Shown: positions 1 to 64,000 of the stretch, piece by piece | Numbering within the stretch: the stretch's first letter is position 1 | How the letters are laid out: every line of letters begins with the position of its first letter | DNA from: a virus | Virus record (IMG/VR): IMGVR_UViG_3300005825_000016 | Length of the DNA stretch: 64,000 nucleotides | Direction: 5' to 3' (one strand) | Notes under the pieces: model-generated | The model's database searches: none | What the model saw: the letters and a program-made list of their open reading frames with translations, nothing else | What the model was told of the DNA's origin: nothing | Translations under genes and position numbers: made by a program

Positions 1-2
1 CT

Positions 3-350
3 GCTGGACGCTTTCAGGCTCTTGGTGGTGATGTCATCAACGCAAGTCAAACAGATATCTCAACACTTATGACAACTGGCGCGACTGATCGTAGTGTGCA
101 GCAGGCTGTCAGGGACTTCGATTTCCAGCAGTTTGTTGAAGAGCGAGACTGGGACTTTCGACAACTCATGGGCGTTGTCTCAGCGCTTGAGGGAACAAAA
201 GGTTCTTACTCAACAACCCAGACCAATGAAACCAAAGAAAGCAGCAGCGCCGCAAGCGTGGTTGGTTCAATAGCAACAGTCGTTGCTGCCATGTACACAG
301 GTGGCGCATCACTCGCCATACAAGGCGCAGCAGGAGCGGCAAGCAAGTGA
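3..350 (+). CDS. DNA ejection/pilot-type internal virion protein (5'-partial)
   Basis: Frame is open from nt 3, before the listed Met at 69. Ala/Gly/Gln-rich with a hydrophobic C-terminal GSIATVVAAMYTGG segment; first of three overlapping genes ending in the giant protein. Confidence 0.55.
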   Translation, partial: AGRFQALGGDVINASQTDISTLMTTGATDRSVQQAVRDFDFQQFVEERDWDFRQLMGVVSALEGTKGSYSTTQTNETKESSSAASVVGSIATVVAAMYTGGASLAIQGAAGAASK

Positions 351-1801
351 CTAATCAAGCAATGGGCGCACTGCCCGAAACAGAAGACCCACGATCACCA
401 GCACTTCCGGCACAAACGCCTGCCCTTGCTGGTGGGGCCAAAACATTCCCGGTTCCGACGACATCGGCACCGGGTTCAGCTTTGTCTGCGCCGTCTCCCG
501 GTGGTAGTGCTAAAGGCGCGAGCGCACCCCTGTCTCAAGCTGGTCAGCCAGAATCGCAAGGCGGCGCAGGCAATTCTCAAGCGAAAGACCCTGATCTTAT
601 TCGAGATCGTGGTACACCGGAAGAGTATTGGGCAGGCAACGTCAAAGAACTTGGCAGTGCCAAATCAGCTGAGTTGATGGCGCAAGCAATCGAAGGCTCT
701 GCAAGAACCGGGAAGATGGGTGAAGTCAGCGAGGAAGATTATCGCCGCTCTGGTGTCAGGACGAATGAAGCGCTCAACATTGGTACTGAAGAGCAACAGA
801 ATGAAGCTATCGAAGGATTGGTTTATAAGCCTTATGTCACTCAGACGAAAGCAGAAATAGACAAGGGCATCATTGAGCAAGAAGACGGTGTTGTTCGAGT
901 TGCACAGACAATGGCCAATGTTGAGGGAGCTGATAATGAAGATGAGCTTCGTGAGATCGTGGTCACTGCAAAACGTCGCGCTACAGGAAATGACAAGGCA
1001 AAACTCGATACTGAAGGTGAAGACAGAAACCTTTGGGGCCGCATGAAGAATTGGTGGCAGCTTGGTAAGGACGATCCCACCACGGAAGCACGCGAAGATG
1101 AGACCGTTGAGGTAACTCGTTTTATGGGTGGTATGACCCGGCAGCAGCTTGGCATGTTCGTATTCCAGTGGGGCGCACTGATGATGGCGAATGCTGACAA
1201 GGGTTTCGGTGCCGCCATGGGTAATGCAAATCTTGGTGCTATGGCTGGACATCAACAGCGTGGAGTTGATGCAGCCGCGCTGGAGACGGCCTCTAAACAG
1301 CAAGAGTTTGATAACACCATCAAGCAGCAACAGGCAGATGCTCAGACGATGACGGCAGAGGCTGCTCGTGACAGAGCGAATGTCGCTGGGGTTGGTTATC
1401 AAGGTAAGGACGCATATCTTGCTCAGCGCTTCAAAGCAGAAGGAATGACTGACTCAGAAATTAACGCCATTCTTCGTGGCGTTGAAGGCACGGAAGTGCG
1501 TGCTCAAAAACTCCAAGACAGCCTGAACAAAATGATTGAAGGTGCCGGGTTTACAGATGTTACTCAAGTAGGCGGCGCATCTGTCAAGGTTAGGCAGATG
1601 ACTGGTGCGCAGCAAAAGCAATGGATTGTCGAGCGACTTAAAAGTGCAGCTGAAGCCGCAGAGGAATACGACAAGCTGCAAAAACGAGGTGGTGCATTAC
1701 CAGACCCGACCCCAACCCCGAATACTGGTGGTGCTTTGCCAGCGGCCCCGGATGCGGTAGGTAATGCTCTCAATAGATATGGCGATCAGGCGACTCAATA
1801 A
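347..1801 (+). CDS. putative internal virion (ejection) protein
   Basis: 484 aa, low-complexity Pro/Ala N-terminus, one hydrophobic segment (LGMFVFQWGALMMA); lies between the pilot-like gene and the giant protein. Confidence 0.55.
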   Translation: MTNQAMGALPETEDPRSPALPAQTPALAGGAKTFPVPTTSAPGSALSAPSPGGSAKGASAPLSQAGQPESQGGAGNSQAKDPDLIRDRGTPEEYWAGNVKELGSAKSAELMAQAIEGSARTGKMGEVSEEDYRRSGVRTNEALNIGTEEQQNEAIEGLVYKPYVTQTKAEIDKGIIEQEDGVVRVAQTMANVEGADNEDELREIVVTAKRRATGNDKAKLDTEGEDRNLWGRMKNWWQLGKDDPTTEAREDETVEVTRFMGGMTRQQLGMFVFQWGALMMANADKGFGAAMGNANLGAMAGHQQRGVDAAALETASKQQEFDNTIKQQQADAQTMTAEAARDRANVAGVGYQGKDAYLAQRFKAEGMTDSEINAILRGVEGTEVRAQKLQDSLNKMIEGAGFTDVTQVGGASVKVRQMTGAQQKQWIVERLKSAAEAAEEYDKLQKRGGALPDPTPTPNTGGALPAAPDAVGNALNRYGDQATQ

Positions 1802-4800
1802 ATGGCAACAACAGCGGAAGAGGTGCAGCGTGCAATAGAGCGAGCACGAGCAGCGCAAGACAATGATGCTGTCAGCACGCTCGAAGGGTATCTCAAAACA
1901 TTACAGCCATCGCAACCAGCACAACCTGCTGGCGCGTTGCCCGGTAACGATGATCCTATTGGTCAGGGAGTCAGTGGCCCTGCTCTTACAAAGCCGCAGC
2001 GAGAGCGACGTATAAGTCAGCTCAGCTATGAGCATGACCAATCATTGCTTGGGTTGCCAGAGAATCATCCGCAGCGCCCCACTAAGGATGAGATCAACCA
2101 GTTTCGCAGTAAGCACGTAACGTCACAGACGCCAGATGGCCGTCCTGTTGGCGTGCGTGATATTTCCAAAGATGTTGTGCGTGATCCGAATACCGGAGAA
2201 GTTCGTTGGGCAGCGCTTTCTCCCGATCAGATAGATAGCGCTGAAGCAAAAAAGAAGGCTCGTGAAGATACGAAGAGAGCCACAGGTGGTGCATTGAAGT
2301 TTGGCACTATCAATCCAATTGGCGAATTCATTGACGCGAAAGACAAGGCCATTGAGTCTCGCAACATCACTCAGCAGATCATCTGGGAGCAGATGCCATC
2401 TGGTGAGAAGAGCCGCATCATTAATCGTGTTCGAGAAGAGCATGGCGACAAGGCTGCAATTCGCTTTGAAACTGATGCTGGTTTATTCCCATCCAATGAA
2501 TTCAAGAAGCTCATGGATGAGAACCCGGACAACAACAAGCTGCTTGACACCATGGAAGGTGATGAGTGGTGGGAAGAGCGTAAAGAAACAGTATCGAGAG
2601 TACTATCGAAGATCGGTAGCGCATGGAACTTTGGTGCCCCGATTCCTGCATTCGGAGCAGATACACCAACGGGTGCACTGACTGGTAAGGGTAAGTTCGA
2701 AGGCATTGACTACGCAGGTAAGGATGCACCTTTGTATGCCGGTGCGTCAGAGGATATTCGTGAGTGGCGAAGCGAAGCGAAGAGTGGTGGTATCGGTCTG
2801 TATGAAAACGTACTGAAGCCGTTACTTACAAGCAAGGAAGGGCTGACACCGGGTGAGCGTGTAATCAAAGCCGCTCAGACGATCAAGGAAGAGGCGTACA
2901 CAGCTGAACAGTTGAAGTCTTCTCAGAAGCCGTTTATTCCAGAAGGTAAAACGGTTACGGATATGTTTTCGTCCGACTTCTGGACAGACCCAAATACCAA
3001 GATGCCATGGAATGACTGGACTGGGTTCTACCTGACATTCATGGAGAACGCACCACAAATCGCAGCGAGCGTTGGCGTAACGCGAGTTGCTGGTGGTATT
3101 GGCGCTCGACATGCAGCTGCTGCGAATACAGGCCGTAGGCTACAGGACATTGAGGCTGCTCGGAAAAAATACGCTGGGCTTTATGGTGTTGCTGGTGGTG
3201 GATCGACCGAAGGTTTTCTGATTCACAATAATGTTGCACGTGAAGTTGGTCAGTCATTAGCCGAAGTTCCCATGGAGATATGGCGCGAAGATCAGACCTT
3301 CAATGATCTTGTTGCTGCTGGACTCAATGAGGAAGAAGCTAAGCAGCTACTAACTCAGGATGCAGCGAGCGCAGCTGGCACTACGGCGTTTGCTGTTGCT
3401 GGTTTGGCTGGTGGCGCTCCTATGGGTTACATGATAGGTCAATCAGGAGCAGGTCGTCTTGCGAGTAAAGCCACGGCTGGTCGCGTTGCAACGGCAGCTC
3501 TCGGTGAGCCACTTCAGGAAGGTACGCAGGAAGTTATCGAAGGTGAGATCAGCGACATAGCGATTGCTGGTATTGACCCAGACAATCCGATCTTCTCCCA
3601 AGAGAACCGCAGGCTGGAGCGATTTGCTGGTGGTGCGTTTGTTACCGGACCAACTGGTATTGGCGCACTCGCAACTATTGAGTACGGTAAGCCAGCTGGA
3701 TATCAGAAGGCAGATGTCGAAGCTGCCACGGCTGCAAAGACCATGATGGATGCCGTGAACGAACGGTACAAGCTGGAATTAAAACTCAGCGATCCAGAGT
3801 ATCGTACAAACACCGAGCCTATGGTCAGGCTCAAGAACATGCAAAAGCTGGAAAATCTGCAACGCACAGAAGCAGAGACCGTTCTTAAATCAGCGAAAGT
3901 CCTCAAGGGTTATCTTGCAGATAATCCATCGCAGACATCTAAGGTAGAAGCAAAGCGGCTTGCCACCATGGAGATGCAGGCGAACGCTACGTTGACTGAT
4001 ATTGCCGTTGCGCGATCACGCAGGCAGACGGTCTCTGAGATGGCAGAAGAGCAAGAGAACATCTTGATGGAACGAGCGATGATTCAGCAGCGCGTTGCTG
4101 ATGATCTCATCTCTCTTGAAGATATCAATCGACAGGTCGCAAACATCGAAGCTGTTCAAAACAACGAAGCCGTAAGTGAGGAAGCATATGAAGAGCTGGT
4201 AAAGGAAGGCTATGGTCGCTGGACGAATCAGGCGCAGGAAAAGTTTGTCATCAAGCCGAAGGGTAAGCGAGCACTGAATCTGCTGAACCAGCAAAGCCGT
4301 CATCTTTCAACAAGGATCAAGCAGGGCTACACAGGAACTGATCGACGTAATCCACTGAACCAGATGAAGCGTGATCTGGTGGATTCGGCTGGTCCGGTCG
4401 AACGTGAGCAGATGCTTTATACGGACAACCTCACTGGCGCTCAGAACCGTAGGGCATTTAAGGAGCGCAGCGCAGATGCCAAGGCAGTTGCTGCTGTAGA
4501 CGTAGATTCACTGGCATGGGTGAATGATCATATGACCCATGCGGCTGGCGACAGGCTGCTGGTGACCGTAGCAGACGCCATAGGCTCTCAGAACGGTGTA
4601 GAGGTGTTCCGGCTCGGTGGAGATGAGTTCGCGGTAACTGGAGCATCTCAGGAAGCCTTGGAGACAGCTTTACAAGCAGCAGCCAAGGTACTTCAGAGTT
4701 CCCCTATTGCTGACGCTGAACAAGAGGTTCGTCCTACCATTACATGGGGCAAGGGTGAAACTTACGAGGCTGCTGACAAAGAGGCCGGTAGCAGAAAAGC

Positions 4801-7800
4801 TGAGCGCATCCAGAGGGGTCAGGTGGCGTCTCGTAAGGATAAGCCAGCGTCATGGTCTGCTCGTGCGCAGCTTGGGCTGTTTCATTGGACTGGAGAAAAT
4901 GCTAACCAGAAGTTCTTTGTGCAACATGCCATACAAAACGGTTTACAGGTTGGAAGTGAAGCATCGTTCTCAATAAAGCAAAAGGTCAGGCGGGATGGGT
5001 CAGCGTTAGCGAATCAATCAACGATAACCATTACTGGTCGTGTTGCTGAAGTCTTTAAGAAAGAAAACGAGATTGCTATCCAGACAGCTAACGGTAGCAA
5101 ATTGTATTTTACTAGCCGTGGATGGCTGAAGAGAACTGGCAAACACAAGTTGTCAGCTACAGAAGAGCCTAGCCTTGCATATCAAGTCGAGCGCTCTTTG
5201 CAGCCAGTTGGTACTCGCCCACAGAAGAAAGCATTCAACGAATGGCTGGCGAACAATCCCGGAAAACCTATTAAGGAATACACCGGACCAAGAGTAAAGT
5301 TTGGTGGCATCAGTAATGTAGGGGATGCATCAGTAAGGATTTCATCATTTACTGACGTAGGTGAAAACAAGGGTCTATTCCAGCTCGACAAAGGTGCGGT
5401 ATTTCCACATAAGTGGTCACAGGTTTCGCATCTCGTGAAGCGTGGATCAAGTGTTGAGGTTTTGACACCTGATGGTGCAGAGTGGGGCATTGTTACTAAG
5501 GTTAAGAATGCCGGACGTGACGGCAAACGACCAAGAGTAACAGTAAACATTGATGGTCGTGTTTTCACTTTTAACCCAGACAGAAATCATCTCATTACGC
5601 ATGGAATTGATACAGCTGATTTTGTTTGGATTACTGGTTGGGAAGAATACAGCGATCCATTGTATGGCGCTTTGCCGCAAATAGTTCCTGATGTGCAGAT
5701 TGGTCATGTTGTTAATGAAGGAGAGATTATTGCCGATCTCTACAAAGAGAGCGCTGTTCAGAAGCAGCAACAGCTTGCGTGGTGGACTAATGACTACCCG
5801 GAGTGGCACCCGACAGTACCGTATGTTCCACCACTATCAAAGGTTAGTGAAGACGTTCGGCTTGAAGCGGAAGCGCTGAAAGATTATTTGACTCGTGGGT
5901 ACAGCAATCTGCCGGAAATCAACATGATCTACGATCTGGCCGAGACACCTGAAACGGTGAGAGCGCAGATCATTGCCGAGGGTGCGTCTATTCACGGTGT
6001 CCACGGATACATGAACCACATTAATCCGAAGGATGGCATCTATATATTTGTCCCGAACATTTATCGTGGAAGTAAAAACAATCTTGAGAGCGGCATCACT
6101 GAGACATTGCTGCACGAGATGATCGGCCACTATGGAGTACGTGGATTCTTCGGTAATGAAGCGAAACTTCGGGAGATGATGAACGAGCTGGTTGATGCGT
6201 TCCCGAAAGTTGCCGATGCTCGCGCCCGTCACCTAAAGTTAAATAAAGCAATCCCGAATCATAAGCAGCTTCTTGGTGAAGAGATGATTGCTTATTTGGT
6301 TGGTGAACACGCCAGCGGCAAGGTCAGTCTGAACAAAAAGCAGAAAGGCGTGATCGAAAAAATCATCAGCTGGATACGTCAGCTGCTGGTCAGGATGCGC
6401 TTCATTAAGGGTAATGAAGTTGACTTCTGGAATGACGCGAGAGTAAGAAGGCTGGTTTCTCGCTCTTACGATTTCGTTCGCAATGGCAAGGGGTTCGAGT
6501 GGACCGCGCTCACTGGTGAGGTTATTAGGTTCGATACACCGCTTCAGATGCGTGACGGAGATATATTCCAGCAAGGCGTTGTTACGGCGATTACGACAGC
6601 TACCGAAAAAATCACAACGAAACAGCAAAAGCAAAAGCACGCGAAGCAGTATGGTGGTGTTGAGAACGTGCCACAAGAAGTACCAATGTTTCCAGAGAGC
6701 GCCAGCCCAAATATCTATCGGTTATCATTGCAAACAGCGGTTAAGGCTGGATACATCTCCAAGATGGAAATGAAGTACTCTGGTCTTGACGAGAGTGGCA
6801 GCGACTATGCGCTTCTTCGTGACGCGAAGTACAATGATATCAAATCTTTAATGTTGGCAACGGAAGAAATAAATCCTCGTGATTGGTATAAAAATGTACT
6901 TCCATTTGGATTGGCAAAAGAAGTTGATGCGCTTTACGAGACGATGGATAACAGCACTATGGTTGGTCCACTTATCCCGGAAGCGAGAGCAGAGGTTTAT
7001 CGCGGTGTTATTGATCAAGAGGCATATAACAATGCGACAAATCGTATCCAAGAAATCATGGATATGCCAATTGATCAGAAGAATGCCACGATCAGCAAGA
7101 AGATTTTACTTGCTCACGCTGCAAGCAATAAAGCACTGCGTATCAACGTTATACGTCAGGGTGGACATCCTAATTTGGAATACTCAACGGTTGCTCAAAT
7201 CTTATTTGGACCTGATGTTGATTTCGATAGCCTAACGGATTTTCAGACGGAGATGATTGATGCTGAAAAACGACGCATCAAAGATCGTGGTCCGTTCATC
7301 GGCTATAACGAAGAGCAGGATCGGTGGTTGGATTGGGCAAATTCAAGACATCAATATCGCGAGTATATTCCGCAGGGAGCAAAAGCCACTAATGACTATC
7401 GTGTTGCCTTAGTGCTACAGGAAGGCTCTCACGAAATGGGGTCAGTACCATCTGCTCACTGGGGTGTTCCGCACTTAATGCACATCAGAACTGCTGTGGC
7501 AGATATTGCTTCAATAGAAGGCGCTCCCGTACTCCCACCAGCACGAAATCCAGAAATGGAAGGCAAAGCGCTTTCTATGATTGAATTGCAAGCCAACTGG
7601 TTACAGGAGCTTCGGTACGCATATACGACTCCTTCGATGAGGGAAGACAGTGCAAGGCAATATGATTTCGACAAAAAAACCACAGTATCTTTGTCGATGG
7701 GGTTTGTAACTAGACTCAGTGAAGGCTTATGGGATTCTGTTGATAAGATGCTAAAGCCTATCTACAACGCGCCAACAGGTGCCTTAAAGCAAGAGTATCT

Positions 7801-10800
7801 GGAGTTTATTGAATCAAGGTATGGTCAGCCACTGGAAGAAATGTCCGAGGCTACAAAAAGAGAGGCATACACAAGATTCAATGACCACAAGCTAACGCCG
7901 ATTATAAATAAGATTTCCGAAGCGAAGGAGATCGCAAAATCTTTTGGAGCTGTTCGTCAAACATTCATGAACGACCTTCCCGGTCTTATGGATGCTCGTG
8001 TGTTTGATAGGCTCGACACCTATGCGGTATCTGAGGTAACAGAGCGAATTAGTGACGATTTGACTAATTTGATTAGTGGACTTCACCGTATGATCGAGGC
8101 ACCAACTCATCAAGAGTTGGTGGCAACTGTGGGTGAAATAAAATCAAGAGTTACTCGTAACCTTCATCGCCTTTCCGGCAGTTCAACAATTTCACGGTTG
8201 GCTTTTGCGAAACCAAAGATCGTTGAGATGGTTGGAGCAGTACTCGAAAAACTTGAGTTTAATGACATTCTTGACGTGGCTATGGAGCCACTTGATGCAG
8301 TTGAGCGAGTTGCAATTCGCATTCCGGTAGAGGCAATTAATGAGTATCGAGATGCCTCTAAAACACGACAAGATCCTTCGCAAATTATCATGCTAAATAT
8401 CCTATCGAACAGCAGGCTTCTTGATGCTGGTATAAACCCCAATGGGATGCACCTTCAGTTCGATCAAGAAACTGATCCAAATTACTTTGAGATCACAGCA
8501 GCTGGCACAAAAGAGCATTTAACAGTATTAAGCGAGAAGCTACCGAATCTAATAAGAACCTATGTTAGCTCAACTGGTCCGGTAAGTTTTGAAAACTGGC
8601 TTAGCAGTACAGCAACTAGTAACGCACGAGAACGTAATTCTAGCGAAGTTACGTGGGATGAAGTTAAAGAAGAATTTGGATTTACCGAGGTAAACCTCGA
8701 TGATCCTAGTCATGATGAACTTAGTCTTTTGCGAGAACATAGTGTTCAAACGTATGAGCAGTTCGAGACCTATGAGTTCGATGACATTATGGTTGATACC
8801 GTGAACTCAGCTTTCGAAAACATGGACTGGAGTGAAGTTTATAACGACGATGGTGAAGGCTTATGGCCCGGATCAACAGACTTCACGGAGCGAGTGGAAT
8901 TTGATGATGATGGTGATGCTGATACAGATAATGCAAGACAGTGGCTTAGTGATGCTCGCGAATCGTATCGAAGCAATGAGATGTTTGATGATGATTCCTT
9001 GCGTGACAGCGCATATGATGAAATCCGTGAACGTTGGGACTCATCACCGGCAGCTTTAATTCTTGGTGTTATACCAGTGGAGTGGGATGAGGACGGAGAA
9101 GTAACCGACTCCGTTGCGTTTCGCATCGCAGCTCAAAACTATGATGATTATTACGATGTCTTCATTAATGATGAAGAGGTTGCTAGTGAGGTAAATCTCA
9201 ATGATGCGCAGCAAAAAGCTATTAATGAGATTAGAGATTACTACAACGATAGAGGAATAATTCTTCCTCATGAGAGTCTTTTTAGCCCTACTGAAGACAT
9301 CGTTCCAGATAATTCTAATACTGATCTTGACACTGATCGGGTACAACCAGATTGGTTAAGTATTGCGAATCGAATTATTGATTCATCTGGTGTGATCTCT
9401 CTGCCACCGGAAAGTGGCGATAAGATATTTGAGCGTATGGTTTCTTACGAGAAAGCAAAAGAAGCCAGAAGGCAAAAGGGTATTGAGGAAAGAGTAATAA
9501 CAGATACTCCGCTGAAAGACGATAGCGTCTGGAGACCCATTGCTTTGAAGTACTTGCTTTCTGATGCTGTTCGCAGAGGGTTTCCTGCAATCATTTGGAA
9601 CAATGGACTGGCAAGCTCAAAGCGTGGTGGTAACTGGGGTGTTGAAGTTGCTCGACCAGTAAATCGTATTGTTTGGACGCAGGAGACAATGACTCTTCGT
9701 GGAGAGACCCACGATATGATCGTCATTCGCACTCCAGACTTGCCAAGCCCTATTGTGGTTGATGCGAGAAGGATGATTCCTATTCTCGGTCGAGATTTAT
9801 CGACACATATCATCGGTCAAATAAACGGGAAGATTCCTCTGCAACCAGAGGTTCAGGCGAGAGGGGAAATTATTGAAGGAGAAGCAGCAGAGGTTTCATT
9901 GCGAGATCATTTTCTTCTCTCAACGTCGCCAAGTGGCATTACTTCACTGCATCGTCGCAGCGATGGTGGATTCGTAGGTCTTGCTCGTGGAGAAGATGAA
10001 GTCCAAGCTCTTATGGAATCGCATATGGAATCGCATAGACCCTATCTGACTCGTCCAGCTGGATGGACAGAGGTTGAACCTGACCTGTTAGCTGACATTA
10101 ATCCTCTTGGTAGCGAAATTAAGATGACAGGTATCGTTACCGAGCAAAGTCTTGGCACAAAGATGCGCATCATCGCTGGAGGCCGAGAGCGCGATTACCA
10201 TCATACCTACGCCCAAGCAAAACAAGCATCAGCTCGCGAGTCTTATGAAGGAGTGATGCACCGAATATGGGAAAAAGAGCTGAAGAAGTACGGTGCAACC
10301 ATTCAAGAGGCTTGGGTAAAAGGAAACATTGATGATGCATGGAATAAAGAAGGTCAACCTATTAAAAAGATAGACACGCGATCTGAGCGTATAGCGGTAA
10401 CGCATGGAAAGGTTTCCATTGAAGAACTGAGAGGTGAGACTCACGGCTATATTGCTATGAGCGAAAGAAGTGGTTTACTCACTGAGCGCATTTTTGAAAG
10501 CTATGCTCGTGCATCTGAGTGGATGGAAGAGTGGAAAGATAATAATTTTGGGGAAGAAGGTGGCGTAATTAAAGTGTATTACGTCGCGATTAATGACAAG
10601 ATCGTTGAAGAATTCTCTGGTCCTGTTGCTCCGTTTCATTATGATCCAACACAAGACCCTGTACTTAAGGAAGCCGCTGAGAAAATTGGTTATGAAGATG
10701 TTTCATTCCGTGACAGATACAACAAGTGGCGTGAAGCATGGCGGGATAAATTCAATCAAGGAATGTTTGATCGCTTCCACGGTATTAAACGAGCACTTTC

Positions 10801-13426
10801 TTACGCTCATGAAACCAACAAGGGTTACATTCAAACTCGCCTTACTACGTCTCTTGATTCAGTGATGAAGTCAGTTATGGAATACGGCCCACCAGTGTGG
10901 TCTGGTGGAATCGTTCAGTCTGACGCAAAGATTGGCGGCTTTCTCGATATTCTCCAGCCAGTTATGGCGCAAATCGACCTGTGGGGCATGTACATGGCTG
11001 GAGTCAGGGCCAAGCGGTTACTTGCAGAGGGTCGAGAAAAACTTTTTAGCGAAGAACAGATCGACGCCATGGTTGCTCTTGGCGACAAGTATCCACAGTT
11101 TGCACGTGTTGCAGCGAAGTATGCGGAATTCAACAAGAAGATTCTTGACTTTGCTGAAGAGGCTGGCGTTATCAACCCGGATACCAGATCACTGTGGGAA
11201 AACGCCGACTATGTACCATTCTATCGCGTCGAGGATGAGAGGCTGGTAGGACCATTTTCTGGTGGGGCTGGTGTTGCGAACCAGCGGTCTCCGATCAAGC
11301 GACTGAAGGGTGGTGACGCTAATATCGGCAACGTCATTCACAACATCATGGTGAATATGACGAAGCTGGTTGATACGTCGATGAAAAACCAAGCCGCCCT
11401 TACCACGGTGGATGCACTACGTGGGTCTGGCATCGTGTCGAAGCAACCTATGACATTCTCGCAGCAGGTCATTCCACTGAATCAGGTGAAGAAGCTGCTA
11501 ATAGATCGCGGCATGAATCCAGAAACCATTCCGGTCGCGGCGCTTGAAGGTTTCCAGAAAATGTTCGCGGTGCAGCCGCCGGAAGGTCCGGGCGTGATCT
11601 CAATTCTGCGTGATGGCAAGAAGGAGTTCTATTACACGGATGATGATCTGCTGTACCGGGCGATGACCAACATTAATAAGAAGCACTGGGGTTCATGGAT
11701 GAATTTATTCCGTGCACCGAAGCGACTGTTGACGACAATGATCACGTTGGACCCCGGCTTCATGGCTGCGAACTATGTGCGTGACTCTTTGTCAGCTTTC
11801 GTTCTATCTCGCGATCATTTCATTCCTGTCGCATCAGGCATCAAGGGGTTTGGTCAGGCACTGGTTAAAGATAAGGCTATGCGTACCATGTTGTCTGCTG
11901 GTGCCGCATTCGAAAGCGGATACATCAATCAGTATGATCCGAAGTCAACTGATCGTGTGATCAAAGATGCTATGAAGAAAAAGACTTTCTCTCGCACGGT
12001 TCTGAATACGCCGAAGAAATTGTTCCAAGCATGGAAAGCGATTGGTTCAGCAACAGAGAACGCGAACCGTATGGCTGTATATAACGCAGCGATAGCGGCA
12101 GGTAAATCCGAGATGCAAGCTGTGTTCGAGGCCAAGGACTTAATGGACTTTTCCATGGGTGGAGATTGGCCTGCTGTCCAGTTCCTTATTCAGACTGTGC
12201 CGTTCATGGGCGCTCGTATGCAGGGTCTGCACCGACTTGGACGTGGGTTTGCTGAAAACCCAGCAGCCTTTCTGTTGAAGGGCACCATGGTTGGCATGGC
12301 TGGCATGGCGTTGTTTCTCACCTTCCGTGATGACGAGCGCTACAAAGAACTCGAAGAGTGGGACAAGGATACATACTTCCACTGGTGGATTGGCGACAAC
12401 CATTACCGTCTGCCGAAGCCGTTTGAGGTTGGTGCGATATTCAACACGATCCCTGAGCGGATCATGGAGTACGCAGCATCGAACGAGAAGGACGCACCGA
12501 AGCTGTTCTGGTCTCGCATGGGCCACATGTTCGGAGAGACGTTCAATATGAACCCTGTGCCGCAGACTCTTCGCCCGATGACGGAATCGTATTTCAACTA
12601 CAACTTCTTCGCAGGTCGATCTATCGTCAGCCCATACGAGGCTGATCGAATGGCACCTGAGCAGTACCGTTACTCAACCAGTCCAACCATGGTTGAACTT
12701 GGTCGCGCTCTACCTGCTGAGCTTGATGTTGCGAGCAGTAAAATCAGATCGCCGCTGCATCTTGCGAACCTCTTCTACGGCTATACAGGCACGCTCGGTA
12801 AGTATTTCCTGCTGGCATCGGATGCCGTGGTCAGGGATCAAATGGACTATCCGAATCCACCGGAGTTACGTAAGAGCGATTGGCCTGTGGTGAGTCGGTT
12901 CTTCCGTGGCAGTGAGCCGCGTCGCACCAAGTATGAAGAAGAGACCTATCGCCTGATCAAAAAGGTCAGCGAGATTCAAGGCTCTCTTCGCTTCCTTGAG
13001 AAGACAGAGCAAGAGGCTCGTTTCGAAGATATTCAGACTGAATGGGAGCCGTATATTCGAGTAGCGAAAGACCTTGAAGATGTTCGCGAAGATGTTAGTG
13101 ACATCAATGCTGCGATCATGAATATCTGGATGGACCCGGAAATGGACCCGAAGCAGAAGCGCATCGAAGTTGATTCGCTGCAAAAAGATAAGAACATGCT
13201 ATTTGAGCTTGGCTATGAATTGCGTCCGGGTGGTCCATTGAACACTGACGGTGAGCCTGTCACTCAGCAGATGATTAAAGAGCTGATTGATAACTTCGGT
13301 GTTGATGACCTGAGTGCAAAAGCGCTTGAGGGTAAAGCACCAGAAACGTTTGATTTGATCAGTGGAATAAACACACTTGGAACACGAGAGCTGCAACGTC
13401 TTGCTGAATACAGGGAGCAACAGTGA
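1802..13426 (+). CDS. giant polyvalent internal virion protein: GGDEF domain, zincin-like metallopeptidase, acidic tract, C-terminal LPD38
   Basis: 3874 aa. TDNLTGAQNRR...DVDSLAWVND...AAGDRLL...RLGGDEF (aa ~873-1005); LLHEMIGHYG...GEEMIAY (aa ~1438); RLPKPFEVG...NPVPQTLRP (aa ~3536, LPD38-type). Confidence 0.85.
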   Translation: MATTAEEVQRAIERARAAQDNDAVSTLEGYLKTLQPSQPAQPAGALPGNDDPIGQGVSGPALTKPQRERRISQLSYEHDQSLLGLPENHPQRPTKDEINQFRSKHVTSQTPDGRPVGVRDISKDVVRDPNTGEVRWAALSPDQIDSAEAKKKAREDTKRATGGALKFGTINPIGEFIDAKDKAIESRNITQQIIWEQMPSGEKSRIINRVREEHGDKAAIRFETDAGLFPSNEFKKLMDENPDNNKLLDTMEGDEWWEERKETVSRVLSKIGSAWNFGAPIPAFGADTPTGALTGKGKFEGIDYAGKDAPLYAGASEDIREWRSEAKSGGIGLYENVLKPLLTSKEGLTPGERVIKAAQTIKEEAYTAEQLKSSQKPFIPEGKTVTDMFSSDFWTDPNTKMPWNDWTGFYLTFMENAPQIAASVGVTRVAGGIGARHAAAANTGRRLQDIEAARKKYAGLYGVAGGGSTEGFLIHNNVAREVGQSLAEVPMEIWREDQTFNDLVAAGLNEEEAKQLLTQDAASAAGTTAFAVAGLAGGAPMGYMIGQSGAGRLASKATAGRVATAALGEPLQEGTQEVIEGEISDIAIAGIDPDNPIFSQENRRLERFAGGAFVTGPTGIGALATIEYGKPAGYQKADVEAATAAKTMMDAVNERYKLELKLSDPEYRTNTEPMVRLKNMQKLENLQRTEAETVLKSAKVLKGYLADNPSQTSKVEAKRLATMEMQANATLTDIAVARSRRQTVSEMAEEQENILMERAMIQQRVADDLISLEDINRQVANIEAVQNNEAVSEEAYEELVKEGYGRWTNQAQEKFVIKPKGKRALNLLNQQSRHLSTRIKQGYTGTDRRNPLNQMKRDLVDSAGPVEREQMLYTDNLTGAQNRRAFKERSADAKAVAAVDVDSLAWVNDHMTHAAGDRLLVTVADAIGSQNGVEVFRLGGDEFAVTGASQEALETALQAAAKVLQSSPIADAEQEVRPTITWGKGETYEAADKEAGSRKAERIQRGQVASRKDKPASWSARAQLGLFHWTGENANQKFFVQHAIQNGLQVGSEASFSIKQKVRRDGSALANQSTITITGRVAEVFKKENEIAIQTANGSKLYFTSRGWLKRTGKHKLSATEEPSLAYQVERSLQPVGTRPQKKAFNEWLANNPGKPIKEYTGPRVKFGGISNVGDASVRISSFTDVGENKGLFQLDKGAVFPHKWSQVSHLVKRGSSVEVLTPDGAEWGIVTKVKNAGRDGKRPRVTVNIDGRVFTFNPDRNHLITHGIDTADFVWITGWEEYSDPLYGALPQIVPDVQIGHVVNEGEIIADLYKESAVQKQQQLAWWTNDYPEWHPTVPYVPPLSKVSEDVRLEAEALKDYLTRGYSNLPEINMIYDLAETPETVRAQIIAEGASIHGVHGYMNHINPKDGIYIFVPNIYRGSKNNLESGITETLLHEMIGHYGVRGFFGNEAKLREMMNELVDAFPKVADARARHLKLNKAIPNHKQLLGEEMIAYLVGEHASGKVSLNKKQKGVIEKIISWIRQLLVRMRFIKGNEVDFWNDARVRRLVSRSYDFVRNGKGFEWTALTGEVIRFDTPLQMRDGDIFQQGVVTAITTATEKITTKQQKQKHAKQYGGVENVPQEVPMFPESASPNIYRLSLQTAVKAGYISKMEMKYSGLDESGSDYALLRDAKYNDIKSLMLATEEINPRDWYKNVLPFGLAKEVDALYETMDNSTMVGPLIPEARAEVYRGVIDQEAYNNATNRIQEIMDMPIDQKNATISKKILLAHAASNKALRINVIRQGGHPNLEYSTVAQILFGPDVDFDSLTDFQTEMIDAEKRRIKDRGPFIGYNEEQDRWLDWANSRHQYREYIPQGAKATNDYRVALVLQEGSHEMGSVPSAHWGVPHLMHIRTAVADIASIEGAPVLPPARNPEMEGKALSMIELQANWLQELRYAYTTPSMREDSARQYDFDKKTTVSLSMGFVTRLSEGLWDSVDKMLKPIYNAPTGALKQEYLEFIESRYGQPLEEMSEATKREAYTRFNDHKLTPIINKISEAKEIAKSFGAVRQTFMNDLPGLMDARVFDRLDTYAVSEVTERISDDLTNLISGLHRMIEAPTHQELVATVGEIKSRVTRNLHRLSGSSTISRLAFAKPKIVEMVGAVLEKLEFNDILDVAMEPLDAVERVAIRIPVEAINEYRDASKTRQDPSQIIMLNILSNSRLLDAGINPNGMHLQFDQETDPNYFEITAAGTKEHLTVLSEKLPNLIRTYVSSTGPVSFENWLSSTATSNARERNSSEVTWDEVKEEFGFTEVNLDDPSHDELSLLREHSVQTYEQFETYEFDDIMVDTVNSAFENMDWSEVYNDDGEGLWPGSTDFTERVEFDDDGDADTDNARQWLSDARESYRSNEMFDDDSLRDSAYDEIRERWDSSPAALILGVIPVEWDEDGEVTDSVAFRIAAQNYDDYYDVFINDEEVASEVNLNDAQQKAINEIRDYYNDRGIILPHESLFSPTEDIVPDNSNTDLDTDRVQPDWLSIANRIIDSSGVISLPPESGDKIFERMVSYEKAKEARRQKGIEERVITDTPLKDDSVWRPIALKYLLSDAVRRGFPAIIWNNGLASSKRGGNWGVEVARPVNRIVWTQETMTLRGETHDMIVIRTPDLPSPIVVDARRMIPILGRDLSTHIIGQINGKIPLQPEVQARGEIIEGEAAEVSLRDHFLLSTSPSGITSLHRRSDGGFVGLARGEDEVQALMESHMESHRPYLTRPAGWTEVEPDLLADINPLGSEIKMTGIVTEQSLGTKMRIIAGGRERDYHHTYAQAKQASARESYEGVMHRIWEKELKKYGATIQEAWVKGNIDDAWNKEGQPIKKIDTRSERIAVTHGKVSIEELRGETHGYIAMSERSGLLTERIFESYARASEWMEEWKDNNFGEEGGVIKVYYVAINDKIVEEFSGPVAPFHYDPTQDPVLKEAAEKIGYEDVSFRDRYNKWREAWRDKFNQGMFDRFHGIKRALSYAHETNKGYIQTRLTTSLDSVMKSVMEYGPPVWSGGIVQSDAKIGGFLDILQPVMAQIDLWGMYMAGVRAKRLLAEGREKLFSEEQIDAMVALGDKYPQFARVAAKYAEFNKKILDFAEEAGVINPDTRSLWENADYVPFYRVEDERLVGPFSGGAGVANQRSPIKRLKGGDANIGNVIHNIMVNMTKLVDTSMKNQAALTTVDALRGSGIVSKQPMTFSQQVIPLNQVKKLLIDRGMNPETIPVAALEGFQKMFAVQPPEGPGVISILRDGKKEFYYTDDDLLYRAMTNINKKHWGSWMNLFRAPKRLLTTMITLDPGFMAANYVRDSLSAFVLSRDHFIPVASGIKGFGQALVKDKAMRTMLSAGAAFESGYINQYDPKSTDRVIKDAMKKKTFSRTVLNTPKKLFQAWKAIGSATENANRMAVYNAAIAAGKSEMQAVFEAKDLMDFSMGGDWPAVQFLIQTVPFMGARMQGLHRLGRGFAENPAAFLLKGTMVGMAGMALFLTFRDDERYKELEEWDKDTYFHWWIGDNHYRLPKPFEVGAIFNTIPERIMEYAASNEKDAPKLFWSRMGHMFGETFNMNPVPQTLRPMTESYFNYNFFAGRSIVSPYEADRMAPEQYRYSTSPTMVELGRALPAELDVASSKIRSPLHLANLFYGYTGTLGKYFLLASDAVVRDQMDYPNPPELRKSDWPVVSRFFRGSEPRRTKYEEETYRLIKKVSEIQGSLRFLEKTEQEARFEDIQTEWEPYIRVAKDLEDVREDVSDINAAIMNIWMDPEMDPKQKRIEVDSLQKDKNMLFELGYELRPGGPLNTDGEPVTQQMIKELIDNFGVDDLSAKALEGKAPETFDLISGINTLGTRELQRLAEYREQQ

Positions 13427-13878
13427 GTAATTTAATTCTTATCAGGGATAGCTATGGCGACAAAGAGACGCTTGGTAAGCTGATTGCTGGCTCTGGAGTT
13501 TTTCACACTATTGAGAGACCGTGGGTTAAGGGTCCGACTCCGGGTGGAACTTCGTTTGAGTCGTGCATTCCAGATGGCACATACGAACTTGTGCCGCATA
13601 CCAGACCAGATGGGTCAAAGGTGGTCGCCTTGGTCAATCCAGCCCTTGGAGTTTGGTATCAGAAGGAAGATCGGCCCAATACGTGGGGAAGGTATCTCGT
13701 ATTGATCCATGCCGGGAACTACGTTGAAGATATCGTTGGGTGTATAGCACCGGGTATTGCCCGAACCATCTCAAGCAATCGCCGCATGGTGACCAGCTCT
13801 CGCGCTGCAATGGATGCAATTCAAGTGCAGGGGTATAGCTCAATAACGATTAAGCCAACGGATGGAGCACACGATTGA
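13423..13878 (+). CDS. DUF5675 family protein, probable cell-wall enzyme of the lysis cassette
   Basis: TIERPW...SCIPDGTY...LIHAGN...GCI motifs; first gene of the holin/spanin cluster. Confidence 0.7.
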   Translation: MSNLILIRDSYGDKETLGKLIAGSGVFHTIERPWVKGPTPGGTSFESCIPDGTYELVPHTRPDGSKVVALVNPALGVWYQKEDRPNTWGRYLVLIHAGNYVEDIVGCIAPGIARTISSNRRMVTSSRAAMDAIQVQGYSSITIKPTDGAHD

Positions 13879-14102
13879 TGGCCTCTTCAACCCAAAAGCA
13901 CGACCTACTTTCCAGAAAATTTTTGACAACCAACTATGCCATGAGCCTTGGTGCTGGAATTACGGTCCTGTCAATGTACTCAAGTCCACCGGAAGGGTTC
14001 TTCACCGGCCTTGCCGGTCTGTATATACTGCTCGCAGCTGGTATCGCTGCATACAACTGGAGTAATCTCCGCGAGAGCCAAAATGGGAGCGCACCAAAGT
14101 GA
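13875..14102 (+). CDS. small membrane protein, holin candidate
   Basis: 75 aa, two hydrophobic segments, within the lysis cassette. Confidence 0.45.
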   Translation: MMASSTQKHDLLSRKFLTTNYAMSLGAGITVLSMYSSPPEGFFTGLAGLYILLAAGIAAYNWSNLRESQNGSAPK

Positions 14103-14350
14103 GTGAAGCTGTAATTATATTTTTTGCAGCCCAGACTGTATCGGTCATTGGGTCAGTTTTCATTGCATACATGAAGACACAAGTGACCATTGCTGAATTA
14201 AAATCGCAAAGCCTATCCATTCAGGTCATGGTTGACAGCTTAAGGCTTGACTACAAGTCTCTTAATGAGAAAGTTGATGGCATCAGTCGCCACGTTGCGC
14301 TCATAGAGGGTATGGAAATGGAAAAGGCCAAAAGGGAGCATACCGCATGA
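14099..14350 (+). CDS. single-TM coiled-coil protein, holin/antiholin candidate
   Basis: N-terminal TM followed by heptad-like coiled coil; stop/start overlaps with both neighbours. Confidence 0.45.
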   Translation: MSEAVIIFFAAQTVSVIGSVFIAYMKTQVTIAELKSQSLSIQVMVDSLRLDYKSLNEKVDGISRHVALIEGMEMEKAKREHTA

Positions 14351-14784
14351 ATCCTTACCTGATTGGTGGGACGGCAATCCTTGTCATTATCTTGAGCGTC
14401 CTGCTGAAGAACTCCTACGAGCGTACTGGTGAGCTTGAAGCGTTGCTGAAAACACAGGCCGCAGAAACCATTGAGTGCGCCGATGCAAACGACAGCAGCC
14501 TGACCGCGATTGCACAGTTGGAATCGACCATCAACAGGATGGTTGAAGATCGTCGCGTCGATGCTGAGCGTCGTGAGCAGATACTGGTTGAGCGGGAGCG
14601 GGAGCTTGCTGCCGCAATACAGCGTGCAGACTTACTTGAGGAAGAGCGAAATGATGAGATTAATCAGAACCCGGACTGCGCAGACCTTGCTTCGCTTAGT
14701 GTGGATTTCTTCTGCCCTACTACTGGTAGCATCCTGCGCGAGCGATCCAGAAGTCAGGGTGGTCACAGAGACACAAACGATTGA
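14347..14784 (+). CDS. i-spanin (Rz-like)
   Basis: N-terminal TM anchor, long coiled coil, two C-terminal Cys, overlapped by a lipoprotein ORF. Confidence 0.7.
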   Translation: MNPYLIGGTAILVIILSVLLKNSYERTGELEALLKTQAAETIECADANDSSLTAIAQLESTINRMVEDRRVDAERREQILVERERELAAAIQRADLLEEERNDEINQNPDCADLASLSVDFFCPTTGSILRERSRSQGGHRDTND

Positions 14785-14986
14785 GGTTCCGGTCGAGGTT
14801 ACCAAGCCTCTGCCGAAGACCCTGACAGACCCGATAGTTTACCCACCGGGGCTGTCAGAGAAGTTTACGGTTGATGATTTGATCGACCTGTCGTTCGCCC
14901 TGTACGACAAACTCGATCTGGCAAATACTGATCGGGCCAAGGCCGCTGAGCTTACGCAGCCACAGGCTTCTCCAGATACTCCGTAG
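14651..14986 (+). CDS. o-spanin (Rz1-like lipoprotein)
   Basis: Start moved to ATG 14651: signal peptide MMRLIR...LLLVASC with lipobox, Pro-rich mature part, overlapping the i-spanin 3' end in another frame. Confidence 0.7.
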   Translation: MMRLIRTRTAQTLLRLVWISSALLLVASCASDPEVRVVTETQTIEVPVEVTKPLPKTLTDPIVYPPGLSEKFTVDDLIDLSFALYDKLDLANTDRAKAAELTQPQASPDTP

Positions 14987-15131
14987 TAGTCGAGATGATC
15001 GAGTCACCGTGGACAGGGCACCTAATAAAGGTTGGCTGTTCCACGTGAAACGTTCGCACGCACGCGCAACCAAAAGCGATGTGAATCACCTGATCGTACA
15101 TGGGCGAAATTTTCTCAGTAACAGTGTTCAT
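14952..15131 (-). CDS. small Cys/His-containing hypothetical protein
   Basis: FGCACVRTFH...CPVHG possible Zn ribbon; last gene of the leftward block. Confidence 0.4.
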   Translation of the reverse strand: MNTVTEKISPMYDQVIHIAFGCACVRTFHVEQPTFIRCPVHGDSIISTTTEYLEKPVAA

Positions 15132-15179
15132 GTTCACACTTTATGTGAACCTTTTCACACTTGCAAGTGAAGTTAGGCC

Positions 15180-15365
15180 ATGATAGCCATCATGCTACTG
15201 ATCATTACCTACACATTCTTTGTCTCGAACCCCGCAATTGCTGCTGTGGCGCTCTATGGTGCGGCTGTAGCCGCGAAGTCATGGACGGCTGAGGATGAGG
15301 ATGCCGTCGCCATGTTTTTCTTCTACGGCGCTCTCATTGGCTGTGGGCTGGTTTGGTGGAGTTGA
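15180..15365 (+). CDS. small hydrophobic membrane protein (possible)
   Basis: 61 aa, almost entirely hydrophobic; divergent from 15131 across palindromic sites. Confidence 0.35.
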   Translation: MIAIMLLIITYTFFVSNPAIAAVALYGAAVAAKSWTAEDEDAVAMFFFYGALIGCGLVWWS

Positions 15366-15567
15366 ATAGGTCAGGCATTACCCTCTCCCGGTCCTGAGCT
15401 GCCTTGAGCTTGGCGATCAATACTTTTTGACCCTGTTCTTGCAAGAACCTATATAGCTCTTCCAGAGCGGCTTCCTGTTGCGTCAGGTCACGTCTTTCCC
15501 TGATCTGAAGAACGGCTCCCTGAATGATGTTATCGAGATGAATAAAGTCAGTCACTGTTTTCTCCAT
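15334..15567 (-). CDS. hypothetical protein
   Basis: 77 aa ORF in the tightly packed leftward operon. Confidence 0.5.
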   Translation of the reverse strand: MEKTVTDFIHLDNIIQGAVLQIRERRDLTQQEAALEELYRFLQEQGQKVLIAKLKAAQDRERVMPDLFNSTKPAHSQ

Positions 15568-15853
15568 TTTTACGAAGATTGCATCCTTCCAGTTTTTGAA
15601 CTGGGAACATAAAGTCTCTTCGTTCGCCGTCTTTGGTGAAGCGATGCAAGGTAATTACATTCGCACCCTTTGGAACTGTTGGCTTGATTGTTACGAACTC
15701 GCCCTTTACTGAACTGATAGTGCAGACCCAAACGTAATTGTCAGGGTCTGCTCTACCATGCTTGGCTAAATCAATTGTCTTGAATAGAGTTATCATAGCC
15801 CAGCAAGCAGCAAAGCCGAGTGACATTAGAATGATTGCAAGAAGTCTCAACAT
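15548..15853 (-). CDS. hypothetical membrane-anchored protein
   Basis: N-terminal TM; ATG 15853 overlaps the upstream stop. Confidence 0.5.
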   Translation of the reverse strand: MLRLLAIILMSLGFAACWAMITLFKTIDLAKHGRADPDNYVWVCTISSVKGEFVTIKPTVPKGANVITLHRFTKDGERRDFMFPVQKLEGCNLRKNGENSD

Positions 15854-16392
15854 GACACGTACAGTCTTTGGCAATTGTAGTTTGCGATTGGATTGCGGTG
15901 TGTTATCTCACCATAATCATGCTTGATATAGCTGTGCATCAGCTCAACGTCATCTGCTGCTACTTTCTTCATGCCAGAAACGAACCATGCATTTGATTCA
16001 TCAACGGCGTGCTGTTGAGCCAGCGGTAATCCCATCAGCTTCGCTTCAGCAACTTCACTGATAAACATCCCAGTGAAGAATCCTTTCAGCTTGTTGTACT
16101 TCACGTATTGATCAGCATTGCACCAGATGAAAATAGAATTGTCTTTCTCTGCCAGAACCGATGCACACGAATCGTCAATGATGTGGCCCCAACCAAACGG
16201 GAAGTTACCAATTGAAAGTAAACCGTTCGGTGTGCCATGGCCGAGCATCATTACCTGATCGTGTTCTTTGATCATGTCTTTTATTTCGTCTCGTGTTGCT
16301 CCACCAGTGACGACTGTCGCATTGAGGCCGTCATAGATGGGGCACAAGAAGTCTGTTGTTTTATCTTTTGGGTGAATCACTAATCTCTTCAT
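15847..16392 (-). CDS. putative clan CD (caspase/gingipain-like) cysteine protease
   Basis: MMLGHG ... FIWCNA His/Cys dyad pattern; ATGA overlap with the upstream gene. Confidence 0.4.
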   Translation of the reverse strand: MKRLVIHPKDKTTDFLCPIYDGLNATVVTGGATRDEIKDMIKEHDQVMMLGHGTPNGLLSIGNFPFGWGHIIDDSCASVLAEKDNSIFIWCNADQYVKYNKLKGFFTGMFISEVAEAKLMGLPLAQQHAVDESNAWFVSGMKKVAADDVELMHSYIKHDYGEITHRNPIANYNCQRLYVSC

Positions 16393-16820
16393 GATGGTGC
16401 GCTCCAATATCCATATACGCAGCGTTTGCCATCTCGATCTTCCTGAAAGGTATCGTGAACAACTCCGTCGATGACGGCGCAGTAATGTCTTGACACGCTC
16501 AATATGATCGTTCCTGTTGGCAGTTCTTCTGCTCTCATGTGAACCGTACAGCCGCTACCGATGTGCATTGTCGGTGTCCACTTCCAATTAAGGTGGTCCA
16601 TGATCTTTTTCATGGTTGATGAATAAACACCAGTGCGTGGATGAGACTTTGATTTCTTGCGCTTTCCGGTTCGCTCCTTTGCGCCAAACTGAAGTACTAG
16701 ATCATAGACTTCTTGGTATGGCATCCCTGTCGCAATGGCAATTGCACGAACAGCACAATCACCAGTGCGACCTTTGTATCCAGCGGCCTCTCGGCCACCA
16801 TCGTTAAACTTGAATTCCAT
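16389..16820 (-). CDS. putative papain-fold (C39-like) protein
   Basis: GDCAVRAIAIA ... HYCAVIDGVVHDT (Cys-His-Asp order); SD GGGAG. Confidence 0.45.
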   Translation of the reverse strand: MEFKFNDGGREAAGYKGRTGDCAVRAIAIATGMPYQEVYDLVLQFGAKERTGKRKKSKSHPRTGVYSSTMKKIMDHLNWKWTPTMHIGSGCTVHMRAEELPTGTIILSVSRHYCAVIDGVVHDTFQEDRDGKRCVYGYWSAPS

Positions 16821-16847
16821 GATGCTTCTCCCAAAGCTGAAAGAATC

Positions 16848-16886
16848 ATCATATCACACTCAGTGTGAAAAAGATAGCACTAAGTG
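16848..16886 (-). promoter_or_regulatory. extended -10 promoter with two CACTNAGTG operators
   Basis: TGn-TATGAT on the minus strand (16848-16853); operators at 16857-16865 and 16878-16886, 21 bp apart. Confidence 0.6.
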
Positions 16887-16890
16887 TTAA

Positions 16891-17316
16891 TTAAAAAGGA
16901 ATGTCATCATCGAAGTCTGGCTGATGCTGTGGTGGTGAAGATGACGGCTTTGCTTGACTTTGTGGAGCGTTACCATCACGAGGTGAGCCAAGGAACTGCA
17001 CGGTGTCGGCTCGTACCTTCGTGGTGTATCGCTCAACGCCTTCCTTGTCATTCCATTTGTCGGTCTGGAGCTTGCCTTCGACGTAGCATTGCTTACCTTT
17101 GGTCAGGTATTTGGCGCACGCTTCGGCGGCATTACCCCATACTTCAACGCGAACCCATTCGGTACGTTCCTTTGTTTCGCCTGTCTGCTTATCTTTCCAT
17201 GATTCACTTACTGCGACACTGAAGTTTGCAACCATGGCCCCTGATGGCAGGTAGCGTGTATCAGGGTCATTGCCGAGGTTACCAATGATGATTACTTTAT
17301 TGATTCCGCGTGACAT
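16891..17316 (-). CDS. ssb: single-stranded DNA-binding protein
   Basis: [18 protein letters not shown]...[10 protein letters not shown]...DFDDDIPF. Confidence 0.97.
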
Positions 17317-17588
17317 TATTTTACTCTCCGTAGGCTATCTTTTGTTCGCTCAACTGCGCATACAACTTTGTCGCAGTAGTCACATCTCATTACATCTCTC
17401 CCGCCAATAGCGGGAACGAATCGTCCTGATGGCGCGTGAAATCCACACGCGCACTTCAGCTTTCGATAGGTGATGCGAAAGCCTCTGCTGGATTTATTAA
17501 ACACACCGACGATTATCCATCCAAGTGCAAGTCCGAAAGCGATTGCGAGTGTTATTACTACTGGGTCTTTATTCATTCTGCACTCCAC
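17316..17588 (-). CDS. hypothetical membrane-anchored Zn-finger protein
   Basis: N-terminal TM, CACG...CDYC. Confidence 0.5.
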
Positions 17589-17760
17589 GTAATTTTACGA
17601 GTGGATGATCGCCAACTACCAGTAATGCAATCATCGCTAAGAAGGGGCTAATTAGAAATGCCAAAACCAACCAGCCGAAAATGCTGCGAGTACGTGAGTG
17701 CGCCATATAGCCAACAGCCCACATAAAAAACAGCCAGCAAAAGATGACATAGAATTCCAT
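17569..17760 (-). CDS. small two-TM membrane protein
   Basis: AHSRTRSIFGWLVLAFLISP pattern typical of small phage membrane proteins. Confidence 0.55.
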   Translation of the reverse strand: MEFYVIFCWLFFMWAVGYMAHSRTRSIFGWLVLAFLISPFLAMIALLVVGDHPLVKLRGVQNE

Positions 17761-17951
17761 TACTTGTGAACCTCTACGCACTTTCCAATGATGCCGTATT
17801 TGTAGTCAGTTGCTTTTGGGTTTGGCGCAGTGAAACTTTCCAATGCGATTTCGCATGACTTCATAGTTAGCCAGCCATCCCATTCAATGGGCTGAGTAAC
17901 TGCACCAGTTGAACTTATTACCCACCATACCAATACAATTTTCGTCATCAC
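17760..17951 (-). CDS. small secreted/hypothetical protein
   Basis: 63 aa, hydrophobic N-terminus, two Cys. Confidence 0.45.
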   Translation of the reverse strand: MMTKIVLVWWVISSTGAVTQPIEWDGWLTMKSCEIALESFTAPNPKATDYKYGIIGKCVEVHK

Positions 17952-18112
17952 TTTCTCCTGAATAGGTCTTTGATGTCAGTGTTCCACCATTTCTTTTTTC
18001 TTTTGCCGAGCCTGTAGTGCTCATACTCCCATGTGAGATACCACAGCCAGAAGTAGGTGCCTGCTCCGATTGCAAGCAGTCCAAGTGCTTCAGTACAAGT
18101 GATTGCACTCAT
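17948..18112 (-). CDS. small membrane-anchored protein (54 aa, not in ORF track)
   Basis: MSAITCTEALGLLAIGAGTYFWLWYLTWEY...KRKKKWW; start and stop overlap both neighbours. Confidence 0.55.
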   Translation of the reverse strand: MSAITCTEALGLLAIGAGTYFWLWYLTWEYEHYRLGKRKKKWWNTDIKDLFRRK

Positions 18113-19023
18113 GACCCTGTGTCCATGATTGCGTCTCTCATTTTCTTGTAGGTGATGCGAGCAACCTTTTGGTCTGCTTCATCGAGCACCTTTGCCATGT
18201 CAGCTGCTTTCAATAATTCTTCCATGGTGTCGCTTTGGTGCATTGCGCGTTCAACAGCAGCAAGCGTTATTTCTTCGGCTGGCTCCTGTTTAACGCCGCT
18301 CCCAAATACTTTGTGCGCTTCAACAAGATTGTCCGGCTCCTGAGCTGGCTTCGGCAGCTGATATTGAGTCACTGGTGGGGGTGTGTTTTCGTGATCAACC
18401 TGCTCTTCGACAACACCGAGGCCCTTCAACAGATCGGGATACGCATCACGTAAGCAGTATGCTCGTGCTCGCATCTGAAGCATCCGCTTTGGGTGTTTCT
18501 TCCAGTTGAACTTTGAATCAATGCCTGCCTGTACAGCGTCAGACCAAGAGTATGTTGCACTGATCGTCTGTGGATCGTCCCTGCGTTGCGTCTCGCAGGT
18601 TGCTGTTTTTCCATCCTCAGAGAGGGTTTCCTTGATCCACATGCACTTAGGAGAAGCACGCACAACTCCAATCAGTCCATCACCATACAGGCAGGGCTTT
18701 CCGTCGATCACAGCAATGGATTGGATGGCCTGAAACGGCTCCATACCAAGCTCTGATCCCATGTTAATTGCTACGAATACATCGTTCGGCCTGCCGCGAT
18801 ATGCGTCAGGTACGAGGCTTGATAGTGCTAACGTGTGCGCGACACGTTTTGCTAGTTCGTATTTGGCGAATGCTGGGTCAGAAGCAAGTGCCTGACCAGC
18901 TGCCGCCATGATAGTTTGTTCTGCTTCTTCCTCAGTGATTACGACGCTGGTGGCTTCGTTCACTTTTTCTGAGGCTGGTTTTTTGGCTGGCGCTTTCTTC
19001 TTGCTTGCTTTCTTGGTAACCAT
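18109..19023 (-). CDS. RecT-like ssDNA annealing protein
   Basis: VPDAYRGRPNDV...GSELGMEPFQAIQSIAVIDGKP...WKKHPKRML; adjacent to YqaJ exonuclease and SSB. Confidence 0.8.
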   Translation of the reverse strand: MVTKKASKKKAPAKKPASEKVNEATSVVITEEEAEQTIMAAAGQALASDPAFAKYELAKRVAHTLALSSLVPDAYRGRPNDVFVAINMGSELGMEPFQAIQSIAVIDGKPCLYGDGLIGVVRASPKCMWIKETLSEDGKTATCETQRRDDPQTISATYSWSDAVQAGIDSKFNWKKHPKRMLQMRARAYCLRDAYPDLLKGLGVVEEQVDHENTPPPVTQYQLPKPAQEPDNLVEAHKVFGSGVKQEPAEEITLAAVERAMHQSDTMEELLKAADMAKVLDEADQKVARITYKKMRDAIMDTGS

Positions 19024-19059
19024 TGTGCTTCTCCTAATAAACCCAGATATAAATAGTTT

Positions 19060-19998
19060 TCACGTCTCCAGTAAGATGGCTGTGCCAGCTTCTATGGCTC
19101 GCTCAGCATCTACTGGCAGTTTGGCTGTGTGTCGGGTAACAACGAATGAAGTCTCGGCAACTTCGAAAGCCTTCCGCGTTTGCTCTTTACGTGTGTAGGC
19201 TGACCCATCAGGTAAGACACCGACTGCGGCTTCGCCCATGAGCATAGCAATGCGGTTCTTGCAGCCGTCGATAATTCCTTGGTATAGCTTCGCTTGTTCT
19301 TGTGAGTCGTTGAGTACGTCATGATATTTCTGTGCGACCTCTGGCAGTATTACGACATTGCCGTTCGTGCCGGGATAAAGGTTTTTGATAAGGCGCGTCG
19401 TTGCTGCTGACTGCCACTGTGGTTCTGGTGCGACCTTCGACTGCACACGATCCCAGAATTCTTCTTCTGCTTGAATCAGATCATTGATGATTGACTCGAT
19501 TGGGTTGATTCGGTACTGGCGATAATCGCGGTTACCAATCAGGACAGCCAAGTCCCAGTGATCGTACCCAGTGACGGCGAGATAATGCTGGCACTGACAC
19601 ATGATGTATGCGGGGATTTCGCTTGACCCAGACTCACCCCACCCATCCGGGCGTGCGGCTGTCTTCGCTTCAAACCCAATCTTACGATCTTCACCAACTA
19701 CCTTGCGGTCAATGTTGGCAAGCATGAATGGATGCTCTTTCGAGCGAATGAGATTGTTGGACTTCTGAATTTTGTAACCAGTTTCTTCGGCGTACCGATT
19801 GGCTACTGGCTCTTCGAGAACGCTGCCCCAGTAACGAGATTCTTTGAGGAAGGTTTCATCTTCTGGTGGGGCTTCACCTATCTTGTCCAGATAGAGTTCG
19901 TAAGCCGTGGTATATGGGTTGATTCCCAATACGGTAGCCGCGTCTGAGCCACCTACACCTGATCGTCTTTCTTCGAGCTGCGCCTTCGTAAGGGACAT
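19060..19998 (-). CDS. YqaJ-like viral recombinase / lambda-exonuclease family
   Basis: RRSGVGGSDAATVLG...LANIDR...FEAKT...QCQHYLAV. Confidence 0.92.
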   Translation of the reverse strand: MSLTKAQLEERRSGVGGSDAATVLGINPYTTAYELYLDKIGEAPPEDETFLKESRYWGSVLEEPVANRYAEETGYKIQKSNNLIRSKEHPFMLANIDRKVVGEDRKIGFEAKTAARPDGWGESGSSEIPAYIMCQCQHYLAVTGYDHWDLAVLIGNRDYRQYRINPIESIINDLIQAEEEFWDRVQSKVAPEPQWQSAATTRLIKNLYPGTNGNVVILPEVAQKYHDVLNDSQEQAKLYQGIIDGCKNRIAMLMGEAAVGVLPDGSAYTRKEQTRKAFEVAETSFVVTRHTAKLPVDAERAIEAGTAILLET

Positions 19999-20038
19999 GC
20001 TGTTCTCCTGTTATGCAACACCGACACCCGGTGCAGGT

Positions 20039-20171
20039 AATACGCGATGATCGGAATCCAACCGACTAGGCCCTTATCAGGCGAAATGACTTCAGTGAGA
20101 GGTCAGTCTGCGGCTCGTAGTTCGCTAGGGGGTTCCCGGTTACTTTGCCTGCCGCACGTCAATCGCGTATT
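20039..20171 (-). ncRNA. candidate multi-helix structured RNA (leader of the recombination operon or sRNA)
   Basis: 10-bp closing stem AAUACGCGAU/AUCGCGUAUU enclosing UGCGGC/GCCGCA, GACU/AGUC and UGAC/GUCA stems plus small hairpins; starts at the predicted TSS. Confidence 0.55.
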
Positions 20172-20174
20172 TGT

Positions 20175-20211
20175 AGCTTACCACTATGTGTGAAAATGTC
20201 AACACTTAGTG
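20175..20211 (-). promoter_or_regulatory. sigma70 promoter with operator
   Basis: TTGACA-16 nt-TAAGCT with TGn; CACTTAGTG at 20203-20211 abutting the -35; degenerate copy 21 bp away. Confidence 0.75.
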
Positions 20212-20216
20212 TGCAC

Positions 20217-20244
20217 AAAAAAGGGCACCCGAAGGCACCCTTTT
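20217..20244 (-). terminator. Rho-independent terminator of the Y RNA-rsr transcript
   Basis: GGGUGCC-UUCG-GGUGCCC followed by U6, ~10 nt after the rsr stop. Confidence 0.85.
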
Positions 20245-20253
20245 CTGTAGACG

Positions 20254-21900
20254 TTATCTACTGAACTCCGCAATGATGGGGAGCACGTTTGCATCGAATC
20301 CAACCACGTCTAACATGCCGGAATCGTTGGGGTCAGCGATGCTGAACCCGCTGCTCGTCACACCAATAACCACGAGCTTAGCATTCGGGTTATGGGTCTG
20401 TCGGTATGACACTAATGCCTGAGCTGGCTTAATAGTGCCTGCCCACGTCTCGTTATCAGTGATGACGATGAACGTGTCTACCATGATGTTGTTGGCCGCA
20501 GCGTATAGCATCGGCACAGCACAGTCGGTAGAGCCGAAGTTACGGTCATACACTTTCTTCATCACGCTTTCCATCGAATCATTTGAGCCGATGTTGAGAT
20601 CAACAAATCCAGCGAGAGCGTTTTCCTGATCATGACGACCATATCCGTAGCCTCGTGGTCCTGCCGTGAAACCATGAATAAAATGAACTGGCTCAGTACG
20701 AGCGATGATCATTGCCATGGCACCAGCTGCCTCTGCTGCGCTGATATTCGAATTACTAATTGATGAACTCATCGAACCAGACACATCAACACCAATCATG
20801 AATGCCTTACCAGTCGGCTCCACATTCACGAATGCCTTCTCGAAACCCTTATCGAGTGCAGAGATTACACGCGGGTCAGTCTTCCAAGTCAGTGAGCTGC
20901 GATAGCCACCACCAGAGCTGTAATTCTTTAACGCCAAGAGATAGTGCATCGGGTGAATCTTTGAGCGCTTGATCTGCTCATCACTCACCAGTCGATCCAA
21001 TACCATCTTGGTCTCTACAGACATCGGCTTCAGCGTACCGTTCGCCGTCATCTTGCCCAGCTGTCGGATGGTTGCCATGAGTGGCATCTTCTTCAGCAGC
21101 TCGCGGTTGACAGCCTCGTTCTTCAGCCACTCAGTCGGCAGCATCTCCCATGACAGGCTGTACTGCTCAACATGCTTAGCCATGTCAGCGCCTTCGTTCC
21201 ACTCAAGCGTCTGTGCATCGCAGTAGCCCCTGTAGATGCGCGGCAGCTTGCCGGTCGCAACCTTTGCTTCCATCGTCTCAGGGCGGCAGGTCACATCGAA
21301 CATCGCACGCTTCTGCTCGACAATCGTTACCGGGTGAGATAGACGCATGATGTCGCGATGCGACCAACCATCACGCTGACGATACTTCAGCAGCTGATAG
21401 GCAAGATTGTCCGGCTTCTGGTTGTTATACCAGCGCTGGAAGGCACGCTTTGTAGCGCGGCCCCATCCACCAAATGCCTCAACGAACTTCGCAAACATGA
21501 ACAGGTGCGTACCCGTTCGTGCTACCTCTGGCATCACACCAGATGCCAGCTTGCGAGTCTGCTCATCGCCCAGCTTCAAAGCTGCGGCAAGAACAAACAA
21601 GGCAGCATCATTCTTGTGTGCGCGACCGTCCTGTGAAATCTCCACAACACGATTGACCACACGAAGACCATCAGACTTGATCAGTCCGATTACTGCGTTG
21701 GCATTGTCCTTGGTCAGGCTCGACTCGGTGACGTAGTAAGTGCCACCCTCGGAACCGAGAATAAGAAACCGATCCAGACGATCCCAGTCATCCAGCTTGT
21801 GAACGAATCCACCTGCTGAGTTCTTGACCTCATCGGTACGACCGGGGGTGCGCTCGCGCTGCGGTGAGACGCGAGTTGATACGTGACGTGAATAATCCAT
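20254..21900 (-). CDS. rsr: Ro60 RNA-binding protein (TROVE + vWA)
   Basis: VKNSAGGFV...LDRFLILGSEGGTYY...RTGTHLF...KYRQRDGWSHRD...GVDVSGSM...TDNETW...VVGFD; start at ATG 21900 with AGGAG 7 nt upstream. Confidence 0.97.
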   Translation of the reverse strand: MDYSRHVSTRVSPQRERTPGRTDEVKNSAGGFVHKLDDWDRLDRFLILGSEGGTYYVTESSLTKDNANAVIGLIKSDGLRVVNRVVEISQDGRAHKNDAALFVLAAALKLGDEQTRKLASGVMPEVARTGTHLFMFAKFVEAFGGWGRATKRAFQRWYNNQKPDNLAYQLLKYRQRDGWSHRDIMRLSHPVTIVEQKRAMFDVTCRPETMEAKVATGKLPRIYRGYCDAQTLEWNEGADMAKHVEQYSLSWEMLPTEWLKNEAVNRELLKKMPLMATIRQLGKMTANGTLKPMSVETKMVLDRLVSDEQIKRSKIHPMHYLLALKNYSSGGGYRSSLTWKTDPRVISALDKGFEKAFVNVEPTGKAFMIGVDVSGSMSSSISNSNISAAEAAGAMAMIIARTEPVHFIHGFTAGPRGYGYGRHDQENALAGFVDLNIGSNDSMESVMKKVYDRNFGSTDCAVPMLYAAANNIMVDTFIVITDNETWAGTIKPAQALVSYRQTHNPNAKLVVIGVTSSGFSIADPNDSGMLDVVGFDANVLPIIAEFSR

Positions 21901-21912
21901 CTTACTTCTCCT

Positions 21913-21937
21913 ATTCGGCTCGTCCATCACGAGCGTT
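21913..21937 (-). promoter_or_regulatory. circularly permuted Ro-binding hairpin adjacent to the rsr Shine-Dalgarno
   Basis: AAC-GCUCGU-GAUGG-ACGAGC-C-GAAU then AGGAG; same GAGC-C-G / (C/U)GCUC bulged helix as the three Y RNAs. Confidence 0.65.
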
Positions 21938-21943
21938 AAAAAA

Positions 21944-22075
21944 TGAGCATGTTATTGGCAGCGAAAGTTACGCGCTCTCCCAAGCTGAGCTACACCCACC
22001 ATTGTAGGGTGGGCGACTGGATTTGAACCAGTGACCTCGATCTCCCAAAGATGATAACGCTATCCATCCGGCTCA
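21944..22075 (-). ncRNA. yrlA: YrlA-type tRNA-like Y RNA
   Basis: Terminal Ro helix UGAGC-C-GGAU/ACAU-GCUCA; T arm ACUGG-UUCAAAU-CCAGU, loop-closed acceptor CGCCCACC/GGUGGGUG, D arm UA-GCUC-AGCUUGGGA-GAGC in permuted order; directly upstream of rsr. Confidence 0.9.
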
Positions 22076-22089
22076 AAATCAAAACTAAA

Positions 22090-22172
22090 TGCGAGCGTGT
22101 TGCGGAAGAGCGGTAGCCTTTCGGCATTTCACTGTTCAAGAGTAAGATAACGCTCTGATCCATCGGCTCGCA
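22090..22172 (-). ncRNA. Y RNA 2 (83 nt, non-tRNA module)
   Basis: UGCGAGC-C-GAU/ACAC-GCUCGCA Ro helix; AGAGCG/CGCUCU stem, UUAUC motif, GCC-GAAA-GGC hairpin. Confidence 0.8.
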
Positions 22173-22215
22173 AAACTGTCGAGACACCAATCCACTTAGT
22201 GCCTTAAAAATTTAG

Positions 22216-22280
22216 CCTGAGCATGTAAATTGCGGTGGGAACGATCATTAGAAGTGATAACCCATTGCATCCGGCTCAGG
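22216..22280 (-). ncRNA. Y RNA 1 (65 nt, minimal)
   Basis: CCUGAGC-C-GGAU/ACAU-GCUCAGG Ro helix; UGGG/CCCA stem then UUAUC; 5' end at the predicted TSS. Confidence 0.8.
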
Positions 22281-22287
22281 GATTGGC

Positions 22288-22331
22288 ATCATACGCCGGG
22301 GCTGGCTAAAGTCAACACTCAGTGGTAAAAT
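22288..22331. promoter_or_regulatory. divergent promoters sharing an operator (Y RNA-rsr leftward, HTH gene rightward)
   Basis: Minus strand TTGACT-16 nt-TATGAT (22315-22288); CACTCAGTG 22316-22324; plus strand TGn-TAAAAT 22326-22331. Confidence 0.7.
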
Positions 22332-22344
22332 TCTGCCCCTACCT

Positions 22345-22641
22345 GTGAAACCAAAAAGAAGCGAGAACGATGTGATGTCTACCCTTTTCGGCCCCAACGA
22401 GAGACCCGATGCAAACCCACCACACGAGAATGTAATCAGGAGGTTTCGAGAAGAGTTAAGGCTTGGGAGGCCGGAATTTGCTGATCTTCTTGATGTAAAA
22501 ATTGACACATTACGTGTATGGGAAACGGGGAAATCAAATCCACGCGGCCCTGTTGCGTTACGCATTGTTGAAACAGCGAATCGTAATAACTATCCACTGA
22601 CGGTCGAAGATATCTACCCGAAGAAGACGAAGAAAAAATAA
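22345..22641 (+). CDS. Cro/XRE-family HTH regulator
   Basis: RRFREELRLGRPEFADLLDVKIDTLRVWETGKSNP. Confidence 0.85.
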   Translation: MKPKRSENDVMSTLFGPNERPDANPPHENVIRRFREELRLGRPEFADLLDVKIDTLRVWETGKSNPRGPVALRIVETANRNNYPLTVEDIYPKKTKKK

Positions 22642-22654
22642 CCATAGAAACTCC

Positions 22655-22800
22655 ATGAATGTACCTTACAAAAAACAATTGTTGTTTTTGTTGTCAAACG
22701 TGCGTAATGTTGCCCATATAGAGGTAGAGGTAGAGGTAGAGGTAGATAAAACCACCTGACCAAGTACCAATAATCTCTATTAGTACCTACTAACTAAGGG
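22655..22800. other. candidate replication origin / displaced initiator-linker mini-ORF (22655-22759)
   Basis: AAAAACAA-TTG-TTGTTTTT inverted repeat, (AGAGGT)x4 tandem repeat, AT-rich tail; ORF MNVP...NVRNVAHIEVEVEVEVDKTT. Confidence 0.45.
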
Positions 22801-22806
22801 GCACCT

Positions 22807-23202
22807 ATGGGAACCAAGCTGTTCGGGAAAGTATTCCAGCAAATTTACGATTCGAGTCTTGCCACAAACTGGGAAGATATGGTGGTCTTTCAACAGATGA
22901 TTGTTTTGGCTGATGAGAGCGGTGTTGTTGATATGACCCACGATGCGATTTCGCGCCGCACCAACATGCCGCTCGCCCTAATTAAACGAGCAATCATCAA
23001 CTTGGAGAAACCAGATAAAAGTAGCCGCAGCCTTGAGCACGAAGGGAGGCGACTGGTCAGGATTGATGAGCACCGAGACTGGGGCTGGGTGCTGCCAACA
23101 TACCCAGAATACTCAAAGAGGATTACTGCTGAACAGAAGCGGCAATACAACCGTGAGCGCATGAGAGAAAAGCGTGCCGCTGATAAGGCAGACCAACAAT
23201 GA
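22807..23202 (+). CDS. phage replication initiator, N-terminal wHTH part only
   Basis: KVFQQIYDSSL...MIVLADESGVVDM...WGWVLPTYPEY...RQYNRERMREKR, then stop. Confidence 0.65.
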   Translation: MGTKLFGKVFQQIYDSSLATNWEDMVVFQQMIVLADESGVVDMTHDAISRRTNMPLALIKRAIINLEKPDKSSRSLEHEGRRLVRIDEHRDWGWVLPTYPEYSKRITAEQKRQYNRERMREKRAADKADQQ

Positions 23203-24743
23203 TCTCACTTTGGAACTGGCAGGCTGACATCCTTCAACAGGTGCGCGAGGCGATCCTTGCAGGTCACCGGAAGATTCTTGTCGTGGTTCCTACTGGTGGT
23301 GGGAAGACAGTGATCGCAGCTCAGATCGTAAAACTTGCTGCGGAGAAATTTAACCGTTCGATGTTTCTCGCCCATCGCCGCGAGCTTATCTACCAGTGTG
23401 CGAATAAGCTGATCAACTTCGGAGTGGACCACGGCATCCTCATGGCCGGTGAATATCCATACGGCGCAGCGGATTGTCAGGTCGCTTCCATTGATACGCT
23501 CCGTGCCAGATGTATCACAACGGAGAAGTTGCCGCTCCCCAATTCGGACATAGTTATCATTGATGAGGCTCACCGCTCTCTCGCACCGACCTATATCACG
23601 CTCATCAACCACTACGGTGAAAAGGTCGTCATAGGATTGACAGCGACACCCATACGAAGCGACGGCAAAGGTTTGGGTCACGTGTACGATTACATGGTGT
23701 GTGGTCCCAGTATCAGTTGGATGATCAAGCATGGTTATCTCGTGATGCCGCGAACGTTTGCGCCAACCATTCCAGACCTGACTGGCGTGCCAATAAAGAA
23801 CGGTGACTATGATCCTGTAGAACTCGAAGCGCGAATGAATAAGCGTTCATTGGTGGGCGATGTTGTTGAGCATTGGTATCGTCTTGCCCATGACAGGCCA
23901 ACTATAGTTTTTGCGAGCGGGGTTAAACATTCTGTGAACCTGCGCGATGAGTTCAGGAAGGCAGGGGTTACAGCTGCACACATAGATGGAAACACGCCGC
24001 TCGAAGAGCGCAAGCAAATCATATCCGATCTTCACGTAGGCAAGGTACAGGTTATTTGCAACTATGCGGTTCTGACTGAGGGTTTTGATGAGCCACCGCT
24101 TTCCGCTTGTGTCCTTGCTCGTGCTACGAAAAATCTCGGCCTCTATTTGCAGATGGGAGGTAGGACGCTCCGACCATCCGCAAACAAGAAAGACTCCTAC
24201 ATCATCGACCATAGCGGTAACGTTTACGAGCATGGCTTCATCCAAGATGAGCGACGTTGGGTGCTGGAAGAGGGACGTGCCCTGACAACAACAAGCGCCG
24301 AACGACAAAAAGATTTTGACGAAAAGAAGCCTATCACATGTATGGCGTGTGCCACAGTTTACACTGGACAGATTGTCTGCCCTCACTGTGGTCACACACC
24401 AGTGACCAAAGGGAAGCATGTTGAGTCTCGATCAGGTGACTTGATGGAAGTCCGATTGGAGAGCCGCAGGACAGCAAAGAAGAAGGTCTGGACATCAGAT
24501 GAGAAGCGACACTGGTACTCTATGCTGCTGGGTCATGCACAGCTGAAGGGAAAGTCAGAGGGCTGGGTGGCGCATACGTTCAAATCAAAGTTCAAGGTAT
24601 GGCCGAACTACTACAAAGACGCACCAGCATCGCCGCCGAACGGTGAGGTGCTGGCGTACATAAGACATAGGAACATAGCCTATGCGAAGAAAATGGAGAA
24701 GAAAAAAAATGAGAATGACAACCAAGCAAGCAGCGCGGGGTAA
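23199..24743 (+). CDS. SF2 DEAH helicase (RadD/YejH-like) with C-terminal Zn finger
   Basis: PTGGGKT, DEAH, GLTATP, QMGGRTLR, CMAC...CPHC. Confidence 0.92.
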   Translation: MISLWNWQADILQQVREAILAGHRKILVVVPTGGGKTVIAAQIVKLAAEKFNRSMFLAHRRELIYQCANKLINFGVDHGILMAGEYPYGAADCQVASIDTLRARCITTEKLPLPNSDIVIIDEAHRSLAPTYITLINHYGEKVVIGLTATPIRSDGKGLGHVYDYMVCGPSISWMIKHGYLVMPRTFAPTIPDLTGVPIKNGDYDPVELEARMNKRSLVGDVVEHWYRLAHDRPTIVFASGVKHSVNLRDEFRKAGVTAAHIDGNTPLEERKQIISDLHVGKVQVICNYAVLTEGFDEPPLSACVLARATKNLGLYLQMGGRTLRPSANKKDSYIIDHSGNVYEHGFIQDERRWVLEEGRALTTTSAERQKDFDEKKPITCMACATVYTGQIVCPHCGHTPVTKGKHVESRSGDLMEVRLESRRTAKKKVWTSDEKRHWYSMLLGHAQLKGKSEGWVAHTFKSKFKVWPNYYKDAPASPPNGEVLAYIRHRNIAYAKKMEKKKNENDNQASSAG

Positions 24744-25662
24744 GTGGGATGGCATCATCATCCACTTACTTGGCAAAGAAGCGGTTACGCGAAAGCATGG
24801 GCCGTGTCCTATATGTCAGGGCACAGACAGATACCGATACGACAACAAGCGGAACGATGGCGACTGGTTTTGCAATCACTGCGGAGTTGGTGACGGGTTC
24901 AGACTTCTGCAAGAAGCAATGGGCATCACTTTTGCGGAAGCGGCAAAGAAGGTGGATGAGATTGTAAACAACATCGAAGAGAAACCCTTCAAGCCAGACA
25001 TTGATATCGACAGACGCAGGCAAGCACTGAACGATACGTGGAGTGCGTCGAAGAATCCGCTTGTTGCTGCGCTTTATTTGGAAGGGCGCGGCATACCAAA
25101 AGAGATTATTGCTCAGGTAAATGATATTCGTGGCAACAAGAGCGCAGTTTATATTGGCGACGATAAATCACGCATGTTCAAGCCAGCGATGATGGCATTA
25201 ATTCGCAACGCAAAAGGTGAGCCGATATCAATTCATCGAACATACATTATGGGTTGCCTGAAAGAAAAAAAGATCATGCCGCCAATAGAGAATATCACTG
25301 GTGGTTGCGTGCGGTTGGGTGAGCCGCAAGATACATTGGTGCTGGCAGAGGGTATCGAGACGGCGCTCGCGGCATGGGCGATAACCGGGCATCCGGCGTG
25401 GGCGACGATATCTGCACACGGCATGGCCGAGTTCACCGCAATACCGAAGCATGTGAAGAAGGTTATCGTGTGCGCCGACAATGACGAATCATTCACTGGT
25501 CAGGCAGCTGCATTTACTTGCGCCAAGTACATGGCACAGAGGCTGAAGGTGGAGACCGTGGTTACCATGCCGAACATCATTGGCATGGACATGCTCGACG
25601 TGCTGCAAGACCTGAGTGATGTTGGTACATACGGAACGAAGCTGATGAGGTGGGCACCATGA
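24709..25662 (+). CDS. primase (P4-alpha-type Zn-binding domain + Toprim)
   Basis: CPICQGTDRYRY...WFCNHCG; EGIETAL; CADND; start at ATG 24709 after GGAG. Confidence 0.85.
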   Translation: MRMTTKQAARGKWDGIIIHLLGKEAVTRKHGPCPICQGTDRYRYDNKRNDGDWFCNHCGVGDGFRLLQEAMGITFAEAAKKVDEIVNNIEEKPFKPDIDIDRRRQALNDTWSASKNPLVAALYLEGRGIPKEIIAQVNDIRGNKSAVYIGDDKSRMFKPAMMALIRNAKGEPISIHRTYIMGCLKEKKIMPPIENITGGCVRLGEPQDTLVLAEGIETALAAWAITGHPAWATISAHGMAEFTAIPKHVKKVIVCADNDESFTGQAAAFTCAKYMAQRLKVETVVTMPNIIGMDMLDVLQDLSDVGTYGTKLMRWAP

Positions 25663-26345
25663 GCATCGCATGGACAGGTAAGGTAACCATGGTTCGGGCT
25701 GACTGGTCTGATGACGTGGGCAGCACCGTGACATTCAAGCTGCCCATGAACAATGACGCTCAGGACAAGCGTAATCCCTTTCACCAGTACACCAAGCGCC
25801 GGAAGGGTAGGGCTGGCACCCGGTTTATGATGGCCTGCCAGACCGATTCAGAGGCCGTCAGGCACGCGCTGTACGAAGATGAGGCGATGTTAGCGGGTTG
25901 GAATGATAGCCAGCAGAACGGGCACACGGTCAAGCTGTGGCTGTGTAACGATGGCATGGGTCACCCGTTTGAGGGCGTGGACCGTAAGCAGCAGCTATTG
26001 GTCTCCCTGATCGAGCTGGATGATGATCAAGCGCCGATTGACCAGAAGATGAGGGAGAAGGTCGAGCGGCAGGGAACGCGGCCCTCAGAGCGTCCCAGTT
26101 ACGGTGCCGTGATGTTGTGCAAGAACCCGGAGTTCCATAAGTGGATAGCACATGATGAGCGCGTGAAGCAGATCATGCGCGAGGGTGAGCATCCGGCAGA
26201 CTGGGAGAAGGTTGCGAAGGAGTGGATGTGTCGGGCGCTGGCAATGGAGTCTCGCTCTGAGTTGGATAAAAGCGAAGAGCTAAGGGTGCGTTACCACGAG
26301 ATAATTTATAAGCCATTCATGGCGACGCAGCAGCAACTATTTTAA
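25659..26345 (+). CDS. hypothetical protein
   Basis: ~228 aa, ATGA overlap with the primase stop. Confidence 0.6.
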   Translation: MSIAWTGKVTMVRADWSDDVGSTVTFKLPMNNDAQDKRNPFHQYTKRRKGRAGTRFMMACQTDSEAVRHALYEDEAMLAGWNDSQQNGHTVKLWLCNDGMGHPFEGVDRKQQLLVSLIELDDDQAPIDQKMREKVERQGTRPSERPSYGAVMLCKNPEFHKWIAHDERVKQIMREGEHPADWEKVAKEWMCRALAMESRSELDKSEELRVRYHEIIYKPFMATQQQLF

Positions 26346-26348
26346 GGG

Positions 26349-26825
26349 GTGATCGTGATGCCAAGGTACGAGACACGCGGTGATTTAGATAGGGAAGATT
26401 CCGTACTCAAAATTTTTTGTCTCAACATGAACTGCACCTACAAGAAGGTGAAAGAGCTTGATGACTATTCACCAGACGCATCGTTTTGGCGTAGCGGTGA
26501 GCGTGTTGCGATTGGTGAGGTAAAGGTTCGCACCTGCACAATGGATGACTTCACCACGTACATGATCAGCAAGGCGAAGGTCGATAGCTTGATTAACCGA
26601 TGGCATCCGCTGCCTATTTTCTTGATTGTGAAATGGAAGGACAGCGGCATTCATTGGGTTAAGCTGTCAGATGACACTACGTGTAACTGGCACGTAATGA
26701 ATGGTGGCAGAGTGGATCGAGGCGATAAGAAAGACATAGAGCCTTGCTACCACATTCCAATTGGCGAATTTATCAGGGTGAAATTTGATGGTGTCAGTGA
26801 GTCAGCACGAGAAGAATCTGCGTGA
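26349..26825 (+). CDS. PD-(D/E)XK nuclease-like protein
   Basis: YSPDASF...IGEVKVR...YMISKAK. Confidence 0.6.
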   Translation: MIVMPRYETRGDLDREDSVLKIFCLNMNCTYKKVKELDDYSPDASFWRSGERVAIGEVKVRTCTMDDFTTYMISKAKVDSLINRWHPLPIFLIVKWKDSGIHWVKLSDDTTCNWHVMNGGRVDRGDKKDIEPCYHIPIGEFIRVKFDGVSESAREESA

Positions 26826-27159
26826 GCTGCGATGCGTTGTTACGAACAACCCGCAGGTGACGCTTCATCACTGCCACGGAGCGTCCATGAAAGAGATGGG
26901 CTGGCACGTTGGCATGGGCCAGAAACAAAACCCGTTCCTTCAGATTCCACTGAAGGCTGACTATCACACTGGAGACATGGGTGTTGACAGGATCGGGGTG
27001 GAGACGTGGGAAGAAAGGTTTGGAAGACAGTGGGATTATCTGGTGGGGGTGAATGACCTTTTGCCATACAACATTTTTGCGGAGGCAGTGCGATGGGAAG
27101 AGGAAAACCGAAAGGGCCAGCTAAATACCACAACAAGAAGGTCCACTGGGGAGACATGA
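26785..27159 (+). CDS. Ref/DUF968-like HNH-type nuclease
   Basis: LRELRCVV...VTLHHCHG...QIPLKADYHTG...GVETWEERFG. Confidence 0.7.
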   Translation: MMVSVSQHEKNLRELRCVVTNNPQVTLHHCHGASMKEMGWHVGMGQKQNPFLQIPLKADYHTGDMGVDRIGVETWEERFGRQWDYLVGVNDLLPYNIFAEAVRWEEENRKGQLNTTTRRSTGET

Positions 27160-27452
27160 AGTTCGACTCCATCAGGGAGTTCGAGCGGTATCAGGAATTG
27201 GCGCTTCTTCAGAAGGCTGGGGTCATTAAAAACCTTGAGCATCAAGTAAGGATCAAACTGACATGCGGTGGTAATGCGGTTCTGTCAAAGAAGGGCAGGC
27301 AGTTCGCTTACGTGGTTGACTTCAGGTACTGGGATAATGAGCTGCGGCGGCAGCGCTTCGAAGATGTGAAGGGCTTCAATACGCCATTTGGTGATATTAA
27401 GATCGCCATGGTCGAAGCTGAATCTGGTATTGAGATAGAAATTGTGAGATAG
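27093..27452 (+). CDS. DUF1064 family putative endonuclease
   Basis: KYHNKKV...FDSIREFERYQEL...YVVDFRY...EDVKG. Confidence 0.85.
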   Translation: MGRGKPKGPAKYHNKKVHWGDMKFDSIREFERYQELALLQKAGVIKNLEHQVRIKLTCGGNAVLSKKGRQFAYVVDFRYWDNELRRQRFEDVKGFNTPFGDIKIAMVEAESGIEIEIVR

Positions 27453-27520
27453 TCGAGAGACCTGTTCATGGGTCAAACTTTGTCAGGTCCATTGTTTTTC
27501 TTCAAATGTTGGTATGAGTT

Positions 27521-27550
27521 GGGGTCACCTATCTGGTGACCCCTTTTTTT
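27521..27550 (+). terminator. Rho-independent terminator ending the replication operon
   Basis: GGGGUCACC-UAUCU-GGUGACCCC + U7. Confidence 0.85.
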
Positions 27551-27551
27551 A

Positions 27552-28097
27552 TTACCCAACGGATCGCAGCTTGGTGGCTGGTGTTGCGGCTCTCATGCAA
27601 TCTATGAATGCTTCCGTGCTGTTATCCCATCGTCCACTATCTTGTTTGCTTGCACCGTGAGCTTCAAGAGCACGCTTGACGATTTCGTACTGTTCAGCAT
27701 TGACGGTGAAATTGATTTGCCGTTTGTTTTTTAGCAGCGCTTCGATGGCGTTACCAACAGCCCGGACACCAACCTTGGTTTTGGCATTTGGCAGGTATTC
27801 AGAGACCCGTGTGAAGCTGAACTCATAGATGAGATTGAGTGCTTCTGTTTTGTTGTAGCCGAGTCGTTTGAAGTGACGGTAGGTGTGCAGGTACTTAAGT
27901 GCGGTTCCTGACGTGAAGGACATTTCTTCGGTTATCATATGTCCGAACGACTGGTAACCAAGTATCTCCCATAGTTTGCCATGTTCGATGGATGACATGA
28001 TCTGTCCCATCTCAAAGAAGGCTCCTGTCGTCTGCTCATCAAGTGAGATCAGGCGATCAAGTAGGTTCTCCGCGTATTGTCTTGGTGACATTGACAT
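27552..28097 (-). CDS. hypothetical protein
   Basis: 181 aa with SD AGGAG. Confidence 0.6.
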   Translation of the reverse strand: MSMSPRQYAENLLDRLISLDEQTTGAFFEMGQIMSSIEHGKLWEILGYQSFGHMITEEMSFTSGTALKYLHTYRHFKRLGYNKTEALNLIYEFSFTRVSEYLPNAKTKVGVRAVGNAIEALLKNKRQINFTVNAEQYEIVKRALEAHGASKQDSGRWDNSTEAFIDCMRAATPATKLRSVG

Positions 28098-28107
28098 TAT
28101 TTTCTCC

Positions 28108-28323
28108 TTACTCTGCTGGTATTGGTTTATAAAAATCTAACGCTGCTTGTATGTCAAAATTGAAATCAACGGCAAGTCTGCGAAAGGCTAGGTTGCAATC
28201 TTCGATGGTGCCTACGTTGTTCCACGCTTCGCGAGCCTCTTCGATTGTAATTGACACATCGCCTAATCCACTTTCTGATTGTTTAGTTATGTGTCCGTTC
28301 TTGGTATTGAAGTTGACGATCAT
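28108..28323 (-). CDS. hypothetical protein
   Basis: Start moved to ATG 28323 (GGAG upstream, downstream of the terminator). Confidence 0.5.
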   Translation of the reverse strand: MIVNFNTKNGHITKQSESGLGDVSITIEEAREAWNNVGTIEDCNLAFRRLAVDFNFDIQAALDFYKPIPAE

Positions 28324-28334
28324 TTTGTTTCTCC

Positions 28335-28376
28335 AAAAAAAGACCCGGACCAGCAGCACGTCTGATCCGGGTTTTT
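28335..28376 (-). terminator. terminator hairpin after the DUF932 gene
   Basis: ACCCGGA/UCCGGGU stem with U-tract on the minus strand. Confidence 0.65.
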
Positions 28377-28378
28377 AG

Positions 28379-29488
28379 TTACGCCGCTTTCGCGATGCGT
28401 TCCCACTGGCTGGTTGGGAGTTCGATGATGTTGCCGCCGACTCGCTCCAGCTCTACCTGACGCTCGTAAGACACGTCAGCACTTTGTGCATAGTGAGTGA
28501 TAGCCCACTGCATTCCGAACTGGCTCAGGTCGCCACCTTTGATCAGAGAGGCGAGAATACCTTCCTGCTCATTCTCGGTGAGGTTCGGCAGCTCCTTGAT
28601 AGCAAGGGACGGCTTTATGATCTCTGTGCCATTCATCTTAGCTTCGCACTCAGCGACCATTTTCTCGAACATGGTGCCATCGAGTCCGGCCTGTACCAAG
28701 TCAGCTACCTGCATCCAGAATGCGCGATCACTTGCAGTCTTGGTTGCATCGGTGAACAGCTCGAACAGAGCATCCTGATCAGACAGCTTCTTGCCAACGT
28801 GGTACTTGCGCATCGCGTTGCTGCCGACGATCAGCAGGTTTGAGCAATCACGCTCGTGGATACCCGGCTCTACAGCCAGAGAACCAGCACCGACTTCGGA
28901 GTTCGACAGGCAGATGCCCGGTGAGAATCTGTGAATCGGGTTGTGGCCACCGTCACCAAGGAATGTGCCAGCTTTCTTAACGGTGCGCTCAACGCCGGGA
29001 ATCTTGCCTTTGATGTACAGGCGCGTCTCGGTGATGTCGCAGGACGTTACTTCAGCGTTGAATTCCATCAGCTTCGGCAGCACGGCATTCGCGAAGTCGA
29101 AGTTATCGAGTGGACGGTACTTGTCTGACATGTAGGCACGAACCTGACCATCCAGTGTGCGAATCATGCGGTCAGCAGGCTCGCGCTCGAACAGTTGGTT
29201 TACGTTCCATGCAAGCATGTCCGGGTGATCTTCTGTGAGACGATCAACGAACTGTGCGGGGATTTTCAACTGGGTGCCGATTTGCCTGATGGCGTGCTTC
29301 TTGATGGGGAAGCTGTCTACGGTTCCGACCTTCATAGTCAGGTTGGTTGGTGAGTTGCTATCGGCTTCTACCGTCAGCTGCTTGGTGTCGGCAACGAAGT
29401 CGCGCTTAGCATTCTTCTGCCGGGTGAGTTCAGCTGCCATCTGTTCCAATGACATGCCTTTGATGGTGTTATTCGTAACTGATTTCAT
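28379..29488 (-). CDS. DUF932-like protein
   Basis: SLEQMAAELTRQKNAKRDFVADT...RAYMSDKYRPLDN...SNSEVGAGS...CSNL. Confidence 0.75.
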   Translation of the reverse strand: MKSVTNNTIKGMSLEQMAAELTRQKNAKRDFVADTKQLTVEADSNSPTNLTMKVGTVDSFPIKKHAIRQIGTQLKIPAQFVDRLTEDHPDMLAWNVNQLFEREPADRMIRTLDGQVRAYMSDKYRPLDNFDFANAVLPKLMEFNAEVTSCDITETRLYIKGKIPGVERTVKKAGTFLGDGGHNPIHRFSPGICLSNSEVGAGSLAVEPGIHERDCSNLLIVGSNAMRKYHVGKKLSDQDALFELFTDATKTASDRAFWMQVADLVQAGLDGTMFEKMVAECEAKMNGTEIIKPSLAIKELPNLTENEQEGILASLIKGGDLSQFGMQWAITHYAQSADVSYERQVELERVGGNIIELPTSQWERIAKAA

Positions 29489-29532
29489 GATCTTCTCCTA
29501 AGCAAGCGGCACAACGCCGCCATGTGTGATGC

Positions 29533-29576
29533 AGTATGGGCGAAACTGAAAGTAAAGTCAACACCTACTGGTAAAA
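29533..29576 (-). promoter_or_regulatory. sigma70 promoter with degenerate operator
   Basis: TTGACT (29561-29556)-17 nt-CATACT; CACCTACTG at 29562-29570 in the same position as the other operators. Confidence 0.6.
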
Positions 29577-29598
29577 TAATATCAGTAGGTGTTATATC

Positions 29599-30237
29599 TT
29601 ATACCTCACAGTTACTTACAGCGTCTTGCATGTTACCGACTGCGTTGCTGATATATTCTTCGATACCCTCAACCCATTCAGCGTGCGCTTCTTGATACTC
29701 GCTGCTCTCTGTTGACTCGACTTCGCCGTCACCAGAACAATTCAAGCATTCTTCTTCCGGGTCTTCCGGGTCTTCGTAACCGCGACCTTCACAGTCCGGG
29801 CACTCTTCCTTATCGAGTTCAAAGTCAGACTCATCGGGTGCGTCTTCATACTCATCAATGTTTTCGATTTCACTAATGGCATTTTCGATGGCATCGACAC
29901 GCTCCTGTAGTAATTCACCAGTTGGCGAGTACTGCAACGAGTCAGGCATGTTGTCCAAGCTGCTCTGAGTTTCGTCGCGCAGGTTTTCCAGTTCGCTTAC
30001 GATTTCGTCACGCAAGCCGATAACGGCATCGCTATCATCTGGCTGTGAGTCTTCAATCTGTTCGCACAATGATCGTACGGTGCTGTAGTAGGTTGATTGT
30101 GTTAGTTGAGATGAGCGCGGTGCTTTCTTTGAATACCGCTTGCCGCCATAACGAAACTTCCACCAGTAATATGGTTCGCCGCGTTTCGCTGCCGGGTTGT
30201 CTTTCCGGGCTTTCTTTACAAAGTGTACTCTTGGCAT
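29599..30237 (-). CDS. conserved phage protein with DnaJ-type CxxCxGxG Zn finger
   Basis: MPRVHFVKKARK...YYWWKFRYG; CPDCEGRG...CLNCSGDG. Confidence 0.65.
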   Translation of the reverse strand: MPRVHFVKKARKDNPAAKRGEPYYWWKFRYGGKRYSKKAPRSSQLTQSTYYSTVRSLCEQIEDSQPDDSDAVIGLRDEIVSELENLRDETQSSLDNMPDSLQYSPTGELLQERVDAIENAISEIENIDEYEDAPDESDFELDKEECPDCEGRGYEDPEDPEEECLNCSGDGEVESTESSEYQEAHAEWVEGIEEYISNAVGNMQDAVSNCEV

Positions 30238-30252
30238 GATGCTTCTCCTTGA

Positions 30253-30279
30253 GGGAAGGGGAGCTTGCGCTCCCCACCC
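30253..30279 (-). other. intergenic GNRA hairpin
   Basis: GGGGAGC-GCAA-GCUCCCC between two leftward genes, no U-tract. Confidence 0.5.
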
Positions 30280-30282
30280 AGC

Positions 30283-30558
30283 CTATGCGAACAGTCGCGT
30301 TTGAATTGCGGCTGCTTCTTTCAGTGTTGCCAGCTCAGCTGCCGTCAAGATCGCAGCACGGCTTTCGCCTGCGCTGGTCAGGACAGAATCACCGTCGCTG
30401 ATGGTCGTGGATCGAACGTCTGGTGCTTTTGCTATTTCAACACCAAGTTCATTTGCCAACTTAAGAACAGCGTCTTCAGCAGACAGTCCAGTTTGTGCGA
30501 GCACACCGTTGATTAAAGATTCCTTGGTGACTCCTAGCGCTTCAAGATTAAGGTTCAT
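30283..30558 (-). CDS. hypothetical protein
   Basis: 91 aa, SD AGGAG. Confidence 0.55.
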   Translation of the reverse strand: MNLNLEALGVTKESLINGVLAQTGLSAEDAVLKLANELGVEIAKAPDVRSTTISDGDSVLTSAGESRAAILTAAELATLKEAAAIQTRLFA

Positions 30559-30567
30559 TGTCTTCTC

Positions 30568-30849
30568 CTACACAGCCTTACTTAGTTGAGACAAAAATGA
30601 CTTGGCTGCTTTAGTCATCCCTGTCCGTTTTCCGAACTCCCGGTATTGCCGGGTAATTGTCTTGATGGATTTTGACTTCCCATTCTGAATCACGTCGCTC
30701 AGGTAGCGTTGTTCCGAAAGTGGAACTTTCTTCACTACCAGACCGCTGTGATCCATCATTAACATCTGGAAGTATTTCCTTCCTGTCTCTCCGATAAGCA
30801 CGGTCTTCACGCCATGATCGGTACGATAGTTTTTCAATTCGAAGTTCAT
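30568..30849 (-). CDS. hypothetical protein
   Basis: 93 aa, SD AGGA. Confidence 0.55.
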   Translation of the reverse strand: MNFELKNYRTDHGVKTVLIGETGRKYFQMLMMDHSGLVVKKVPLSEQRYLSDVIQNGKSKSIKTITRQYREFGKRTGMTKAAKSFLSQLSKAV

Positions 30850-30860
30850 AGTCGTCTTCC

Positions 30861-31100
30861 TTAGTCACGATTGATCTCGGTGACAATCCACCCGAATGAT
30901 GACCAACGACCTTCTGTTGGAAACCAAAAGTTGTTACGAGATGTGTGCGACAATTCGATTTCACGGTGTTCTATGATAGATGGATTCATGTTGTTAGAAT
31001 CATCTGGATAAACAGGAAAGCATTCATCGTAGCGGAGCATGTCGTAAGGAAATGTACCGCGCCCTGCGACAGTAAACCGTGTGTGGAAATTATTTTTCAT
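30861..31100 (-). CDS. hypothetical protein
   Basis: MKNNFHTRFTVAGRGTFPYDMLRYDECFP; start moved to ATG 31100, downstream of the promoter. Confidence 0.6.
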   Translation of the reverse strand: MKNNFHTRFTVAGRGTFPYDMLRYDECFPVYPDDSNNMNPSIIEHREIELSHTSRNNFWFPTEGRWSSFGWIVTEINRD

Positions 31101-31129
31101 GACGATCTCCATTCCTAAGTGGAAAAGCG

Positions 31130-31200
31130 AATTTAGCACATACTGTGAAAAAGTCAACACTAAGTGTGAATATAGTAAACATACCACTGAGTGATAAAGT
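31130..31200. promoter_or_regulatory. divergent promoter region with two operators
   Basis: Minus strand TTGACT (31157-31152)-16 nt-TAAATT; CACTAAGTG 31158-31166 and CACTGAGTG 31185-31193; rightward -10-like TATAGT/TAAAGT. Confidence 0.65.
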
Positions 31201-31216
31201 TCGATAAACTCTGTTT

Positions 31217-31837
31217 ATGACACCAAAAAAACGAGAGTTCGCAAGGCTTTACGCGCAGAGCAATAAGGTTGCTGAGGCAGCGCGTGGGGCTGGGTATTCT
31301 GAGATATACGCTGCGAAAAGAGCGTCTATCTTATTGAATGATCCAGAGGTGATAGCTGAAGTGAAGCGCATTCGCGAGCGCCTGAACCAGACAGCAGAAA
31401 AGAACGCTACCGATGTGGTAAATGAGTTTTCAAAAATAGCATTTTCTGATCGCGTAGATTTCTTGAAGGAAGACCCATATAACCCCGGCGAGTTCATTTA
31501 CAAATCACCTGATGAATTGACCGCTGATCAACGGGCTGTTGTTGAAAAAGTAACTTACTCGTCAGAACAAATTGCTATCACCGAAAATGGTGAGGTGCGA
31601 AAAGTCTGGGTGAAGAACTACAACTATGTGTTCTCGGATAAATCAAAAGCGCTTGAGCAGATGGGCAGGCACTTCGGGATTTTTGATGACAAGCTACGAC
31701 TCACTGGTGCTACGCAAAACGCATTCAAGAACGTATCACCAGAACAGCTACAGCAACTGAAAGAGTCATTCGTAAAGACAATGAATAGCGTAAGCCTGAT
31801 TGAGGGCACATACGAAGAGGTGAAGAATGGCAGGTAA
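31217..31837 (+). CDS. terS: terminase small subunit
   Basis: MTPKKREFARLY...AARGAGYSE..A...LLNDPEV; DKSKALEQMGRHFGIF. Confidence 0.88.
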   Translation: MTPKKREFARLYAQSNKVAEAARGAGYSEIYAAKRASILLNDPEVIAEVKRIRERLNQTAEKNATDVVNEFSKIAFSDRVDFLKEDPYNPGEFIYKSPDELTADQRAVVEKVTYSSEQIAITENGEVRKVWVKNYNYVFSDKSKALEQMGRHFGIFDDKLRLTGATQNAFKNVSPEQLQQLKESFVKTMNSVSLIEGTYEEVKNGR

Positions 31838-32078
31838 GACATGCTATCTCATGGTCAGGGATATCCCCGGCCAAGAGGATGAAGCAGGATTGGAATGGGG
31901 TGTGGATTTTGGGTTAGCTGAAGGTGAGGAATTGCCAGCTGATGTCGAAAAGCTAACTGAAGCGCAATTTACGGTCTTCCGGTTTATGCAGACTCTCAGG
32001 GGTACGTTCGAAGAGGCTGGAGGGAAAGTGATTATGGGTGATGCGCCATCTGGATTAGTGTTTCCAAAGGGTTCATAA
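31827..32078 (+). CDS. hypothetical protein
   Basis: 83 aa, overlaps the terS stop. Confidence 0.55.
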   Translation: MAGKTCYLMVRDIPGQEDEAGLEWGVDFGLAEGEELPADVEKLTEAQFTVFRFMQTLRGTFEEAGGKVIMGDAPSGLVFPKGS

Positions 32079-32114
32079 TAGTAGGGCAGGGGTGCAACTA
32101 TAGGAGAATTACGT

Positions 32115-32585
32115 GTGGCATTCCTTAAATTTTCTGAATGGCATTCAGCCGTGAAAACTGGTGTAGCTGTAATCGGCACTTTTAGCGCGATTATTGGTAT
32201 CTATGTTGGGTTTGACGCATGGGCTTCCGATAAAATCGAAGATCGCGTTTCTGAAACTGAGTTAGCAGTTATCAAGTCGCAGGCCGAGATTCAGGCTCGT
32301 AATGAAATTGATCATGACAAGATAACGCAGCGCACGCGAATCGTTGAAGCAGCAGCTGGAATTAGTGTTACTGACTTGCAGCTGCAAATTCTTGAAGAAG
32401 AAATCGCAGAGCGCGAAGAGCAGGGCTTACCACCAACAGCAAGACAGCAACTTAAAATGGATCGACTGTTGAAGGTTACTGAGACTTATACAGCGATTCA
32501 AACTGACGCAACTGAGAAGTTGACCAAGACAGCCAGCAGCACCATAACAACGACAACGACTACAACAACGGAACCAGAAGAATGA
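32115..32585 (+). CDS. membrane-anchored coiled-coil protein
   Basis: N-terminal TM, poly-Thr tail, SD AGGAG. Confidence 0.6.
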   Translation: MAFLKFSEWHSAVKTGVAVIGTFSAIIGIYVGFDAWASDKIEDRVSETELAVIKSQAEIQARNEIDHDKITQRTRIVEAAAGISVTDLQLQILEEEIAEREEQGLPPTARQQLKMDRLLKVTETYTAIQTDATEKLTKTASSTITTTTTTTTEPEE

Positions 32586-32679
32586 GAAAGGGGTTCAAGA
32601 TTTTTATTGGCGTGCTGCTTATTGCGATGTTGGTAATGATTGTTGGTCCGGTTATTCCCCAGCTGTTTATCATGAAGTA

Positions 32680-32970
32680 ATGGCTTACAAACCAAGTGAA
32701 GTTTTCTGGGCACCGAAGAGCTTTCAATCAGCGCAACGGTGTCGATGTAAATATCATTCTGATCTGCTTGGCTTTAACGTCTGGGTATCAACGGACTGGA
32801 AGCGACAAGACGAAGGACTAGGTAATGATCGGTATGAGGTCCGTGCTACAGCGACTTCAGAGTGGTGTCGCAAGGAGCATGGTGGAGCCACTGACGACAG
32901 GGTGATCACCAAGAATTCTTGGGATAATGCCGCACCACTGGTTAATTGGGATTTCTTTCCGAATATATGA
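32680..32970 (+). CDS. hypothetical protein
   Basis: 96 aa in the operon. Confidence 0.5.
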   Translation: MAYKPSEVFWAPKSFQSAQRCRCKYHSDLLGFNVWVSTDWKRQDEGLGNDRYEVRATATSEWCRKEHGGATDDRVITKNSWDNAAPLVNWDFFPNI

Positions 32971-33326
32971 GCGGCTATTCAATCAATCTTGACTACTTAT
33001 GTCGCAATAGGAACTTCTCTCCAGAGCAAGTGGTATCCTCTGATTTGGTAGTACCAAGTGGCGCTGTACCGAATTCAATGTTGTTGTGGATACGGATTGA
33101 ATTATCGAGTGGTGACCGCAGATTTTTGACCCTACCTCTGGTTGAATTTCACAAGTACGTGAGTCTGCCAGAGTCTTCTATTGGTGGGTGGACAGATGGC
33201 AGCAGAGGATCAGATAGTTCAGGACTTGACGCCCGGTATGCGAATTACAATTCAGGGGGCGGCGAAGAGATACCAGATGAGTTACAGCAGCGCACAAAAA
33301 GCGTTGCGGCGGCTGTGGATGAATGA
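32967..33326 (+). CDS. hypothetical protein
   Basis: ATGA overlap; 3' part overlaps the next gene by ~130 nt. Confidence 0.4.
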   Translation: MSGYSINLDYLCRNRNFSPEQVVSSDLVVPSGAVPNSMLLWIRIELSSGDRRFLTLPLVEFHKYVSLPESSIGGWTDGSRGSDSSGLDARYANYNSGGGEEIPDELQQRTKSVAAAVDE

Positions 33327-33393
33327 GTTCATCAGCAGAGAGAAACGAGGAAGGGGGTTGGAGTACGAAGGTAAGCAAGAGCGCTTAGTGTAA
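33196..33393 (+). CDS. small winged-HTH DNA-binding protein
   Basis: ITIQGAAKRYQMSYSSAQKALRRL...ISREKRGRG. Confidence 0.6.
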   Translation: MAAEDQIVQDLTPGMRITIQGAAKRYQMSYSSAQKALRRLWMNEFISREKRGRGLEYEGKQERLV

Positions 33394-33396
33394 TAA

Positions 33397-34215
33397 TTGG
33401 AGAAGACAATGACTATCAAGACAAGATTAGCATGGCAAGTAAGCCTCGGATTGCTCTTTGTTCTTTCGTGGGTATGCATTCCAGCATTCGCGAATGGTAA
33501 TGAGAACGGGCACGAGAATGGTAACGGTCACAAGAGAGAGCAGACCCCACCAACTCAGGTGCAGGGTCAGGGACAAGTTCAGGGTCAGGTACAGGGTCAG
33601 ATGCAGGGCCAGACTACTGATGTTGATGTAACGGCTCAGGGCGGCAATGCACAGGGTGGCGCAGCGTATGCAACAGCCACTGGTGGTGAGGCGCAGTCGA
33701 ATGCGATATCGGGCGCGAATAATGAAGGGATTGATATTGACGCCAGCGATAACAGCCGCATTGAAAATAACAGTTCGAATGTAGTATTAGTTCCAAATAA
33801 CAACACAGAGAATTGTTTGCGTGTCTGGGGTATTGCGTGGGGCGAAAGTGGTAAGTCAGGGGCACTTGGTGTGCCATGGCGTAGCAAGAAGTGCGACACC
33901 GAGGCTGCTGCTGATGACGCATTTGCAGCTGGCGAGCGTGAGCTTGGCTGGTTCTGGAAGTGCGAAAACCCAAACCTGTATAAGTCATTCAAGGAGAAAG
34001 GCGAGACCGCTGATTCCGCGAAGGCAGACTGCTTGAGCAAGATGCTTGGTGGGGTTACTGCTGTTAAAACGATAAGTACGCTTACAGAGAAGCTGGAGTT
34101 ATCTGAGGAACTGCGGGAGATCGAGCGTAACAATAACAGGGCTACGGTGGCTAAGATGCAGGAGCTGTGCGATGAGGCTAATGAGCGCACTTTAGAGGCT
34201 TGTGTGGCAAAATAA
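33397..34215 (+). CDS. secreted protein with Gln-Gly repeats
   Basis: Signal peptide (...CIPAFA), QVQGQGQVQGQVQGQMQGQ at 33556-33612, Cys pairs, C-terminal coiled coil. Confidence 0.7.
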   Translation: MEKTMTIKTRLAWQVSLGLLFVLSWVCIPAFANGNENGHENGNGHKREQTPPTQVQGQGQVQGQVQGQMQGQTTDVDVTAQGGNAQGGAAYATATGGEAQSNAISGANNEGIDIDASDNSRIENNSSNVVLVPNNNTENCLRVWGIAWGESGKSGALGVPWRSKKCDTEAAADDAFAAGERELGWFWKCENPNLYKSFKEKGETADSAKADCLSKMLGGVTAVKTISTLTEKLELSEELREIERNNNRATVAKMQELCDEANERTLEACVAK

Positions 34216-34236
34216 TCTTTCACACTGAGTGAGAAG

Positions 34237-34389
34237 ATGTTATCATCTAATGGTAAAGCAGAAGCTGAGTATCAGTGCCTGCTTTGCCATTTTTTTTGGT
34301 CGCAAAAGCCTGAAATTGTCAGGTGTAAAAGATGCGGTCATATGTATGTTCAGTGGGTGAATTATGAAGAATGGAAAGAATGTCGCTAA
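34237..34389 (+). CDS. 50-aa Zn-ribbon protein (not in ORF track)
   Basis: YQCLLCHFFW...RCKRCGHMY; follows operator 34223-34231; stop overlaps the tRNA 5' end. Confidence 0.55.
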   Translation: MLSSNGKAEAEYQCLLCHFFWSQKPEIVRCKRCGHMYVQWVNYEEWKECR

Positions 34390-34456
34390 GGCCGATCATG
34401 GGATGGCAAGGGCTTTCAATCCCCGGAGCCGGGTTCGAGTCCCGGTAGCGACTCCA
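34382..34456 (+). tRNA. atypical tRNA, Glu(UUC)-like with a defective anticodon stem
   Basis: GUCGCUA/UAGCGAC acceptor, GCCG/UGGC D stem, CCGGG-UUCGAGU-CCCGG T arm, U73 and encoded CCA; anticodon region AAGGG-CUUUCAA-UCCCC pairs poorly; A at position 8. Confidence 0.7.
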
Positions 34457-34693
34457 GAATTAGAAAGTTGGGTTGGATATCGTGCGTGGGCAAAACAAAT
34501 GAAAGGTTCACGCAAGTACTGAAGTGGAGCGCCTTAGATGTTTAGCTCCGAGAAACGAATAGAACATCCGAAAGGGTGAGAGGCCCATCACTACACATAC
34601 GAAAGGGTAAGAAGATGAATTGAATGTAGAGCACCACCAAGCTCGCTATCTACTAAAAACAAAAGAATTAGTACTAAATTAGGAGATAGCAAA

Positions 34694-35059
34694 ATGAGCA
34701 TTGAATTGAAAATAAAAGTAAAAAATCTGGCTGACGAAGCCAGAACCATTCGTAAGGAGGAAGTCAAGCTCCATGGTGTGGACAAGTGGAATCTTCAGCA
34801 CCACCGGAAAACGGTCGTGCGTAATGCGGCAAGACGGACGCAGTTGGCGTACCAGATTTGTCGAGGAAGAGACTGGGAGTCATGTGCAAGTCACGATGGA
34901 TTCACAAGGCGCTCGGACTTCAGTGAAGTCAGTCGGATGGTTAAGAAATACGGATCGGCAGAGGCCGTAAATTCTCTGCCAAAAATTGAGTCAGCAATGA
35001 TGCTGGCTCTGTCTGGAGACCACGAAAATGCAGAAGACGCATGTAGTAATGCTGCTTGA
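34694..35059 (+). CDS. hypothetical protein
   Basis: 121 aa, SD AGGAG. Confidence 0.65.
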   Translation: MSIELKIKVKNLADEARTIRKEEVKLHGVDKWNLQHHRKTVVRNAARRTQLAYQICRGRDWESCASHDGFTRRSDFSEVSRMVKKYGSAEAVNSLPKIESAMMLALSGDHENAEDACSNAA

Positions 35060-35735
35060 TGAAAGCGGCTCAATGGGATGCCACCGTCAATCGGTGGTTG
35101 ATTCTTTCAACAGCTATGTCAATGAACTGAAGAACGGCACACCGCGATGTTTTTTGTCGCTGTTTAAGTTCGATCATAGGCACGGTATTGAGACGGTAAG
35201 GAAGGTATTCGAGAACCGCAAGGTGAAGGAATGCTATCCGCTCACATTGGAGCAATACGCTCCTTATGGCGGTACGCCGCTATTTGACGCTGTTGGGCAG
35301 TTAATCAAGCACACCAAGGAGAGGTTACCGAAAGAAGCCAAGGTTCTCTTCATCGTTCACACTGATGGGCAGGAAAATGCCAGCCGTCAGTACAATCAGG
35401 AAAGCATAAAGACACTGATTGCGAAGATGGAGAAGAAGCGGGGCTGGACGTTCGTATATCTCGGAGAGGGTGCACAGGCATGGAATGCAGGGTACGACTT
35501 CGGCATACAAAACGTGGCTAATTTTTCATCGAACCTGAGAGGTGCTTCGATGAGTAAGTTGGCCATGGCTACCACGAGCTACGCCTGTAGCGAAGTTGGT
35601 GGTGAGTATGGCGCAACACAGTCGTTCTACCATGATGCCCACCTAACCCCAGATGATATTGATGAGAGTGAGGCACCACGTGTGTCTTCAGCGGTTGATA
35701 CATCTGGTCAGGGCACAGAGGCTGGTAACAGCTAA
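35028..35735 (+). CDS. stand-alone vWA domain protein
   Basis: LLDESGSM (MIDAS DxSxS), GGTPLFDAVG, HTDGQENAS. Confidence 0.9.
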   Translation: MQKTHVVMLLDESGSMGCHRQSVVDSFNSYVNELKNGTPRCFLSLFKFDHRHGIETVRKVFENRKVKECYPLTLEQYAPYGGTPLFDAVGQLIKHTKERLPKEAKVLFIVHTDGQENASRQYNQESIKTLIAKMEKKRGWTFVYLGEGAQAWNAGYDFGIQNVANFSSNLRGASMSKLAMATTSYACSEVGGEYGATQSFYHDAHLTPDDIDESEAPRVSSAVDTSGQGTEAGNS

Positions 35736-35923
35736 TGTGCTACGCAACGGGCAGCACTCCATGCAGTGAAGAATGTGATGAAGCGGGGTGCTGCCTGTTG
35801 TCTTCTGAAAGCAAGAAGGTTCGTTATGCAGAAGAGCCAGACGAAAACGGCAGGATAGCTGTTTATTTTAATATCGAAGAACAATGGGAGCACAAGGGAT
35901 GGCTGATGCCAACAATAACGTAA
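35735..35923 (+). CDS. small Cys-rich hypothetical protein
   Basis: 62 aa, TAATG overlap. Confidence 0.4.
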   Translation: MCYATGSTPCSEECDEAGCCLLSSESKKVRYAEEPDENGRIAVYFNIEEQWEHKGWLMPTIT

Positions 35924-36360
35924 GCAAGTCTCACAAGTATCGAAAGCTGCCAGTGGTGATTGATGCAATGCAATTGCCGCCAGCTGAAGAAGATGCCAGC
36001 GAAGAGCTGAAGGCATTCTTGCACGAGATGAAAGAGAACTGGGAATCAGAGTATGGTGGGTACGTTGTTATCCATACTCTGGAAGGTGACATGGTTGCCA
36101 AGCCCGGAGACTGGATTATCAGGGGTGTGAATGGTGAGTATTACCCATGCGCCAATGATGTTTTTCAAAAGACCTACGTGGTGGCATGGGAGACAACCAT
36201 GACCCAAGAGCGTTTGGATGAAATTATTAAGAACCCAGAGGCTGATCTGACCATGGAAGAACATGGTAATGGCTGGCACTTTTGTTATGACTGGGATGGC
36301 TTGTTGGTGAACCGATACGACACCGAAGGCGAAGGGCAAGCGTGTACCTGCTATGACTAA
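35884..36360 (+). CDS. conserved phage protein (KYRKLP...GDWII...YPC type)
   Basis: KYRKLPVVIDAMQ...TLEGDMVAKPGDWIIRGVNGEYYPC. Confidence 0.7.
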   Translation: MGAQGMADANNNVSKSHKYRKLPVVIDAMQLPPAEEDASEELKAFLHEMKENWESEYGGYVVIHTLEGDMVAKPGDWIIRGVNGEYYPCANDVFQKTYVVAWETTMTQERLDEIIKNPEADLTMEEHGNGWHFCYDWDGLLVNRYDTEGEGQACTCYD

Positions 36361-36610
36361 CGTTACTGAGTTACCAGTAGGTGAGTTTGATGCGGTCAGG
36401 ACGTTACGCAATGCGCTGGCACTTGCTGAGAAGGGTGAGTTCAAACACGTGATTATTCTCACAGCAAGTGATTCAGATGAAATTATGGATGAACAGATCA
36501 TGGAGCCGCACTGGTCTCGTATGTCACGTAAGGACGTACTGTGGATGACGCGCTGGTTCAATAGCTATGTAAATTACCGTTACTTTGGAGCTTGGCATGA
36601 TGACGACTGA
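36353..36610 (+). CDS. hypothetical protein
   Basis: 85 aa in the overlapping gene chain. Confidence 0.55.
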   Translation: MTNVTELPVGEFDAVRTLRNALALAEKGEFKHVIILTASDSDEIMDEQIMEPHWSRMSRKDVLWMTRWFNSYVNYRYFGAWHDDD

Positions 36611-36809
36611 ATCGAGCACATGGCAGGAGAGGGTACAGGACGAATTAACCGAGTTGACTGGGCGACTGGTCAGGTTGCGTCAGTTCATAGCAACACCGGA
36701 GTTCAGGAAGCTGTCAGTAAGGCAGTGTCATATAATGATTGATCAGTCTCACGCCATGATGCAGTACGCCGATTCGCTATCTGCACGGCTTGCAGAGAAT
36801 GGGTCATGA
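36585..36809 (+). CDS. small coiled-coil phage protein
   Basis: WQERVQDELTELTGRLVRLRQFI...QSHAMMQYADSLSAR pattern. Confidence 0.6.
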   Translation: MELGMMTTESSTWQERVQDELTELTGRLVRLRQFIATPEFRKLSVRQCHIMIDQSHAMMQYADSLSARLAENGS

Positions 36810-37285
36810 AATTAATTCTCTTAATTCTTGGAATTATCTTATGGATACCTCTGGCTCTGCTGCGTTTTGCGCTGATGATCCCTGCTGCGGTGCTGGTGTT
36901 CTTCTCATTACTCGCTGATGGCGCGTACCGCACGCCACCTATGTGGCGACCGATCATCGGTAATGTTGAGGATATTCCTGCGAAGGCGAAGAAAAACCGC
37001 TGGACGAAGTGGGTGGAAATGTCGTGGCGCAACCCACTCACAGGGTTCGACAGCTGGCTGAAGCAGCCAATACCAGAAGTACACCCAAACCCGGATAAGT
37101 TGGTGCGCGGGCCGAAGCCAAGCATGTTCAAAGCTACGAGGTTTATGCAGCATGGGATTTTCTGGGAGTACTGGTCCCTGAGTGCGATGAAGAACGGCAA
37201 GTTCTGGGAGTTTCGCATTGGCTGGAAATTCGTTGACGGCAACGAAGACTTCGTACCGACGTTCCAGCTTGGACCAAAGAAATGA
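36806..37285 (+). CDS. membrane-anchored hypothetical protein
   Basis: Hydrophobic N-terminus, WRNP motif, Trp-rich. Confidence 0.6.
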   Translation: MKLILLILGIILWIPLALLRFALMIPAAVLVFFSLLADGAYRTPPMWRPIIGNVEDIPAKAKKNRWTKWVEMSWRNPLTGFDSWLKQPIPEVHPNPDKLVRGPKPSMFKATRFMQHGIFWEYWSLSAMKNGKFWEFRIGWKFVDGNEDFVPTFQLGPKK

Positions 37286-37304
37286 CCACGGAAGGGGAAG
37301 GGAA

Positions 37305-37601
37305 GTGAGTGACCAAAACAGACTTAGGGATATTGCGGTTAAGTATGCACACCTTATGTGGGTGACGGATTACAGCTATTTACTTAAGCAAGCCGACGAA
37401 ATCGAGCGCCTACAAGCAAGGGTAGATGAGTTGGAGAAAGGCTACGTCCAACTACAGAAATTCGTTGACGCGCAGGCAGAAGATGTCGCCCTATGGGGTC
37501 ATGCTCAATACATCTCAGAGGCGTACATTCAGCGAGGATTGCGCGGCTGTCATGCGTTCATTGAGCAGACTATTGAGGCACTGGAAGGAGAGGAGAAGTG
37601 A
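37305..37601 (+). CDS. hypothetical coiled-coil protein
   Basis: GTG start after GGAAG; ADEIERLQARVDELEK...ALEG. Confidence 0.5.
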   Translation: MSDQNRLRDIAVKYAHLMWVTDYSYLLKQADEIERLQARVDELEKGYVQLQKFVDAQAEDVALWGHAQYISEAYIQRGLRGCHAFIEQTIEALEGEEK

Positions 37602-38139
37602 GTGACCTGATTATTGCTCGACTGGAACAAGCGGTGGCCAGTTGCGAATTTATGGAACTACCGAACAATGCTCAGACATGCCGCGATGCCATAGTAGAAA
37701 TCGAGCGCCTGAACGACGCCAATGATGCCCTGATAGAGATTGGGCACAGGCAAGCCGAAAGGATGGAGAGACTATACGCAAGGGTAGATGAGTTGACAAC
37801 ATGGACTTCAGTTAAGGATCGGATGCCGGAGCCGGGGGAAAGGGTGCTGATTTATGGCACACGGTCTTATCAACCAAAAGGATTCAGGCGGGTCACGCTG
37901 ATCAATAGTTACGGTGCATGGAGCGATGAGCGTTATCCAGAAGGACACAATGAGGTCACGCACTGGATACCATTGCCTCCTGACCCAATCAAGGCACTGG
38001 AAGGAGATGGGAATGGATCTTGATGATGCGCTTAAACAGCTATATGACTGGTTGAGGAAAAGGAAATGAGAACCCAAAGAGAGACAGACCTAGAGGATGA
38101 GGTTAAACGCCTGCAAGCAAGGGTAGATGCGTTGGAGAA
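37398..38139 (+). repeat. dispersed 14-30 bp direct repeats across small genes
   Basis: GCAAGGGTAGATG(A/C)GTTG at ~37416, 37778 and 38117; GAAATCGAGCGCCT x2; GGCACTGGAAGGAGA x2. Confidence 0.8.
37598..38023 (+). CDS. DUF551-containing protein
   Basis: WTSVKDRMPE...VLIYG...VTHWIPLPPDP. Confidence 0.8.
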   Translation: MSDLIIARLEQAVASCEFMELPNNAQTCRDAIVEIERLNDANDALIEIGHRQAERMERLYARVDELTTWTSVKDRMPEPGERVLIYGTRSYQPKGFRRVTLINSYGAWSDERYPEGHNEVTHWIPLPPDPIKALEGDGNGS

Positions 38140-38238
38140 GCTCATCGTAAAGATGTGTGTGCCGTAGCCAAGGAGATAACACAGGGTGATAAGAAAGTAA
38201 CACTTTGTGGGTGTTAGGTAGGTGATTCAGAAAAATAC

Positions 38239-38502
38239 ATGATTGCATTAGATGCTCAACGCAGTACGATTGATCATGCAGGGGTGCACATGATGGGAGG
38301 CTCCCCTTTGAGCAACGGGATAGATGAGAAAACAGGTGTGATAAACGTCTTCAAGTTGTGCCCTGAACCGGGCGACAGCATCATGATCGTAAATTGCGGC
38401 ACGCATTTCGAGCTGCGCCATCAGCACTGGGAGCCAGTCACGCTCAGCCTTACCGAGGAAGAACTGGAAGGGTTACGACAGGGGATAATCACTTGGAATT
38501 AA
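38239..38502 (+). CDS. hypothetical protein
   Basis: 87 aa. Confidence 0.45.
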   Translation: MIALDAQRSTIDHAGVHMMGGSPLSNGIDEKTGVINVFKLCPEPGDSIMIVNCGTHFELRHQHWEPVTLSLTEEELEGLRQGIITWN

Positions 38503-38506
38503 AATC

Positions 38507-38644
38507 ATGACTGAACAAGCAAACGATACACCGTGGGCAGTGCAGCAGCGGGAGAAGATGGCGCGGCTCAAAGAGAAGCAGGGCAACCCCGGCACTACTG
38601 GTCAGGCCACAAAGAAGAAGGTCAAGAAGAAGGTGGATAAATAA
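38507..38644 (+). CDS. small basic protein (45 aa, not in ORF track)
   Basis: MTEQAN...KKKVKKKVDK. Confidence 0.45.
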   Translation: MTEQANDTPWAVQQREKMARLKEKQGNPGTTGQATKKKVKKKVDK

Positions 38645-38751
38645 CCATTCACTGGTATAAACTTCACACAATCTGATGTCCCTGCCACAGGTGGCGACTC
38701 AATGGTGGATCAGGGGCTGCTACGTGCAGCCCTATCTGTATTGGGAGCAGC

Positions 38752-39354
38752 ATGGCTTATTCGGGACAACGCAGGATCGCATTTGAGACGGGCTTCAATG
38801 ACGCCTTGTTTGGGCGACCGCGAGATAACCCCTATAATGTCGCCGTAGTCGCAAGCTCATACCAAGCATATGAAGAGGGCTATGAGTCTGGTCTCATTTC
38901 AGATACACCACCACGAGGCCCCAGAGGGGAGCAGGGCGAAGCTGGTCCGGCAGGGGCTACAGGTGCACCCGGAACCAACGGTCTTAACGGAGCGGATGGT
39001 ACAAGCGTTTTCACAGGCAATGGGGCACCGGGGGCTGGTCTTGGCAATGACGGTGATGTCTACATCGACGCAGACAATGGTGACATCTATCAGAAGGTCA
39101 CTGGCTCATGGAGTCTGCAAGGGAGTCCGGGGAGCATGGCCCTAACCACACGAAGCGACACGATTGATCCAACTGTATTTCCAGAGGTCACCTATCGCGG
39201 TGACGCATTACCCGGCACAGCAACATCAGCAGCAGCATGGCGCGTGCAGCGAATGACTCTGCAAAGTGATGGCGATATAGCTATCGTGTTTGCTGATGGT
39301 AACGATAACTTCGATAACATTTGGGACAACAGGCTTAGCCTGTCCTACTCATAG
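38752..39354 (+). CDS. collagen-repeat virion-associated protein
   Basis: G-X-Y run GPRGEQGEAGPAGATGAPGTNGLNGADG (38917-39000); C-terminal AAAWRVQR...WDNRLSLSYS module. Confidence 0.75.
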   Translation: MAYSGQRRIAFETGFNDALFGRPRDNPYNVAVVASSYQAYEEGYESGLISDTPPRGPRGEQGEAGPAGATGAPGTNGLNGADGTSVFTGNGAPGAGLGNDGDVYIDADNGDIYQKVTGSWSLQGSPGSMALTTRSDTIDPTVFPEVTYRGDALPGTATSAAAWRVQRMTLQSDGDIAIVFADGNDNFDNIWDNRLSLSYS

Positions 39355-39363
39355 GAGCAAGAG

Positions 39364-39612
39364 ATGTCACGTAACAAGATGCGTAAAAGCCCAGACTCAC
39401 CAAAGAAGGTACAGAAACGAGGTGCTGGTGAAGTGCAGAGGTCTCAGTCTGGTGGGGCAGTAAAGGGGTCAATTCCAAATAAGGGCGGCTCGAATGAGGC
39501 TGATTTTGAAGCAGGTATAGGGAAGACTGTGGCCATGAAAGAGAAGAAGGCCAAGGGTAACGATAAGGTCGCAAACATGCGAGCAATGCAGCAAGCGAAA
39601 AGGGGAAAGTGA
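39364..39612 (+). CDS. small basic low-complexity protein
   Basis: Lys/Gly-rich, 82 aa, SD AGGAG. Confidence 0.55.
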   Translation: MSRNKMRKSPDSPKKVQKRGAGEVQRSQSGGAVKGSIPNKGGSNEADFEAGIGKTVAMKEKKAKGNDKVANMRAMQQAKRGK

Positions 39613-39950
39613 TGGGGCGCAGCAACAAAGAAGCACGACCGGGCCAAGCTGTTGACGGTGGTGGCATGGTCAATCCAAGCATGATGGGTGCAGGCATTGG
39701 CATCAGGCCGACAGGACCAACAGCAGGCAGCGGGATGGAGCGTGCTATGGCTAGGCCGATGGGTGGTGGGGCACAGACCCCAGCTCCATTGCAGGCACCA
39801 GAGTCAACAGAAGACACCAGTGGCGCAATGGGTCAGTTTGGTGAGTCCATAGGTGCGGTGATGAAGGAGCGCGGTATACGCAAGCAGGCAGCGAGTAAAC
39901 CAAAGAGCGTGGCGAATAAATCCAAAATCAAATTGCGTGGACCAATCTAA
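39609..39950 (+). CDS. small Met/Gly-rich low-complexity protein
   Basis: 113 aa, overlapping starts/stops. Confidence 0.55.
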   Translation: MMGRSNKEARPGQAVDGGGMVNPSMMGAGIGIRPTGPTAGSGMERAMARPMGGGAQTPAPLQAPESTEDTSGAMGQFGESIGAVMKERGIRKQAASKPKSVANKSKIKLRGPI

Positions 39951-40363
39951 TGACAGGGAAGGTGACAGTCATTGCTCGCTGGGAGACAGGCCAGATGTCG
40001 CCACTCAAGGAGTGGAACATGTGGCGGCAGGTGAAGGGATCATTCAATGTTGATCGTTTTGTCTTTGTGCCTACGCAGAAGTTTATGACTGGTTACACCT
40101 TCGACCAGTACGACACGATGGAAGAGGCATTAGCATCGGCAGATGGTAAGCGCGTATTCCTTGAGCCGACTGGGTACAATTCTGTGTATGACATTCCGCA
40201 GGGCGATATTGTGTTGGTACTGGGCAACACAGACAGTGACAACTTGATGCACGCGCAGGTGAATGAGACGTATGCGATCAAGACACCAGCCGGTCCAACC
40301 ATGGCGCACCTGTATGGCACTAACGCAGCTTCCATTGCTCTGGCGATCAGGTATGGGCAATGA
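39950..40363 (+). CDS. minimal SPOUT (TrmL/SpoU-like) fold protein
   Basis: IVLVLGN...YAIKTP...HLYGTNAASIALA resembles the SPOUT knot C-terminal motifs. Confidence 0.45.
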   Translation: MTGKVTVIARWETGQMSPLKEWNMWRQVKGSFNVDRFVFVPTQKFMTGYTFDQYDTMEEALASADGKRVFLEPTGYNSVYDIPQGDIVLVLGNTDSDNLMHAQVNETYAIKTPAGPTMAHLYGTNAASIALAIRYGQ

Positions 40364-42402
40364 CGACTGACAATCGAACAACGTTGAATGCTTGTGATGC
40401 CAATACCAGTTGGACTGGTGATGATGGTACGCCTACAGCGGTTACCGAGGCTGGCTTGTATTATGAGAATGGCACGTCACTCAGTTTCCAGCACTCGAAC
40501 GCCGATGAACACACGTACACGACAGCGGTAACTGGTTCGCCAGTTGATCTATCTGATGCAACAGTGTTCCTGATTGTGAAGGTGAATCAGCAGAACACGC
40601 AGGCCAATGGTGGGATGAAGTATGTGCTGGGCGATGGCACAGATCGCATCGGTATTGAGACGAATGGTGCTGACAACCCCGGTGTGCAGCTCTCGAATCT
40701 GTTCTATGGGATGTCACTGGATGTCACTAACCGTACGGCCTTCACACAGCACGTGTTTGCCGGGGTTGCTGCCAACCTGACGGTTACTGCGATCACAGTC
40801 GCTGGATATGGATCATTGCACCTTGCTAAGGCGCAGGGTGCGGTTGATAACGTCTATCTTGATCGACTGTCATGGATTGCTAATGATTCGCCTGCTATTA
40901 CGATCAATGGTGGCACATCCGGCACGCCAGAGACATGGAGCGATGTGGCCGGGGATGACTCGACCAATGGCTGGGGGGTGTGTGGCAATCCGGTCGCCAG
41001 TCAGTTCCAAATCAATTGCCCATTCGCGATAGGCACGACAGCGGCGGCTGATTCGTATTTCACGATGTCAAACGTGCAGCTTTATCTGCTTGGTCAGACA
41101 TATGCCGCAACGCACTTCTTCTGGGAGTTGTTGGCAAACGCAGGGCAGACGCATCAGTTGGTGATTGATGGTTCACAGGTCATCTCAGTGGCTGGTGCGA
41201 CAGGCGTACCGTGTGACCTGAATTGGAACAATAGTAATTTTGACAACATTCAAGTGGATGGATCGTTGTTTGTTGGTATTGGCAACCTGACGTTGCCAGT
41301 AGACAGTGCGACCAGATGGATTCGAACAACGACATTTGATAGCCCAACACGCATTACGCCAAACACTTTCGAGATGACTGACTGTGTGCTGGCGGCTGGC
41401 AGTAACACGAATGCCAATGGCATGGTATTGCTTGATACAGCTGGTGATAGTGACAACATGTCAGGCATCAGTTTTATATCTGACGGCACAGGTCATGCTA
41501 TTGAGATCAGCGCGGCTGGCACGTATGACTTTAACAACATCACATTTACCAGTTACGGAGCAGACGGCACGACAGATGCGGCTGTGTATATATCGGTAAA
41601 CGCCGCTGTCACGATCAACGTTTTGGGTGGTGGAGATACGCCCACAGTCAGGAATTCAGGCACCGCACCAACGATTAACAACTCAGTGACAGTCACTGTG
41701 GATGGCGTTGCCGAGGGTACTGCTTGTAAGGTGGTTGCTAACGAGACGGCTGGCACTGTGACCGTTGGTGATACACTTGGAGAAGGACTGGCTGACAGTA
41801 CTGGAGCATTCTCCTTTTCGCTCAACTATGAGGGCGCATTTGGTGCTGGCCTTGATGTTATTGCGCGAGCGCGTAATCAAGGCTTGGCGAATGCAGCTAT
41901 AGCTGATGACAATGGTGTGTTCACCGATCAAACAGGACAATCGAACTCAGCCACAGCTGCTGATATGAATTTATTGCCAGCCACGCCAGTTGTGAATCAG
42001 GACAGTTATATCTTTGGTCACCATGAGCAGTTCAGTGGGCTGAAGATCAACGTCTCGACAGCTGGCACTGGTGGGTTTACGATTACATGGCAATACTGGA
42101 ATGGCGCGTGGACCAATCTATCAGGGGTAACTGATGACACGAGCAGCTTTTCAGTATCAGGTACGAACTACGTAACATGGACGTTACCGGGAGACTGGGC
42201 AACGACCACAATTAATTCACAGGGACCGTTCTATTTTGTGCGAGCGCGTTACACCGCAGGAACTGTTACCGTGACCCCACTAGGTAGGAGCGTCACGCTT
42301 GATGTGACTCGATACTTACCATTTCAGCAAAATCGCACAATCACCGCAGCAGGTCTTACCGTCACTGTTCCACAGGCCGTAGATCGGATAGCACAATTCT
42401 AA
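40360..42402 (+). CDS. beta-rich virion structural/fibre protein
   Basis: 680 aa, Thr/Gly/Asn-rich, beta-helix-like middle. Confidence 0.6.
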   Translation: MTTDNRTTLNACDANTSWTGDDGTPTAVTEAGLYYENGTSLSFQHSNADEHTYTTAVTGSPVDLSDATVFLIVKVNQQNTQANGGMKYVLGDGTDRIGIETNGADNPGVQLSNLFYGMSLDVTNRTAFTQHVFAGVAANLTVTAITVAGYGSLHLAKAQGAVDNVYLDRLSWIANDSPAITINGGTSGTPETWSDVAGDDSTNGWGVCGNPVASQFQINCPFAIGTTAAADSYFTMSNVQLYLLGQTYAATHFFWELLANAGQTHQLVIDGSQVISVAGATGVPCDLNWNNSNFDNIQVDGSLFVGIGNLTLPVDSATRWIRTTTFDSPTRITPNTFEMTDCVLAAGSNTNANGMVLLDTAGDSDNMSGISFISDGTGHAIEISAAGTYDFNNITFTSYGADGTTDAAVYISVNAAVTINVLGGGDTPTVRNSGTAPTINNSVTVTVDGVAEGTACKVVANETAGTVTVGDTLGEGLADSTGAFSFSLNYEGAFGAGLDVIARARNQGLANAAIADDNGVFTDQTGQSNSATAADMNLLPATPVVNQDSYIFGHHEQFSGLKINVSTAGTGGFTITWQYWNGAWTNLSGVTDDTSSFSVSGTNYVTWTLPGDWATTTINSQGPFYFVRARYTAGTVTVTPLGRSVTLDVTRYLPFQQNRTITAAGLTVTVPQAVDRIAQF

Positions 42403-42424
42403 TGAACCTAATAGGAGCAGCAAC

Positions 42425-44944
42425 ATGACAACCATCTCAATTCTAGGAGGGGATTTTGAAATCCTTTTCGATGACGAGACGGTCGGTGGTAATGCAGTAG
42501 CTGGTATGCGGATGATTCGCCGCGCAACTGGCGCGACCGCGACTGTCTATACGACATTACAGCTTTACTCAGCTATCGCTGATGAGGCTGATGCGTTTCA
42601 GGCCATGGGGTTCAGAAACCCGATGTTACCTGTTACGCCAAACGCCTTTACGCTTGAAAATTACTACTTCATGCCACGCAGCTCCACGGAATGGCTGAAG
42701 GAAGGAACGATCACGGCTGACTGGGCGCTGTCTGCTTCGCCAGATTCGAACGGTAACGGTGTGATCCAAGTGGCCTATAGTGGTGGCACCAACTTTGTGG
42801 CTGGTGATATTGGACGACAAGTCATTCAGGCAGGCACCGGAGATAGCGGCACACTGCTGGATTTCGAAGTAGGTATTGATGGCACGCTGTATGCGTGGAT
42901 CAGGCCGGATGATTCGACGCCAGTTACAGGTGACATCTTTGATGGTACTGGCGCACTTAGCGTTACGGCAGACAGTGGTACTGGTGCATCAACCACCAGT
43001 GTCGCAGGTGTTTCGGGGCAAACTCGATATACTGCTATTCAGGCTATTGGTAGCGTGCCAGCATTCTCGGAAGTTTATGTGTATCAGAATCGCACTAAGC
43101 TGACAGACAGTACTGGTGGGTTCCAATGGTGGACGACTGACCCTGATGTGTCGCTGGGAATTATCTCGATTCTGGTCAGGACGCAGGCATCTGGTACGCT
43201 GATTGCTGATGCTGACCTTGAGGTATTCGCACGTAGGTACACATCACTGTATGACAACTTCCGATTGAACGTCGCAGGTGGTGGTTTTTCAGCACTGCCG
43301 TTGGCATCAGCCCCGGACATTAACAATACAACCGGGTATCGCAGATTTACTGGTTCGGCAGGTTCAGGAACATTTCTTGCTGATGAATTAGTCATTGAAG
43401 CAACGAGTGGAGCGCAAGCTGTACTTACCGCAGTTGGCGGTACGGTTGGTGCTCCGATACTGGAGTACTACCTTGTTGGTGATCTGGTTGATATTTTCAG
43501 CTCTGGCGCACAGACGGTCACTGGTCAGTCATCTGGCGCAACCTGCACATCCGCAGCACCAGTTGCAAATACCGACGGACCAACTGATGTCGCAGCAGGT
43601 GAAGGTGGCACAGTTACCATTACGCTTGGTAGCACGACAGCTGATCATGACGGTAACGGCACAGCAGAGCCTTACTCAATCATAGTTGATGCGCAGGGTG
43701 ACGTATCTGTTGCCAAGGTATATGAGCGCATCAAGTATGTGACTCGGCGTGGCGCAACACAGACTGAGTTGTTTGGTGCTGGTGTCAACATACCGGGTGA
43801 ATCGTATCGCGGTCTTGAAGCGTTGATTTACTATGACACTCCATCAGGAACGTTCAATGAAGGCGATGACATTACTGGTCAGGGCGGCTATACGGCCAGA
43901 CTGATTGGTAATCGCTCATCGGTGGCTGGTGAGGATGTAGTGCAGACCTATATCACAGTTACTGACCAGCAGACGTCACTTGATGCCGTGGTTAATAACG
44001 ATACGCTGACGGATGAATCATCCGATACCGTAGTTGCTGACACCGCAGGAGCAGGTGGCGCAATCCTTTCGATCAGCTCACCAAAGGCATCGCCGTTCGG
44101 TACGTTTACGGGAACCACGATCTTCGGTGCGCGTGGTGTGCTTTACAGCAATATCGACGTAAACCCGCAGGCATACATCCTTACTGATGATCTTGGCACG
44201 CTCAGAACACCGCCGAATACGGTTACGATTCTGATCGACAATACTGCAACCGGAGATCGTGTGCTGGTAGCGCGTGATACTGGTGTTGCTGGCATTATTG
44301 ACAAGGATCAGTTTGGCGGCATGACAGTGACCAGCGCTTCTGCCACGTCGATTACGGTGGCTGGTACGGTGGACTCAGAAGTCCCACCAGTAGGTTGGGT
44401 GCGAGTTGTTGAGAACACGCTTCAGCAGGAGCATCGCTATGCGTACTCGTCTCGAACAACGGGTGCCAGTGGTGTCTTCACGCTGACTGCCATCACACCA
44501 TCGACGGCAACGGGAGGCACAAGTTCAACCGCGCTGGTTGACTCTGGCGCTTCGTTTGTCGCGCAAGGTGTACAGGTTGGCATGTTGATTCAGGACACAA
44601 CCAATACTGGCACCTACGAAGTTGTTTCTGTTACCAACGCAACGACGCTTGTGATCACTCATCTGTATGGTGCAGACCTGTTTGCTTCTGGCGATACTTA
44701 CAACATCAACGAGACGATTCAGGCATACGGAGTAACGGATGATCTCTACGACCTGATTATCGACGCACAAGCAAGCTCTACCAGCTACAGCAATACATTG
44801 GTTAAGACGCCTGCTGCCAACTTCGGTACGGTCGTGAATGTCAGGCAGGGTAAAATAATCCTGCCATTCACCCAGAATGCAACAGTGGGTGACAGTGGGG
44901 TAACGGTAACGGTAGTCAGACAGCCTGACACCATCGCAGTGTAA
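42425..44944 (+). CDS. large beta-rich virion structural protein
   Basis: 839 aa, Thr/Gly/Asp-rich, SD AGGAG. Confidence 0.6.
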   Translation: MTTISILGGDFEILFDDETVGGNAVAGMRMIRRATGATATVYTTLQLYSAIADEADAFQAMGFRNPMLPVTPNAFTLENYYFMPRSSTEWLKEGTITADWALSASPDSNGNGVIQVAYSGGTNFVAGDIGRQVIQAGTGDSGTLLDFEVGIDGTLYAWIRPDDSTPVTGDIFDGTGALSVTADSGTGASTTSVAGVSGQTRYTAIQAIGSVPAFSEVYVYQNRTKLTDSTGGFQWWTTDPDVSLGIISILVRTQASGTLIADADLEVFARRYTSLYDNFRLNVAGGGFSALPLASAPDINNTTGYRRFTGSAGSGTFLADELVIEATSGAQAVLTAVGGTVGAPILEYYLVGDLVDIFSSGAQTVTGQSSGATCTSAAPVANTDGPTDVAAGEGGTVTITLGSTTADHDGNGTAEPYSIIVDAQGDVSVAKVYERIKYVTRRGATQTELFGAGVNIPGESYRGLEALIYYDTPSGTFNEGDDITGQGGYTARLIGNRSSVAGEDVVQTYITVTDQQTSLDAVVNNDTLTDESSDTVVADTAGAGGAILSISSPKASPFGTFTGTTIFGARGVLYSNIDVNPQAYILTDDLGTLRTPPNTVTILIDNTATGDRVLVARDTGVAGIIDKDQFGGMTVTSASATSITVAGTVDSEVPPVGWVRVVENTLQQEHRYAYSSRTTGASGVFTLTAITPSTATGGTSSTALVDSGASFVAQGVQVGMLIQDTTNTGTYEVVSVTNATTLVITHLYGADLFASGDTYNINETIQAYGVTDDLYDLIIDAQASSTSYSNTLVKTPAANFGTVVNVRQGKIILPFTQNATVGDSGVTVTVVRQPDTIAV

Positions 44945-44954
44945 GGGAGCAGAA

Positions 44955-45527
44955 GTGAAAGATAACATCGGTGAGACAGGGGTTAAGTCGGTACGCATCA
45001 ACACTAAGCGCATCGAAGAATTGCCACTTGGTCAGGGTAATCAGGCGAAGGAGCAGATTGCTGATGCTATCGAAACTGAGCGTCTTAATGCGGTAGCCGA
45101 GGTCCGGGCAAGGTATCCATCCCATCGGGTGGATTACCTTGTTGGCCGGATCAATGAGTGCGAAGAGAACAAGAATAGGATTAAGCGATTGCGCACGTCG
45201 CAGCTGGAGATGGTGACGGATTATCAACGTCACCTATCCAATTGCAGGATCAGAGATAAGTTGCTGGAAGCTCTGGAAGAAAACAAGGAGCGCATCAGTG
45301 ATGAGATGTATAAGGAAGAGCGTAAGCGTGTGATGCGTGATTGGGGCTACTACCAGATAGATGGTCTTGAAGCACAGATCGTTCAATGCAATGAAGCAAT
45401 AGAGCGATGCGAGGCCATCCTCGAACAGGAGAATGCTTCGATTAATGAGCATACGCACATCATTACGTTGTGTAAGCAAAGGGACAAAGAACTGGCGAAA
45501 CTTGGGGAGAGCCATAAGGGTTCATGA
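44955..45527 (+). CDS. coiled-coil protein (possible fibre chaperone)
   Basis: 190 aa, charged helical, between structural genes. Confidence 0.45.
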   Translation: MKDNIGETGVKSVRINTKRIEELPLGQGNQAKEQIADAIETERLNAVAEVRARYPSHRVDYLVGRINECEENKNRIKRLRTSQLEMVTDYQRHLSNCRIRDKLLEALEENKERISDEMYKEERKRVMRDWGYYQIDGLEAQIVQCNEAIERCEAILEQENASINEHTHIITLCKQRDKELAKLGESHKGS

Positions 45528-46333
45528 CCACGCGAAATGACATCGCTATCGACTACACGTTATCACCACGTATAGCTCGACTTGCTGCGCCAGAAACGAA
45601 CCTGAGTCTTCAGGATTACGTGGACACACTGCGCGTGCTCGAAAGTCAGTTCAGGGCGATGTCGTATGATTACCTGATTAATGCATCAGGTAAGGAAGAC
45701 CTTGGTGATGGAGTATTGGTTGGCATCACGGTTCAAGAGCAGAACCTGAAGCTGGCATTCGAAGCGAGGCGCACGCCAGCTATTGATGAGGGAGCAGTTA
45801 CGACTGGCTCTGGTGCACCGAATGCCGTGAATAGGTATCAGTTTGTGGATACTGGTGCTAATTTTGTGACAGCAGGCGTGGACGCAGGCTCATTGGTGCT
45901 GAACTGGACTGACCGATCCATGGCTGATGTGGTCAGGGTTATTGATGCCAATACGCTGGAGATAGAAGCATTAGTTAATGGCACAGATAATCAGATGCAG
46001 GTAGCTGATGTGTATTCAGTCTTTAACATCGTTCAGGTGCGTGTATCAGCAGGTAACCTGACAGCTATTGACGACATGGACGCAGCCTTGAATGCAGTTT
46101 TGCCAACGGCATTTACACAAGTGGTGGTAGCACAAGCATCGCAATCTACCATCGTTAACTTGGCAAGCATTGAGACACAGCTGGACACCATCGAAGCCCA
46201 AACCACTGGGGCAGCGATAGGGTCTGGTGTTTGGGACGCGCTTATCAGCGCACACAGCGTTACAGGGTCATTTGGAGAGTTCGTCGTGCGCCGTTTATTG
46301 ACGGTGGCGAAGTTCTTTGCGTTACGAACATGA
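45524..46333 (+). CDS. virion structural protein sharing a module with 42425-44944
   Basis: FVDTGANFVTAGVDAGSLVLN vs LVDSGASFVAQGVQVGMLIQD. Confidence 0.55.
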   Translation: MTTRNDIAIDYTLSPRIARLAAPETNLSLQDYVDTLRVLESQFRAMSYDYLINASGKEDLGDGVLVGITVQEQNLKLAFEARRTPAIDEGAVTTGSGAPNAVNRYQFVDTGANFVTAGVDAGSLVLNWTDRSMADVVRVIDANTLEIEALVNGTDNQMQVADVYSVFNIVQVRVSAGNLTAIDDMDAALNAVLPTAFTQVVVAQASQSTIVNLASIETQLDTIEAQTTGAAIGSGVWDALISAHSVTGSFGEFVVRRLLTVAKFFALRT

Positions 46334-47991
46334 TAGCCAGTCAAGTCAACTTCGATTCATATCAGGCGCAGGGTTATTGGACCCAGATGCAGGCCATGGA
46401 GATGCGCAACGACTTACGCAAGTTTGTTGCCGAAGCATGGCACGTAGTGGAGCCGGGAAAGGAATTTAAGAGCGGCTGGCATATTGATGCCATTTGCGAT
46501 CACCTGACCTACGTATCGCTTGGTGATATTGATGACCTGTGTATCAATATCCCACCAAGACATTCAAAATCAACAGTAGTTGCTGTGATGTGGCCAGCAT
46601 GGGAGTGGATATGGCAACCGTCAACACAATGGCTGTTTGCAACGTATGCGAGCAGCCTGACACTCAGGGACAGCGTGAAGTGCCGCCGCTTAATACAATC
46701 GCCTTGGTATCAGGAGCATTTCGGGGAGAGCTTCATGTTGTCGAGCGACCTGAACCAGAAGGGACGCTTCGATAATAATTATTATGGATACCGACTCGCA
46801 ACGTCAGTCGGTGGAACGGCAACAGGTGAGGGTGGTGATCGTATTGTTGTGGACGATGCGCACAACATGAAAGAAATTAACTCTGACACGATTCGTGGTG
46901 GAGTTATTGACTGGTGGCGAGACACCATGTCAACACGCGGCAACGATATGAAAAAACTCGGACGTGTGATTATCGCGCAGCGCGGTCACCACCAAGACCT
47001 TCCCGGTCATGTGTTATCTACTGGTGGGTGGGTGCACCTGAATCTTCCCGGTTATTTTGATCCAAAGAATCGTTGTGTAACACGAGCGAAGAAGGATTCG
47101 AATCGTATTGTTCCAGTACGTGATGATGGCATCTTTACCTTTGGTGATCACATCGAGCCGCTGGAGAAGAATCAAGTCATTTTTCGCGATCCACGTAAGC
47201 GTAAGAATGATCTGCTTCAAGAAGATCGCTTCGGTCATGAAGAGATGGCAAAGCTCTCGATGGAGCTGACAGAGCGTGGCTTTGAAGCACAGATTCAGCA
47301 GAACCCTTCCGCGAAGGGTGGCAACATTCTCAAAGAGCATCACTGGCGTGAGTGGAAAGATATTGAGTTACCACCAATTTCAATGATCGTGCAGTCTTAT
47401 GACACGGCCTTTGAGGAAGAGGAAGAGAATGATTATTCGGCCCGTACCACGTGGGGCGTATTCGAGCATGAAGAATATCTTGACCCGAAACTGCCGTGGA
47501 CTGCGAAGTTCAAAGGTCAAAAGCGACTCAGTATGATTATGCTGGAGCGCATGAATAAGCGTATGGAATTTCCTGAGCTGCGTGAGAATGCGATTGAGGC
47601 AGCACAGCTATGGAAGCCGGATAAGGTGCTGGTGGAAAAGAAGGCATCAGGTCACTCTCTGGCACAAGAGTTGCGTCGCGCCGGATTACCGGTGGCTCGC
47701 ATCAAGGTGACTGATTCCAAGTTTGTTCGAGCACATGCTGCGTCACTGGTTCTTGAGCGCGGTTGTGTTTGGTATGTGAAGCGTAAGTGGGCTGAAGAAG
47801 TGATCAAACAGTGCGGTGCTTTCCCAGCAGATGATCATGACGATATGGTAGATACGGTCACGATGGCTTTGCTGTGGCTTCGCAAGAAGTGGAGCGCAGA
47901 CTTCCTTGATGACGACGATGACAACGACAACCTGATGAACCATGTGAACAAGCCAGTTCGCACTTACGGTGGCGTCAGAGGGGCAACATAA
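46330..47991 (+). CDS. terL: terminase large subunit
   Basis: INIPPRHSKS, IVVDDAH, QSYDTAF, VEKKASG, HDDMVD; ATG 46330 overlaps the upstream stop. Confidence 0.95.
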   Translation: MIASQVNFDSYQAQGYWTQMQAMEMRNDLRKFVAEAWHVVEPGKEFKSGWHIDAICDHLTYVSLGDIDDLCINIPPRHSKSTVVAVMWPAWEWIWQPSTQWLFATYASSLTLRDSVKCRRLIQSPWYQEHFGESFMLSSDLNQKGRFDNNYYGYRLATSVGGTATGEGGDRIVVDDAHNMKEINSDTIRGGVIDWWRDTMSTRGNDMKKLGRVIIAQRGHHQDLPGHVLSTGGWVHLNLPGYFDPKNRCVTRAKKDSNRIVPVRDDGIFTFGDHIEPLEKNQVIFRDPRKRKNDLLQEDRFGHEEMAKLSMELTERGFEAQIQQNPSAKGGNILKEHHWREWKDIELPPISMIVQSYDTAFEEEEENDYSARTTWGVFEHEEYLDPKLPWTAKFKGQKRLSMIMLERMNKRMEFPELRENAIEAAQLWKPDKVLVEKKASGHSLAQELRRAGLPVARIKVTDSKFVRAHAASLVLERGCVWYVKRKWAEEVIKQCGAFPADDHDDMVDTVTMALLWLRKKWSADFLDDDDDNDNLMNHVNKPVRTYGGVRGAT

Positions 47992-50417
47992 TGGCAAGAC
48001 GATCAGACGATATAGATTACGGACGCAGCCCTGAGATGCCAGCTCTTGAAGACGAGGGCTTTGAAGGCATGGTGGGAGATGCTTCCGTGGTTCGCAGGGG
48101 TAATAGCGCAACGGTTGATTTTAATCCCGGCATGAGTCGCACATCACAGGATGACAGCGATGAACACGCTGGCAACATCATGCATGACCTGAGCGAGCAG
48201 GAACTCGCTGATCTTGCGAATAAGGTCTGTGATTGGGTTGAGGTTGATCTCCAGTCACGCAAGGATTGGGAGCGGCGCATGGATCAGGCGATGGAGCTGC
48301 TTGGGCTAAATAACATGCCCTTGGATGAGCTGCCGTTTGATGGCGCATCTGCTGTTACTTATCCATTGATCGGTGAAGCCGTGGTGCAGTTCCAGTCACG
48401 CGCTATCGAAGAGGTGTTTCCGTCCGAAGGTCCAGTGAAGGTGAAGATGGTAGGTGAGGTGACACGCGAGAAAGAAGAGCAGGCAGAGCGCGTCAAGAAC
48501 CACATGAACTATCAGATTCTGGATCAGGATCGCAGTTACTTCTGGCAGGTAGATCAGATGCTGTTCTATTTGCCATTGGCTGGTTCGGCATTCAAGAAGA
48601 CATATTGGGATTCCATCAGTGAGATGGTGGTTAGCCGGTATATCCAGTCACCTGATTTTATCGTGCCATACATCGCTACCGATCTTGCCAGTGCGCCGCG
48701 TTATACGCATCGCATGTTCAAGAATAAGACAGAAATGCAGAAGCTGTTTGAATCAGACTTCTGGGAAGAGATCGACCTACCGTCTTCAACGCCATACAGT
48801 AGCGATCAGCTGGATGACAGGGAGCATGTGAATCGTGATCAGGCTGATTCTCGCAGTCCAGAAATGCATACCGATGATGATGTGTACACCATATTCGAAT
48901 GCCACTGTGACATGTCATTTGATAGAGAGATAGAACGTTACGGTCGGAAAGCACCATTGCCGTATGTAGTGACGGTCGAGAAGTCTACTCGCAAGGTCAT
49001 GTCGATTCGGCGTAACTGGAAGGAAGATGATTCTCGGATGCAGAAGCGCATCTGGTTTACGCATTACAAGTATCTGCCGGGGCTTGGTTTCTATGGCTTT
49101 GGTTTGCTGCACATGATTGGCAGTGTTGCTGAAGCTACGTCAGGTACGATCCGTGCATTACTTGATAGTGCGTCCTTTGCCAATATGCAGGGCGGTTTCG
49201 TTTCGAATGATGCGAAGATTAAACCGGGAGACAACCACATCTCTCCGGGCGTTTACAAAGAAGTGAATATGTCTGCTGAAGAGCTGTCGCGTGCATTTTA
49301 TACGCCACCCTTCAAAGACCCATCTCCAGCGCTTGCCAAATTATTTGAAGTACTACTCGATTCGGGTAAGTCATTCTCATCTTCAACAGAGGTGATGACT
49401 GGAGACGCAAAGAACACTGGTCCGGTGGGTACTACCATCGCTCTCATAGAACAAGGCTCCAAGCCTTTCTCGGCCATCCATCGTCGCCTGCATATGGCGG
49501 CGGCTGAAGAGTTCAAGCTACGCGCTGAACTTAACTATGAATTCCTGCCGGACCAGTATCCATACAAAGTCGAAGACGCAGAGTCAGTTGTGTTGCGTGA
49601 TGACTATGATGGACGTGTTGACGTTATTCCCATCAGTGACCCGAACATCTTCTCATCGACGCAGAGGATTGCACAGGGTCAGGCGCTGGTGGAATTGGCC
49701 GATTCACATCCACATATTTACAACCAGATGGAGTGCCATGAGCGATTCCTGAAGGCTATTCGTATTCCTGATTATGAGTCGGTGTTACAGAAGAATGAGC
49801 CGCAGCGACTTGATCCTATTACAGAAAACATGCAGATGATGCAGGGTCAGGGTGGTAAGGCATGGCTTGATCAGGATCACGATGCTCATTTGCGAGTGCA
49901 TGTGAACTTCATTAATGGCTTGCTTCCAGAGGCATTGGAGATGATTGGTCCAATCATGCAGGCGCACATGGCTGAGCATTATGCCTTCAAGTACTTCAAT
50001 GAGATGAATCGTATGATGGGTGGTGAACTGCCGGAGCCGGGTCAGTTTGGTCCTGACCAGCCGATGCCACCAGAATATGAGCAGCAGATTGCTCAGATGG
50101 CAGCACAGTTGCCGCAGATTCAAATTATGGACCCATCGCTTGCGATTGATCCAGTAGAAGAAAGCCACGAAGCAGAAGAGCGCAGAAAGGATGATGCGCA
50201 CGCTCGTGAACAAGCTCGTAAGGATGATGCGATGGTGGCTGATATAGAGCGCGGTGAGTTGGCCGCGATGAGTAAAGAACAGCGTGATGACTTCATGGCG
50301 CAGCGCAAGGAGCAGCGTGAGCAAAAAGCAAATGAAGCGAAGATCGAACGTGAGAATAGGCTGGCAGCAGCAAAAGCTGCGAATGCGAAAAAGGCACGAC
50401 CGAGTGGCACAAATTAA
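47991..50417 (+). CDS. portal protein (P22-like)
   Basis: PFDGASAVTYPLIGEAVVQFQSRA...GPVKVK...LPLAGSAFKK; follows terL. Confidence 0.92.
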   Translation: MARRSDDIDYGRSPEMPALEDEGFEGMVGDASVVRRGNSATVDFNPGMSRTSQDDSDEHAGNIMHDLSEQELADLANKVCDWVEVDLQSRKDWERRMDQAMELLGLNNMPLDELPFDGASAVTYPLIGEAVVQFQSRAIEEVFPSEGPVKVKMVGEVTREKEEQAERVKNHMNYQILDQDRSYFWQVDQMLFYLPLAGSAFKKTYWDSISEMVVSRYIQSPDFIVPYIATDLASAPRYTHRMFKNKTEMQKLFESDFWEEIDLPSSTPYSSDQLDDREHVNRDQADSRSPEMHTDDDVYTIFECHCDMSFDREIERYGRKAPLPYVVTVEKSTRKVMSIRRNWKEDDSRMQKRIWFTHYKYLPGLGFYGFGLLHMIGSVAEATSGTIRALLDSASFANMQGGFVSNDAKIKPGDNHISPGVYKEVNMSAEELSRAFYTPPFKDPSPALAKLFEVLLDSGKSFSSSTEVMTGDAKNTGPVGTTIALIEQGSKPFSAIHRRLHMAAAEEFKLRAELNYEFLPDQYPYKVEDAESVVLRDDYDGRVDVIPISDPNIFSSTQRIAQGQALVELADSHPHIYNQMECHERFLKAIRIPDYESVLQKNEPQRLDPITENMQMMQGQGGKAWLDQDHDAHLRVHVNFINGLLPEALEMIGPIMQAHMAEHYAFKYFNEMNRMMGGELPEPGQFGPDQPMPPEYEQQIAQMAAQLPQIQIMDPSLAIDPVEESHEAEERRKDDAHAREQARKDDAMVADIERGELAAMSKEQRDDFMAQRKEQREQKANEAKIERENRLAAAKAANAKKARPSGTN

Positions 50418-50592
50418 ACCGAAACAAGTGCGTGCAGCACGCGAGTTCCTGCGTAAGCGGGGTATTCGTGGTGTCTCCCCTCGACAATTTGCCCGTTCCT
50501 CTGAGGAAACTGGCATGACCTATCAAACACTGCTCGAAAATCTGGCAGGTGTAGCAAAAAGGAAACTTAAAAATGCAACAAATATCACTTAG
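50404..50592 (+). CDS. small basic hypothetical protein
   Basis: GTG 50404, in frame with the listed ORF. Confidence 0.45.
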   Translation: MAQIKPKQVRAAREFLRKRGIRGVSPRQFARSSEETGMTYQTLLENLAGVAKRKLKNATNIT

Positions 50593-50812
50593 GCAATTCG
50601 TAAAAGACATGCAGACCGGGTTAAACCAGATGGCTGTTTCAGCATCAGCCCAACTTGGTAAGGGGCAGTGTGCCAATTTCGAGGAATACAAATCGAAGGT
50701 TGGCTTTATCAAGGGTCTGGAGGCAGCAGCACAGATGGCTGATCAGATGGTTCGCGCTTATGAGGATGCTGCACGCGAGGGCAAGGATGATCTGCCAGAG
50801 ATGACGCCATGA
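50573..50812 (+). CDS. conserved small head-region protein
   Basis: CANFEEYKSKVGFIKGLEAA pattern typical of genes between portal and GroES. Confidence 0.65.
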   Translation: MQQISLRQFVKDMQTGLNQMAVSASAQLGKGQCANFEEYKSKVGFIKGLEAAAQMADQMVRAYEDAAREGKDDLPEMTP

Positions 50813-51204
50813 GCGAAGTCGGCTTCTTAAAGCCAGAGCGCAACATTGAAGCGGAGCTGCCAGTACAGCCAATTGGCTGGCGCATATTGGTTCGTCCATT
50901 CGAGGCACCGAAGACTTCAGCTGGTGGCATTCAGCTACCTGATGAAGCATTGGAGTCTGAAGCGCACCTGACGTATGTCGGGCAAATCGTTGCTATGGGT
51001 GATCAGTGTTACAAAGCTGTCACGCGATCAGGCATTGAGCTGGCTAACATTAATCCGAAGCCAAAGATTGGTGATTGGATTATGTATGGCACTTATGGTG
51101 GGCAGAAGATTGTCACCAAGGCTGGCGCGAAATATCTCATGATGAATGATGACTGCATCATGGGAATCGTAAAAGACCCGGCCAGCTTCCGGGCATATTT
51201 GTAA
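50809..51204 (+). CDS. groES: co-chaperonin GroES-like
   Basis: QPIGWRILVRP...KTSAGGIQLP...GQIVAMG...KIGDWIMYGTYGG...MMNDD. Confidence 0.9.
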   Translation: MSEVGFLKPERNIEAELPVQPIGWRILVRPFEAPKTSAGGIQLPDEALESEAHLTYVGQIVAMGDQCYKAVTRSGIELANINPKPKIGDWIMYGTYGGQKIVTKAGAKYLMMNDDCIMGIVKDPASFRAYL

Positions 51205-51216
51205 CAGGGGTGTATT

Positions 51217-52296
51217 ATGGGTAAGAATGCAGAGGACAACATCGTCTTTGAAGACCTACACGGTGTAAACGAAGACGAACCGATAACGATAGACTTGGAC
51301 GCTGACACGAAAGGCGACGGCATCACGCGCACTCCCGCTGAACAAGCGGCAGACGATGATGACGGAGACGACGACAGCTTTCAGTTTGACGAACTACGAT
51401 CCGCAGACGCAAAGGATGACGATGAGTCAGACGATGCAGCCGATTCGAAGGGAGACAAAAAGAAAGCTGCAAGTAGTGACAGTGAGGATGACGATTACTC
51501 GAAGAAGGTTAAGGCTCGCATAGAACGTGAGCGCCGCGCCAAAAAGAAGGAGAGTGAACGCGCTGAGTACTGGGAAAGTCAGGCGCGTAAACTTGCGAAG
51601 GATTCGTATGAGCGCGATAAGAAATCTTTGGAGAGGGAAGTCGAACAGGCGAGTTCAGATTACAAACAAGTGCAGGCCGACCTCGAAGCAGCCATCGAAG
51701 CCGGTAACACCAAGGATCAGGTGCGACTTACGTCGCGGCTGTCTGATCTGAAAGCTGACAAGGTTTTAGCTGAATCTCGCCTTGATTCTTTATCACCTGA
51801 TGGTATTGTACAGCCATATGATGATAAGATTTCCCCAGAAGGTGGGAAGTCCAAAGTTAGCCTTGCTGACAAATGGATGGAAGACCGGGGAGATTGGTAC
51901 GGCGCGAAAGGCTTTGAACGTCAAACGCGCCTTGCCAATCGCTTAGATAAAGAAGTATTTGCAGATGGCTACCGTCCTGATTCGCCTGACTATTTTGAAG
52001 AACTGGACAGACGATTAAGGGAGAAAGAGCCAAACCTGTATGATGACTTGGGTGCTGCCGATGACACTGACAAGTACGACAAAGAGGATAAGCCTGACAA
52101 ACGTCGAGGTAAACCTGTTGTCGCACCAGTTGGTGGTAATGAATCACGTCGCCAGCGCACAAGTACCAGCAAAGTCGAGCTTACGGAGGACGATTTCGCA
52201 ACTATGAGGCAGTTCAATCTGGATACGAATGATCCAGAGGTTCTGAAAGAATTTGCCAGAAATAAACGCGAAGCCGAACAAGGAGCACGACGATGA
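51217..52296 (+). CDS. scaffolding protein
   Basis: Acidic N-terminus, YSKKVKARI coiled coil, DYFEELDRRL, position before MCP. Confidence 0.75.
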   Translation: MGKNAEDNIVFEDLHGVNEDEPITIDLDADTKGDGITRTPAEQAADDDDGDDDSFQFDELRSADAKDDDESDDAADSKGDKKKAASSDSEDDDYSKKVKARIERERRAKKKESERAEYWESQARKLAKDSYERDKKSLEREVEQASSDYKQVQADLEAAIEAGNTKDQVRLTSRLSDLKADKVLAESRLDSLSPDGIVQPYDDKISPEGGKSKVSLADKWMEDRGDWYGAKGFERQTRLANRLDKEVFADGYRPDSPDYFEELDRRLREKEPNLYDDLGAADDTDKYDKEDKPDKRRGKPVVAPVGGNESRRQRTSTSKVELTEDDFATMRQFNLDTNDPEVLKEFARNKREAEQGARR

Positions 52297-52847
52297 TTGC
52301 TAAGAAATCAGGAAAGAAAGTAGCACCGAAACCCGCTGTTACTACCCATGGCACTGACCATGGACACGAGTCTCGTGTGGACGAGATGTCGGAGTACGAT
52401 GCCACCCACCAACAGGAAGCGACTCAGTGGATTCGTCCATCGAGTCTTGATGCTCCTGACCCACGCGAAGGTATGGAACAGCGTTGGGTTAGGAAATCTC
52501 TGCGAGGTGCGGATGATCCCAAGAACTTGAACAGAAGTTGGCGTGAAGGATGGAGACCACGTGCTCCAGACACGTTGCCAGAAGAGTGGCGCATTTACGC
52601 AAATTTCGCTGACAAGTCTGAAGGGATGATTGTGGTGGATGATCTCATCTTGATGGAGATCGACTCTCGTGTCCTGAAGCAGCGCAAACGCGCCATCGAA
52701 TCGGCAACCGCCAATCAGATGCGCAGTGTTGAACATGACCTTGAGTCAACCCAGATAGCTGGTCATCCGATTGTGAGGGAACATAAAACGTCGGTGTCTT
52801 ATCCAGCACACAGGGTTCAGCCCGTTGGAGTGGCCGACGATGACTGA
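52293..52847 (+). CDS. conserved head-region protein
   Basis: WIRPSSLDAPDPREGMEQRWVR...REGWRP...DLILME. Confidence 0.7.
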   Translation: MIAKKSGKKVAPKPAVTTHGTDHGHESRVDEMSEYDATHQQEATQWIRPSSLDAPDPREGMEQRWVRKSLRGADDPKNLNRSWREGWRPRAPDTLPEEWRIYANFADKSEGMIVVDDLILMEIDSRVLKQRKRAIESATANQMRSVEHDLESTQIAGHPIVREHKTSVSYPAHRVQPVGVADDD

Positions 52848-52858
52848 GGTAATGTTCA

Positions 52859-53434
52859 ATGGCAAATCTCGACGCACCTAACGGGTTCACTCCCGTACGC
52901 CACCAAAACGGTGGTGTTGTGCGATATGACGATAGCTTCACAATCCCATCTGGAACCGCAGTTAACATCTTTGCTGGCGACATGGTTCGCCTTACTGGTA
53001 CAGGACGCGACATCGACGTTGCGGCTGCTACCGAAGTACTGTTAGGCGTATTTGCAGGTTGCCAATACGTTGCAGCAAACGGAGATGTTGTCTGGGCCAA
53101 CAGGTGGGTGGATGGAACTGTAACGGCTGGTACGCAGGACGCAGTTGCGTTCGTATATACCGACCCGAACATCGTTTATCGCGCACAATGCCTTACCATC
53201 GCAGAAGCTGATGTTGGCTTGGCTGCTGATATTGTCGCGGGAGCAGGTAATGCTGCCACCGGCATATCCGGCTTCGAAGTTAGCAGCACGTTCGCCGCGA
53301 CTGGTCAGGTACTCATTCTCGGTCTTGCAAAAGAACCGAGCGGCATTTACCCCTCTGAGTATGGTGCTAACGCCAAAGTTGAAGTTCTTATCAACGAAGG
53401 CGAGCTGGTTTCCGGCACCTACCCAACAGCTTAA
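52859..53434 (+). CDS. capsid decoration/cement-like protein
   Basis: MANLDAPNGFTPV...GVFAGCQY...YTDPNIVY; immediately before MCP. Confidence 0.7.
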   Translation: MANLDAPNGFTPVRHQNGGVVRYDDSFTIPSGTAVNIFAGDMVRLTGTGRDIDVAAATEVLLGVFAGCQYVAANGDVVWANRWVDGTVTAGTQDAVAFVYTDPNIVYRAQCLTIAEADVGLAADIVAGAGNAATGISGFEVSSTFAATGQVLILGLAKEPSGIYPSEYGANAKVEVLINEGELVSGTYPTA

Positions 53435-53451
53435 TAAAGGAGCGTAAATAA

Positions 53452-54366
53452 ATGGCTATCATGAATCGCGCTCGCTTTAGAAAGCAGCTGCAAGAGGGTC
53501 TCAACACAGTATTCGGTTTGGAATACAAGCGTTATGAGCAGGAGTGGCGTCCTATCTTCGCTGTTGAGAATTCAACAAAAGCATACGAGGAAGATGTATT
53601 GCTCGCAGGTCTGGCAGGTGCTCCTGTTAAGGCCGAAGGTGCTCCGGTCGCTTATGATCAGGGTGGTGAAGCATTCGTCAGCCGCTACGTCCATGAGACA
53701 ATCGCTCTCGCTTTCTCCCTTACGGAAGAAGCCGAGGAAGATAATCTCTACGGATCAATCGGTTCCAAGTACTCGAAGGCTCTGGCACGTTCGATGCAGC
53801 ACACCAAGGAAGTTAAAGGTGCGGCAGTTCTGAACAACGGCTTCAATGCTGCCTTTCCGGGCGGCGACGGAGTTGCTCTGTTCTCGACGGCGCATCCGCT
53901 CTTCGGCGGCGGCACGCAATCGAACACGTTCACGACACAGGCTGACCTGTCTGAAACCTCTCTCGAAGAGGCGATGATCGCAATCAGCAAGTTTGTGGAT
54001 GAGCGCAGCATTCCAATTGCTGTGCGAGCACAGAAGCTGATCGTTCCACCTGATCTGATGTTCGTTGCTGAAAGGCTCCTGATGTCTCCGTATCGCCCCG
54101 GCACTGCGGATAATGACATCAATGCCATGAAGAAAATGGGCATGATCCCCGGCGGTTGCTACAAGAACCACCGACTTACTGACCCGAATGGTTGGTATTT
54201 GATCACTGATCAGCAGGACGGTTTGAAACACATGGTCAGAAAGAACATTCAACGTGGACTCGAAGGCGACTTCGAAACCGGCAACATGCGCTACAAGGCG
54301 CGTGAACGGTACTCGTTCGGATGGTCGGACTACCGTGGTGCCTTCGCAAGTTCTGGAAGCACGTAA
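53452..54366 (+). CDS. major capsid protein (Mu gpT-like, HK97 fold)
   Basis: KQLQEGLNTVFG...RYVHETIALAFSLTEEA.EDNLY...DFETGNMRYKARERYSFGWSD. Confidence 0.95.
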   Translation: MAIMNRARFRKQLQEGLNTVFGLEYKRYEQEWRPIFAVENSTKAYEEDVLLAGLAGAPVKAEGAPVAYDQGGEAFVSRYVHETIALAFSLTEEAEEDNLYGSIGSKYSKALARSMQHTKEVKGAAVLNNGFNAAFPGGDGVALFSTAHPLFGGGTQSNTFTTQADLSETSLEEAMIAISKFVDERSIPIAVRAQKLIVPPDLMFVAERLLMSPYRPGTADNDINAMKKMGMIPGGCYKNHRLTDPNGWYLITDQQDGLKHMVRKNIQRGLEGDFETGNMRYKARERYSFGWSDYRGAFASSGST

Positions 54367-54373
54367 GCGGTCT

Positions 54374-54474
54374 GAGCGACACTGGGGTTATACGGTGGCA
54401 AGCGCAGGTAATGCTGCGCGACCTAAGTAGCCCCGGTGTCAGCTCTCTAACTTTACCCTGAAGACTCGCAAGAG
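54374..54474 (+). ncRNA. candidate structured RNA with 11-nt tetraloop receptor and GNRA loops
   Basis: 13-bp GACACUGGGGUUA/UAGCCCCGGUGUC stem, UACGG/CCUAAG internal loop, GCGCAG/CUGCGC hairpin with GUAA, CUC-GCAA-GAG hairpin. Confidence 0.6.
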
Positions 54475-54489
54475 ACTGGAGACAGACAG

Positions 54490-54930
54490 ATGGGAACTCG
54501 ATCAACAGTAAAGGGATACTGGCGGCAAGCTGGTAACTCGATAAGCAACAACGCAACTCCGGGTGTAGTTCCACACTATGTTCCGGTTACCTTCGACGGC
54601 GCGGCAGCAAACACCACGGCAACTGGCGTGTATCTTCCGAAAGGCGCTATCGTTATTGGCGCGATGATTATCAGTGATCACACTGGTGGCACATCGCCTG
54701 CATTTGATGTTGGTATCACTGGCACAGCCGATGGCTACATCGACGGCTCAGTCAGTACGACCACAGCGCAGCTTGGCTTCTCAGGTCTCGGCTCTCTCGC
54801 TACTGGTGTAGCGTTGACGGCAGACACTGAAATCACTGCTGGCGATGATGGTACTGGCACAGCCGGTTCCGGCAACATCACCGTTCTCATCGAGGTGGTT
54901 ATGCAGGATGACGGCAAGCAGAACAACTAA
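54490..54930 (+). CDS. virion structural protein
   Basis: LPKGAIV...FDVG...YID jelly-roll-like pattern after MCP. Confidence 0.65.
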   Translation: MGTRSTVKGYWRQAGNSISNNATPGVVPHYVPVTFDGAAANTTATGVYLPKGAIVIGAMIISDHTGGTSPAFDVGITGTADGYIDGSVSTTTAQLGFSGLGSLATGVALTADTEITAGDDGTGTAGSGNITVLIEVVMQDDGKQNN

Positions 54931-54942
54931 GGAGGGTGAGTC

Positions 54943-55302
54943 ATGGGACATACCCGCGTTAGACCCATAGTTGGACAAACAGCCGCCGGAGTTGGCGCGA
55001 CTTATATTGTCGTCTGTAGCATGGATGAGCTGAACATTCAGGTCATTGCGAACGGTACAGTTACGTTCACGGTGGACTGGACGAACCAGAACATTCTGTA
55101 TGACGCAGCTAGTCAGGCTGGACGCAATGTAGTAACTGGTGAAACCGCTCGATATGTTGCACCTGCAAGTGCGACATGGGTGAATTTGCTTGGCAGTGGT
55201 TCAGCAAATGCCGTTGCGCAATTTGACTATGCAGTGTTTGCTGTTCGCATTAATATCACAGCAGGTACTGGATCGGTCAGTTACCACATAGCACAAGGAT
55301 AA
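54943..55302 (+). CDS. virion structural protein
   Basis: 119 aa beta-rich, VRINITAGTGSV. Confidence 0.6.
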   Translation: MGHTRVRPIVGQTAAGVGATYIVVCSMDELNIQVIANGTVTFTVDWTNQNILYDAASQAGRNVVTGETARYVAPASATWVNLLGSGSANAVAQFDYAVFAVRINITAGTGSVSYHIAQG

Positions 55303-55306
55303 GACC

Positions 55307-56035
55307 ATGACGACATCAGGTGATTATTTATTTAATCCTGATCTCGCTGAAATGGTCGATGAAGCGCTGGAGCGTTGTCGCATAGACCCTGCCTTGGTTA
55401 CAGTGAGGCACATTCTTGCGGCCAGACGCTCCATGCGTTTTATGCTTGCTGACTGGGCGACGAAGGAATACCACGATTTCCGTATCGAACGGCAGTCGTT
55501 CATGCTTGTGCAATCACAAGCGGAGTATATTGCGGGTACTGATTTCGACCTTGGTCTGACAGGAATTACTGTCATTGACATCATCGGTGCAGTGCTGAGA
55601 CGTAATGGTGTTGATACACCTGTTCAGCTGATGCCGCGCTCTGAGCTTTTGACTATTCCAGAGAAGACAACCGAGGGACGCCCTGACAGGATGTTCATCG
55701 ACAAGCAGCGTGATGGCATTACGCTGACCTTCTGGCCCGTACCAGAGAACTCAACTGATGAGCTGTTCTTCGACGCAGTGTTGAAGTTTCAGGACTCGAA
55801 TACTGCTGCCGATACCGCAGACATCCCTTGGTATATGTATGACGCTTTTGCCTACGGTCTAGCTTTCAGAATGGCAGAGAAGTTCGCTCCACCTGATCTT
55901 GAGGCGGCGCTGTATCAAAAAGCGGAGAATGCATTCAAGACTGGCAGCAACGCCGCACGTGAGCGCGGTGATGTCAGGTTCGTACCGACATCCAATTCGG
56001 CGCGGCGCAGAGGGAGATCGAGTAGTTACCGATGA
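55307..56035 (+). CDS. head-tail adaptor-like protein
   Basis: MTTSG..FN.D..E..EALERC...ARRSM..ML.DW; GRP...LTFWPVP; YGLAFRMA. Confidence 0.7.
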   Translation: MTTSGDYLFNPDLAEMVDEALERCRIDPALVTVRHILAARRSMRFMLADWATKEYHDFRIERQSFMLVQSQAEYIAGTDFDLGLTGITVIDIIGAVLRRNGVDTPVQLMPRSELLTIPEKTTEGRPDRMFIDKQRDGITLTFWPVPENSTDELFFDAVLKFQDSNTAADTADIPWYMYDAFAYGLAFRMAEKFAPPDLEAALYQKAENAFKTGSNAARERGDVRFVPTSNSARRRGRSSSYR

Positions 56036-56538
56036 GTAAGCGTCAATACGCAAGAGGGCGAAATGCTGTCGCAGAATGCCAGCGTTCAGGCCAGAAGATG
56101 ATGTACCGCGATCTTGTTCAAGACGGTCATATCCCCGGTTTGCTTGTGCATCCTGATTGGTGGGAACCAAAGCACCCACAGGAGATACCAGTAGATGTCA
56201 CTGATCCTATTGCGTTGTATCGTCCTGCACCGGAAATTTCGATTGAAGCCGACTATGCTAATCCAGAACAACCAACGCCAGCTCCGGTAGCGCCAGCAAC
56301 AGCTGCCGCTGGTACGCTTGAAACTACCATGATTGGCAATGAGACGCATATGGTTCCGGTTGATGCTCTGGTTTATACCATTGGTGACTGGCTATTTATC
56401 GAGCTTGATGGTGGTGGCGCATGGCATATATCGCGTCTCGCTACTGATGTTACATCACCAACCTTTCGCGTTGAGTTCACGACTCCATTCGTGGGCACAG
56501 CTACGGCTGGCAATAACTTCTACATAGAGGCTGGCTGA
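56032..56538 (+). CDS. virion-associated protein
   Basis: YARGRNAVAECQRSG...WEPKHPQ N-terminus plus C-terminal extension. Confidence 0.6.
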   Translation: MSKRQYARGRNAVAECQRSGQKMMYRDLVQDGHIPGLLVHPDWWEPKHPQEIPVDVTDPIALYRPAPEISIEADYANPEQPTPAPVAPATAAAGTLETTMIGNETHMVPVDALVYTIGDWLFIELDGGGAWHISRLATDVTSPTFRVEFTTPFVGTATAGNNFYIEAG

Positions 56539-57197
56539 TGAGCAACAAGACATACACAGAGCTAACTACCAATCTGCAAGAATGGCTTGAAGATGATGAC
56601 GCAGAGTTCGTTGGTTCGATTGATGAGGTAATCAATCTTGGCGAGATGCGACTATGGCGCGATCTCGATTTGTCGATCTTCACATCCGAAGATACGACCG
56701 TTACTGCTATTGGTGTTGCTACAGCGGTTAAGCCAATCACTGACACCGAGTTAGTAACATGGCAATCTATTTATTACGATTCTGGAACCGAACGTACATG
56801 GCTCCAACTTCGTTCAACTGATTTCGTCAGGGATCATCAAGTGATAGGGGCAACCTCTACACCTAAATACTACGCTGAGTCGAATGAGACGGATTGGCTT
56901 CTTTCACCGATCCCTGACGCAATTTATACATTAAACGCACGTGGTGTAACTCGTCCAACGAGACTATCGGTAGGTAATCCAACAACGTGGTTGTCACTGC
57001 ATCAGGATGACATGCTCTTTAAGGCGTGTCTGGCTGAAGCAGAAGGCTTCCTCAAAGCGGATGACCGGGCACCGATGTGGGCTGAACAATATGCAGCGGC
57101 ACTGCCGCTTGCAAAGCGGGAGACCTACGAGTTACTTAATCAGAGATACAACTTAACACCTCTGGAAGTGCCAGCGGTGCCAACCAACCAGAGGTAA
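56538..57197 (+). CDS. head-tail connector/adaptor protein
   Basis: TYTELTTNLQEWLE...PKYYA...LSPIPDA.Y...TTWLS...DML..A.L.EA..FLK. Confidence 0.75.
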   Translation: MSNKTYTELTTNLQEWLEDDDAEFVGSIDEVINLGEMRLWRDLDLSIFTSEDTTVTAIGVATAVKPITDTELVTWQSIYYDSGTERTWLQLRSTDFVRDHQVIGATSTPKYYAESNETDWLLSPIPDAIYTLNARGVTRPTRLSVGNPTTWLSLHQDDMLFKACLAEAEGFLKADDRAPMWAEQYAAALPLAKRETYELLNQRYNLTPLEVPAVPTNQR

Positions 57198-57200
57198 GCC

Positions 57201-58067
57201 ATGTCTACGACATCACCATTCATCAAGATGACGCTTCAGGCGCTCGATGAGAACCCGGACACATGGGGATCAGTTCTCAATGTCAGCGCACTTGAACTGC
57301 TCGAAGATGCGATTGCAGGCACTGCATCGCCGGACGTAACTGTCGGCAACGTCGCTTTGAATGAAGACGCAGGGGCAGACAACGATCCGCATTATCGCAT
57401 GATGATAATCAACATCATCGGCTCTCCGGGTGCGGCTCGTCAGGTAACCTGTCCACCTACTTCAAAGCCTTACCTTGTCGTGAATTCAACGACTGGTGGG
57501 CAGACCATTACCTTCAAGACAACTGCCGGTACAGGCGTTGTCGTTCCGGTTGGTAATGCTTATTGGCTGTACTGTGATGGTACAAACATTGAGCCAGCCA
57601 GCGTATCGAATGCAGGCACGGCTGACCTTGCTACCGATTCTCTTGACTCTCAGTTGCTTGATGGTATTGCTTCTACAGCATTTGGGCAGCTCGCAGTGGC
57701 TGGTATTTGGACCAAAGGACAGGTTGTACAGGCAGTCACCAAAACAGTGAACGGTGCCGGTCCTTACACAATTGATATCAACGCTACAAACTCAAATGCG
57801 TTTTATCACTTGACTACTCAGAATTTCACGCTTACTGCGCCAACTGGTGCGACAGTCGGGCAGCGGTTCAGTTTCATTGTTGAACAGGGTGCTGGCGCTC
57901 CACATGCGATTTCATTCGCAGCGAGTACATTTCAGTTTGCTGGTGGCGTAGCCCCTTCCTTATCGACAACCCTCGGTGATGTTGATTACTTGGGATTTGA
58001 GTACACAACAACATCAGCTGGCAATAGATGGATTGGCTCTATCATCAAAGCCTTGGGCGATGTGTAA
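57201..58067 (+). CDS. tail fibre/baseplate-associated protein
   Basis: ENPDTWG..LN...LEDAIAG N-terminus; C-terminal LSTT...DYLGF module. Confidence 0.7.
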   Translation: MSTTSPFIKMTLQALDENPDTWGSVLNVSALELLEDAIAGTASPDVTVGNVALNEDAGADNDPHYRMMIINIIGSPGAARQVTCPPTSKPYLVVNSTTGGQTITFKTTAGTGVVVPVGNAYWLYCDGTNIEPASVSNAGTADLATDSLDSQLLDGIASTAFGQLAVAGIWTKGQVVQAVTKTVNGAGPYTIDINATNSNAFYHLTTQNFTLTAPTGATVGQRFSFIVEQGAGAPHAISFAASTFQFAGGVAPSLSTTLGDVDYLGFEYTTTSAGNRWIGSIIKALGDV

Positions 58068-59278
58068 TGGCTTGGACATTTCCAGTATCGCTTATAGCTG
58101 GTGGCGCATCCGTAATACGGACGTTCACTACTAACGCACTGATTGGTGATTTGTGGACACTTCTTGGTTCTCCATCTGGGCCACAAGACGTAAGCATAAC
58201 TGTTGACGGTTGTGATATTGGCAACGTCATCATCAGTGCGAGCTGGACGGCTGGATCGACGTTTCAATTCACCTGCATCAACGGTGGCCGAATACTTGGC
58301 CTTGGTGGTAATGGCGGTGCAGGTGGTAATGACACAGGACCAAACGGTTCGCTTGGGTTTGCCGGGACAGTTGGTGGTCCTGCAATTTCATCTGCTGGTT
58401 TTCTTGTTAGTGTTGATATTGATAATGGTTACTTACTTGGCGGTGGCGGCGGTGGCGGTGGCGGCTCGTATGAAAACCTTGGTGCAACTGGTAATCCCGG
58501 TAACGGTGGTGGAGGTGGCGCAGGTTATTCAGCAACAACTGGTGGTGCTGCTGGAGCACCATCTGGTGTGCCATTAGGTATTGCTGGAAATGCTGGTGGG
58601 CCTTCTGGTGGCGGTACAGGTGGTTTTTCAGTACTCGATCCAGACTCACCTACTAACGGTGGTGATGGTGGTGAATGGGGAGCTGGCGGCAAGACAGGTA
58701 GCGCCAGTGACATGATGCAAAGCTCAGCACCATACTATCACGGTGGACAAGGTGGTCGAGGTGGCAGCGCTTTTTATCCAACTGTAGGTGGCACTATTGC
58801 CTTTAATGGCGCGAAGTCTGAAGCAACGTTGCGCACTGAAGAACGGTTACTTGGCGAAACAGCAAGCCTTATCAACTTCGTAGCATTCTTGAATACAGAT
58901 GTTTCTGAGATTGGCATATCCACGCATGGCTATTATTTTGATACCGATGGCAGGCTTTATCGAGTTAACTCTGTTAGTGGCAACGTTGCTCTTTCAGGAT
59001 ATTGGTATGGTGCTGCTCCTGTTACTGACATTGGACTTGGATATCAAGTCAGAGTTAGGAATACCACAGGCTCAGACGATACCGCTGGCACATGGACTAC
59101 AGCAGCAGCAGCGGCTGGAACGTGGGTTACAATTAACTCTGCACGACAATGGAGCATCACAAGTTCTGCTGGTATTGAAACCGCAGGTTCGCTATTTGAG
59201 ATCAGGAGGCTCGACGCACCCACTGGTGACATCGCTCACAGTGGATACATGGCAGTCACGGATGAGAATGGCGTATGA
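58067..59278 (+). CDS. glycine-rich tail protein
   Basis: GGGGGGGG and G-N-G-G repeats; ATG 58067 overlaps the upstream stop. Confidence 0.7.
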   Translation: MAWTFPVSLIAGGASVIRTFTTNALIGDLWTLLGSPSGPQDVSITVDGCDIGNVIISASWTAGSTFQFTCINGGRILGLGGNGGAGGNDTGPNGSLGFAGTVGGPAISSAGFLVSVDIDNGYLLGGGGGGGGGSYENLGATGNPGNGGGGGAGYSATTGGAAGAPSGVPLGIAGNAGGPSGGGTGGFSVLDPDSPTNGGDGGEWGAGGKTGSASDMMQSSAPYYHGGQGGRGGSAFYPTVGGTIAFNGAKSEATLRTEERLLGETASLINFVAFLNTDVSEIGISTHGYYFDTDGRLYRVNSVSGNVALSGYWYGAAPVTDIGLGYQVRVRNTTGSDDTAGTWTTAAAAAGTWVTINSARQWSITSSAGIETAGSLFEIRRLDAPTGDIAHSGYMAVTDENGV

Positions 59279-62200
59279 CGACAAAGCAGATATTTCAGCT
59301 TCCGATTGGTCCGGGTCTTTATACGGAACAGTCGCAACGCGGCGCTATTGGTCAGTGGTACAAGGCCGACAAGGTGCGCTTCAGGAAAGGTCTGGCTGAA
59401 AAGATTGGCGGCTGGGTCAGGTTGGAGCCAGCCTTCATTGGCACTTGTCGTCGCCTGAAAGACTGGTCATCTTTGGATAATAAGCGTTGGGCGGCTGTTG
59501 CCACGGACACCAAATTGTATCTGTGGCAGGATGGCACCCTGTTCGATATAACGCCTGTACGTCGCTCTGTGACGCTTACGGCTCCATTTGAGACATTTAC
59601 TGGGGAATCTCGCGTTCACGTCACTGACGCCAACCACGGTGCTCAGCTGGGCGATTACGTGCGGTTTTCCAATACCATTGTGGGTGGCGCGAGCGGTATC
59701 ACCGTTTCTGGCGAATACCAGATACTGGAGATCATCGACACCAATACCTATCGGATCACTGATAACGAGACAGCTGCAACTGGTGGAGCTGGCGAAGGTG
59801 GAACGAATGTCCTTGCTGAGTACGATATCTCAGCCGGGGCTTCTAGCGTCACTACGGCCACTGGGTATGGCACAGGACCATATGGCAGGGAAGGGTACGG
59901 TAATGCCAGAACCGGATCGACTCTGCAAATCGGTATCCGAACATGGTCTTTAGACACATGGGGCGAAGACCTTCTTGCCTGTCCACGCGGTGGAGCTATT
60001 TATTGGTGGGATCGTTCTTTGGGTACAGGGCAAAGAGCTGTTGCCATTGGTGGTGATGCACCGCCATTTAACGAGTACATGTTGGTTTCACAGCGGGATC
60101 GACATGTGCTTGCTTTGGGTGCTTACGATTATTTCAATAACGCTTTCGATCCATTGTTGATTCGCTGGGGTTCGACAGAAGACCTAAATGATTGGGTGCC
60201 AACCAACACAAATACAGCTGGCGAACTTCGTCTTTACTCTGGATCACGAATTGTATCGGGAGTTCGTTCACGTCTTGAGACAGTAATTTTCACTGACGTA
60301 TCAGTGCATACGTTGCCATTTGTTGGTGGCAATACTGTGTTTGGTTTGAACATCGTTGGCGAGAACGTCTCCATCATGGGGCCAAACTGTGCAGTGCCAG
60401 TTGATCATCGTGTCATCTTCATGGCTGAAGCAGACTTTTATATTTACGATGGTATTGTCAAGGTCATTCCTTGCGATGTGCGCAACTTCGTATATGACAA
60501 CCTGAATACTGTGCAACGCGAAAAAATTTATGGTGGTCTGAACCGTGAGTTCAATGAGGTTTGGTGGTTCTATCCAAGCTACGATCCAGAGGCATGGGTG
60601 CAGGATGACTTTTCGTTAGCTACACCGCCGGGATACGAAACTGCAAATAGCTCGAATGGCGTAGCAAACCTATTTAATGATGTATTGTTTCAAGCTGACT
60701 TCGAGGGTGCGAATGGAGCAACTACTTACACTGAAGAGTCTCAATTTACTGAGAGCGGCACGTTTGGTGGTAACGCTCAGCTGAGCACAACCAGTCCATT
60801 ATTCGATACATCATCTGCTGATTTCGATGCAGCGGCTGGCACAGTAATTAGTTTTCCGGTTGGAGTAACAGCAAAGACTGCATGGAATGGCACTGGTAAA
60901 TACATGACTGCTGAGGTTGCGTTTCGTACTGATACTCTGCCTGTTAGTTCGCTTGATGATCGTGGCATTCTTTTGATGGGTGATGATGACTTTCAGTTGC
61001 TTCGCATTCAGCTTGAGGATAGCGCTAGTACTCTTTACTTTAGGGTTGGGTTTGCCAACTCTGGTGGTCTCTCTGGACCGGTTTCAGTAACGACAGGCGT
61101 TGATTACTTTCTTGCTGTTGAAGCTGATTACACTGGTGGCCCCGGTAATGGAGTGGAGCGTGTGTGGTTTGGTACGGTTGGTGGTGGTACAGCTACTTTG
61201 ATTGACACCAATACCGGACTGACAGCAAAGAACCCAGCATCCAACACAACAGATACAATTTTTGTTGGGCAGGGAAGTGTAGCAACGAATATATGGGATG
61301 GTGTAATTGATCATGCACGCATCACTGTATCTGACACTGCTCGATATGGAGCAGCAGCTACGATCACGATACCGACTACATATGCGACCAGTTATGTTCC
61401 AGCTGGTCCTGCTGATGTTGGATATTCTTACGTATTTAATTCAACTGGTTTTACTGAGGCCATCGCGACAGCTGATAACAACTATGAGCATGATTACTTT
61501 TTGATCAATGATGAGCCAATTCTTACACCAGAACAAAGTGAGTATGCAATCGAGCTGGATGTAAACCCCGCTATTGGTGCTGGTACTGGAAGAGCTGGTA
61601 TGTGCTTCTTAAGAACAGATTTGGTTGGCACGAGTGAAACAGATGCTGATGATTGCCAGCAATTGATGTTTGAGTTGAATTACGATGATAATCGTGTAGA
61701 AGTTTGGAAGAAGACCGCAGCTGGCGTGGCTGCTCCTGCTAATCAGGGTGCTAATACAGTTGACTTCACGACTCTTACTGGTAGCCCAATGGCACTGGGA
61801 GCCAAGTATATTCTTACGGCGCAGTTCGATACTCCGACACTGACGTTATATGTTGATGGTGTACAGGCATTTCAGTTCAATCTGGATGTTACTGAGTTAA
61901 CAGAGTTTGCTACTGGTACAGCAGGGTTACATCAGGCACCGGGAACACAGAATGACCTGTATAGATTTTACAACTTCTCAATCGGCCCGGTTGGTGTGCT
62001 AACCGCTACCGATTTTGATATATCACCCATAGAGGTGAACAGATATGTGGCATTAAACTATGAAGAAGGTACGTGGACCACTGGTCGTTTGGCGAGAACT
62101 GCATGGGCCGACAGATCACCTTTGCTGGAAAAAGCATATGCAGCTGGTATTGATGGCTACATGTATAAACATGAAACAGGTACAGATGATAACGGCGCAG

Positions 62201-62517
62201 CGATGGAGGCTTTTATCGAATCATTCGACATGGAGATACCACAAGCAGGTGAAGAGCTAATGCACATTGATCAATTGATTCCAGATTTTCTTACGCTAGA
62301 AGGATCAGTTGATGTTTATCTTACAGGTTTGAAGTACCCGCAAGATTCAAATCGAATTACAAAGGGACCGTACACAGTATCAAACGGCACTCGCAAGCTA
62401 AGCACTCGTATGAGGGCGAGGCAGGTTGCTTTACGTATTGAGTCAAATGCTACCGGTGACAAATGGAGAATGGGTAATTGGAGAGGGAGAGCCGGACCAC
62501 ACGGTAAACGCGGATGA
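59275..62517 (+). CDS. tail nozzle / DNA stabilization protein with inserted lectin-like domains
   Basis: DKVRFRKG..EKIGGW, WSLDTWGEDL, SQRDRH, EVWWFYPS...RYV..NY...W, C-terminal RARQVALRIES...WRMG. Confidence 0.8.
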   Translation: MTTKQIFQLPIGPGLYTEQSQRGAIGQWYKADKVRFRKGLAEKIGGWVRLEPAFIGTCRRLKDWSSLDNKRWAAVATDTKLYLWQDGTLFDITPVRRSVTLTAPFETFTGESRVHVTDANHGAQLGDYVRFSNTIVGGASGITVSGEYQILEIIDTNTYRITDNETAATGGAGEGGTNVLAEYDISAGASSVTTATGYGTGPYGREGYGNARTGSTLQIGIRTWSLDTWGEDLLACPRGGAIYWWDRSLGTGQRAVAIGGDAPPFNEYMLVSQRDRHVLALGAYDYFNNAFDPLLIRWGSTEDLNDWVPTNTNTAGELRLYSGSRIVSGVRSRLETVIFTDVSVHTLPFVGGNTVFGLNIVGENVSIMGPNCAVPVDHRVIFMAEADFYIYDGIVKVIPCDVRNFVYDNLNTVQREKIYGGLNREFNEVWWFYPSYDPEAWVQDDFSLATPPGYETANSSNGVANLFNDVLFQADFEGANGATTYTEESQFTESGTFGGNAQLSTTSPLFDTSSADFDAAAGTVISFPVGVTAKTAWNGTGKYMTAEVAFRTDTLPVSSLDDRGILLMGDDDFQLLRIQLEDSASTLYFRVGFANSGGLSGPVSVTTGVDYFLAVEADYTGGPGNGVERVWFGTVGGGTATLIDTNTGLTAKNPASNTTDTIFVGQGSVATNIWDGVIDHARITVSDTARYGAAATITIPTTYATSYVPAGPADVGYSYVFNSTGFTEAIATADNNYEHDYFLINDEPILTPEQSEYAIELDVNPAIGAGTGRAGMCFLRTDLVGTSETDADDCQQLMFELNYDDNRVEVWKKTAAGVAAPANQGANTVDFTTLTGSPMALGAKYILTAQFDTPTLTLYVDGVQAFQFNLDVTELTEFATGTAGLHQAPGTQNDLYRFYNFSIGPVGVLTATDFDISPIEVNRYVALNYEEGTWTTGRLARTAWADRSPLLEKAYAAGIDGYMYKHETGTDDNGAAMEAFIESFDMEIPQAGEELMHIDQLIPDFLTLEGSVDVYLTGLKYPQDSNRITKGPYTVSNGTRKLSTRMRARQVALRIESNATGDKWRMGNWRGRAGPHGKRG

Positions 62518-64000
62518 CTACCAAGGTTGTATTTCCATCGTTCTCGCAAAATGACTACAGCCCGTATGATATGCGGCAGCTGGTTTCTGCGCTTGAGATT
62601 CGATTTCAGTCTCTGGAGATTGATAACACATCGCTCTATGGGAATGTGGGAAATGAACTTGATGGACTCTATTCACCGATAGGCCACACACACAGCGAAT
62701 CAGAAATCACTGATCTTCAGGCGTATTTGCTGAACATAAACAGTGAGAGCATTTTCAATCTTTCGGATGTAACTGGAACGCCAGCTAATGGTGACATTCT
62801 TGTTTGGAATGGTGGTCTTGGCACATTTCAAACTATAGCGCAATCCAGCGCTACAATATCACTGAATGACCTTGATGACGTAACCGCACCAGCACCATCT
62901 GATGGTGAGGTGCTTACGTGGAATTCATTAACAATGCAGTGGGAGCCTTCATCAGCAGCTTCCTCGCCAACGTCATTCTTTGACCTGACCGATACAAATC
63001 TTTCTGGTCAGGCCATTTATGACATGGTGTTCAATGCTACAGGTACTGAATGGCAACATACCAATGGCTTGCTGCAATGGAACCCGATAAATGAGTACTT
63101 ACAGTTAGCAAATAATTTTTCAATAAACTGGGTGAATTCTTTATCAGTATCTGTTGAGCTAATAAACTTTACTGCCACTGATGAACTCGTTATTGGTGAT
63201 GCCGCTTACGCGACTCAAATCGACGGCCTAACAACGACGATCACATCACCTTCTACTGATGTTGACGGCACGCTCAATGTGCAGGGCATCGCAGACTTCG
63301 ACGCTGACGTTGAGCTGAACACTGGTGCTGACCTGACTCTCTGGGATGCAACGAACACCAACTCTGTTGCATTCAGTCACGTCAGCAATAACTTCCGTAT
63401 TGATTTTACGAATATAAATGATGTCATATTCGAGGCCAATACAGGCGTTGATTACATATTTAGCAGTGATGCTTCCGCAGCGCGACTCATAATCGGACCA
63501 GCCACTGCTGGCGCTGCTACTACTGCTGACGGCGCTCTGCAAATTAACACGATCAACGCTGGTCTTATCTATGGTTCCACGCTGGGTGGATCGTCTAACG
63601 CTCTAACCTTTCAGCCATCATTGTATGGGGTAGCGACCGATGGACACTCCACATACGCCGTGTCTGGATACGATAATGTCTGGTTTCAGGCTCTCACAAA
63701 CGGCGTTCAGATTCGGGACGGCGCGTACCTGCGAATCAGTGACGCGCTGGACACTGATTGGGCGAACTTCAGCCACGATGGTACTGACTTCAATGTCACC
63801 TACGAGAACACAGCGACTGCATCATGGACTCTTGGCACCACGGTCAATGGGCCTGCGTTCTTATTCACTGATAACCATCAGATGGCAGTCAGTGATTCCT
63901 CTGCTGGCATACAGCTTGTAGCGAATATCTCTGGCACTAATCAGGGTCGCACGTACAACGCGCTTGATATGACGGTGAACAACACACTGGCAAACTATTC
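62514..64000 (+). CDS. tail fibre protein (3'-partial; absent from the ORF track because it has no stop)
   Basis: ATG overlaps the nozzle stop; GHTHSESEITDL and LNDLDDV...DGEVLTWN repeats; read as open to the window end. Confidence 0.75.
   Translation, partial: MTTKVVFPSFSQNDYSPYDMRQLVSALEIRFQSLEIDNTSLYGNVGNELDGLYSPIGHTHSESEITDLQAYLLNINSESIFNLSDVTGTPANGDILVWNGGLGTFQTIAQSSATISLNDLDDVTAPAPSDGEVLTWNSLTMQWEPSSAASSPTSFFDLTDTNLSGQAIYDMVFNATGTEWQHTNGLLQWNPINEYLQLANNFSINWVNSLSVSVELINFTATDELVIGDAAYATQIDGLTTTITSPSTDVDGTLNVQGIADFDADVELNTGADLTLWDATNTNSVAFSHVSNNFRIDFTNINDVIFEANTGVDYIFSSDASAARLIIGPATAGAATTADGALQINTINAGLIYGSTLGGSSNALTFQPSLYGVATDGHSTYAVSGYDNVWFQALTNGVQIRDGAYLRISDALDTDWANFSHDGTDFNVTYENTATASWTLGTTVNGPAFLFTDNHQMAVSDSSAGIQLVANISGTNQGRTYNALDMTVNNTLANY

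What the first reader, a model, noticed from the sequence alone, without database searches (positions are those of the whole stretch)
54374..54474. Structured RNA after the major capsid gene with an 11-nt tetraloop receptor plus GNRA loops (natural tectoRNA-like)
Seen: a 13-bp stem, then UACGG/CCUAAG, an exact fit to the 11-nt receptor geometry (U.G, U.A, AA platform, two C-G). Above it are a GGCAA/G loop and a 6-bp helix capped by GUAA; a CUC-GCAA-GAG hairpin follows. Established: this receptor docks GNRA (best GAAA) loops in ribozymes and riboswitches, and RNAs carrying both parts can self-assemble. Inference: a compactly folded or multimerising RNA in the late operon, either tuning expression of genes downstream of MCP or acting in assembly or packaging.
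Basis: partly seen in the sequence, partly recalled or inferred. Interest (0 to 1): 0.65.

Follow-up and report, generated by a model that had tools for sequence, protein, structure and literature searches.

The report
Phage RNA mimicking c-di-GMP riboswitch arm
Just after its capsid gene, this phage makes a folded RNA that copies, in inverted order, the docking arm of the bacterial c-di-GMP riboswitch; relatives carry antisense RNAs to the same riboswitch at the same spot, so the slot most likely holds RNAs that jam the host's riboswitches, a tactic I found no report of.

Summary
The 13-bp stem and the exact 11-nt receptor are real and beyond chance. The GNRA partners are not: the cap loop is GUAAUG, and the downstream GCAA hairpin belongs to a separate ribosome-binding-site element whose loop does not track the receptor. 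Self-assembly is therefore unsupported.

The receptor plus its neighbouring U-A, GG bulge and C-G pair is a strand-swapped copy of helix P3 of the c-di-GMP-I riboswitch. It matches one real riboswitch at 19 of 20 bases and keeps both contacts that clamp P2 (receptor and G83). The bulge flank is invariant in 7 phage lineages, present in 14 of 15 receptor-bearing c-di-GMP-I riboswitches and absent from 14 Moco receptors.

The hairpin is one of several exchangeable cassettes in this slot. Another class is plainly antisense to the riboswitch core. The phage also carries an intact-looking GGDEF domain in its giant polyvalent protein.

Best reading (about 50%): a late, trans-acting decoy that docks on host c-di-GMP-I riboswitches and blocks their folding. 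Host, expression level and binding are untested, and six relatives have an altered 12-nt receptor. The scan had not noted this before.

The parts
53452..54366 (+). Major capsid protein gene (304 aa); the RNA follows its stop codon
   Evidence: Pfam PF25209 E 2e-12, PF10124; phrog_371; 55-56% identical to HTVC023P-type capsids
54374..54390 (+). Cassette basal stem, 5' arm (4 + 13 bp)
   Evidence: about 16-17 bp in most receptor-bearing relatives, with two-sided changes in class A
54391..54395 (+). 11-nt receptor, UACGG strand (riboswitch positions 77-80)
54396..54399 (+). U-[GG bulge]-C: equivalent of riboswitch U81, R82, G83, C84; G54398 is the predicted G83 equivalent
   Evidence: invariant in 7 class A lineages; descriptor 14/15 c-di-GMP-I vs 0/14 Moco
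54400..54419 (+). AA bulge and capping hairpin (6 bp, loop GUAAUG) standing where the riboswitch's three-way junction would be
   Evidence: length and loop vary among relatives
54420..54427 (+). G-A (riboswitch G56, A57) and the receptor's CCUAAG strand
   Evidence: 54419-54428 is 10/10 identical to riboswitch L440
54428..54445 (+). Cassette basal stem, 3' arm (A54441 bulged)
54446..54457 (+). Pyrimidine-rich linker; not a consensus terminator tail
   Evidence: no terminator-like site; class A/B tails are U-richer than those of simple hairpins
54458..54492 (+). Probably a translational control site
   Evidence: present in nearly all relatives above about 77% capsid identity, with or without a cassette
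54490..54930 (+). 146-aa gene after the spacer; possible capsid cement or decoration protein (weak lead)
   Evidence: no Pfam/PHROG hit; Atlas structure neighbours Mtd_N and DUF2793 at TM 0.61
4418..4759 (+). GGDEF (diguanylate cyclase-type) domain inside a 3874-aa LPD38 polyvalent protein (1802-13426); supporting context, not part of the RNA
   Evidence: PF00990 E 4e-9; GGDEF motif and metal aspartates intact, no RxxD site; found in 8 of 10 clade relatives

Best explanation
The hairpin is a circularly permuted copy of helix P3 of the c-di-GMP-I (GEMM-I) riboswitch, displayed on a long rigid stem at the 3' end of the abundant capsid message. In the riboswitch, P3 clamps P2 through two contacts: receptor to GNRA loop, and bulged G83 to C44. 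The phage RNA keeps exactly these two surfaces and none of the ligand pocket. Shown by sequence: identity of the module, its conservation, no P2 partner in the phage DNA examined, exchangeability of the cassette, an antisense class in the same slot, and a GGDEF domain in the phage. Inferred: the RNA accumulates late, docks in trans on P2 of host riboswitches (most easily while they are being transcribed, when P2 exists and P3 does not yet), prevents the aptamer from closing on c-di-GMP, and so uncouples riboswitch-controlled genes (mostly surface adhesins in the Desulfobacterota sampled) from a c-di-GMP pool that the phage's own virion-type cyclase may raise.
For: Window strands 54419-54428 and 54390-54399 match riboswitch L440 at 19/20; the best Moco match is 15/20. 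The flank descriptor G-R-CC / GG-Y-RG-C fits 14 of 15 receptor-bearing c-di-GMP-I riboswitches (the miss is a parsing error), 0 of 14 Moco receptors, and 7 of 7 class A phage RNAs, where those bases are invariant while stems change. In 61 genomes, 10 of the 11 helix-closed hits of an extended descriptor that I could inspect are c-di-GMP-I riboswitches. The receptor contact and C44-G83 are the two long-range contacts, and G83C abolishes ligand binding (PMC11705072; PMC3764141). Class D cassettes in the same slot are antisense to the riboswitch core: 16 shared conserved 8-mers against 1.4 +/- 1.6 in shuffles, a predicted 12+8-bp duplex for L043, and a 22-nt block identical in L043 and L515 whose flanks differ. 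Cassettes swap among close relatives; class A needs 4-6 changes on the capsid tree. No c-di-GMP-I aptamer or P2 half in the window or five related records. GGDEF domain in the window and 8 of 10 relatives.
Against: No binding, expression or host data. The host is unknown: one relative lies in a Desulfuromonadales MAG that has 11 such riboswitches, another in a Planctomycetota MAG. A single tetraloop-receptor contact is weak (Kd about 0.4 mM, PMC3575829) and must compete with the tethered native P3. Six of 7 class A relatives have an extra base in the platform strand (12-nt loop) of unknown binding. The GEMM-specific flank is only about 6 bases and was noticed after the fact; whole-cassette k-mer enrichment for class A is marginal (p about 0.02 at k=6, none at k=7-8). 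Classes B and C (12 lineages) have a receptor or receptor-like loop but not the G83 spacing. Secondary-structure cofolding gives class A no advantage over shuffles. GGDEF is also present in phages with a plain hairpin and was not found in the two class D genomes, so it does not track the cassette.
Confidence: 0.5

Rival explanations
1. Cis element of the capsid operon: the receptor docks a GNRA loop of the neighbouring E2 element (the GAGA loop over the Shine-Dalgarno, or the GCAA loop), compacting the 3' end of the capsid message and tuning translation or decay of the next gene.
For: The GAGA hairpin is present in 6/7 class A and 7/7 class B lineages; a tethered contact avoids the weak-affinity problem; basal stem length is conserved; a bound Vc2 aptamer can protect an RNA 3' end (10.1101/617340).
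Against: The GAGA hairpin is equally common without a receptor (26/34), and L019 has lost it yet keeps the module. E2's variable loop is often not GNRA in receptor lineages. In E2 the C after the stem lies 5-6 nt from the loop, against 9 for C44, so both contacts could not form. It does not explain the antisense class.
Confidence: 0.22
2. Captured riboswitch debris: fragments of host c-di-GMP-I riboswitches (for example across a tandem pair, which gives this strand order) recombined into the post-capsid hairpin and persist only as a stability or attenuator hairpin.
For: Adjacent tandem riboswitches exist in candidate hosts (G041:C76); plain hairpins do the job in 34 lineages; cassettes are gained and lost often.
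Against: Unpaired docking bases are invariant while paired stems change; the antisense block is conserved while its flanks diverge; plain hairpins show no riboswitch k-mer excess.
Confidence: 0.1
3. Binding site or decoy for a protein or for another GNRA-bearing RNA (for example domain 5 of a group II intron, by likeness to the kappa-zeta region).
For: The receptor has the strand order seen in group II zeta and lies beside a GNRA-like loop there (PMC3575829); 12-nt variants suggest relaxed loop specificity.
Against: No three-way junction in class A. The few zeta-like sites found in group II loci lack the U-GG-C/G-A flank (very small sample). No Rfam group II match.
Confidence: 0.1
4. Self-assembling tectoRNA or packaging RNA.
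For: An exact receptor and two GNRA loops (GCAA, GAGA) lie within 100 nt in the window; the GGCAA loop could fold GNRA-like; class C relatives carry both a GNRA hairpin and a receptor-like loop in one cassette.
Against: The cap loop is not GNRA; loop and receptor do not covary; the cassette is dispensable among near-identical phages.
Confidence: 0.08

Closest known systems
c-di-GMP-I (GEMM-I) riboswitch, Rfam RF01051, helix P3
   Same: 11-nt receptor followed by Y-R pair, RG bulge (G83) and C-G pair; 19/20 bases match L440; the same receptor variants occur (UACGG, CCUACG, CAUGG/CCUAAA, UAGGG).
   Different: Strand order is swapped; no P1, P2, G20, A47 or C92 pocket; lies 3' of a capsid gene rather than in a leader; no Rfam match.
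Phage RNA mimics: Racr solitary CRISPR repeats and pseudo-ToxI (from my own knowledge, not tested here)
   Same: A phage-encoded non-coding RNA copies part of a host RNA to jam a host system; variable between related phages.
   Different: Those occupy a host protein. Here the predicted target is another RNA's tertiary docking surface.
Engineered tectoRNA (GAAA/11-nt dimers)
   Same: Receptor displayed on a rigid helix for an intermolecular contact.
   Different: No GNRA one helical turn away on the same helix; the second contact is a bulged G.
Group II intron kappa-zeta region (PMC3575829)
   Same: Receptor in the same strand order next to an A-rich loop; docks a separate GNRA hairpin.
   Different: No junction, no intron; flanks differ in the few sites seen.
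Mu-gpT-DE motif (Rfam RNA downstream of gpT-like capsid genes; from my own knowledge)
   Same: Structured RNA after a gpT-like capsid gene.
   Different: No Rfam match even at E 10 or in 20 related loci.
GGDEF domains in phage polyvalent proteins (PMC5512222)
   Same: LPD38-type giant protein with a GGDEF domain, proposed there to interfere with host nucleotide signalling.
   Different: That paper does not mention riboswitches; no RNA partner was described.

Membership tests
11-nt GNRA tetraloop receptor | UA(N)GG / CCUAAG internal loop in a helix | tested here: met
   exact in the window with 13 flanking pairs; natural-type variants in class B/C; 12-nt form in 6 class A relatives
11-nt GNRA tetraloop receptor | Mg2+-dependent docking of a GNRA loop | not testable with these tools
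   needs probing or binding assay
c-di-GMP-I riboswitch (RF01051) | P3 with receptor and bulged G83 | tested here: met
   strand order swapped
c-di-GMP-I riboswitch (RF01051) | P2 with GNRA loop and C44 | tested here: not met
   P2 descriptor finds 29/39 riboswitches and nothing in the window
c-di-GMP-I riboswitch (RF01051) | Three-way junction pocket G20, A47, C92 with P1 | tested here: not met
   junction replaced by AA plus a hairpin; no cmscan match
c-di-GMP-I riboswitch (RF01051) | Ligand binding and gene control | not testable with these tools
   not expected for P3 alone
tectoRNA-like self-assembling RNA | GNRA loop and receptor in one unit, co-conserved | tested here: not met
   cap is GUAAUG/GUCGUG; E2 loop does not track the receptor
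Group II intron kappa-zeta | Three-way kappa junction within an intron domain 1 | tested here: not met
   no junction, no intron match
Hammerhead ribozyme (considered for E2's CUGANGA) | CUGANGA - stem II - GAAA core | tested here: not met
   stem is followed by AC, never GAAA
Intrinsic terminator | GC stem followed by a U tract | tested here: not met
   no site in the window; several relatives have U-rich tails, so partial termination is not excluded
Phage RNA mimic acting in trans | Binds and inhibits the mimicked host system | not testable with these tools
   inferred from the module, the antisense class and the missing cis partner

The most novel reading that the evidence does not exclude
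This phage clade runs a two-part attack on c-di-GMP signalling: a virion-delivered diguanylate cyclase, and a swappable slot after the capsid gene that expresses anti-riboswitch RNAs of several designs (a P3 tertiary mimic as here, receptor-bearing junction RNAs, and antisense RNAs), all aimed at the host's c-di-GMP-I riboswitches. That would be a natural case of one RNA inhibiting a riboswitch by tertiary mimicry.
Probability: 0.4. Interest if true: 0.92.

Novelty: categorically new. Interest (0 to 1): 0.78.

Why it matters
Riboswitches are known as targets of small molecules, and I found no report of a viral RNA that attacks one (the library lacks most subscription journals). A phage RNA that copies a riboswitch's own docking arm would be a new counter-regulatory mechanism. 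It would imply that riboswitch-controlled genes matter to infection, and it would give a natural design for trans-acting riboswitch inhibitors. It is cheap to test: a 70-nt RNA, a well-studied riboswitch (Vc2), and a ready compensatory test at G83-C44. Even if the trans function fails, the slot is an uncatalogued set of structured phage RNAs built from riboswitch parts.

Tried and rejected
Rfam: nothing for the element at E up to 10, in the whole window (one tRNA only), or in 20 related loci; only a weak reverse-strand c-di-GMP-I hit on class D (11.7 bits, E 6.1).

Pattern scans: two were too loose and returned mostly chance hits. Class A and B patterns found nothing real outside this clade in IMG/VR. 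The class A pattern gave 2 hits in 301 Desulfobacterota genomes, about what chance would give, not examined further.

RNA reads: four estuary metatranscriptomes hold the region as contigs at flat depth (up to about 7), two of them bridging the spacer. This says nothing on level, strand or ends, and DNA carry-over is not excluded.

Cofolding of cassettes with riboswitches did not separate them from shuffles on average, class D included; the method cannot score tertiary docking. The longest-duplex comparison against Moco was only modestly discriminating.

Links of classes B, C, E and L003 to the riboswitch (UGCC junction, P2-like hairpins, a 10-nt antisense to P2 in two class B RNAs) are suggestive only (p 0.02-0.09 at best in several tests) and are not counted as evidence.

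Twister, hairpin, pistol, hammerhead and kink-turn readings were rejected by inspection. Host assignment failed. No whole genome is held for the window, so about 5-10 kb of the phage were not seen. Earlier scan notes had nothing on this DNA.

Full report
1. The observation. The spacer 54367-54489 lies between a 304-aa major capsid gene and a 146-aa gene, in a phage whose capsid is 55-56% identical to HTVC023P-type phages. It holds a 17-bp stem with one bulge, closed by UACGG/CCUAAG, the only well-supported 11-nt receptor in 64 kb; simulated windows gave none with 9 or more flanking pairs. Above it are a U-A pair, the GGCAA/G loop and a 6-bp helix. The cap is GUAAUG, not GUAA. Nearest-neighbour folding prefers a shifted register for the receptor's C-G pairs; the receptor fold is 1.1-2.1 kcal/mol higher. 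Nothing in Rfam matches.

2. Two elements, not one. I collected about 60 distinct spacers from relatives with 77-100% capsid identity. Nearly all end in element E2: CUGANGA, a variable hairpin, and a GAGA hairpin holding the Shine-Dalgarno of the next gene. The variable stem takes many compensated forms, and the second hairpin is extended with pairing kept in L019, L041 and L044. A 3-bp closing helix is doubtful (broken in several lineages; probability 0.0 in the window). Its loop is GNRA in 25/33 lineages without a receptor, 5/7 class A, 1/7 class B and 3/5 class C, so it does not track the receptor.

3. The cassette slot. Upstream of E2 most lineages (34) have a plain hairpin. About 26 have a larger cassette. 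Class A (7, including the window) is receptor + U-GG-C/G-A + capping hairpin. Class B (7) is receptor + UGCC three-way junction. Class C (5) is a receptor-like loop with a junction that includes a GNRA hairpin. Class D has 4 members, and a few are singletons. On a capsid-gene tree the classes are scattered, class A needing 4-6 changes, and close sisters differ: L018/L388, L026/L029, L013/L032. This is an exchangeable, non-essential cassette.

4. What class A is. I fetched 40 c-di-GMP-I riboswitches and 22 Moco RNAs from Desulfobacterota. With strand order swapped, the window's 54419-54428 and 54390-54399 match P3 of riboswitch L440 at 19 of 20 bases; the one difference (A82 to G) is a natural variant, and the best Moco match is 15. 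The flank G-R-CC / GG-Y-RG-C occurs in 14 of 15 receptor-bearing c-di-GMP-I riboswitches and 0 of 14 Moco receptors. In 61 genomes, 10 of the 11 inspectable helix-closed hits of an extended form are these riboswitches. All 7 class A RNAs have the flank, invariant, while basal stems change with two-sided substitutions. In the riboswitch this arm makes the two long-range contacts to P2, receptor to GAAA and G83 to C44, and G83C abolishes ligand binding (PMC11705072; PMC3764141). The phage RNA keeps these surfaces and lacks P1, P2 and the pocket. It is not a riboswitch but looks like half of one. No P2 half was found in the window or five related records. Weak points: the diagnostic flank is short and was recognised after the fact, overall k-mer enrichment for class A is marginal, and six relatives have a 12-nt receptor variant.

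5. Independent pointers to the same target. Class D is antisense to the riboswitch core: 16 conserved 8-mers against 1.4 +/- 1.6 in shuffles, none on the sense strand, and no excess in plain hairpins. L043 is predicted to pair 12+8 bp with a real riboswitch. A fourth member found by pattern shares a 22-nt block with L043 while its flanks differ. Separately, the window's 3874-aa LPD38 protein contains a GGDEF domain with the signature, the metal aspartates and the guanine-binding N and D intact, no RxxD site, and the usual lysine after the first aspartates only in some copies. It occurs in 8 of 10 relatives, with or without a cassette, and was not found in two class D genomes. Such proteins are predicted to be packaged and injected (PMC5512222). 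The domain shows the clade engages cyclic-dinucleotide signalling; it does not show that the RNA does.

6. Mechanism (inferred). Co-transcribed with the capsid gene, the cassette should be abundant late. It would dock on P2 of host riboswitches, most easily on nascent transcripts before native P3 is made, and keep the aptamer from closing. The genes behind the best-matching riboswitches are mostly large surface proteins with Ig, fn3, cadherin, lectin or beta-helix domains. The effect could be to stop the infected cell building adhesins that trap progeny or admit competitors; that purpose is a guess. The main difficulty is energetic: one loop-receptor contact has Kd near 0.4 mM (PMC3575829). 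I put the identity of the module as riboswitch P3-like at about 0.8 and the trans-antagonist function at about 0.5. Rivals: cis docking on E2 (0.22), inert captured debris (0.10), another partner (0.10), self-assembly (0.08).

7. Limits. Host unknown; transcription not shown; no 3D RNA modelling was available; control families were Moco and a handful of group II sites only; classes B, C and E are unexplained.

8. Novelty. No Rfam family, no paper and no earlier scan note describes this. The nearest concept is phage RNA mimicry of CRISPR repeats or ToxI (my own knowledge), which targets proteins. I rate it categorically new on the strength of the structure and the antisense class, with function unproven. 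Interest 0.78.

Noticed in passing
window 1802-13426 (+), domain at 4418-4759: 3874-aa polyvalent protein with LPD38 and an intact-looking GGDEF domain lacking the inhibitory RxxD site; conserved in 8 of 10 relatives. A likely virion-delivered diguanylate cyclase.
   Followed up: partly
window 20254-21930 (-) and 21952-22048 (-): Ro60/TROVE gene with a YrlA-like Y RNA directly upstream (29.8 bits, E 0.001, below Rfam's cut-off).
   Followed up: partly
window 54458-54492 (+): Element E2: an uncatalogued, clade-wide two-hairpin motif over the ribosome-binding site of the gene after the capsid, with a hammerhead-like CUGANGA but no GAAA. Probably a translational operator; ligand or protein unknown.
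   Followed up: partly
L043:3915-3995, L033:916-1015, L399:2416-2500, L515 (reverse strand near 3284-3302): Class D cassettes: antisense to the J2/3-P3 core of c-di-GMP-I riboswitches, with part of the complement in predicted loops. The clearest case for a first experiment.
   Followed up: yes
L011, L013, L014, L015, L017, L022, L026 (after the capsid stop): Class B cassettes: receptor, UGCC junction, a variable hairpin and a conserved hairpin with a C-NNNN-U loop. In L017 and L026 a 10-nt stretch is the exact complement of the riboswitch P2 5' strand.
   Followed up: partly
L009, L012, L021, L389, L398 (after the capsid stop): Class C cassettes carry both a GNRA hairpin resembling the top of riboswitch P2 and a receptor-like loop; they could dock on themselves or reciprocally on a riboswitch. 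L009 holds a second, class E cassette in tandem.
   Followed up: partly
L018:3916-3985, L003:1291-1350, L034:3916-4005: Further unexplained cassettes: a three-way junction with a GAGAA loop, a long hairpin resembling the riboswitch 3' end, and an atypical class A-like stem.
   Followed up: no
window 34382-34456 (+): tRNA-Glu(UUC) with a low Rfam score (34.9 bits).
   Followed up: no
L362 / G001:C134 (64,954 bp): A near-complete relative (96% capsid identity, plain hairpin, GGDEF present) is binned in a Desulfuromonadales MAG that has 11 c-di-GMP-I riboswitches; weak host lead.
   Followed up: partly
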